From assembly GCA_035949275.1 (NCBI GenBank), contig DASZII010000005.1, forward strand, positions 1 to 27,351: a stretch of DNA of 27,351 nt, written 5' to 3'. The number at the start of each line of letters is the position of its first letter. Within the stretch, counting starts at the first letter, position 1. Shown here one piece after another: positions 1 to 27,351 of this stretch. Source of the DNA: Minisyncoccota bacterium. Its GTDB lineage: Bacteria; Patescibacteriota; Minisyncoccia; Phycocordibacterales; UBA2100. The notes under the pieces were generated by a model that saw only the letters and a list, made by a program, of their open reading frames with translations, had not been told where the DNA came from and did no database searches. Both the position numbers and the translations under genes were made by a program.

Positions 1-841
1 CCGCCGACATGAGCATCGCCTGCCACATGACGGACTGGAAGCGCACCTGGTCTTTGCCCGCGAGCTGCAACGTTTCGCCGTCGGTCCAGAACTTTTTGAA
101 GAGACCGTCTTTATCCTCCGGCCAACCCAATGTCGAAATATAGTTCGTTAAGGCATCGAACCAGACGTACATGACCTGCGAATCGTCATCCGGCACGGGA
201 ACACCCCAAGTGAGCCTCGACTTTTCGCGCGAAACGGAGAAATCCTCGAGCCCGCTTTGCACGAATTTGACGGCCTCCAGCCTGCGCCACTCCGGTACGA
301 TCACGCCCTCGCGGGAAAGATACTGCAGAAGCCGATCCTGATACTTGCTCAAGGCGAAGAAATAATTCTCTTCTTCGATCTCGATGAGGTCCATCGTCGG
401 ATGGTTGGGGCAACGGCCGTTCACGAGGTCCGTTTCTTTGATGAACGCCTCGTCGCCGACGCAATAGAGGCCTTTGTACTTCTTTTTGTAAATATCGCCT
501 TTTGCGTCACATAACCTCCAAAGTTCTTGCGCAGCGGAAATGTGATGCGGATCTGTTGTTCGAATAAATGCATTGTTTCGAACATCGAGTACATTTTGCA
601 GAACGCCAAAACGTGCAGCGTTTTTACTTACGAACTCTTTTATATCAATCCCCTCTTCTTTAGCTTTCTGCCAAATCTTCTGCCCATGCTCGTCAGTGCC
701 GGTGTTGAAAAAGACCTCGTCGCCGGCGAGCGCGCGGTAGCGCGCGATGATGTCGGCCTGCACGAGCTCAAGCGCAAAGCCGATGTGCGGCTCCGCGTTC
801 ACGTACGGGAGCGTTGTGGTGAGATAGAAACTCCTGCTCAT
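1..841 (-). CDS. metG: Methionyl-tRNA synthetase, 5' part (runs off the window edge; not in the ORF track)
   Basis: Manual translation from ATG at 841: MSRSFYLTTTLPYVNAEPHIGFALELVQAD...NTGTDEHGQKI...FIRTTD...YCVGDEAF...CPNHP...WGVPVP...YVWFDALTNY...GKDQVRFQ. These are class I MetRS motifs. The start overlaps the upstream stop (ATGA). Confidence 0.97.
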   Translation of the reverse strand, partial: MSRSFYLTTTLPYVNAEPHIGFALELVQADIIARYRALAGDEVFFNTGTDEHGQKIWQKAKEEGIDIKEFVSKNAARFGVLQNVLDVRNNAFIRTTDPHHISAAQELWRLCDAKGDIYKKKYKGLYCVGDEAFIKETDLVNGRCPNHPTMDLIEIEEENYFFALSKYQDRLLQYLSREGVIVPEWRRLEAVKFVQSGLEDFSVSREKSRLTWGVPVPDDDSQVMYVWFDALTNYISTLGWPEDKDGLFKKFWTDGETLQLAGKDQVRFQSVMWQAMLMSA

Positions 842-1908
842 GTCTTCGCCGCTTCCTTCTCGTGCTCGTAAAGGCGGCCGGACTCGATGTCGCGCACGAG
901 TTCCTGGATGGTCGCCGCGACCGGCACGGAAAGGATGATGCCCAAAAATCCGCCGAGCTCGCCGCCGATGATGAGCGCGAGGATGACGAGCAAGGGCGGC
1001 ACGCCGACGACGCGCGAAACGACCAGCGGATAGATGAGCTGGCTTTCAAATTGCTGGGCGATCACGTAAATGAATACCGTAATGACGCCGAGGGTGACAC
1101 CTCCCGCCACAAAGGCGATCATGATCGCAGGAACGGCGGCGAGGATGGGCCCGAAAACGGGAATGATCTCGAAAATGGCCGCAATGACCGCGAGGATGAG
1201 CGCGTTGGGAACGCCGAAGACCGTGAGCATGAGGTAGATCAAAATACCCATGATGAAACCGAGGAGGAGCTGCCCTTGCATCCAAAGGCCGATCTTGTGC
1301 TGCGAGCGCCGCCAGAGCCCGAGCGCGTACTTCAAATGTTTGCGCGGGACCACGATGCGCAGGAAATCGTCGACGCCCGTCTCCATGACCGCGAAATAAA
1401 AGGAGAATATGATGATGAGGAAGAACGAGAAAACGCCGCCGAAGATAGTGGTCGCCGCCGTGAGCGCGTTGCCGAACACAGAATTCAGATTGAGCGCGCT
1501 CGCAACGCTGTTCCAAAGATCGCTCGCCGTGAACGTCGAGGGTTCAGGCAACCCGAGGATCTGGGCATACTGGTCGAGGCCGCCCGCGTGCGTGAAAGCG
1601 GAAAGATAGATCGGCAGCGATCCAATGAACGTCGCAAGGTCCGTCAGCACGGTCGGCACGAAGAAATAGAACACGATGAAGCCCAGCGCAAAGAGGCACA
1701 GGTATACGATAATGACGGAAATGATGCGCGGGATCTTGCGCTTCACCAGCGCGGCGACACCGGGTTCGACCGCGGAGGCGATGACGATCGCCGTCAGCAC
1801 GATGAGCACGATGCCGCGGATGGTATAGATGAACCACGCGAGCGCGAGTATGATGAGCGTTTTCAGGACCGTCCCCGCGGTGATCGAAATGGTGACCTCC
1901 TTATCCAT
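838..1908 (-). CDS. AI-2E (PerM/UPF0118) family transporter
   Basis: Multi-TM protein with IPVFGPILAAVPA, QQFESQLIYPLVV and GGELGGFLGIILSVPVAA motifs. Start placed at MDKEV (1908), 6 nt after a TACGAT box, rather than the ORF-track start. Confidence 0.9.
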   Translation of the reverse strand: MDKEVTISITAGTVLKTLIILALAWFIYTIRGIVLIVLTAIVIASAVEPGVAALVKRKIPRIISVIIVYLCLFALGFIVFYFFVPTVLTDLATFIGSLPIYLSAFTHAGGLDQYAQILGLPEPSTFTASDLWNSVASALNLNSVFGNALTAATTIFGGVFSFFLIIIFSFYFAVMETGVDDFLRIVVPRKHLKYALGLWRRSQHKIGLWMQGQLLLGFIMGILIYLMLTVFGVPNALILAVIAAIFEIIPVFGPILAAVPAIMIAFVAGGVTLGVITVFIYVIAQQFESQLIYPLVVSRVVGVPPLLVILALIIGGELGGFLGIILSVPVAATIQELVRDIESGRLYEHEKEAAKT

Positions 1909-1939
1909 GCCGCCATCGTAGCATAACGGCACTGTCTGG

Positions 1940-3256
<1,317 letters not shown>

Positions 3257-3281
3257 TCCAGAGAGTGTAGCGCAAAAGCGC

Positions 3282-5309
3282 TTATTTCGCGACGACGGTC
3301 GCGTTCGCGGGAGTGAAGCCCGGATCGGGGACGATATTCATGCTGGCGCCCGATTCCGAGATCTGAGAGAGATTCGTGGTGATGTCGCTCGTGGGGATGA
3401 GAACAGCTCCAGTCGACGTCGCCCCAAAGGGGCCGCCCGAGACCGGGACCGTCACGCCGATCTCGGTCCCCGAAAGCGCGATGTTCTGGATGAGCGCGGG
3501 CTGCGAGCCGATCTGCGACGTCGAAGGCGTGAAGCCGATTGCGATCGCGGCCCGCCGCGGTGGGCTTCCGTTGACGCCCGTATCCGGTGCGATGGTACCG
3601 AGGTCCCAGATGATCTCTCCATTATTGGGATTCCCAGAAATGTTCTCGCCCGGCGGACCGTAGGTGCCGAGCCAGCGGACGTACGGCGGTAGGAATGCGG
3701 TTATCTTCGCATCCTGGATCTGATCGGTCGTATTGGTCACGGTAAACTCGATGCCGTAGGTAGTCTCGGTCCCGGCCTTGGGGGGCATTGGGCCGGAAGA
3801 ACCGAATGGGTCGGAGTAATAGAGACCCTGAGCCGCGAACTGCAGGCCGCTCGCGATACCGATGGTTTGCTGCGCGGTGCCCTGCAAATTCTGCACGGCA
3901 CCCGATTGGTCGGTCCGGTTGCCCGCCGCGCTCAGCGACATCACGATATGCGGGTTGGTCGTGCTGGCGAGCATTGCCGTCGTCGGCGCAGTGAACGTGA
4001 ATTTGAGCGTGCCGGAGCTTCCGGCCGGGATCGAAGAGAAAAGCCCGTTCGTCGTCGATTGGTCCCAATACATGGAGGAGTCGGTCGAGCGGTAAAAGCC
4101 GTTCGAGGAGCGCACCGTCGACCCGTCGATCTGCGCCCCGGAGAGTTTCGCGACGATGACCGCGTTATTGATCGCGGTGCCGAGGTTATTAACGTAATTT
4201 ATCGAGACCGAGACGCTTTCTCCCGGCGAAACAGTGGCCGACGATGACGCGCCGTTGACGAAAATGGAAAGTCCGAGGAACGAACTCGTGATGTCCATCG
4301 CATAACTTTCGCTCGAGAGCTGGGTCGTGACCGAGGTGGACGTGGCGGCTTGCCCGGTGCCGGCGACAATGTTGAACGTTCTCGTGTCGCCGGGGCTGCC
4401 GGTGAGCGTTCCCTGCACCGTGACCGAATGCGTCTGTCCCGGATTGAGCGTCCCGAGATTCCAGACCCCGGGAGCAGTCTGCGGCGGCGTGGCGGACGAC
4501 AGCGTGAAGCCAAAGGGATACGCGATCGAGAGCAACGCCCCCTGTATGGGTTGCGTCGCATTCGACGCGACGTTAATGGTGAACTGCACCGGCTGCCCCG
4601 AAACGGTCTGTGAGTTGCCGTCCACCGAGACCGAGACCGGCGACGAGCCGAACGTGAGCGTATAATCGCTCGACGCGGTGAATATCGAGTTGGAGCCCGG
4701 TAGATGATACTGGAGTTGGAATTTCACGTCCGATTGCTGCCCTGCGACGCCGGAGAAAACCGCGGGGATCTCGCCTTGCACGCTCGCCCCGGGCGCGATC
4801 GTGCCCAGGTCCTGCTCAAGCGTCGGCTCATCCTGCGAAAGATCTGCGACCGAGCGCGTGCCCTGCGGGAACGTGACGATGAGCGCGGAGAGATCGAGCG
4901 GCACCGTGTTGCGATTCGTCACGACTACTTGCAGCTCGGTGACGCCGCCGCTTTGTATCTCGGGCGGACCGGAGACGGCGATGTCGATGTTCTGCGGCGA
5001 AGAGGAAAGCGCGCCGCCGCCGAAGGCAAAATAATACGCGAAGAACCCGACCGCGCAGATGAAAAAGAGTACCGCTGCCCCAAGGATCCACCAGAGCGCC
5101 CTGCGCACGGTGCCGATTCCCCGCGGCGCGACCGTCGCTTTTGGCAGCGGGTCAGAGTCGTGGATGAAATCATCTCCCACGATGTGTTGCGGCGGCTCAA
5201 GGTTGCGCCGCTCTCTTGCCTTCATTTGTTCCGAAAGCGTGCGCGAATACATCGCCTCGCGCAAACGTTCCAATTTTTGGCTATCCTCGGGATTCTCCGC
5301 AGGAGGCAT
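3282..5309 (-). CDS. Large membrane-anchored surface protein with repeated beta-rich (Ig-like/DUF11-like) domains
   Basis: Charged N-terminus, one TM helix (ALWWILGAAVLFFICAVGFFAYYF), then ~570 aa rich in S/T/G with beta-strand patterns and W-x-L-G-T-(L/I)-x-P repeats. Start at MPPAENP, 6 nt after TATACT. Confidence 0.75.
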   Translation of the reverse strand: MPPAENPEDSQKLERLREAMYSRTLSEQMKARERRNLEPPQHIVGDDFIHDSDPLPKATVAPRGIGTVRRALWWILGAAVLFFICAVGFFAYYFAFGGGALSSSPQNIDIAVSGPPEIQSGGVTELQVVVTNRNTVPLDLSALIVTFPQGTRSVADLSQDEPTLEQDLGTIAPGASVQGEIPAVFSGVAGQQSDVKFQLQYHLPGSNSIFTASSDYTLTFGSSPVSVSVDGNSQTVSGQPVQFTINVASNATQPIQGALLSIAYPFGFTLSSATPPQTAPGVWNLGTLNPGQTHSVTVQGTLTGSPGDTRTFNIVAGTGQAATSTSVTTQLSSESYAMDITSSFLGLSIFVNGASSSATVSPGESVSVSINYVNNLGTAINNAVIVAKLSGAQIDGSTVRSSNGFYRSTDSSMYWDQSTTNGLFSSIPAGSSGTLKFTFTAPTTAMLASTTNPHIVMSLSAAGNRTDQSGAVQNLQGTAQQTIGIASGLQFAAQGLYYSDPFGSSGPMPPKAGTETTYGIEFTVTNTTDQIQDAKITAFLPPYVRWLGTYGPPGENISGNPNNGEIIWDLGTIAPDTGVNGSPPRRAAIAIGFTPSTSQIGSQPALIQNIALSGTEIGVTVPVSGGPFGATSTGAVLIPTSDITTNLSQISESGASMNIVPDPGFTPANATVVAK

Positions 5310-5356
5310 TTGATAAGTATACCCCCACACCAATACATTGGAGTGGGGGTATACAG

Positions 5357-7141
5357 CTACTTCCGGCGCTTGCGGACAAAAAGCAGTTCTTTCGGCAGTC
5401 GGAAGAGGCCCTCATCGTTCTTTTTCTGTTCCATAAAATGCGCGATGAAGCCGACCGAGCGCGGAATGACGAAGAGCGCATTGAAGAATTCTGCGTCCGC
5501 GAGCTCCCGCAATTCCTCCCGCGAACATTTCTCGCACTCGGCGAGGATGTCGAGCGCGAGCGCCGCGATCACTCCGTCCACGTTCAAGATAAGAGAGCCG
5601 TTCTTTGCTGTCGTCACTTGTTCGACCGCTCGCGCAAACTCATAGTGCGGATGCTTTTTGAGAAGCGCAGCGAATTCCGCGATAGCGGCGACGCGCGGGT
5701 CCGGAATGCCGACGCGGTACTTTCGGTGTCCGATGCCGGCCAGCAATTTTCCTCCTTTCGTCCTTTTTTCAACGAACACGGCGGCGCTCTCTTGCGTGCC
5801 GGCACCGCTCAGCCACTGCTCCGCTGCCGTATTCACCGCGCCGCCGAAGCGCGGGCCGATGGTGAGCAGCCCGCTTGCGAGCGAAGAAACGAGATCCTTC
5901 CCCGCGCGCGCCGAGATCATCGTGTTGACCGCGCCCGAAACCTCGCCGCCATGGTCGATAAGAAGCTCGAACACGGCATCAGCGAAAGCGGCCGTTATCG
6001 GTGAGCGGAGCTTTCGATCCAAGAGCGATTCGAAAACGGAAGCGGCGAACCCGCTCTTTCGCGGAACGAGTTTTTTGTTCTTGACGAACACAGGGATCTC
6101 TCCCAGGTCCGCGACCTCGCGTGTCGAAAGGATACTTGCCCGACGATTCGTAAGCGGCTCCATGGCGGTCACCGTATCACTAAATTCCCCTGCGGGCAGT
6201 TCCTTCATTGCGACGAGGAATTCGGGGAACGTTTCCGGCGCGGTGGCACCCGCCTTGCGCAACGCGTCGCGTTTTGCCCGCGCGCTCTCATTGGGCTGCG
6301 CGACGAGCGCCTTCGCATGGCCGAATTGCATGTGTTCGTCGAACGCCTCGTCGATAATGCCGGCAACGTAGGCAAGCACCGGTTTCGTCAGTTTTTTCTT
6401 TTTAAGAAGCTCGACTATTTCGTATTCGTCGACGCCGCCGAGTTCGCCGAAATATACGATCGCCTGCGTTTCAGGATCACTTTGTGCAAGCGAGAGTACG
6501 TCCGTGAGCGACGCGATCGGAAAACGGTCGCCGCCGATCGCGATCGCGAACGAAACGCGCCTCCCGCTCTGCGCGACCGCGCGAATGAGCTCGCTCGTCA
6601 TGCCGCCGGAGGTCGATATGACCGCGATGGAGCCGGGGGTAGTTAGCTTCGAGGCCTCGATCTGTGCGATATCCGTGCCGCCGATCGCGCCGAGTTTCAA
6701 ACTACCGGGCACCAAGAGTCCGACGCCGGAGGGCCCTGCGATGAGCTTTTCCCGTCCGAACCGGCGGATGAGTTCGGTCGCATAACGTTCAGGAACATTC
6801 TCCGCAAAGATGTGGCCGCCGTGCGCGTTCGGGAACTCCGCGAAGAACGCGCAGGTCGAATCGAAAGCTCTGCGGCCGGATTGAACGTTCAACATCCAGA
6901 GGATGTTCCTGCGAAGCTTTTGCGGGACGCTCGGCAAGTCGGGGAAGCAAGGTATGAGCAGTTCCGACCGTCCGAAGAAGAACTTCTGCGCCTTGCGCGT
7001 CCCCGCAATGATGCCGACGACCGAAGGAGTCTTTCTGCCGCAGAGATAGTCGAAGTCGAGTATCGACTGCACGATCTGCGGATGATTCCCGACGGCGAGT
7101 ATGCCCGCTTTCCCGCTCCGGATCTGTTCGAGCGCGTTCAT
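5357..7141 (-). CDS. aclA: ATP-citrate lyase alpha subunit (CoA-binding, CoA-ligase and citryl-CoA lyase domains)
   Basis: DFDYLCGR, GPSGVGLLVPG, STSGGMTSEL, GELGG, phospho-His motif QFGHA, and citrate-synthase-like DHGGEVSGA, GIGHR, LNVDG, RSVGFIAH. Confidence 0.93.
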   Translation of the reverse strand: MNALEQIRSGKAGILAVGNHPQIVQSILDFDYLCGRKTPSVVGIIAGTRKAQKFFFGRSELLIPCFPDLPSVPQKLRRNILWMLNVQSGRRAFDSTCAFFAEFPNAHGGHIFAENVPERYATELIRRFGREKLIAGPSGVGLLVPGSLKLGAIGGTDIAQIEASKLTTPGSIAVISTSGGMTSELIRAVAQSGRRVSFAIAIGGDRFPIASLTDVLSLAQSDPETQAIVYFGELGGVDEYEIVELLKKKKLTKPVLAYVAGIIDEAFDEHMQFGHAKALVAQPNESARAKRDALRKAGATAPETFPEFLVAMKELPAGEFSDTVTAMEPLTNRRASILSTREVADLGEIPVFVKNKKLVPRKSGFAASVFESLLDRKLRSPITAAFADAVFELLIDHGGEVSGAVNTMISARAGKDLVSSLASGLLTIGPRFGGAVNTAAEQWLSGAGTQESAAVFVEKRTKGGKLLAGIGHRKYRVGIPDPRVAAIAEFAALLKKHPHYEFARAVEQVTTAKNGSLILNVDGVIAALALDILAECEKCSREELRELADAEFFNALFVIPRSVGFIAHFMEQKKNDEGLFRLPKELLFVRKRRK

Positions 7142-8316
7142 ATGGCTTTGATGGCGTCCGCGATCGCGCCCGTGATGACCGAGTCGGAGCCGGAGATCGA
7201 TCCGAACATCTTTTCACGTTTGAGAAAATCGCGCATGAGCTCGAGCCCGGCACGCTCGTTCGGCCCACCGCGCCGTACGAACACCTTTATTCTTTGTTCA
7301 CGGATCTTCGGAGCGAATTCTGAAAGCGCATCGATGATGCCGGCGAATGTCTTTTGAATATCGGTAAAGTTCGCGACGCCGCCCGCGATGACGAGTGCTT
7401 TTCGGCCCGAGGCCGGTCCGCCTCGGGCGGATTTCGGCCTCGCACGCAACATGAGTTGTATGATCTCTTTGGCGTACAAATACGTTTCCTCACGCGACGG
7501 GCCGCCGCTGTATTCGCCATAATTCCCTATCAACTTGCCCGCTCCTTCGAGTTCCGCTTCATCGGCGATCACAATGGAGCCGCCACCGCCCGACAAAAGA
7601 AAAAATAATGAACCGTTCGGGTTAACGACGGATAATTTGAGAGAGGCAGGAGTCGTTTTCTGCAGGTCCTCGACCCGCGTTTCCGCCGGATGCTTCGTTT
7701 TTGACTTTACAATGTCTCGTTCGCTCCATGAATCGACGAAGAATTCGCCGGCACTGTCGACGAGACAAGCGGCGTCCAGCAAATGCGCTTGTCCTTTTTG
7801 AATGACGAACGGGTTGATCTCGAGGAACGCGAAAAAATTCTTATGGAATGCTTCAAGAAGCTGTCGCAAAAACTCCTGCGGGATCTTTGTGGCCCGCGCG
7901 ACCTTCACAATGTCGGGATCGCTCCCGACAATGTACGTTTTTACTTTTTCCGGATGCGCCTCGATATCAATCCCGCCCTCCCCCGCATGCAATATGCGGA
8001 TGCCCTCGCGCACGCGCTCGAGCGAGAGGTACTGCTCTTCCTCCGGCCTATGCAGCACGAGCGGCTCAAGTAAAAATTGTGAGAAGCCCTTCTTCTTCCA
8101 TTCAGAGAACTTACGCGTGGCTTGTGCGGGCGATACGCCGACCGCAACAAGTCCTTGTTTAAAGCGCTTTTTTATACCTTGGTCGACCTTGACGACCAAG
8201 GTACCCTTCGAAGCTTTAGCGGAGTAGGGCTGCCCTGCACGAACCGACACTCCTTTATAAGCGTCGCCGAGTAATATCTTCTTCGCCCGATATTCGCTGA
8301 TCTTGACCCGGGCCAT
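7138..8316 (-). CDS. aclB: ATP-citrate lyase beta subunit (ATP-grasp and citrate-binding domains)
   Basis: KISEYRAK, VVKVDQGIKKRFKQGLV, FLEINP, SGGGGS, NYGEYSGGP, GGVANFTD and VRRGGPN motifs. ATGA overlap with aclA. Confidence 0.93.
   Translation of the reverse strand: MARVKISEYRAKKILLGDAYKGVSVRAGQPYSAKASKGTLVVKVDQGIKKRFKQGLVAVGVSPAQATRKFSEWKKKGFSQFLLEPLVLHRPEEEQYLSLERVREGIRILHAGEGGIDIEAHPEKVKTYIVGSDPDIVKVARATKIPQEFLRQLLEAFHKNFFAFLEINPFVIQKGQAHLLDAACLVDSAGEFFVDSWSERDIVKSKTKHPAETRVEDLQKTTPASLKLSVVNPNGSLFFLLSGGGGSIVIADEAELEGAGKLIGNYGEYSGGPSREETYLYAKEIIQLMLRARPKSARGGPASGRKALVIAGGVANFTDIQKTFAGIIDALSEFAPKIREQRIKVFVRRGGPNERAGLELMRDFLKREKMFGSISGSDSVITGAIADAIKAI
7402..7431. repeat. 30-bp palindromic element in frame in aclB (encodes SARGGPASGR)
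   Basis: Perfect 9-bp arms GCCCGAGGC/GCCTCGGGC. Built from two 15-nt hairpin units. Length is a multiple of 3. Confidence 0.6.
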
Positions 8317-8319
8317 AGT

Positions 8320-8757
8320 TTAGAGTTTTAACCGATACACGTTCGTTTCTTTGTGTTCGAAGCCAAATTTCTGATATAAACGATTCGCCGCAATCCGCGA
8401 CGGCCGGGTCGACAACTCGATAGTTTTCAGCTTCTTCGAACGCGCAACGTTAAGTAGTTTTTGCGTGAGTTTTTCGCCGATGCCCCGCCCTCGATGATCG
8501 GCATCGACGATCATGTCCTCAAGGTAGCCGTACTTCCCCCTTACTTTGTTGATGACGAACAGAAGACCAATCCCGATCATCTTTTTTCCGTCGCGCGCAA
8601 CGACGGCGATCGTATTCCGCTCGCCGACGATCGCCTGCAGCGTTTTCAAGCTGATTGGTTTATATTCGCTCGGATCATGAAGCAGCTGTCGCAGAAGATC
8701 GTTCGCGCTTTTCATGTCCGCTGCCTGAGCAGTCGAAAATCTCGAGATCCTTATCAT
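8320..8757 (-). CDS. GNAT family acetyltransferase, glucosamine-6-phosphate N-acetyltransferase (GNA1)-like
   Basis: GYLEDMIVDADHRGRGIGEKL (motif A) and AANRLYQKFGF. Start at MIRISRF (8757), 7 nt after TACTGT, gives a typical 145-aa GNAT. Ends 3 bp before aclB. Confidence 0.85.
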   Translation of the reverse strand: MIRISRFSTAQAADMKSANDLLRQLLHDPSEYKPISLKTLQAIVGERNTIAVVARDGKKMIGIGLLFVINKVRGKYGYLEDMIVDADHRGRGIGEKLTQKLLNVARSKKLKTIELSTRPSRIAANRLYQKFGFEHKETNVYRLKL

Positions 8758-8864
8758 GCGAGCAACAGTAACGCTATAAGACCGATTCAGCAAACCAATT
8801 CGACATATAAGAAAATATATGGTATTGGTTTCGTAGACGGATCGTCCGTCTTGGGAGAACAACG

Positions 8865-9368
8865 ATGTCATGGACATTGGTATGGGCGATTGTCGCAACG
8901 GTCGCTCTCGGAGTCTCGCTGATCGTGAATCATGGCTTGTGGACACGGCGACTGCCGTTCCCCGACTACGGCTCGTTCGTGCTCACGTGCCGCGACGAAA
9001 AAACATGGCGAGTGGTTATCCGGGCGCTGCAGCTGTACGGGATGCGACCGGTTTTCAGAGTCGATACTGCATTCGTTAAGCGTGCCATCTACCAGAATGG
9101 GCTCATCGTTAACTACGCCGTTCCGGCGTTGCTCGCCGAACTCGATAATGCAGGTGCGGCGTTCATGATCCCGAGCAGCGACCCATGGGAAGACGCACAG
9201 CGGCTGAAAAGCTTCCTCAGGACCAATTCGTCCAACGCCAAAGCTGTCGTCGAACCCGATATGGAACGCAAGGCCGTATTGGTACCGAGCAACGCGTTCG
9301 TCTCAGGAATGCTCGGGTTTCGCCTGCCTTTCACCAAGATGGGCAAGCCGCCGAAGTGGCACGACTGA
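8865..9368 (+). CDS. Hypothetical protein with N-terminal membrane anchor
   Basis: 167-aa ORF with a hydrophobic N-terminus, a GGAG upstream and a strong terminator directly downstream. Confidence 0.7.
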   Translation: MSWTLVWAIVATVALGVSLIVNHGLWTRRLPFPDYGSFVLTCRDEKTWRVVIRALQLYGMRPVFRVDTAFVKRAIYQNGLIVNYAVPALLAELDNAGAAFMIPSSDPWEDAQRLKSFLRTNSSNAKAVVEPDMERKAVLVPSNAFVSGMLGFRLPFTKMGKPPKWHD

Positions 9369-9384
9369 ACGAAAGCGGAGGCCC

Positions 9385-9419
9385 GTGCCCGCCGGAAGAT
9401 TCCGGCGGGCGCACTTTTT
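9385..9419 (+). terminator. Intrinsic terminator between convergent genes
   Basis: GTGCCCGCCGGA-AGAT-TCCGGCGGGCGC stem followed by a TTTTT tract. Confidence 0.8.
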
Positions 9420-9993
9420 ATAACTGCGTCTCCGCGATCGCCTTATTTATTGAGAGCAATAGTTTGTCCTTCAGCGTCTCCGCTTCGAGGAGCGACTCGC
9501 CGGTGTAGGCGGTGTGCGTGAAAAGCGCGGTCGAGAGTGCTTCGTTCGAAATATAGCCGAGCGCGAAGAGGATCCGCGCGACGCAGACGATCTCGATGGT
9601 TCCGACGACGTCCGAGTTCTCTTTCGACATGAGCGCTTCATGCGCTTCGGCAAGCGCAGCAAAAAGATATTCGTTTTTTTCTTCCCCATGCACGAGCCGC
9701 AGGACGAGTTCAGAAATGCGCGCAAAGGTCGAGACGCCGTGCACGTCTCCGATCGCAATTTGCAACGCCTTTGCACCCGCAGCGCGCCATCCCCGCTTCC
9801 CTTTCACGAGCGAAACATTCGCGAGCGAGTATTTTTGCATCGCATACCGCATCTTCGAGCTTTCGTTGCGCACCGCCGAAGCGCGCGCACGAACCAAACC
9901 GAAATCTTTGGTATAGAGCGCGAATACCTTATCCGCCTCGCCGTGTTCGCGGCTTCCGAGGATCAGCGCATCAGTGTGATACTTCTGGTACAT
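9418..9993 (-). CDS. recO: DNA repair protein RecO (short form)
   Basis: ALILGSREHGEADKVFALYTKDFGLVRARASAVR...SKMR is the RecO N-terminal OB-fold pattern. Starts immediately after the ileS stop. Confidence 0.85.
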   Translation of the reverse strand: MYQKYHTDALILGSREHGEADKVFALYTKDFGLVRARASAVRNESSKMRYAMQKYSLANVSLVKGKRGWRAAGAKALQIAIGDVHGVSTFARISELVLRLVHGEEKNEYLFAALAEAHEALMSKENSDVVGTIEIVCVARILFALGYISNEALSTALFTHTAYTGESLLEAETLKDKLLLSINKAIAETQL

Positions 9994-12885
9994 TTAATTG
10001 AATTCTATCGTCGTATGCGTCGTTCGCTGGATGATATCCAGATTTTTCTCGACAACGGCACGCTGATCGGCAGAAAAAGCGGCTTTATAAGTCGCATTTT
10101 CTCCAGGTTTTAAGCCACTTTCTTTCCTGAACGCTTGAACTTCGCGTATCGCCTCGCGCACCAGCCCCTCCTCCCACAGCTGGTCGGTGATGCTCGTATC
10201 GAGGGCAACCTCGCCCGCGTTCACGCCCGCAGAGATGGAAACGTTTTTGACATTCACTTCATCGGCGATTATCGAGAGAAGTTCCGCCTGCATCGGAAGA
10301 GTTTCGAAATCGACGGCGGAAACTTCGAGTTTCGAAAGCGGCTGGCGAACGCGGATGCCGCTCTTGTCGCGCGCTTCGAGGGCGCGGGAAACGGTTTTGC
10401 GCACGAGCGCCATCGCGTGGAGAATACGGGGTTCGGATGCGTTCCTTCCAAAAAGCCGCTCAAGGAACCCCGGCTCTTCCGGTTCCGGCCAAGATTCCAA
10501 ATGTACGCTTTCTTCCCTGCCGCCGAGGCCTTCGTACAAACTTTCCGCAATGAACGGCATAACCGGAGCGACGATACGGGCGAGGTGGAAGAGCACGTGG
10601 CGCTGCGTCGCGAGCGTGAACTGCTTGTCTTGCACGTCATCGCCCTTTGCGCGCTCGCGCGAGCGGCGAACATACCAGGTCGAGTAATCGTCTATAAATT
10701 CCTTGATCAAACGACACCCTTCGGGCATATCGTAAGCGTCGAACGCTTTTGTCGTTCCCTCTTCGAGTTCGGAAAGCCGTGCGAGGACCCAAAGATCGAG
10801 CGGATGCGTGCTGCCCTCCCATTTCGTCTTTCCGTCATACTCACTTTTATAGAGCTCGAAGAATTTGTAGCAATTCCAGAGCATTTGCACGACCCGGTTG
10901 TGTGCGTCGCGTACGTCTTCGTCGCGGAACCGAATGTCCTCGGCCTGCATCACGGGACTAGACATGAGGTTGAAGCGCATAGCATCGGCTCCGTACATGG
11001 CGATCAGATGCAGCGGGTCGGTATAGTTGCCTCTCGACTTCGAGATCTTCCGCCCATCGGCCGCGAGCACGGTTCCCGTCGAAACAACATTCTTGAACGC
11101 GAGCCGGTCAAAAAGAAGAACGCCCATCGCGTGCATGTAGTAGAACCACGTGCGCGTCTGCGCGATGTACTCCGCGATGAAATCCCCCGGCGCACGCTTC
11201 TCGAACTCCTGTTTGTTCTCGAACGGATAGTGATATTCCGCGAACGGCATCGAGCCGGATTCCACCCAGCAATCGACGACCTCCGGCACGCGGCGCATCT
11301 CGCCGCCGCAGTTACATTTCCACGAGTATTCATCGATGTATGGCCGGTGCAGGTCGTCCGGCGCGCCTCCCGTTTTTTCTTTGAGTTCCGAAACAGACCC
11401 TAAAACCTCGATTTTTTGGCACTTTTGGCATTTCCAGATCGGCAGCGGCGACGCCCAGAAGCGGTTGCGCGAGATCGTCCAATCCGGCGCGCTCTCGACG
11501 ATGTTGCCAAATCGCCCATGCTTCAAATGCTCCGGTATCCAGTTCACTTTTTCGTTTTCCTCTAGCATCCGCTGTTTGATCGTCTTATGCTTCCCTTTCG
11601 GCGCTTTGTTGATGCCGAGGAACCACGACGGGACTGCGTTGTAGATGAGCGGCGTGCCGCAGCGGTAGCAGTGCGGGTACGAGTGCGTGTGGTTTTTTCT
11701 GTCGAACAAAAGTCCGCGCGATTCGAGATCGTGTTTGATATCCTTTTCCGCAGCCTTGATATACTTTCCGCGCAAAAATTCCGGCGCGACATCGTTGTAG
11801 TGCGCGCCAGGGTCGAGCATCTGCACCATCGACAATCCTTCCTTCTCGCCGAGCGTATAGTCATCCTCGCCGTACATCACCGCGGTATGCACAATGCCGG
11901 TTCCTTCATCCGTCGCAACGAAATCTGCTGCGTAGACTTTGTAGGACTTATCGGATTTCAAAGCGGGAATGTCGAATAGCGGTTCATATTCAATTCCAAT
12001 CAACTTCGCACCTATGAAAGGTTTGGTTGCTTCTTCTAGGAGAGCGGCAACGGAAATCGCTTGAACACGAGCACGCGCAAAAATTCCGTACGCGGCTTTC
12101 TGCCCGTCTAATTGGTTCAGCTTTGCCACAACATATTCAATCTCTTTCCCAACAGCCAACGCAACGTTGCCTGGCAGAGTCCACGGTGTTGTCGTCCATG
12201 CCAACAAAAAAGTATTTTCCGGAAGCCCATGTTTCTTGGGAGCTTTAACTTTGAATTTCACAGTCACCGCTTCCTCGGTGATGTCCTTGTAGGTGTTGTC
12301 CATCGCGATCTCTGCTTTCGCGAGCGGCGTTTCATCGTGCGGGCAATACATGAGGACCTTGCGGCCTTCGTAGAGAAGATCTTTTTTCCAAAGCTCCTTC
12401 AGCGCCCACCACACCGATTCGATGTAGGTGTTGTCCATCGTCTTGTACGAATTTTCGAAGTCCACCCAGCGGCCGATGCGTTCGATATATTTTTCCCAAT
12501 CGTGTACGAACTGCAGCACCATCGAGCGGGCTTTCTCGTTGAAGACCCCGACCCCGATCGTTTCAATATCTTTGCGAGTTTTGATACCGAGTTCTTTTTC
12601 AACAAGGGTTTCGATCGGAAGCCCGTGGCAATCCCAACCCCAGCGCCGGCGTACGCGATAGCCGCGCATCGTTTTGTAGCGCGGCACGACATCCTTGATT
12701 ATCGAAGAAAGCAGCGACCCGTGGTGCGGCAATCCGGTGGCGAAGGGCGGTCCGTCATAAAAGACGAACTCGCCTTTTGGCGCCTCTTTCTCCAACGATT
12801 TCTTGAAAATATCGCTCTCTTTCCAGAACGCGAGGACGTCCTCCTCGCGCTTCGCGACCTCCGTTTTTTGTTGATTTTCAGCCAT
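9994..12885 (-). CDS. ileS: Isoleucyl-tRNA synthetase, type 2
   Basis: FYDGPPFATGLP, GWDCHGLPIE, WTTTPWTLPGN, GTGIVHTA, DWTISRNRFWASPLP, AEYIAQTRTWFY and KISKS motifs. Confidence 0.98.
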   Translation of the reverse strand: MAENQQKTEVAKREEDVLAFWKESDIFKKSLEKEAPKGEFVFYDGPPFATGLPHHGSLLSSIIKDVVPRYKTMRGYRVRRRWGWDCHGLPIETLVEKELGIKTRKDIETIGVGVFNEKARSMVLQFVHDWEKYIERIGRWVDFENSYKTMDNTYIESVWWALKELWKKDLLYEGRKVLMYCPHDETPLAKAEIAMDNTYKDITEEAVTVKFKVKAPKKHGLPENTFLLAWTTTPWTLPGNVALAVGKEIEYVVAKLNQLDGQKAAYGIFARARVQAISVAALLEEATKPFIGAKLIGIEYEPLFDIPALKSDKSYKVYAADFVATDEGTGIVHTAVMYGEDDYTLGEKEGLSMVQMLDPGAHYNDVAPEFLRGKYIKAAEKDIKHDLESRGLLFDRKNHTHSYPHCYRCGTPLIYNAVPSWFLGINKAPKGKHKTIKQRMLEENEKVNWIPEHLKHGRFGNIVESAPDWTISRNRFWASPLPIWKCQKCQKIEVLGSVSELKEKTGGAPDDLHRPYIDEYSWKCNCGGEMRRVPEVVDCWVESGSMPFAEYHYPFENKQEFEKRAPGDFIAEYIAQTRTWFYYMHAMGVLLFDRLAFKNVVSTGTVLAADGRKISKSRGNYTDPLHLIAMYGADAMRFNLMSSPVMQAEDIRFRDEDVRDAHNRVVQMLWNCYKFFELYKSEYDGKTKWEGSTHPLDLWVLARLSELEEGTTKAFDAYDMPEGCRLIKEFIDDYSTWYVRRSRERAKGDDVQDKQFTLATQRHVLFHLARIVAPVMPFIAESLYEGLGGREESVHLESWPEPEEPGFLERLFGRNASEPRILHAMALVRKTVSRALEARDKSGIRVRQPLSKLEVSAVDFETLPMQAELLSIIADEVNVKNVSISAGVNAGEVALDTSITDQLWEEGLVREAIREVQAFRKESGLKPGENATYKAAFSADQRAVVEKNLDIIQRTTHTTIEFN

Positions 12886-12900
12886 TTCAGATATGGTAAC

Positions 12901-12934
12901 AAAAAAAGCGAGCCGTCGCGACGCCGCGGCGGCT
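12901..12934 (-). terminator. Terminator-like hairpin with U-tract just upstream of the ileS -10 box
   Basis: AGCCGTCGCG-ACGC-CGCGGCGGCT stem next to an A7 run, which is T7 on the minus strand. Confidence 0.55.
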
Positions 12935-12939
12935 GCTCC

Positions 12940-13190
12940 TCAATTGCGGGGACCCTGCTCAGGACATGGGTATCGCATGCACCAAACTGTGGCGTTCCTC
13001 GAACCACCTCAGGTCGGCGGACGAATTGCAGATACCCTCGACCGGTCTTCCGCCGTTCAGCGCATAGACGGCCTTTGGATAACCCGGCTCGTACCTAACG
13101 AGGCTAGGCGGACTGTCGTTGGCTTGTTGGTTCAAAGCGGACCTCCTCGGGTGCGCAATGGGACCTCCCATTGCTATACTCAAGAGTATT
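12940..13190. other. Unassigned, highly foldable intergenic element (structured ncRNA, or a 70-aa minus-strand ORF at 12959..13171)
   Basis: Several nested stems found by eye (see findings). No recognised RNA family matches fully. Confidence 0.4.
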
Positions 13191-13231
13191 TCGGAATCGA
13201 AAAAAACGCAATCGTCCTTCTGTTCATATTA

Positions 13232-14836
13232 TTATTTCTTAGGCGGAATCCAATGCACTTCGATAAGCCCAAGATGTCCGAGACGGGCGCGAATTGCGCC
13301 TGATTTACGGCCGAAGCGTTTGGCGATGTCCGCATTCGAGGCGTTCTCGGCGAACATCTTTTTGAGCGTTTCGTCGTCCTCGTTGCTCCATTTTCTGCCG
13401 ACGTTCGGATACTTCTCGCGCAGTGTTTCCAACTTGCTTTTCACAGGCTGCGCGACCTCCATCTGACGCGGTTCGTGCGCACCGATCGCCCGCAGGAAAT
13501 TCTTTTCGAGTTTCTCTTTTTCGCTCTGCGGCAGTGCGGCGAACTTTTTCCGTGCGGCATCGGAGTAACCCCGGAAATGTCGGTCGGCCGCGGCGACTTT
13601 CGGATGTAATTGCAGCGCGCGCTCATTGAAACCTTCGAGATGAAGCCCTTCCAACGTCCGCACGCGCGAGATCGCCACGTACCCCTGCCCGAACTCGAAC
13701 GCCTGCGAAAGGTCGATGACCGCCGCGTCGAGCGACATTCCCTGCGACTTGTGCACGGTGATCGCCCAAGCGAGCCGGAGCGGTATCTGCGTGATCTTCG
13801 CGAGCAATTTGTTGCCGTCCTGGATGGCCCAATCGACCGGCTCGACGGTGATCGTAGTGTTCTTCGTCTTTATGATCGGCGCTCCGAGCGGATTGAACCC
13901 GATGACCTCGCCAAGCGTGCCGTTCACGTAGCCCATATCGAAATTGTTGCGCGTGAAGAGGACTTTTGCTCCCTCTTTGAGTTCGAGCACTTCGGGCGAA
14001 AGGCATTCTGCTTTCAACGATTCGACGAGCGCTCTGGGTCCGCGCGCGATCATGTGAAAGACATGCGATGGATTTTGTATCTCCTTGAGCGACTCTTGAT
14101 TGATGCGATCGACGTTCTCGTTGTGCGGATACAGGCGCGTAGCAACGCTTTGTTTTGAAAGAACGCCGGCGCGCGACCGCAGCGTAGTCCGATGTGTACC
14201 GCTCAACGTGCCCCGGCGGAATGCGCCGAGCAGTTCCAAAAAATCGCCGTCTTCCTGCCGATGTTGCTCATTGAGGTAACAAATAATGGGATTTGCCTCT
14301 TTCCACGTGGACGACTCGAACGCGAATCCCGACGCTTCGGTCGAGACCCCGACCTCCCGGGAGCGTCGGGGCTTCGTTCTGCTTGTTGATATCGGCGGTA
14401 GCTGAAAAAAATCGCCGACGAATACGACCTGCAGTCCCCCGAAGGGCTCCTCTTCGCGCATCGGTCGGCGACGCAGCGTCCGCAGCACACGGTCGACGCT
14501 CGCGAGCGTTTGCGCGTCGAGCATGGATATCTCGTCGATAATGAGCACCTTCGCCTCGATGATCCGCCGCGCCGTTTTCTCACGGCTTTGAATGAGCTCG
14601 ATGTCGTGGTCGCTTACATTCGATTTGATTCCGATGCCGCTCCACGAGTGGATGGTCATGCCGTTGATGTGCGTCGCCGCGATGCCGGTCGAAGCCGTCA
14701 CCGCCGGCTCGACGCCGCGCTCTCGCAACCATTGCACGTATCTGTTTATCGTATGCGTCTTCCCGCTCCCGGGCTCGCCGGTCAGAAATACATTGAGCCC
14801 TGTTCTCAAAATAGCGAAAGCTTCATCCTGCGTCAT
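13232..14836 (-). CDS. PIF1-family (SF1B) DNA helicase with small C-terminal HTH-like domain
   Basis: GEPGSGKT, TIHSWSGIG, IIDEISM, GDFFQLPP, RLAWAITVHKSQGMSLD and GQGYVAISR motifs. Confidence 0.92.
   Translation of the reverse strand: MTQDEAFAILRTGLNVFLTGEPGSGKTHTINRYVQWLRERGVEPAVTASTGIAATHINGMTIHSWSGIGIKSNVSDHDIELIQSREKTARRIIEAKVLIIDEISMLDAQTLASVDRVLRTLRRRPMREEEPFGGLQVVFVGDFFQLPPISTSRTKPRRSREVGVSTEASGFAFESSTWKEANPIICYLNEQHRQEDGDFLELLGAFRRGTLSGTHRTTLRSRAGVLSKQSVATRLYPHNENVDRINQESLKEIQNPSHVFHMIARGPRALVESLKAECLSPEVLELKEGAKVLFTRNNFDMGYVNGTLGEVIGFNPLGAPIIKTKNTTITVEPVDWAIQDGNKLLAKITQIPLRLAWAITVHKSQGMSLDAAVIDLSQAFEFGQGYVAISRVRTLEGLHLEGFNERALQLHPKVAAADRHFRGYSDAARKKFAALPQSEKEKLEKNFLRAIGAHEPRQMEVAQPVKSKLETLREKYPNVGRKWSNEDDETLKKMFAENASNADIAKRFGRKSGAIRARLGHLGLIEVHWIPPKK
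14328..14370. repeat. Branched palindromic element in frame in the helicase (within KPRRSREVGVSTEASG)
   Basis: Outer arms CCCGACGCT/AGCGTCGGG (9 bp), inner hairpin GGTCG/CGACC, and palindrome TCCCGGGA. Confidence 0.65.
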
Positions 14837-14926
14837 ACATGCAAGTTTACCTGCCGTAGAGGCGAGGTCTATACGAAAAAACTGAAAGGAGTAATCGGCC
14901 CTGGGCCGAGGGTCATCGATAGTATC

Positions 14927-15475
14927 TCACGGATCCGGCAAAAGGCTACGCTCCAGCCTACGCAATTCCCTTCGACGTTCACGGTGATCGGGGATCGTCT
15001 TCGCAACCAGGGTCCAGAACCGCTCCGAATGATTCATCTCACGCAGATGGCACAGTTCATGCACAACAAGGTAGTCGGCGAGGCGCGGTGGTAGAAAGAC
15101 GATCCGGTAATTGAACGACAGAACGCCTTTGTGCGAACAGCTCCCCCAGCGGCTCTTTTGGTTGCGGATGATTATTTTCGAAACAGGGACGCGATAGAAA
15201 GAATTGAGATGCGAAACGCGGCGCGCGACGAGATCATGCGCCGCGTCTTTGTACTTACGGTATTCCTTTTTTGAGGATTCGATGTACGACGTCTTCGGCA
15301 ACTTCGAGAATTTTTCTTGTGCTTGCGCTATCCATTGCTCACATTCTCGAATGAATGCCTCGACCTGCCGCATCGAAATCCGCCGCGGCTTCGTGACGTA
15401 CACGAAGCCATCACGCCGCACTGTAATATTAATGCGTTTTGCGCGCGGATGTTCGCGAAGCGAGTATGAGATCAT
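14927..15475 (-). CDS. M48-family / SprT-like (YgjP, DUF45) zinc metalloprotease
   Basis: RNQKSRWGSCS and YLVVHELCHLREMNHSERFW (HExxH). Confidence 0.9.
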   Translation of the reverse strand: MISYSLREHPRAKRINITVRRDGFVYVTKPRRISMRQVEAFIRECEQWIAQAQEKFSKLPKTSYIESSKKEYRKYKDAAHDLVARRVSHLNSFYRVPVSKIIIRNQKSRWGSCSHKGVLSFNYRIVFLPPRLADYLVVHELCHLREMNHSERFWTLVAKTIPDHRERRRELRRLERSLLPDP

Positions 15476-15499
15476 TTATGGAAGTGTAACAAAATTTTT

Positions 15500-15526
15500 A
15501 GCCGTCGCGCAGGGAGCGCGATGGCT
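15500..15526. terminator. Terminator-like hairpin between the argS region and the M48 promoter
   Basis: AGCCGTCGCGC-AGGGA-GCGCGATGGCT with T/A tracts on both sides. Confidence 0.6.
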
Positions 15527-15554
15527 TTTGAGTACGGCCTCCAGGATGGTTCCG

Positions 15555-15826
15555 TCAGGGCGCGGCGGACAACCGGTCGATGATCCGCGGACGTGCAGCG
15601 AGCATCGAGGCGATCTGCAAATGCAGGTCGGTCTCCGGACACCGTCCGGTAAAAAGGGCGACGGTGTCGAGCATGAGAACCCCCTTGCCCTCAAGCAGGC
15701 ACAGGTCCTTCACGACGCCCTTCCAATCGGGATTCGCCGAAGGATCTTTTTCCGCACCCCGGCGTCATGCCGAATGCCGACGCCAACGATCCCGCTCCCC
15801 GTCCCGACAACAGTCGGTCCGCTCAT
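15555..15826 (-). pseudogene. Small unknown gene: either frameshifted ~90 aa, or two coupled ORFs (15710..15826, 38 aa; 15555..15713, 52 aa)
   Basis: Coding-like codon pattern in both segments, a GTGA stop/start overlap at 15710-15713, and a G4 run at 15757-15760 where losing one G would fuse the frames. Confidence 0.35.
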
Positions 15827-15891
15827 TTGTTCCGTCTCTTTGTGGGCGGAAATGCCCGCGCTACAATACAACGAAGCTGTCTTTTCGCCAA

Positions 15892-17571
15892 CTACATCTT
15901 CTCCGGCGCGGGAATGCCGAGGAGCCAAAGACCGTTCTTGAGCGTGCGGGCGACGGCTGCGGTGAGCGCGACCTTGTGCGCGGCGGTTGCTGTACCGTCC
16001 AGTATCTGCTCTTTCGCGTACCAACTATTGAACTCGCTCGCGATCTGCAGGAGATAATTCGTGATCAGATGCGGTTCGTGTTCGGCAGCGGCGCGTTCAA
16101 CGACTTCCGGAAATCGATGCAACGATCGGGAAAGTTCGGTCGGTTGCGCGCCAACATCGAAAGTTGCCACGACATTTTGTTCTTTCGCCTTTTCAAGGAT
16201 CGCCCGCGCCCGAGCATGCGCATATTGCAGATACGGTCCCGAATCGCCCTCAAGTGAGAGCGCTTTTTCTTTGTCGAACATCATATTTTTGCCGGAGCCT
16301 TGTTTGAGAAGCTGGTATTTTATGGCTGCGGTGGCGACATCTTTTGCCAGTCTCGTTTTGTCCGATGCCCGGCTTTCGGCGGCGCGTTCATTCGCACTTT
16401 TCTCGAGGTCCATAAGCAAGGATTCTCCCGTCAGGACGTTGCCTTTGCGCGATGACATTTTGCCCGTTGTAAGGGTCAGAAATCCCGTCGGAATATGACG
16501 GATCGTCTTCGCCCCCGCGCCGGGAAATAGTTTTTTGATCGCAGCAATAACGACTTTGAAGTACTCGGACTGTTCAGCACCGGTGACGACGAACGAACTT
16601 GTCCAATCGGGGAATTTCCCGATCTTTAGTTCAAAATTACCGACGTCTTTTGCCTCGTAGGTCGGAAGCCCCGCGGAATTAACGAATACTCGCGTGTGCA
16701 ACCCTTCACTTTCACCCTTGTACACGATCGCACCGTCGCTCTTTTCGAACACATCTCCGACATGTGCGAGTACGATATCCCGGCCGACAGGGGCGGCCTC
16801 GCTCTCGAATATCTCCGCGTCGAATTTCGTGCCGAGTTGTTCGCAGATAGCATCCAGGTGCCGACGCGACGTTTCGACTCCGGCTTTGCGCAATGCGCTC
16901 AACTGTGGGTCCGTGTCCTCGTACAGCTTTTTATTCACTTCGTCGATCTCGATTTTCGCCGCAGGATCATTCTCGTACCCCTCATTGCCAATCCGATACG
17001 CTTCGCCGAGCGCCTTGATGTCACTCGGATCTCCGGATGTTTTTCGGAGCCCCCAAACGCCTTTGGCGACCGTAAGGCCGATATCAGAGGGGTAATTAAT
17101 GCGTTCCACATGCGCTCCGGAAAATTGCATGAGCCGCGAAAGCGATTCTCCGAGAATGTTCCCGACCAAATTCCCGATATGGAGAGGTTTAAAAAGATTC
17201 GGGCTCGTATATTCTATGAGCACGACCTGGCCTTGCAGATAGGAATTCGCGCCCCACCTATCGGTTTCGACCGCGTCTTTGACCGAACCCGCCAATACTC
17301 CCGCCGACAAATAAAAATTGATGAATCCCGGTCCGGCGATGTCTATCTTCGAAATACCTTCGACGGAACCGAGTTCAGCGACGATTTTTTCCGCGAGTGC
17401 ACGGGGAGCCGTATCGGCCTCTTTTGCATATTTCAAAGCGATACCGGTCGCATAATCACCATGCGAAAGTTCGGTCGGAAATTCGAGCGGCACATCTCGC
17501 GGCGCGATCTCTACACCGCTTCTCTTCAGCGCTTCAGAAAGCGCTTGCTGTATAGCTTTTTTCACCTCCAC
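15892..17571 (-). CDS. argS: Arginyl-tRNA synthetase
   Basis: HGDYATGIA, AGPGFINF, IEYTSPNLFKPLHIGN, GKMSSRKGN and GDSGPYLQYAHAR motifs. GTG start 6 nt after TACAAT. Confidence 0.97.
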   Translation of the reverse strand: MEVKKAIQQALSEALKRSGVEIAPRDVPLEFPTELSHGDYATGIALKYAKEADTAPRALAEKIVAELGSVEGISKIDIAGPGFINFYLSAGVLAGSVKDAVETDRWGANSYLQGQVVLIEYTSPNLFKPLHIGNLVGNILGESLSRLMQFSGAHVERINYPSDIGLTVAKGVWGLRKTSGDPSDIKALGEAYRIGNEGYENDPAAKIEIDEVNKKLYEDTDPQLSALRKAGVETSRRHLDAICEQLGTKFDAEIFESEAAPVGRDIVLAHVGDVFEKSDGAIVYKGESEGLHTRVFVNSAGLPTYEAKDVGNFELKIGKFPDWTSSFVVTGAEQSEYFKVVIAAIKKLFPGAGAKTIRHIPTGFLTLTTGKMSSRKGNVLTGESLLMDLEKSANERAAESRASDKTRLAKDVATAAIKYQLLKQGSGKNMMFDKEKALSLEGDSGPYLQYAHARARAILEKAKEQNVVATFDVGAQPTELSRSLHRFPEVVERAAAEHEPHLITNYLLQIASEFNSWYAKEQILDGTATAAHKVALTAAVARTLKNGLWLLGIPAPEKM

Positions 17572-17575
17572 GAAG

Positions 17576-18208
17576 CTATTGTACAGCCTTCCAAACCAAT
17601 TCGTGAACCTCCTCGGGCGAGCGCAGTCTGCCGTTCTTTACGCACGGGACGACGCGCCACCCCTTGCGTTTCGCGAGCTGAAGGTACACTTGGGCGACGC
17701 GGCGTTGATACCCCACGTTCTTTTCATACTGGTCTTTTTTCTTTCCCCGCAGATTCTTTTGTGCCCGCGCGACCGGCATGTCGAGATACAAGACGAGGTC
17801 AGGCTTTGGCAACTTGAATTCGCGAAACATGAATTGATCGACGAGATCGAGGAATGCCTTGCGTTCTTTCTGGGGCAACTTCGCTGCGTGGTATGCAGAG
17901 GTCGAAGAAACATAGCGATCCGAGATGACGACACCTTTCTTGAGCGCTGCGACGAGATCCGCCCGTGCAGCCGCGAAATCTAGAAAATACGGCGTGGCAG
18001 CCAGATAGGCATTCAATCCTACGAAATCGCCGAATTCGCCGTGAAGCGCGCGTTTTACCAATTGGCCAGTCGGAGTTTTATAGCGGGGCGAAGATACACT
18101 CGTGAAGCGAACGCCTGCCTTGCGCAAGCGCTCTCCCAATAATTTCATCTGCGTCCCTTTTCCAACGCCGTCGATACCTTCGAGAACGATGAATTTAGGC
18201 TTCCGCAT
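17576..18208 (-). CDS. tmk: Thymidylate kinase
   Basis: [16 protein letters not shown]-loop, VISDRY and [10 protein letters not shown] motifs. Confidence 0.92.
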
Positions 18209-18617
18209 CTATGCCCATTGATCGCGCCGTTCCGGCGATGATCTTTTTGGCTTGCGCGAGGTCCGGCGCGTTGAGGTCCTCCATTTTCTCCTGCGCGATC
18301 TCTTCGAGCTGCTGTCTGGAAAGCTTGGCGACTTTGTTCTGCGGCTTCGACGATCCCTTCTCAAGCCCTAGCTTCTTCAAAATAAGTCGCGAGGCCGGCG
18401 GCTTTTTGACGATGAATGTGAATGAGCGGTCTTTGTAGACCGTCATCAGGACCGGCACGACATTGCCCATCATGGGGCGCGTTTGGTTGTTGAACTGGTT
18501 GACGAATTCGCCGATGTTGACGCCCGCAGGTCCGAGCGCGGTGCCGACCGGCGGCGCAGGGGTTGCCTGCCCCGCGGGGATCTGCAATTTGATCATTTTG
18601 GTGATTTCTTTTGCCAT
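18195..18617 (-). CDS. rplK: 50S ribosomal protein L11
   Basis: [34 protein letters not shown] and GTARSMGI. Confidence 0.98.
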
Positions 18618-18622
18618 ATGGA

Positions 18623-19168
18623 TCAGATGCGCTGGACTTGATCGGCTTCGAGCTCCACCGGAGTTTCGCGGCCGAACATCGGAACCAATACTTTAACTTT
18701 TCCTCGCTCTTCGTCAATCTCGCCGACTTTGCCTTCAAGGTCTTTAAACGGGCCATCGATGATGCTGACGGCGTCGCCCGGCGCGAGGTCGATCGCGTGG
18801 CGCACCTGCTCGCCGCTTGAGCGCTTCAAAATTTTCTCGACCTCTTCCGGAGAAAGCGGTACGGCCTGATTCGCGGTGCCGACAAAGCCGGTCACCTGCG
18901 GCGTGTTGCGCACGACCGACCACGCCTCATCGGTCGCGATCATATCCACGAGCACGTAGCCGGGGAAGATCTTCTCGCGGGCTTCGGTCTTGCGCCCGTT
19001 CTTTATTTTTATTTTCTTTTCGGTCGGGACGACGACATTGAAGATCCTGTCGGTCATGCTGAAGGATTCGATGCGCTGCTTCAAATTGCGTGCGACCGCA
19101 TCCTCATACCCGGAGTACGTGTGTACCGCGTACCATTGCCGCTCGGTTCCGTGCGTTTGTTTTGCCAT
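18623..19168 (-). CDS. nusG: Transcription termination/antitermination factor NusG
   Basis: [32 protein letters not shown], and KOW motif [11 protein letters not shown]...[10 protein letters not shown]. Confidence 0.98.
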
Positions 19169-19170
19169 AG

Positions 19171-19503
19171 TTATTTGGTCGGGGTCGGGGTCGTGCCTGA
19201 CTGCGCAGGCAGGCCGGGAATGCCGAACGTCGGGCCAGTCACAGCATTCTGGCCCGTGGTCGCCGTCGAAGTGGCAACGGGCTGCTGTACGGCGTTGGAA
19301 GCGTTCGCGTTACCGCTCAAAGTAGCAACCTCGATAAGCGCGCCTTTGAACGCATAGTCGAGCGCTCCGACATACGCCGCGACGCCGAGCGAAAGCGCGA
19401 CGACAAGCGCGGTAAAAACGACGGTCTGCCGCTGCGTCGGCCATGCGACGTGGTTGAGCTCGGTTCTCGTTTCCTGGAGATATCTGGTGAGGGGGTTCGC
19501 CAT
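19171..19503 (-). CDS. secE: Preprotein translocase subunit SecE with extended C-terminal tail
   Basis: YLQETRTELNHVAWPT plus a TM helix, directly upstream of nusG. Confidence 0.92.
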   Translation of the reverse strand: MANPLTRYLQETRTELNHVAWPTQRQTVVFTALVVALSLGVAAYVGALDYAFKGALIEVATLSGNANASNAVQQPVATSTATTGQNAVTGPTFGIPGLPAQSGTTPTPTK

Positions 19504-19517
19504 ATTTCTTGCATTTT

Positions 19518-19534
19518 AAAACCCCCTGCGGGGG
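19518..19534 (-). terminator. Short terminator-like hairpin upstream of the secE -10 box
   Basis: CCCCC-TGC-GGGGG followed by TTTT on the minus strand. Confidence 0.4.
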
Positions 19535-19569
19535 CTATGGGAATATCATATTCTTCCTCTTTGCTCCCG

Positions 19570-19893
19570 TCAAGTAATGAGGAGCCAGACGGCCCCGAGG
19601 CCGAGCACGAGCCCGATCCAATTCCGCAACGTGAGCACTTCGCCGAAGACGACGAGGCCGAGGATCAAGGTCGCCGCAAGCGCGAGCACCTCCCAGTCGA
19701 TGCCGATCGTCGAGAGCTGGTCTTTGTAGAGGAGCGCCGGGAACCACAGGAGCGAGGAGCAGATATAGCAGGCGATGGCCGCGAGCATAAGGGTCGCGCT
19801 CGGATGCAGCCCCCAGAGCTTTGAGAAATATTCGCCGCCGGCATAGCAGAGGACCGAGCCCAGGAGGGTCGCCGCAGCCAAGGGGAGTGTCAT
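19570..19893 (-). CDS. Small DMT/SMR-superfamily membrane transporter
   Basis: 107 aa with four hydrophobic segments, GEYFSK in TM1 and LVVFGEVLT...IGLVLG in the C-terminal half. Confidence 0.75.
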   Translation of the reverse strand: MTLPLAAATLLGSVLCYAGGEYFSKLWGLHPSATLMLAAIACYICSSLLWFPALLYKDQLSTIGIDWEVLALAATLILGLVVFGEVLTLRNWIGLVLGLGAVWLLIT

Positions 19894-19897
19894 GGGC

Positions 19898-20743
19898 TTA
19901 TTGGATCTCGTACGTGAGCGTCACGTTATCAGTTATCTTGTTCTGGCCGGTTTGGATCTCCGGCGCCGGCGCCGGCGCTGCGGCAGCGCCGTTCCCGGAG
20001 GAGGCGTATGCCATCGGATAGACGGGACCGCTCCCGTTGTTCTCGTTAAATCCGACGACGCCGACCAACTGTACGCCGAGCGATTTAGCGAGCGCCTGCG
20101 CTTTGCCCTGCGCTTCCGCAATGGCTTTCGCTTGCGCCTGCTCCATGAGCGCGTCCTGGTCGGAAACGGTGAAGGTGAGCCCGCTCACGCTCGAAGCGCC
20201 CTGCGAACCAACGCCCGCGAGGATGGTCCCGGCTTTCGATGTGTCGGTAACTTTCACCGAAAGCGTTTCGGAAACCTGGTAGCCGGTGAGTGTTTGTTTG
20301 CCGGGTGGACAGTAAATTCCTGCGGCGGAGGAAATGCCGTTTACGACCGGGACTGGACACGCGGCCTGCTCATACGAATACTGCGGCTGGATCTCATAGT
20401 CCGTCGTTTGAATATCGCTCGGATCAATGCCCTGCCCTTTCAGGTAATTAACAATCGCATTCCCCTGCGTCGTCGTTTTGGACTGTGCGGTCTGCACGTC
20501 GGGCGCGGTATCCTGCACGGTCACGGTAAAGGTTGCGGTATCCGGCACTGCGACGACTTCGCCTTCGCCGTTGACCTGGATCGTGTTGGTCGGAGTTATG
20601 CCTGTGCCGATGTAGTGATAACTTTTGACCGCACTTATCGTCAGGACGAGGAGAAAAAGCGCGAGCATGCCGAGCGCGCAGGCCGCCATGACCCGCGGCC
20701 AGTGTGTCGCCTTGATGATCTCTTGCGCGGTGCGTTCTTCCAT
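19898..20743 (-). CDS. SIMPL (DUF541) domain protein
   Basis: TM anchor followed by TIQVNGEGEVVAVPDTA, GYQVSETLSV and AIAEAQGKAQALAKSLGVQL. Start 7 nt after TATACT. Confidence 0.9.
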   Translation of the reverse strand: MEERTAQEIIKATHWPRVMAACALGMLALFLLVLTISAVKSYHYIGTGITPTNTIQVNGEGEVVAVPDTATFTVTVQDTAPDVQTAQSKTTTQGNAIVNYLKGQGIDPSDIQTTDYEIQPQYSYEQAACPVPVVNGISSAAGIYCPPGKQTLTGYQVSETLSVKVTDTSKAGTILAGVGSQGASSVSGLTFTVSDQDALMEQAQAKAIAEAQGKAQALAKSLGVQLVGVVGFNENNGSGPVYPMAYASSGNGAAAAPAPAPEIQTGQNKITDNVTLTYEIQ

Positions 20744-20759
20744 ATTCAAAAGTATACCA

Positions 20760-20972
20760 CTATGGCAGGTTACCGATATTGCCGATAGTGGAGTAGGTGC
20801 TGATAAGGTTCGGGATCTCGAAGAAAAGCCCGATGAGTGGGACGACGAAAAGGATTATAGAAACTATGATCGTCCAGAAGATGAGCCGGTAGAGCTTGCG
20901 GGCCATGCCGTACGCCTCGGCAACCTGCTTTTCCATTGTTTCGAGCCGCTGCCGGAGTTCCTGGTCCTCCAT
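20760..20972 (-). CDS. Small (70 aa) single-pass membrane protein
   Basis: MEDQELRQRLETMEKQV... coiled N-terminus plus TM segment. ATG lies 6 nt after TATAGT. It is the 3' part of ORF 20760..21284. Confidence 0.7.
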   Translation of the reverse strand: MEDQELRQRLETMEKQVAEAYGMARKLYRLIFWTIIVSIILFVVPLIGLFFEIPNLISTYSTIGNIGNLP

Positions 20973-21006
20973 GTCGCAACTATACCACCGCGGCAGAAGC
21001 CGTTTC

Positions 21007-21480
21007 TCAGGCTTTCTTGAGAGACCCCACTCGCCGATATTCCTCCCAAATGAGCCACATGACGATGAGGTCGAAGACAGTGAGCAAGATGAGCCCGATC
21101 GAGAACGTCGCAAGGATCTGTATGCACTGGTACACGACGAAGAGCGCCAGCACCGCGAGCGAAGCGGGATACGCCCATGCGTACCCGCGCAAAAGCCCGA
21201 AAACAAGAAAACCTTTGATGATGCCGTGCGCGATGAGATAGAGCGCGCTATAGAGCTGCGCCTGCGGCGTGAACTGGGTAGCAAGCGAATGCAGGTGCGT
21301 GGCGAGAAAATCGGTCGGGTCCTCGACGAGTTCGTCGGCGACCATCGCCTGCACGAGCGCGGAAACGTTCACAAAGAGGAGGGCCACGCCGAGCGCGAAT
21401 TCCGCAAGCGCATTCAATCCTTTCAAGATGACGCCGATCTGAAAGAATTGGTGTATCCGTTTGCCGAAGGTCGGGGACAT
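21007..21480 (-). CDS. DUF2127-like membrane protein
   Basis: GVILKGLNALAE...ELVEDPTDFLA...YLIAHGIIK...WAYP pattern. Confidence 0.75.
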   Translation of the reverse strand: MSPTFGKRIHQFFQIGVILKGLNALAEFALGVALLFVNVSALVQAMVADELVEDPTDFLATHLHSLATQFTPQAQLYSALYLIAHGIIKGFLVFGLLRGYAWAYPASLAVLALFVVYQCIQILATFSIGLILLTVFDLIVMWLIWEEYRRVGSLKKA

Positions 21481-21483
21481 ACG

Positions 21484-22176
21484 CTATGGCAGCGGCACCG
21501 GGTCCGTATTGAAGATCGCGAGCGACTTCGGGAAGAATTTCAGGCAGAGCACGTAGATCGTGTACGTGATGAAATAGGCCGAAGCGACGTCGATCGAGTA
21601 GTGGTAATGGCCGAGCAGCACGACGATCGACATGTACGCCGCCCACGCGAGGAACAGATAGCGCAACACCTTATCCTGCCAGAAGACCAGCGCCAAGAGA
21701 AAACAGACACCGACGTGCCCGGAGAAGAAGTAATCCGAGCCGAAGAGCAAATGGGAAAGCAGTATGCCCCAGTCGCCGTTGGGCGGCACGGTCGGGAACG
21801 GCCCCAAGTGCGTGAGCGACGTGAACGCGGAGCGTATAAAATAGAACGTCGCCATGGAATTGAGCGAGAACGGGATCCGCTTGGGGTGGGAAAGCAGGAG
21901 CAGCGTGATGAACGCGATGAGAAGTATCGTCCCGTAGGCGAAGAGCCCGTCGACGCCAAGGGCGGGAGTGTTGGAGAGAATGATGTCGGTCACGAAATTG
22001 CTCGCGATCTCATTCGCGTAATTAATGACGAAAAAAGAAAAGACGACGCTCGCCGCAAAAAAGACGAGGGAAAGAAAGAGCGCCGTTCTGTATTCCCGCT
22101 GCGAAAAGTGGGTGCCATAGCGATGAAGAAGCTCGCGGTGCGGGGAGCGCCTGCGCTTTCGTACGGGTTCGTCCAT
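21484..22176 (-). CDS. PAP2-superfamily protein, sphingomyelin/IPC-synthase-like (PAP2_C)
   Basis: Multi-TM protein with DYFFSGH and HYHYSIDV, matching the H...H-x-x-x-D catalytic motifs of the SMS-like subfamily. Confidence 0.8.
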   Translation of the reverse strand: MDEPVRKRRRSPHRELLHRYGTHFSQREYRTALFLSLVFFAASVVFSFFVINYANEIASNFVTDIILSNTPALGVDGLFAYGTILLIAFITLLLLSHPKRIPFSLNSMATFYFIRSAFTSLTHLGPFPTVPPNGDWGILLSHLLFGSDYFFSGHVGVCFLLALVFWQDKVLRYLFLAWAAYMSIVVLLGHYHYSIDVASAYFITYTIYVLCLKFFPKSLAIFNTDPVPLP

Positions 22177-22197
22177 ACGGGGTATACTACAATAATT
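22177..22197. promoter_or_regulatory. 21-bp bidirectional promoter with overlapping -10 boxes
   Basis: Plus strand TATACT (22183-22188) and TACAAT (22188-22193). Minus strand TAGTAT (22189-22184), 7 nt before the PAP2 ATG. Confidence 0.6.
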
Positions 22198-22791
22198 ATG
22201 TCGGGTTTGCCTTTCCTCGCGGGCCTCGTCGCTTTTCTCGAAGCGACGAAGTACCCGCTCTTCTTCGCCGGCTCATACATCGAAGGGACGGTCGTGATGC
22301 TGACCGGCGGGGTCCTCCTCAAGCTCGGAGAGGTCCAATTCGTGCCTCTGTATGTTGCGCTCATCCTCGGCGACGTCCTTTCCGATATCATGTGGTACTG
22401 GATCGGCTATTTCGGCGCGCGCCCCTTTATGATGCGCTGGGGATATATCATCAATGCGACACCGCAAGTCATTCAAAAACTCGAACGCAGGTTCAAAGAG
22501 TACCATCTGCGCATTCTCGTCATTTCGAAGATGACGATGGGCTTCGGCCTCGCGGTGCCGGTCCTTGTGACCGCCGGCATGCTGCGCGTGTCGTTCTTGC
22601 GTTACTGCATTATCAATATTCTCGGCAGCTTCGTCTGGGTCGCGTTCATCATCTATATCGGTTATAACTTTGGTAATGTGCTCCAGCTCTTCCCTGAAAA
22701 ATATCAGATCGGTTCGTTCTTCGTTCTCATCGCGGCGTTCTTCTTCGGCTTGCGCTACCTCAGCCGCAAGCTTGCGAACGTCGATTGGTAA
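22198..22791 (+). CDS. DedA/VTT family membrane protein
   Basis: C-terminal part of ORF 20896..22791: SYIEGTVV...LILGDVLSDIMWYWIG...ISKMTMGFG...AGMLRVSFLRY. Confidence 0.88.
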   Translation: MSGLPFLAGLVAFLEATKYPLFFAGSYIEGTVVMLTGGVLLKLGEVQFVPLYVALILGDVLSDIMWYWIGYFGARPFMMRWGYIINATPQVIQKLERRFKEYHLRILVISKMTMGFGLAVPVLVTAGMLRVSFLRYCIINILGSFVWVAFIIYIGYNFGNVLQLFPEKYQIGSFFVLIAAFFFGLRYLSRKLANVDW

Positions 22792-22794
22792 CCT

Positions 22795-23496
22795 ATGTCA
22801 AAATTATTCTTCTCCATCGTCGTCCCCGCGCACAATGAAGAAAAGTATATCGAAGACACGCTCGGGCATTTGAAACGACTCGAATACCCTGCGGGGAAAT
22901 TCGAGGTCGTCGTAGTCGAGAACGGTTCGGCGGACAGAACGTTCGAGCTGGCGAAACGCTTCGAAAGGAATAATTTCCATGTGCTGCAGAGTGGCAAAGG
23001 AGTGTCGCGCGCCAAGAACGCGGGCATCGACCGTCTCTCGCCTCAAAGCGACTGGGTCATTTTCCTCGACGCCGACACGATCCTCGAAAAGGACTTTTTG
23101 AACGAGCTGAACGTGTACCTATCCGATAAAAAAGGCCTCGCGGTCGGCACCGTCTCGCTGCGCCCGATCCCGGACCGTCCGTATGCGCGCGCGTGGCTTT
23201 GGGTGCACAACGTCGGTCACATGCTCTCAAAAACGTCGTTCGCGATAAAGATAGTCCGGCGCTCGCTCTTCCCCTCGCTTCGCTTCGACCAGAACCTCGT
23301 GACGGCGGAAGATATCCATATGATCCAACAGGCCCTTCCGCACGGGAAATTCTTCTACCTATGGACCAAAAACGTCGCGACCTCGACCCGCCGCTTTGAA
23401 AAGCTCGGCTGGTGGTATGTACTTTTCTACTGGGTGTTCGTCGCCCTCCTGCCTGAAAAATGGCAGCAGCATTTCACCTACGAAGCGGCGCGTTGA
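22795..23496 (+). CDS. Glycosyltransferase family 2
   Basis: SIVVPAHNEEKYI, VVVENGSADRT, AKNAG, FLDADT, EDIH and TSTRRF motifs. Confidence 0.92.
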   Translation: MSKLFFSIVVPAHNEEKYIEDTLGHLKRLEYPAGKFEVVVVENGSADRTFELAKRFERNNFHVLQSGKGVSRAKNAGIDRLSPQSDWVIFLDADTILEKDFLNELNVYLSDKKGLAVGTVSLRPIPDRPYARAWLWVHNVGHMLSKTSFAIKIVRRSLFPSLRFDQNLVTAEDIHMIQQALPHGKFFYLWTKNVATSTRRFEKLGWWYVLFYWVFVALLPEKWQQHFTYEAAR

Positions 23497-24074
23497 TTGA
23501 TCCGGGACCAAGCGTATTTTGCGAACCCGAAGAAGCAAGCGAGCACTATGACGAAGGCTGAGATCGTGCTCACCCTTTCGAACACGGTATCAACGCGCAA
23601 ATAAAGATCGCCAAAAAAGTAGCCGACCGCGATCAGCGCGCCGCTCCAGATGAACTGCCCCGAGATATTCGCGCGCATGTAACGCCAGAACGACATCCGC
23701 GACATTCCGGCCGTGAAGAGGATCGGGATCGCGAATCCGAAGCCTGTTGTCAGCTTCGAAGAAAATAAAATGCGCTGATCATATTTCCGGAACAACTCTT
23801 TCGCCTTCGTGATGTTCGCGTCGGTGATGCCGATATATTTTCCGAATCTGCGCGCGAACGTTTCTCCGCGGTAATAGCCGACTACATACCAGATGACGTC
23901 GCCGATCAGCTCTCCGAGCATGATGCATGCGTACGCGAGAAATAATTCGAGGTATCCCAGCCGTATCGCGACGCCGACGACCATTCCTGTCGGGAATCCC
24001 GCCACAAGCGCGACGGGGACGAGGATTGGATAGCGGTATTGCAGAATGAGCGCGAGGATCGCGGCGGGGCTCAT
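23478..24074 (-). CDS. DedA/VTT family membrane protein
   Basis: MLGELIGDVIWYVVG...SSKLTTGFG...AGMSRMSFWRY. Start at MSPAA, 6 nt after TATACT. 19-nt convergent overlap with the GT2 gene. Confidence 0.88.
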   Translation of the reverse strand: MSPAAILALILQYRYPILVPVALVAGFPTGMVVGVAIRLGYLELFLAYACIMLGELIGDVIWYVVGYYRGETFARRFGKYIGITDANITKAKELFRKYDQRILFSSKLTTGFGFAIPILFTAGMSRMSFWRYMRANISGQFIWSGALIAVGYFFGDLYLRVDTVFERVSTISAFVIVLACFFGFAKYAWSRINQRAAS

Positions 24075-24161
24075 TGCTGAAGTATATCGCCTTTCAAAAA
24101 TACAGATGCCGACTCTCGCAGCCGGCATCACTCATGAATGGGACGGAGCCGCATTGCTTCG

Positions 24162-24450
24162 TCAGTGGACCAGATTGAGCAGCACCAGAACGTGCACCGT
24201 GTATCCGACGGCGACGAAGACCCAGGCGACCCTCAGGTAGCCGAGTCCCTGGGACAGAGGCAGGTTTGCCTTGTACTGTCGATCGGTTCCAGGCACCGCC
24301 CCGAGTGCACAAGCAACGATGAGCACATGCAGCAGCACTTGGCCGCTGACAGGCCGCCACATGACATACGGGACGACCAGATGGTTGAGTCCGATAAGCA
24401 TGACCGCTGTCAACTGGATCCGCCAGACGTGCTCGACGCAGGATCGGTCG
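24162..24450 (-). pseudogene. 3' fragment of an unknown membrane-protein gene lacking its own 5' end
   Basis: Hydrophobic reading with coding-like codons (...QLTAVMLIGLNHLVVPYVMW...WVFVAVGYTVHVLVLLNLVH*), joined abruptly to transposase DNA. The breakpoint is approximate. Confidence 0.45.
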
Positions 24451-24631
24451 AGGACCGCGGCTCCAACGCCTTCTCTGCGCCTCGCCGGTATGCCGCAAGC
24501 CAACGCTCCACGCTCCGCTTTCCGTGCGGGCACACCTTCATCACTTCGCTGATATTCATTCGACCTTCCGCGATCGGCTTCACCCACCTGAGTCTCTCTT
24601 CCTTGATTGTTTCTGCCATATGGACTGCCAT
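24410..24631 (-). mobile_element. Truncated IS481-like transposase N-terminus (HTH only)
   Basis: TIKEERLRWVKPI...EVMKVCPHGKRSVERWLAAYRRGAEKALEPRS is a transposase HTH pattern (R-W-x-x-x-Y...G...L-E-P-R-S). No DDE domain follows. Confidence 0.65.
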
Positions 24632-24764
24632 GCCCCGACTGTATCGGATTCCGCCATATGTGTGTGCACATTACCAGTTTCATTTGACCTTCATAAAATA
24701 GAATGGTACTATAGTTCGCAGGAGCGGTGCTACCTCACCGCAGAGAGAAACCATAGAGGCAGTT

Positions 24765-25430
24765 ATGAGCAACCTCAGTGTGCCTACCGCAATCCTCTTC
24801 ATCCTGGCGCTGACCGCCCCGACCGTCTACTGCGGGTATGCCGCAGCGACCAACGACTGGTTCTGGCCGCTCACTGCGGACCAGAAAGCCCGGCTCGCGC
24901 CGGTGACTCATTTCTTCACCGTCGCGGAGCATGCGGGGTGGTGGGCACTCCTATTGCTCAACATCCCTCTCGGAATCGCGGCCGCGCTGATGTGGAGGGA
25001 GTGGAATGCTCCTTTGTTCGCCGGCGTTTTCATCGTCATGTTCATCGCCAGTCTCAAGATGATGGAAGCTTGGGCGCTAGCGGACAATGCCGAGGACGTT
25101 ACCAGGAAAGTGCTATCGGCGTTCAGCCGCGACGGGCTTCTTACCGTGCCTGGGGTGCTGCTGACGCTCTCGATGGCGTTCGCCTACACCATCATCGCGA
25201 TGTACTTCCTGACGCCCGGGCCCGCCGCGAACTTCAAGTTCTCGCTCTTCTTCGCGCTCGCCCTCAGCGTGTACCTCCCGTTCGGCTTGCTCCAGCCTCC
25301 ACACAAGGTCTGGGGCGTTCCAGGCAAGTTCTGGACCGGGATCCACAACGCGGCGATCGGGCAATGGCTCGGCGGGACCGCGCTGGTCTGGGCCTTGTTC
25401 TTCCTTCGGGCCCTGGCTCTGGCCCGGTAG
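24765..25430 (+). CDS. Hypothetical multi-pass membrane protein
   Basis: 221-aa ORF with about 6 hydrophobic segments, GAGG upstream and a terminator downstream. Confidence 0.75.
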   Translation: MSNLSVPTAILFILALTAPTVYCGYAAATNDWFWPLTADQKARLAPVTHFFTVAEHAGWWALLLLNIPLGIAAALMWREWNAPLFAGVFIVMFIASLKMMEAWALADNAEDVTRKVLSAFSRDGLLTVPGVLLTLSMAFAYTIIAMYFLTPGPAANFKFSLFFALALSVYLPFGLLQPPHKVWGVPGKFWTGIHNAAIGQWLGGTALVWALFFLRALALAR

Positions 25431-25456
25431 GACGCCGATCATTCAGCATGGTCAAT

Positions 25457-25487
25457 ACGCCGGGCTTCGGGTCCGGCGTTTTGTTTT
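25457..25487 (+). terminator. Intrinsic terminator
   Basis: ACGCCGGGC-TTCGG-GTCCGGCGT followed by TTTGTTTT. Confidence 0.75.
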
Positions 25488-25500
25488 ATATACTTCAGCC

Positions 25501-26043
25501 ATGCCCGCTATCTGGGGAGCAGCGTTCGTCACAGTCCATCTCCTTTTTTGGTTCATCATAAGCGTTATCGAATCCTGGGAATCCCGCACGGGTCGCATTC
25601 CGGCGCGGCGCGGATGGGATGACGTCTCCCCGTTCCCCTATTTTCAAGATTGGCACACCGTCACGTGGGGCGACCTCGCCGGGCTTTCGCTGATCGACTT
25701 TTCGGCCGGCTACATCCTTTGCGCAACGATCCCGAGTTGGGGCGCTGTCCTTCTCTCTCTCGTCGTAGCGGCCCTCGGCGCGCTCTCGTTCCACTTCCGC
25801 TGCATGTCGCGGCTCCACAAGCCAGACTCCGGCTATCCCGCGCCGGGAGTAATTTCCGCGCACGGCTTCGCGCATGTCGTATATTTTTTCATTCAGCTCT
25901 CGATTTGCATGCTTGCGGCGTTCCTTGCGCTTGAAGGCAAACTTACCGGCACGGTGCTTTTCGCCGCGCTTTTGGGAGGCGCGGTCTATGTCGCAAGTTT
26001 CCTCTTCGACTGGTATCCTGGCCGCTACTCGCTGAAACCATGA
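25501..26043 (+). CDS. Hypothetical multi-pass membrane protein
   Basis: 180-aa ORF with about 5 TM segments. ATG 6 nt after TATACT. ATGA overlap with the downstream GT2 gene. Confidence 0.75.
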   Translation: MPAIWGAAFVTVHLLFWFIISVIESWESRTGRIPARRGWDDVSPFPYFQDWHTVTWGDLAGLSLIDFSAGYILCATIPSWGAVLLSLVVAALGALSFHFRCMSRLHKPDSGYPAPGVISAHGFAHVVYFFIQLSICMLAAFLALEGKLTGTVLFAALLGGAVYVASFLFDWYPGRYSLKP

Positions 26044-26795
26044 AAATAAGTTTCTCGATACCCGCATACAACGAAGAAGCGCGCATTTCGCGATGTCTCG
26101 AATCAGTGCAAAAGGAGATCGTTCGCGCGGGCATGGAGAATGACATGGAGATCGTCGTCGTGAACAACGCATCGACCGACCGGACAAAGGAGATTGCTTC
26201 CGGTTTTCTTGGCGTGCGCGTCATCGATGAACAGCGTAAGGGCCTCACGTTCGCGCGGCAGGCCGGGCTCGAACACACGATCGGCGAGCTCGTGGCGAAC
26301 GTGGATTCCGACACGATGCTTCCGCCCGGCTGGCTGGACACCGTCATGCGGGAATTCGGCCGCGACAAGAACCTCGTCGCGCTTTCAGGGCCTTTTATCT
26401 ATTACGATCTCCCTCCGTTCAAGAGATTCGTTTCAAGCCTTTTCATCACCATGTACCCGGCGGTGCATTTCATCGTGCACAATATCCTGCGTGTCGGGGC
26501 TATTCTGCAGGGCGGCAATTTCGTCGTGCGACGGGATGCAATGGAGAAGATCGGCGGCTTTGATACGACCATAAAATTCTACGGCGAGGACACCGATGTT
26601 GCCAGGAGGATATCCAAGGTCGGGCGCGTGAAATGGACGCTTTCCTTCCCGATGTATGCCTCCGGCAGACGCCTCGCGCACGAAGGGATGGCGATGACCG
26701 CATGGCGGTACGCGTCGAATTTTTTTTCGACGACATTCGTTAAACGGCCCTGGAGCGAGATCTATAGCGACATTCGTACCGACTGGCGGGAATAG
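26040..26795 (+). CDS. Glycosyltransferase family 2
   Basis: SFSIPAYNEE, VVNNASTDRT, ARQAG, NVDSDT, GGFDTTIKFYGEDTD and ASGRRL motifs. Confidence 0.92.
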   Translation: MKISFSIPAYNEEARISRCLESVQKEIVRAGMENDMEIVVVNNASTDRTKEIASGFLGVRVIDEQRKGLTFARQAGLEHTIGELVANVDSDTMLPPGWLDTVMREFGRDKNLVALSGPFIYYDLPPFKRFVSSLFITMYPAVHFIVHNILRVGAILQGGNFVVRRDAMEKIGGFDTTIKFYGEDTDVARRISKVGRVKWTLSFPMYASGRRLAHEGMAMTAWRYASNFFSTTFVKRPWSEIYSDIRTDWRE

Positions 26796-26805
26796 ATATT
26801 CACAC

Positions 26806-26833
26806 TTGACTCATCCTCACTGTGCTATATTAT
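26806..26833 (+). promoter_or_regulatory. Sigma70-type promoter of the ArsR operon
   Basis: TTGACT (26806-26811), 16 nt, TATTAT (26828-26833). A TG-n-TATATT extended -10 is also present. Confidence 0.55.
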
Positions 26834-26841
26834 TCAACCAT

Positions 26842-27168
26842 ATGGTTGATAATCAAACACGGCTCGACGCGGTCTTCGGGTCGCTCGCCGACCCGACCCG
26901 CAGGGATATTTTGAGGCGCATTTCCCGCCGGCCGCTTTCTGTGGGCGAGATCGCGCGGTCGTACGACCTCACGCTGCAGGCGATCTCGAAGCACCTCCGT
27001 GTGCTCGAACGGGCGAAGCTCGTGCGCAAGAAGCGCCGCGGGCGTGAATTCCTCGTTGCTCTTTCCCCCGCCGCGCTCAAAGAAGCGGACACGTACCTTG
27101 AGAAATATCGCGAGCTCTGGGAAGAGCGTTTGGATCGATTAGAAGAATTTTTAAAAGATAATCCATAA
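26842..27168 (+). CDS. ArsR/SmtB family transcriptional regulator
   Basis: LDAVFGSLADPTRRDIL, QAISKHLRVLERAKLV and WEERLDRLEEFL motifs. Confidence 0.92.
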   Translation: MVDNQTRLDAVFGSLADPTRRDILRRISRRPLSVGEIARSYDLTLQAISKHLRVLERAKLVRKKRRGREFLVALSPAALKEADTYLEKYRELWEERLDRLEEFLKDNP

Positions 27169-27173
27169 CTATT

Positions 27174-27351
27174 ATGGCAAAAAGAGAATTGACGATCACC
27201 CGGACATTCGACGCGACGCGCGAAAAGGTTTGGCGCGCATGGACGGATCCGGAGCAGCTCAAGGGGTGGTGGGCGCCTCGCGGCTTCACCAGCCCGACCG
27301 TGAAGATCGACCCACGTGTCGGCGGCCAACTGTATATCGTGATGCTTGCGG
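27174..27351 (+). CDS. SRPBCC/AHSA1 domain protein, 5' part (not in the ORF track)
   Basis: MAKRELTITRTFDATREKVWRAWTDPEQLKGWWAPRGF...DPRVGG. This is the usual partner of this ArsR subtype. Confidence 0.88.
   Translation, partial: MAKRELTITRTFDATREKVWRAWTDPEQLKGWWAPRGFTSPTVKIDPRVGGQLYIVMLA

Follow-up and report, generated by a model that had tools for sequence, protein, structure and literature searches.

A predicted operon pairing ATP-citrate lyase with a putative hexosamine-phosphate N-acetyltransferase in a soil Patescibacteria bacterium

Introduction

ATP-citrate lyase (ACL) has already been described in Patescibacteria (CPR), having been reported in a Gracilibacterium genome (Sieber et al. 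2019, PMC6851277) and as aclAB genes enriched in Saccharimonadia MAGs (PMC12577380). In both papers the enzyme is an orphan, archaeal-like, two-subunit ACL in a reduced genome, as in the case presented here, and its role is taken to be the cleavage of scavenged citrate into acetyl-CoA and oxaloacetate; neither mentions an acetyltransferase gene linked to ACL or any connection with UDP-GlcNAc synthesis, and a literature search found no paper on the wiring of ACL to an acetyltransferase and hexosamine synthesis. For Gracilibacterium an OFOR and a malic enzyme were also proposed (PMC6851277), both of which are lacking in the genome studied here.

Two described types of enzyme provide the N-acetylation step of UDP-GlcNAc synthesis with which this locus can be compared. 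The bacterial GlmU is a bifunctional GlcN-1-P acetyltransferase/GlcNAc-1-P uridylyltransferase, whose acetyltransferase domain is a left-handed beta-helix (LbH) of hexapeptide repeats. The eukaryotic route employs GNA1 (EC 2.3.1.4), a small GNAT (~145 aa) that has a catalytic Tyr and lacks a general base, and includes the independently evolved apicomplexan enzyme of C. parvum (6yug); GNA1 activity is known to have arisen more than once, with differing residues (PMC5838249). A third relevant GNAT is RimI, the N-alpha-acetyltransferase of ribosomal protein bS18, for which Glu103 has been proposed as general base and Tyr115 as general acid in S. typhimurium (PMC4964394).

The locus analysed here lies in a window of 27,351 nt, this being the whole stretch of DNA examined, from the genome of a soil Patescibacteria/CPR bacterium (0.73 Mb, 86% complete), and the sequence was matched in DNA runs from soil only.

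Organization of the locus

The window carries three co-directional ORFs on the minus strand, whose features are as follows:

8320..8757, minus strand: GNAT1, first gene of the operon, 145 aa (PF00583, 70 bits)
7138..8316, minus strand: aclB, ATP-citrate lyase beta subunit, with ATP-grasp and citrate-binding domains, 392 aa (PF16114, PF24948)
5357..7141, minus strand: aclA, ATP-citrate lyase alpha subunit, with a CoA-binding/ligase region that contains the phospho-His loop, followed towards the C terminus by a citryl-CoA lyase domain, 594 aa (PF00549, PF00285)
8317..8319, minus strand: spacer of 3 nt between the GNAT1 stop codon TAA and the aclB ATG, read from the sequence
7138..7141, minus strand: ATGA overlap of 4 nt shared by the stop codon of aclB and the start codon of aclA, read from the sequence
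8765..8770, minus strand: TACTGT hexamer, possible -10 box, 7 nt upstream of the GNAT1 ATG
6317..6319, minus strand: codon of AclA His275, predicted to be the catalytic phospho-histidine from its alignment with the human ACLY loop FGHAGA

The tight spacing and shared strand of these genes bear out the GNAT-aclB-aclA operon first proposed from the letters of the DNA alone (hereafter, the sequence-only reading). Its claim that the window contains no further TCA gene also stands: none was recognised among ORFs that were in part annotated by profiles and for the rest taken from first-stage notes. The ATGA overlap is consistent with translational coupling of aclB and aclA, and in most relatives the GNAT-aclB spacing is likewise 1-12 nt. 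The GNAT1 start codon at 8757 is backed by an alignment of 17 homologues, all of which begin with MI. Upstream of it lies an AT-rich, divergent intergenic stretch of 107 nt (8758-8864). The -10 box claimed for GNAT1 is not confirmed: the hexamer is a possible, if weak, -10 box of a leaderless transcript, but a consensus promoter scan returned no match on the GNAT1 strand and performed at chance level overall.

AclBA as an ACLY-type ATP-citrate lyase

Profile searches detected the Citrate_bind (PF16114, 161 bits) and ATP-grasp (PF24948, 99 bits) domains in AclB, and PF00285 (88 bits) together with PF00549 in AclA. When compared with known structures, AclB matched human ACLY (6hxh) at 188 bits, the enzyme of Methanothrix/Methanosaeta concilii (ACLY-A/B, 6hxi/6znw) at 177 and Chlorobium limicola AclAB (6hxj) at 104, the corresponding values for AclA being 342, 334 and 205 bits; the C. 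limicola enzyme is thus far more distant from AclBA than the archaeal/eukaryotic type. In domain order, subunit split, phospho-His loop and citryl-CoA-lyase residues, AclBA agrees with the two-subunit ACLY-type enzyme. The human ACLY match covers AclA residues 17-308, which align with human residues 502-793, and 382-584. Within AclA, the FGHA motif that contains His275 aligns with the human phospho-His loop and is kept in 120 of 120 close homologues, and the motifs GIGHR (469-473) and NVDG (520-523) of the citryl-CoA-lyase domain also align with human ACLY. The AclB motifs VANFT (314-318) and RRGGPN (348-353), located in the citrate-binding domain, align with the human citrate loop; AclB also contains an 8-residue insertion that human ACLY does not have.

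All three sequence hallmarks of a two-subunit ATP-citrate lyase (EC 2.3.3.8) are therefore present, namely the beta-subunit domains, the phospho-His loop of the alpha subunit and the fused citryl-CoA lyase. Judged by sequence, AclBA belongs with the genuine ATP-citrate lyases of ACLY type and keeps its catalytic motifs intact, in agreement with the complete two-subunit enzyme announced by the sequence-only reading. Its host differs from those of the enzymes compared above in having neither a TCA or rTCA cycle nor a fatty-acid context.

Acetyltransferases adjoining aclBA in Patescibacteria

Gene neighbourhoods were surveyed in 61 genomes of the genus, in 401 genomes of Patescibacteria and at 80 aclBA loci. 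ACL is present in 18 of the 61 genus genomes, 17 of which also encode GNAT1 or GNAT2, two unrelated GNAT families, the GNAT and aclBA being neighbours wherever the assembly permits checking. The gene orders encountered in the genus are GNAT1-aclBA, GNAT2-aclBA, GNAT2-GNAT1-aclBA, aclBA-GNAT1 and aclBA-GNAT2. Among the 80 Patescibacteria loci, GNAT1 or GNAT2 lies within 150 bp of aclBA in 42 and overlaps an over-called aclB start in 4 more (46 in total), against a background of just 9 weaker matches in 661 kb of flanks. The GNAT may be upstream of, downstream of or divergent to aclBA, in differing genomic contexts and classes. Conservation of the pairing across Patescibacteria, on which the sequence-only reading had made itself depend, thus extends to two GNAT families and several gene orders.

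The GNAT1 family (matches of 114-191 bits) occurs in 42 of the 61 genus genomes. Its members include those of 32 of the 43 ACL-less genomes, where its neighbours are unrelated (recO, a nuclease, a ThrC-like gene), so that ACL is no prerequisite for the function of GNAT1.

A proposed link to UDP-GlcNAc synthesis

Neither the 61 genus genomes nor the 401 Patescibacteria genomes yielded a full-length GlmU, and no match to the GlmU acetyltransferase domain exceeded the cut-off in either set, a lack that the sequence-only reading had named as a point to verify; a stand-alone N-terminal (uridylyltransferase) domain of GlmU is present in 81 of the 401. Since GlmS is present (56 of the 61 genus genomes) and no GlmU acetyltransferase domain was detected, the N-acetylation step is left open in these genomes. 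In the five ACL-bearing genomes used for metabolic searches (the source genome and four relatives, 86-99% complete), a MurA-like gene was detected in four and a nucleotidyltransferase-only GlmU-like gene in most, both below their cut-offs.

The neighbourhoods of aclBA point to this same step. A stand-alone GlmU C-terminal acetyltransferase (233 bits) lies directly upstream of aclB in G290, as does an Arch_glmU C-terminal domain (138 bits) in G335, and in both a stand-alone LbH domain of GlmU type occupies the position of the GNAT. The G094 locus carries, on one strand, GlmU-NT, GlmS, a HAD of the beta-PGM family, YvcK, a short GNAT1-like gene, aclB and aclA, with similar clusters in G356 and G298; at 110-119 aa the GNATs encoded in these glmS-yvcK clusters are short, and they score weakly (42-70 bits) against the GNAT1 profile. 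GlmS also adjoins aclBA in three Saccharimonadia loci, and YvcK precedes HAD-GNAT2 fusions. Both GNAT1 and GNAT2 are missing from eight genus genomes, six of which have GlmS, so the two families cannot be the sole N-acetylation route; such genomes may depend on GlcNAc salvage (PMC9530719) or on another enzyme.

The explanation proposed here is that the three-gene operon would make acetyl-CoA and use it on the spot. AclBA would run in the cleavage direction, converting imported citrate, ATP and CoA to acetyl-CoA, oxaloacetate, ADP and Pi, and the co-translated GNAT1 would consume the acetyl-CoA and return free CoA to ACL, its predicted acceptor being glucosamine-6-phosphate or glucosamine-1-phosphate, in what would be the N-acetylation step of UDP-GlcNAc synthesis. 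Synteny, the hexosamine clusters and the lack of both an rTCA cycle and a GlmU acetyltransferase support this account, which retains the central proposal of the sequence-only reading, that scavenged citrate supplies acetyl-CoA to the GNAT and not to the rTCA cycle. With the in vivo direction of ACL, the uptake of citrate and the substrate of GNAT1 being predictions, the account as a whole can be called reasonably probable; regulation of ACL by acetylation and an ACL running in reverse, the two alternatives raised in the sequence-only reading, are less well supported.

A broader generalization, offered tentatively and with slightly less than even expectation, is that many Patescibacteria could make UDP-GlcNAc by a split, partly eukaryote-like route, leading from GlmS to a stand-alone acetyltransferase (an independently recruited GNAT1, GNAT2 or LbH enzyme), a mutase and a uridylyltransferase-only GlmU half, and that a subset would wire the acetyltransferase directly to an ACLY-type citrate lyase. 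Were this so, GNAT1 and GNAT2 would represent new, convergently evolved families of hexosamine-phosphate N-acetyltransferases.

Fold, relatives and predicted substrate of GNAT1

The AF2 model of GNAT1 (pLDDT 94) displays GNAT topology, and the protein is consequently at most a functional analogue of the LbH acetyltransferase of GlmU, and no member of that family, even if it performs the same step. The family alignment reveals invariant R89, G92, G94, R121 and Y128, an acetyl-CoA-binding motif A (RGRGIG, 89-94) and a conserved motif of its own, (T/S)SRPxR. GNAT1 thus combines the features expected of a GNA1, namely GNAT fold, motif A and a catalytic Tyr, with Y128 aligning with Y127 of C. parvum GNA1, and resembles that enzyme in size and in the lack of a general-base Glu, a lack that, on sequence grounds, fits a low-pKa amine such as GlcN6P. 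The setting is also GNA1-like, the host genome having GlmS and no GlmU acetyltransferase.

The label 'GNA1-like', applied to this protein by the sequence-only reading, has weak backing from sequence and fold. T. brucei GNA1 ranks first in a Foldseek search with the GNAT1 model, and C. parvum GNA1 is second in the PDB profile search (68.7 bits, end to end), but the former is tied with AAC(3)-Ia and the latter is outscored by an uncharacterised Bacillus GNAT (1z4e, 76.5 bits); the resemblance to GNA1 is thus no better than that to AAC(3)-Ia or the Bacillus protein, and is only suggestive. GlcN6P binding by C. parvum GNA1 involves R73, H81, R113, T117, E119 and R141 (PMC7587441). Several of these differ in the GNAT1 family, where H81 is replaced by D, R113 by T/S/K and E119 by R, while part of the family keeps a basic residue near 73, Thr/Ser at 117 and R/K at 141 (C. 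parvum numbering); GNAT1 instead has conserved R118 and R121. GNAT1 is most likely a hexosamine-phosphate N-acetyltransferase, a prediction as regards its substrate.

The most serious competitor, which we judge unlikely, assigns the same role to ACL and considers GNAT1 to be a protein N-acetyltransferase, divergent and RimI- or NAT-like, whose target would be bS18 or a broad set of proteins. Among NCBIfam models RimI scores highest with GNAT1 (51 bits), and the two proteins are similar in size, with Tyr115 of the E. coli protein aligning with Y128 in hhalign; Naa30, Naa50 and RimI structures are among its PDB matches, and in four of five genomes searched GNAT1 is the best match to the RimI model, no true RimI having been found there. 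In Saccharimonadia loci, tsaE and a tsaB-like gene divergently adjoin GNAT1, a neighbourhood typical of rimI, and the persistence of GNAT1 in the 32 genomes without ACL would suit a protein-modifying enzyme. GNAT1 was nevertheless rejected as RimI itself, its score (TIGR01575, 51.4 bits; 41-51 bits in relatives) falling below the curated cut-off of 86.4, and the proposed general base Glu103 being replaced by Ser or Thr (S116 in GNAT1, Thr in most of the family). A protein acetyltransferase would also leave unexplained the LbH acetyltransferases upstream of aclB and the glmS-yvcK-GNAT-aclBA clusters.

Regulatory and positional explanations of the pairing

The adjacency of GNAT and aclBA, near-universal and tightly coupled, could also reflect regulation, the GNAT acetylating an ACL lysine and so tuning the enzyme to the level of acetyl-CoA, in the manner of AcuA/Pat on acetyl-CoA synthetase or PCAF on human ACLY. 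A precedent for a regulatory GNAT exists in acuA, which adjoins acsA, and GNAT2 is almost confined to ACL genomes (8 of 11, with one more case at a contig edge). Such a role is rather improbable, given that 32 genomes without ACL retain an intact GNAT1, that two lineages have, in place of the GNAT, LbH domains of GlcN-1-P acetyltransferases, enzymes that act on small molecules, and that the clusters also carry GlmS, YvcK and GlmU-NT.

Alternatively, the adjacency could be positional only, ACL being a mobile accessory cassette that has landed beside a common housekeeping GNAT. Within the genus there are four locus states around recO (recO-GNAT1-aclBA, recO-GNAT2-aclBA, recO-GNAT1 and recO alone), and the ACL label on the GNAT1 tree requires at least three well-supported changes and six by parsimony, as a mobile cassette would suggest. 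Chance insertion does not predict, however, that two unrelated GNAT families, as well as LbH enzymes, should repeatedly stand next to aclBA, in varied orientation, context and class, which makes this explanation improbable indeed.

Metabolic context

In the five ACL-bearing genomes, neither aconitase nor PFOR (POR_N) was found, POR_N giving one marginal match among the 61 genus genomes, and for these two enzymes in these five genomes the check on rTCA genes proposed in the sequence-only reading comes out in its favour. PTA, AcsA and ACD were likewise found in none of the five, and AckA in one. ACL is the only recognisable acetyl-CoA-forming enzyme, because no aconitase, PFOR, Pta, ACS or ACD was found. 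Searches of the same genomes for LDH/MDH gave nothing over the cut-off, nor was an oxaloacetate-consuming enzyme found.

ACL catalyses a reversible reaction, and a synthetic direction, in which the enzyme would act as a citrate synthase that yields ATP, the case in Desulfobacter postgatei, or form part of the rTCA cycle, is scarcely credible in genomes where no source of acetyl-CoA or oxaloacetate, aconitase, PFOR/OGOR or MDH was found, an rTCA role being close to refuted.

Cleavage of citrate would in turn draw on CoA, and CoaE was found in none of the 61 genus genomes, so that the organism probably relies on a small, scavenged CoA pool. If the proposed coupling of AclBA to GNAT1 is correct, the acetyl groups of cell-wall precursors would be drawn from host- or environment-derived citrate via a tiny, recycled CoA pool. 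Among the TM-rich ORFs none could be assigned as a dedicated citrate transporter, four MFS carriers being the sole candidate importers of organic substrates.

Operon structure and identity of the ATP-citrate lyase

The three co-directional open reading frames (ORFs) of the operon were found where the sequence-only reading had placed them:

8320-8757, minus strand: the acetyltransferase GNAT1, 145 aa (PF00583, 70 bits)
7138-8316, minus strand: aclB, 392 aa (PF16114, the Citrate_bind domain specific to ACL, at 161 bits; PF24948, the ATP-grasp domain of ATP-citrate synthase, at 99 bits)
5357-7141, minus strand: aclA, 594 aa (CoA-ligase and citrate-synthase C-terminal domains)

The 3-nt gap between the GNAT1 stop codon and the aclB ATG was confirmed, and the aclB stop overlaps the aclA start in the motif ATGA. 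A GTG-started ORF of 208 aa (8320-8946) was considered as the acetyltransferase gene and was dropped for the ATG at 8757 on the basis of homologue alignment. The proposed -10 box was not confirmed: the sole promoter-like feature of the operon is a TACTGT hexamer 7 nt 5' of the GNAT1 ATG, and a consensus promoter and terminator scan, which performed at chance level, found no more on this strand than expected from shuffled sequence.

The ATP-citrate lyase (ACL) of the window is genuine, as judged from concordant domain assignments, alignments and motifs, in agreement with the earlier description of a complete, two-subunit enzyme. The alignment of AclA to ACLY of human (342 bits) and M. concilii (334 bits) and to AclA of C. 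limicola (205 bits) takes in the phospho-His loop, FGHA with His275, as well as GIGHR and NVDG, motifs of the citryl-CoA lyase. AclB scores 188 bits against human ACLY, in an alignment that covers the citrate loop (VANFT and RRGGPN). The FGHA motif is kept in all 120 closest AclA homologues, which belong to Paceibacterota, Kaiserbacteria, Liptonbacteria and similar groups and which NCBI names mostly 'citrate/2-methylcitrate synthase' or 'hypothetical protein'. The 30-bp double hairpin reported earlier at 7402-7431 (aclB residues ~296-305) lies where AclB carries eight extra residues compared with human ACLY.

Metabolic context of the host

The host is a soil Paceibacterota-type Patescibacterium, whose genome assembly comprises 0.73 Mb in 80 contigs and is 86% complete; the sequencing runs containing the stretch derive from soil-metagenome DNA only. 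Searches in this genome and in four ACL-bearing congeners (89-99% complete) detected no aconitase, POR_N, PTA, AMP-forming ACS or ADP-forming ACD, and no LDH/MDH over cut-off; acetate kinase was present in one of the five. Among the acetyl-CoA-forming enzymes covered (POR_N, PTA, ACS, ACD and ACL), ACL is thus the only one recognised, and the host lacks an rTCA cycle, as judged from these failed searches, aconitase and POR_N among them. PFOR, as an alternative acetyl-CoA source of ACL-less relatives, gave a single marginal match across the 61 sampled genomes of the genus and is so nearly absent that no anti-correlation with ACL can be demonstrated.

Dephospho-CoA kinase (CoaE, PF01121) was detected in 0 of the 61 genus genomes, and is therefore uninformative on ACL or GNAT status; CoA-dependent enzymes are nonetheless encoded, which points to salvage of CoA or to a kinase of a non-canonical type. 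Among the 19 of 27 TM-rich ORFs checked in the host genome, no citrate carrier of the CitMHS or DASS families was encountered, and four MFS carriers are the sole candidate importers of organic substrates.

Association of ACL with acetyltransferases

PF16114 occurs in 27 of 401 sampled Patescibacteria genomes, and 80 loci encoding AclB were retrieved from Paceibacteria, Saccharimonadia and Microgenomates-like lineages. A member of the GNAT1 family, or of a second, unrelated family (GNAT2), lies within 150 bp of aclBA in 42 of these loci, and in four others GNAT1 overlaps an over-called aclB start, so that the synteny proposed from the window extends to other Patescibacteria; elsewhere in the 661 kb of flanking DNA only nine weaker matches were found. 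Variants include divergent orientation and a Tdh-Kbl-aclBA-GNAT2 cluster, in which GNAT2 lies 3' of aclA. Two fusions carry an HAD-family domain N-terminal to GNAT2 (L025:4826-5998 and L043:4850-5998), both preceded on the 5' side by a gene for YvcK, a UDP-GlcNAc-binding protein.

Within the genus, the GNAT1 family is present in 42 of 61 genomes (114-191 bits), and GNAT2, a highly conserved protein of ~200 aa with weak matches to PF13302 and PF00583, in 11. ACL is encoded by 18 genus genomes and by none of 16 from the order's other families. Ten of the 18 ACL-bearing genomes carry GNAT1 and eight carry GNAT2, one having both in tandem; the only one with neither is a badly fragmented assembly. 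Gene orders comprise recO-GNAT1-aclBA, recO-GNAT2-aclBA, GNAT2-GNAT1-aclBA, aclBA-GNAT1, and GNAT1-aclBA in other contexts. GNAT1 is also encoded by 32 of the 43 ACL-less genomes, at the recO locus or beside a nuclease and a ThrC-like gene. On the GNAT1 tree, the ACL label requires six changes by parsimony, at least three of which are forced by well-supported branches. Together, distribution and tree mark the GNAT as the widespread gene and ACL as an accessory that, where present, lies beside a GNAT.

On this tree, GNAT1 of the window clusters with that of two genomes lacking ACL (100/97), away from its synteny partners; its nearest neighbors are those of genomes G049 and G054. Between recO and GNAT1, and divergent from the latter, the window holds a 167-aa ORF (8865-9368, plus strand) followed on its 3' side by a strong terminator-like hairpin with a 12-bp stem (9385-9412). 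Neither Pfam nor a tblastn search of seven relatives with the same synteny gave a match for this ORF; in those relatives, recO is separated from the GNAT by only 20-330 bp. These results and the odd placement of GNAT1 on the tree suggest that this segment was replaced locally.

A split GlmU and the missing N-acetyltransferase

The question of whether these bacteria possess the GlmU acetyltransferase, raised with the original proposal, was addressed in 61 genus and 401 phylum genomes, none of which encodes a full-length, bifunctional GlmU over cut-off. Of the 401, 81 have a strong match to the uridylyltransferase half alone, a protein of about 250-270 aa covering positions 2-245; a few genomes have stand-alone left-handed beta-helix acetyltransferase halves, and nearly all members of the genus a weaker nucleotidyltransferase-only protein. 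The pattern is general in the phylum: the full-length form was found in none of the sampled genomes, and the clear matches correspond to the uridylyltransferase half. GlmS is encoded in 56 of 61 genus genomes, and below their respective cut-offs a MurA-like gene was seen in four of five genomes and a GlmM-like mutase in three of five. The presence of GlmS without full-length GlmU leaves the N-acetylation step without an assigned enzyme.

Further links between ACL and hexosamine synthesis come from gene neighborhoods. Immediately 5' of aclB lies a stand-alone GlmU C-terminal acetyltransferase domain in one genome (G290; 233 bits, positions 249-438) and an Arch_glmU C-terminal domain in another (G335; 138 bits). 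In genome G094, a single strand encodes GlmU-NT, GlmS (786 bits), an HAD protein of the beta-phosphoglucomutase family that could be a hexosamine-phosphate mutase or phosphatase, YvcK, a short GNAT1-like gene, aclB and two aclA halves; clusters in G356 and G298 resemble it, and GlmS adjoins aclBA in three Saccharimonadia loci. Three unrelated acetyltransferase types, GNAT1, GNAT2 and GlmU-type domains, thus share one slot beside ACL, and one of them, the GlmU type, has an established role as GlcN-1-P acetyltransferase. GlmS is absent from two of eight GNAT-less and three of 53 GNAT-bearing genus genomes, numbers too small to establish co-occurrence, and six GNAT-less genomes retain it.

Nature of GNAT1

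The AF2 model of GNAT1 (pLDDT 94) displays standard GNAT topology. Foldseek placed T. brucei GNA1 first (3fb3/3i3g, identified through a table in PMC4964394; E = 5e-10), with AAC(3)-Ia tied, while a PDB profile search ranked an uncharacterised Bacillus GNAT first (1z4e, 76.5 bits) and C. parvum GNA1 second (6yug, recognised by residue numbering identical to that in PMC7587441; full-length alignment, 68.7 bits); the GNA1 enzymes of human, plant, worm and trypanosome scored 38-53 bits. The label 'GNA1-like' is therefore not retained as a firm one on sequence grounds: GNA1 structures do match, but no better than other GNATs. The catalytic Tyr is kept (Y128), and the sugar-binding residues of C. 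parvum GNA1 only in part; since GNA1 activity has at least two evolutionary origins, which differ in their residues, exact residue matching is of limited value. GNAT1 has an invariant arginine of its own, R121, within a (T/S)SRPxR loop that would be compatible with an anionic substrate.

An alternative is that ACL plays the same role and GNAT1 is a divergent, RimI-like protein N-acetyltransferase. GNAT1 is the best match to the RimI model in these genomes, and in Saccharimonadia it divergently adjoins tsaE and a tsaB-like gene. However, its score of 51 bits falls under the RimI cut-off of 86.4, and where RimI has its general base, Glu103, GNAT1 has Ser/Thr, so that identification as RimI itself was rejected and the broader RimI-like assignment appears unlikely. 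An enzyme with no general base would be expected to act on an amine of low pKa, and GlcN6P is one such amine (PMC4964394).

Proposed pathway and its implications

In the best-supported reading, which we consider probable, AclBA would convert imported citrate to acetyl-CoA and oxaloacetate, and GNAT1, translated from the same message, would acetylate its predicted substrate, GlcN-6-P or GlcN-1-P, releasing CoA for the next ACL turnover. AclBA and GNAT1 could in this manner keep reusing a small stock of scavenged CoA for UDP-GlcNAc synthesis. The original suggestion that scavenged citrate supplies acetyl-CoA to the GNAT is thereby supported, with the GNAT substrate as a prediction. By analogy with Saccharimonadia, for which GlcNAc salvage was shown by microautoradiography (cited in PMC9530719), relatives without ACL or without a GNAT may salvage GlcNAc.

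The enzyme kind is already known: for one Gracilibacterium, a two-subunit, archaeal-like ACL, 'rarely detected in CPR', was reported and proposed to act on scavenged citrate (PMC6851277), and enrichment of aclAB was reported for Saccharimonadia MAGs (PMC12577380). A preprint describes mis-annotation of citrate-cleavage enzymes in CPR, and in most public records AclA bears one or other of the two names cited for its homologues. No paper was found to connect ACL with GlmU and GNATs in this group, and the wiring, with ACL hard-linked to an acetyltransferase in a hexosamine pathway whose GlmU is split, seems not to have been published. Acetyl-CoA supply and cell-wall precursor synthesis are poorly understood in ultra-small CPR. 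If the proposed pathway is correct, an orphan ATP-citrate lyase would be the source of acetyl groups for amino-sugar synthesis, and the uncharacterised GNAT1 and GNAT2 families are candidates to fill the N-acetyltransferase gap. A host or the environment would then have to provide citrate, and possibly CoA, which could be useful for cultivation attempts.

Additional observations

In Microgenomates-like lineages (loci L084-L096 and L185-L193), aclA is divided into two genes, for a CoA-ligase half (~300-330 aa) and a citryl-CoA-lyase half (~245-275 aa), making a three-gene, unfused ACL, and a Band_7/SPFH gene often lies directly 5' of aclB. Seven Saccharimonadia loci (L049, L057, L060, L061, L067, L069 and L079) carry GNAT1-aclBA divergent from tsaE, a short tsaB-like gene and RNase Y, and type IV pilus genes (PilB, PilC and PilM families) follow 3' of aclA in Saccharimonadia loci; Pfam checks covered tsaE in L057 and, in L049, the tsaB-like, RNase Y and pilus genes, and for the remaining loci these genes are predicted from matching ORF sizes. 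In one congener (L017, G013:C66), a 250-aa ORF at 2911-3663 separates aclB from aclA and displays, by eye, a putative glycine motif of the class-I SAM-methyltransferase type. In ACL-less loci with GNAT1 away from recO (L147, L148, L150, L152 and L155-L157), a threonine-synthase-like gene (PF14821 and PF00291) often lies 3' on the same strand, with a nuclease/VanY/IF3/L20 block on the other side of GNAT1.

A second GNAT of the host genome (L183, G000:C42:8534-9103; 189 aa, PF00583 43 bits) is unlinked to ACL, and is with GNAT1 one of the only two in the assembly detectable by the GNAT1 and GNAT2 profiles. The genome also encodes a heme-copper oxidase subunit I (L165, G000:C63:3396-5375; PF00115, 479 bits), unusual in a Patescibacterium of 0.7 Mb; components of aerobic metabolism are among the features reported for soil CPR in PMC8407418.

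Follow-up and report, generated by a model that had tools for sequence, protein, structure and literature searches.

The helicase gene and its inserted segment

Within the window (the whole stretch of 27,351 nt analysed here), an intact open reading frame on the minus strand encodes a PIF1-like helicase. A preliminary description of this DNA had reported, inside this gene and just past the GDFFQLPP motif, a 43-nt segment at 14328-14370 with a perfect 9-bp outer stem, a second hairpin and an 8-bp palindrome. Location and pairings were found as described: the segment lies in the ORF at 13232-14836, before FAFES, the outer stem pairs CCCGACGCT with AGCGTCGGG, the inner hairpin pairs GGTCG with CGACC (5 bp), and the palindrome TCCCGGGA is in fact part of a longer one of 10 bp, CTCCCGGGAG. 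The features of the locus are the following:

13232-14836, minus strand: PIF1-like helicase gene, 534 aa, ORF intact (PF05970, E 3e-34, and Pif1_2B; orthologues)
14393-14416, minus strand: GDFFQLPP codons, residues 141-148, motif just upstream of the insert (invariant columns of the orthologue alignment)
14327-14371, minus strand: insertion unit of 45 nt, 15 codons, P156-G170 (filled against empty orthologues)
14348-14370, minus strand: hairpin A, CCCGAC, 11-nt variable loop, GTCGGG (pairs 1-15 and 6-10 covary across copies)
14354-14363, no strand assigned: 10-bp palindrome, corresponding to the variable loop of hairpin A (comparison of copies)
14328-14345, minus strand: hairpin B, CTCGAC, conserved loop CGAAGC, GTCGGG (pair 18-35 covaries)
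14312-14326, minus strand: FAFES codons, residues 171-175, conserved strand directly after the insert (orthologue alignment)

The segment had also been said to encode a peptide that interrupts a normally short linker, and the alignment of homologues proposed as a check bears this out. The linker between GDFFQLPP and FAFES has 22 residues here and 8 in 38 of the 63 metagenomic orthologues, as well as in most orthologues from genome assemblies, those of the closest genomes included; the closest orthologue (81% identity) reads ISKKEEAK-FAFES and lacks the segment. In distant orthologues the length of the linker varies, up to 23 aa. The insertion unit is composed of one pyrimidine, the 43-nt element and one purine, it is preceded by the AAG codon of Lys155 and followed by the TTC of Phe171, and since it measures 45 nt the reading frame is kept. 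Its exact boundaries are based on diverged comparisons, the closest orthologue being about 81% identical, and none above this value was found in GTDB genomes or JGI metagenomes. The peptide encoded by the element, PRRSREVGVSTEASG (residues 156-170), largely overlaps a region, residues 150-168, for which AlphaFold gives pLDDT values below 50 and no secondary structure, with confident core elements on either side.

The folding energy of the 43-mer is -23.1 kcal/mol (z = -1.5), 12 of 200 shuffled sequences fold as well, and in the window we counted 52 inverted repeats whose arms are at least 9 nt long and lie within 40 nt; the palindromic fold, taken alone, is not beyond chance. The argument of the preliminary description, that protein coding alone explains such a segment poorly, is supported, and the two checks that it had suggested both favoured it. 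The three pairing layers that it listed are all present, but their nesting into one branched structure is disfavoured by covariation. Among 41 distinct copies of the element (see below), two tandem hairpins of the type CCCGAC-loop-GTCGGG gave 6 compensated and 8 broken cells, while the nested fold gave 2 compensated and 38 broken, and the nested fold was rejected as the conserved structure. Both units share one stem sequence, which is why the nested palindrome can form as well; the two folds are mutually exclusive pairings of one sequence. The third layer corresponds to the variable loop of hairpin A, a position occupied in other copies by a third hairpin unit of the type TCCGAC...GTCGGA. Hairpin B is the best conserved module of the family, with one T-G mismatch in the helicase copy.

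A family of dispersed double hairpins

The element belongs to a family, here named R1, which we searched for with a covariance model. R1 copies consist of two, sometimes three, tandem hairpins with the stem CCCGAC/GTCGGG, the first with a variable loop and the second with the loop CGAAGC; they are 37-55 nt long, each hairpin unit measuring 17-18 nt. In the genome from which the window comes (G000, Candidatus Kaiserbacteria, 731 kb, 86% complete) the model found four sites with E-values from 2.6e-14 to 6e-10, so that the other genomic copies, whose search had been suggested together with the alignment, do exist. Besides the helicase copy, they are:

C34:2406-2443: copy in the spacer before rpmG
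C58:8986-9022: copy in a spacer
C72:12574-12628: copy in frame in gyrB

Among the 101 genomes of the genus, R1 was matched in 33 (32 of the 100 relatives), a single genome giving as many as 37 strand-hits and the relatives together well over 100 sites, while the model gave no match in the other 68, including the closest relative, G008. Of 150 other genomes of the class, 22, spanning 20 other genera, also contain it, and some of these loci, at 39-43% GC, hold the same element of 77% GC. A module of 27 nt is identical across dozens of unrelated loci and genomes. This recurrence is far beyond chance. No match to Rfam was obtained at E up to 1 with five loci holding copies, and we found no description of R1 in the literature on palindromic elements, MITEs or in-frame insertions in CPR, Patescibacteria or Kaiserbacteria.

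Copies of R1 are found both in genes and in spacers. In the relatives, in-frame copies are present in DnaK, LigA, UvrA, UvrB, CarB, SecA and GyrB, and the ExoIII gene is also a host. For five of these genes (DnaK, LigA, UvrB, UvrA and CarB) the site is empty in G000, the relatives carrying inserts of 14 to 24 codons with no duplicated flank, and in DnaK, LigA and UvrA the insertion unit and its boundaries are as in the helicase copy. Each of the 19 copies located in long ORFs preserves the frame, with an arm-to-arm length of 1 mod 3 that becomes 0 mod 3 when the two terminal bases are added, whereas the remaining 41 split 16/15/10 by length mod 3, the frame rule being absent in spacers. Many of the spacer copies are found in tRNA gene leaders and between the 16S and 23S genes. 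The flanks are also constrained: A is found at -3 in 48 of 60 copies, G or A at -2 in 56, a pyrimidine at -1 in 59 and a purine at +1 in 58, meaning that R1 prefers sites ending in A-G/A. No target-site duplication was seen at six filled/empty gene pairs (the UvrB pair being less cleanly aligned), nor at the tRNA-fragment sites, where the intact tRNA serves as the empty sequence.

Origin of the helicase copy

We consider it quite probable that the 43-mer represents an isolated copy of a mobile repeat, R1, that was inserted in frame and is most likely translated as a tolerated, disordered loop of 15 residues; its translation is suggested by the frame rule. One copy would have entered the gene directly after the Lys AAG codon, without duplicating the target, and would have landed in a surface loop between GDFFQLPP and the FAFES strand, where the enzyme may tolerate the disordered product; the direction of the change, an insertion, is shown by the empty orthologous sites. 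The family may have been multiplied, now or formerly, by an enzyme recognising hairpins and acting on single-stranded DNA. The helicase copy itself would be a non-autonomous derivative, persisting through being in frame in a tolerant loop.

R1 is apparently selfish, and it would follow that selfish hairpin DNA is tolerated, and has become fixed, in the streamlined genomes of CPR/Patescibacteria (0.6-1 Mb) even within essential genes (helicase, gyrase, DnaK, ligase, SecA, UvrABC). Such a repeat would readily supply new protein loops, and in these lineages it would also give rise to artefacts in alignment and annotation; the frame rule, together with the empty and filled pairs, offers a clean natural experiment to see which loops of proteins can accommodate 13-24 additional residues.

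The behaviour of R1 recalls that of the Rickettsia palindromic elements (RPE; Ogata et al. 2000), which, according to the MITE review PMC10969869, measure about 100-150 bp and occur in frame in housekeeping genes and in spacers. R1 is likewise a dispersed palindromic family of a small-genome bacterium with copies in spacers and genes, in frame in unrelated protein genes at fold-compatible sites, with the genes unbroken. However, R1 is only 37-55 nt long and made of short hairpin units, belongs to another phylum (Candidatus Kaiserbacteria/Paceibacteria), has a target preference (after A-G/A) without target duplication and is linked in some genomes to a GIY-YIG cassette. R1 thus works like an RPE and is not a member of that family, the two being likened by behaviour.

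The strongest competing explanation is that R1 is REP/REPIN-like or derived from IS200/IS605 (PATE-like) and mobilised in trans by a Y1 (HUH) tyrosine transposase encoded elsewhere, which we regard as unlikely. Transposition of IS200/IS605 elements, to which PMC11893778 and PMC3116915 refer, proceeds by single-strand "peel and paste", after a short sequence and without target duplication, and the insertion of R1 after a short preferred sequence fits this mode, as does its structure of paired hairpins with identical stems. The Y1 domain (PF01797, Y1_Tnp) is also widespread in the genus, with matches in 94 of 101 genomes and as many as 16 in one genome, but its presence fails to separate R1-positive from R1-negative genomes (94% of the genomes have it and 33% have R1), and two genomes, G000 and G086, have R1 and no match to it. 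None of four Y1_Tnp loci had R1 nearby, and in the coordinates listed for the genus genomes the two are never adjacent. Being near-universal in the genus, not adjacent to R1 and without a match in G000, PF01797 was rejected as the sign of a RAYT/IS200 link. REP/REPIN doublets, which form two small hairpins or a single long one, are non-autonomous and patchy, lie almost entirely outside genes, have a conserved GTAG head and border a RAYT gene that is present in one copy (Bertels and Rainey 2011, PMC3116915; PMC3337134). R1 resembles them as a doublet of short palindromic units in which either fold is possible and in its patchy distribution, but it is often intragenic, is unlinked to Y1 transposase genes and has the flank consensus A, G/A, Y; the GTAG head is not seen as a conserved part of R1, appearing only at copies flanked by a tRNA D-arm. 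A MITE of the DDE type, to which the inverted termini could be compared, was rejected for the absence of target-site duplication at both gene pairs and tRNA-fragment sites.

That R1 is a signal selected by the host (a site bound by a protein, a hairpin for RNA processing or stability, or a signal in replication or recombination), with a functional helicase copy, for instance an mRNA hairpin pacing translation or a useful loop, seems to us very improbable. The sequence is nearly constant over class-level divergence, AT-rich genomes included, its stems covary and many spacer copies sit in tRNA leaders and in the 16S-23S spacer; near-identity across the class and covarying stems could indeed also mean a host function in place of selfish spread. 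Nevertheless, the copies in ORFs run both with and against transcription (13 sense, 6 antisense), the hosts are unrelated genes with non-homologous loops, the distribution is patchy among close species (two thirds of the genus, closest relative included, being without R1), and R1 has neither an Rfam family nor a terminator-like T run. There is next to no probability left for a chance palindrome or a lineage-specific growth of the loop, the other copies being GC-rich look-alikes. The modest z of the fold, the many inverted repeats of the window and the variable linker of distant orthologues would suit it, but the covariance-model matches are full-length with E-values reaching 1e-14, the 27-nt module is identical in so many unrelated places, and two thirds of equally GC-rich congeners have no match; the census and the identical modules refute this reading. 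An artefact of assembly or sequencing, through chimeric joining at the repeat, is just as remote. Palindromes can break or mis-join short-read assemblies, and in one run, X3, a contig ends right after the element; however, contigs of three separate soil metagenomes, spanning the element with both flanks or with one, carry the identical helicase allele with zero differences, which argues against an assembly artefact. In the reads and contigs of four soil runs no presence/absence polymorphism and no alternative joints were seen, and no empty allele of the helicase was found in these runs, in GTDB genomes or in JGI metagenomes, giving no direct sign of recent movement.

A GIY-YIG nuclease as candidate partner

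A gene for a GIY-YIG nuclease of 86 aa is present in 11 related genomes, in a cassette that occupies the 5' end of tRNA genes. At 9 of the 11 loci an R1 copy precedes the gene, which starts about 10-100 nt from it; 8 of these 11 genomes were located through R1 loci or as R1-rich genomes, which is an ascertainment bias. The protein matches PF01541 (E 7e-13) and, in searches against NCBIfam and PDB sequences, gave weak PDB matches to UPF0213 proteins (1zg2, E 2e-4). Close homologues occur in 5 of 33 R1-positive and in 0 of 68 R1-negative genomes of the genus and, at a threshold of at least 120 bits in the class sample, in 6 of 22 and 0 of 128, respectively. The subfamily is missing from 44 of the 55 R1-positive genomes, among them the copy-rich G011 and G051 and our own genome, G000 (86% complete), whose small GIY-YIG protein (C47:20407-20625) is only 39% identical to the linked subfamily. 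Only one GIY-YIG subfamily is linked to R1: generic small GIY-YIG genes were rejected as partners, 16 of them in G000, G011, G051, G069 and G090 having no flanking R1 hexamers. The link is weak, and R1 may be no more than a common passenger of the tRNA fragment that the nuclease cassette duplicates. The 86-aa nuclease is, tentatively, our preferred candidate for the mobiliser of R1, and because no such gene was found in its own genome the helicase copy is probably immobile now.

The nearest precedent is given by the Ssn nucleases, in which dispersed GC-rich NTS/SRM hairpins stand on either side of a small single-domain GIY-YIG gene (Chenal et al. 2025, PMC11893778). The Ssn nuclease, of clade cd10448, is confined to repeat-bearing genomes and cleaves single-stranded DNA site-specifically next to a hairpin (PMC11893778). 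The likeness concerns only our relatives with R1 beside the 86-aa gene. None of 60 R1 copies fits the degenerate SRM motif of PMC11893778 on either strand, while an NTS example matches it, and R1 was ruled out as a published SRM repeat. Moreover, the cassette with R1 is joined to tRNA genes at their 5' end, where a piece of the tRNA is duplicated, and R1 is often within genes and putatively translated; the word "tRNA" does not occur in PMC11893778, nor is translation or a position within genes mentioned there.

It is possible, though we would not presume it, that R1 and the 86-aa gene together make up a mobile element of Patescibacteria of a kind not yet described. The hairpin-plus-nuclease cassette would enter tRNA genes between G10 and C11 (TAG^CTCA), keep the tRNA whole by duplicating its first 10-25 nt and use its U8-A9-G10 as the stop codon of the nuclease gene. 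The double hairpin would be shed as a non-autonomous unit landing after A-G/A in single-stranded DNA genome-wide, and its in-frame copies in essential genes would give rise to new protein surface loops across a whole bacterial class. A GIY-YIG nuclease in tRNA genes is a testable candidate for the spread of such repeats, and the same question can be asked for the RPEs, for which we know of no mobilising enzyme. Should this nuclease cleave hairpin DNA at specific sites in its single-stranded form, it would represent a new specificity beside the recently described Ssn-type enzymes.

Two further systems are comparable in part. The mobile GC clusters of yeast mitochondria (var1) and the double-hairpin elements of Allomyces (Paquin et al. 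2000) are double hairpins of very small size and high GC content, in genomes richer in AT, and reportedly insert in frame in coding regions as well as in spacers. They share with R1, by description only, the in-frame GC-rich double hairpin but belong to organelle genomes, and to our knowledge they have neither a nuclease partner nor a sequence relationship to R1. SegB of phage T4 is a free-standing GIY-YIG homing endonuclease encoded in a tRNA gene cluster; the Seg proteins are larger, possess DNA-binding domains and move from one phage genome to another by homing, and we know of none that seeds a dispersed hairpin repeat. SegB and the R1-linked cassette have in common a small GIY-YIG gene beside tRNA genes and a local duplication of tRNA sequence.

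An inserted repeat in the helicase linker

The 43 bp under study lie in the GDFFQLPP-FAFES linker of a PIF1-like helicase gene:

Window 13232-14836, minus strand: host ORF, 534 aa, PIF1-like helicase (PF05970, E 3e-34, plus a Pif1 2B domain)

The preliminary description gave them a perfect 9-bp outer stem enclosing an inner hairpin, and inspection of the sequence confirms this layout (inner stem of 5 bp), with the palindrome TCCCGGGA growing to the 10-bp CTCCCGGGAG. Read in the coding sense, the 43-mer plus one base at each end makes 15 codons, PRRSREVGVSTEASG (residues 156-170), flanked by GDFFQLPP (141-148) and FAFES (171-175). The palindrome by itself is unremarkable, because its fold of -23.1 kcal/mol has z = -1.5 against dinucleotide shuffles and -0.5 in a 121-nt context, and because 52 inverted repeats whose arms are at least 9 nt long occur in this GC-rich window. 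The longest, at 5317-5354, has 18-nt arms (GTATACCCCCACACCAAT / ATTGGAGTGGGGGTATAC, 94% complementary, 2 nt between).

The preliminary reading, that an inserted palindromic element interrupts a normally short linker, proved right, and the finding is real. The closest orthologue (81% identity) reads GDFFQLPP-ISKKEEAK-FAFES, and 8 residues are usual, being found at 38/63 metagenomic loci and in most assembly orthologues. On alignment, the repeat family of the 43-mer, here called R1 (as is its covariance model), is absent from this linker in the other orthologues, except for a degenerate R1-like insert of 15 codons, PRLLQGVRAPTSASG, in the helicase of G006 (L020; 53% identity). It lies at the very codon boundary used in the window, ahead of the Phe of FSY/FAF; either the site is a hot spot that was hit independently, or the insertion is old and has been lost from the others. 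The allele with R1 was found, with zero differences, in contigs of three separate soil metagenomes, and no metagenome reads or contigs skipping this copy were seen; the copy is real and appears to be fixed.

An AlphaFold2 model, for which 28 orthologues were supplied (mean pLDDT 78.6), gives residues 150-168 no secondary structure and pLDDT below 50; this stretch is bounded by a confident strand (136-140) and by the FAFES region. In distant orthologues this linker holds unrelated insertions as long as 23 residues, and in four orthologues from other Kaiserbacteria (L073, L072, L078, L076) the insertions are palindromic and unrelated to R1, that of L073 having an 11-bp stem, ATGTTCGACCT-ACG-AGGTCGAACAT. 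The loop is evidently permissive, and different hairpin families have struck it repeatedly.

Copies, target and fold of R1

Further copies were sought in G000, the genome to which the window belongs (731 kb, 80 contigs, 86% complete, 57% GC). A second one was returned at C34:2403-2446, and pattern and nhmmer scans gave four clear sites, after which the next best match had E = 0.3.

Clear R1 sites in G000 (C, other contigs of this genome)
Window 14328-14370, minus strand: in frame in the helicase
C34:2406-2443: spacer ahead of rpmG
C58:8986-9022: spacer between divergent CYTH-like and DHFR genes
C72:12574-12628: in frame in GyrB, encoding PTPEGVGVPTSGKSRSVG directly ahead of QRYKGLGEMN

A degenerate copy (C28:3225-3264) and a half copy (C33:7559-7579) were also noted. 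Elsewhere in the window, a palindrome with 12-bp arms at 7907-7934, ACAATGTCGGGA-TCGC-TCCCGACAATGT, lies within a coding region; GTCGGG and CCCGAC, the stem hexamers of R1, form one hairpin unit there, which may be a solo unit or a product of chance. A GC-rich double hairpin at 7402-7431 (arms TCGGCCCGAGGC / GCCTCGGGCGGA), in an aclB-region ORF, matches the R1 model weakly (17 bits, E 0.035) and looks like a palindromic family other than R1.

No Rfam family matches R1. A covariance model trained on the four G000 copies matches 33 of the 101 genomes of the genus, G000 included, with up to 37 (G051) and 31 (G011) strand-hits per genome; most genus genomes, among them the closest relative G008, gave no match. 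In the class it matches 22 of 150 other genomes, over 20 other genera, and fetched loci of 39-43% GC hold practically the same 77%-GC sequence. In the literature searched, we found no description of elements of this sort in CPR bacteria. In three genomes (L197, L063 and possibly L048) R1 has common flanks (aaaagagtgt ... atgtat or gtgtat), about 150 nt (L197) and 1.1 kb (L063) downstream of the 16S rRNA 3' end, which looks like a conserved spacer site.

Several conserved genes of relatives hold R1 in frame.

In-frame R1 copies in relatives
UvrB: G048
LigA: G067, G084, G011, at one common site in all three
DnaK: G051
CarB: G090
UvrA: G064
SecA: G060, G073
Exonuclease III: G115, G090
GyrB: G001, G082

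In G000 the DnaK, LigA, UvrB, UvrA and CarB genes are uninterrupted where these relatives hold R1. The DnaK, LigA, UvrA and CarB inserts are exact blocks of 14 to 24 codons after AAG or AAA, and the comparison of filled and empty sites for these four revealed no flank duplication; in UvrB the insert comes after CAG, with a 19-codon gap.

The anatomy was derived from 60 copies. In the common orientation, which the window copy takes on the minus strand and thus sense to the helicase, R1 begins with CCCGACGC, followed by 2-18 variable nt, which often form their own small hairpin of the TCCGAC...GTCGGA type, and by a conserved 27-nt module, GGTCGGGRYCCCGACC-GA-AGCGTCGGG.

Flanking bases of R1
-3: A, 48/60
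-2: G or A, 56/60
-1: Y, 59/60
+1: R, 58/60
+3: T, 41/60

Filled and empty pairs show that Y and R are part of the insert and A-G/A part of the target. The arm-to-arm length is 1 mod 3 in all 19 copies within long ORFs (about 14 independent sites), so that the insert comprises complete codons only, whereas the 41 copies outside long ORFs are split 16/15/10. This frame rule is strong evidence for translation, and against removal, of the intragenic copies.

Covariation among 41 distinct sequences, where position 1 changes with 15 and position 18 with 35, gave 6 compensated and 8 broken cells for a tandem-hairpin model, against 2 and 38 for a nested one. These counts argue that the conserved structure is two adjacent hairpins with an identical 6-bp stem. 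The branched palindrome first described is the alternative pairing, which two hairpins sharing one stem yield automatically.

A GIY-YIG nuclease as candidate mobiliser

Two kinds of enzyme were considered as movers of R1. Y1 transposase genes (RAYT/IS200-type, PF01797; RAYT being the transposase of REP/REPIN) are near-universal, occurring as ORFs of about 230 aa in 94 of the 101 genus genomes, where a single genome gives up to 16 matches. None was found in G000 and none adjoined R1 at the loci examined, so this candidate has no support. A profile of small GIY-YIG proteins, scanned over 79 R1 loci, revealed three at which an 86-aa ORF begins 6-20 nt past the R1 copy. The family (alignment A3) comprises L044:1551-1808, L064:1228-1488 (minus strand), L058, L252, L253 and L279-L284, and at 9 of 11 nuclease loci R1 and the ORF are no more than about 100 nt apart. 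The layout is constant, and other families of the class show it too, at genes for tRNA-Thr, Asn, Val, Ile and Arg.

Layout of the nuclease loci, in order
-10-like box
First 10 (or 22) nt of the tRNA, ending TAG
Y + R1 + R
The few tRNA bases that follow (CTCAG...)
Nuclease ORF; nt 1-10 of the intact downstream tRNA gene supply its last codons and TAG stop

Close homologues of the nuclease occur in 5 of 33 R1-positive versus 0 of 68 R1-negative genomes of the genus (65% identity or more) and in 6 of 22 versus 0 of 128 in the class (120 bits or more), counts in which the genomes are mutually related and most nuclease loci were reached via R1. Five R1-free genomes hold only paralogues of 28-38% identity, and the nuclease is absent from most R1-positive genomes. 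Many tRNA genes are preceded by an ORF-less layout (tRNA fragment, R1, about 20 nt, intact tRNA), and G108 has both versions side by side.

The architecture matches the pairing of Ssn GIY-YIG nucleases with NTS/SRM hairpins described in 2025 (PMC11893778), although the published SRM pattern fits 0 of the 60 R1 copies. The design resembles both the Ssn/SRM and REPIN systems but fails defining tests of each. R1 also works like a Rickettsia palindromic element, yet is not one, being set apart by size, unit structure, host and target rule. What is added for the R1 family is its class-wide range, the frame rule, the A-G/A target without duplication, the tandem-hairpin covariation and, among the genomes sampled, exclusive co-occurrence with one GIY-YIG subfamily.

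Solo R1 copies also stand ahead of intact tRNA genes, at a distance of 22-37 nt (L207, L209, L052, L208, L189, L191, L214, L215 and L201, in G011, G069, G051, G090 and G048). Each is embedded in a second copy of roughly the first 15-20 nt of the tRNA; the break in this duplicate is mostly at TAG^CTCAG, in the D stem, and in L214 and L215 it comes after CTCAG. Directly upstream of the duplicate is a -10-like box. These copies have the look of GIY-YIG cassette derivatives without an ORF. Other small GIY-YIG subfamilies, with different hairpins of their own, are inserted within or beside tRNA genes at L237, L230, L241 and L246 (G069, G011); at L246 the order is tRNA D-arm, long GC hairpin, GIY-YIG ORF.
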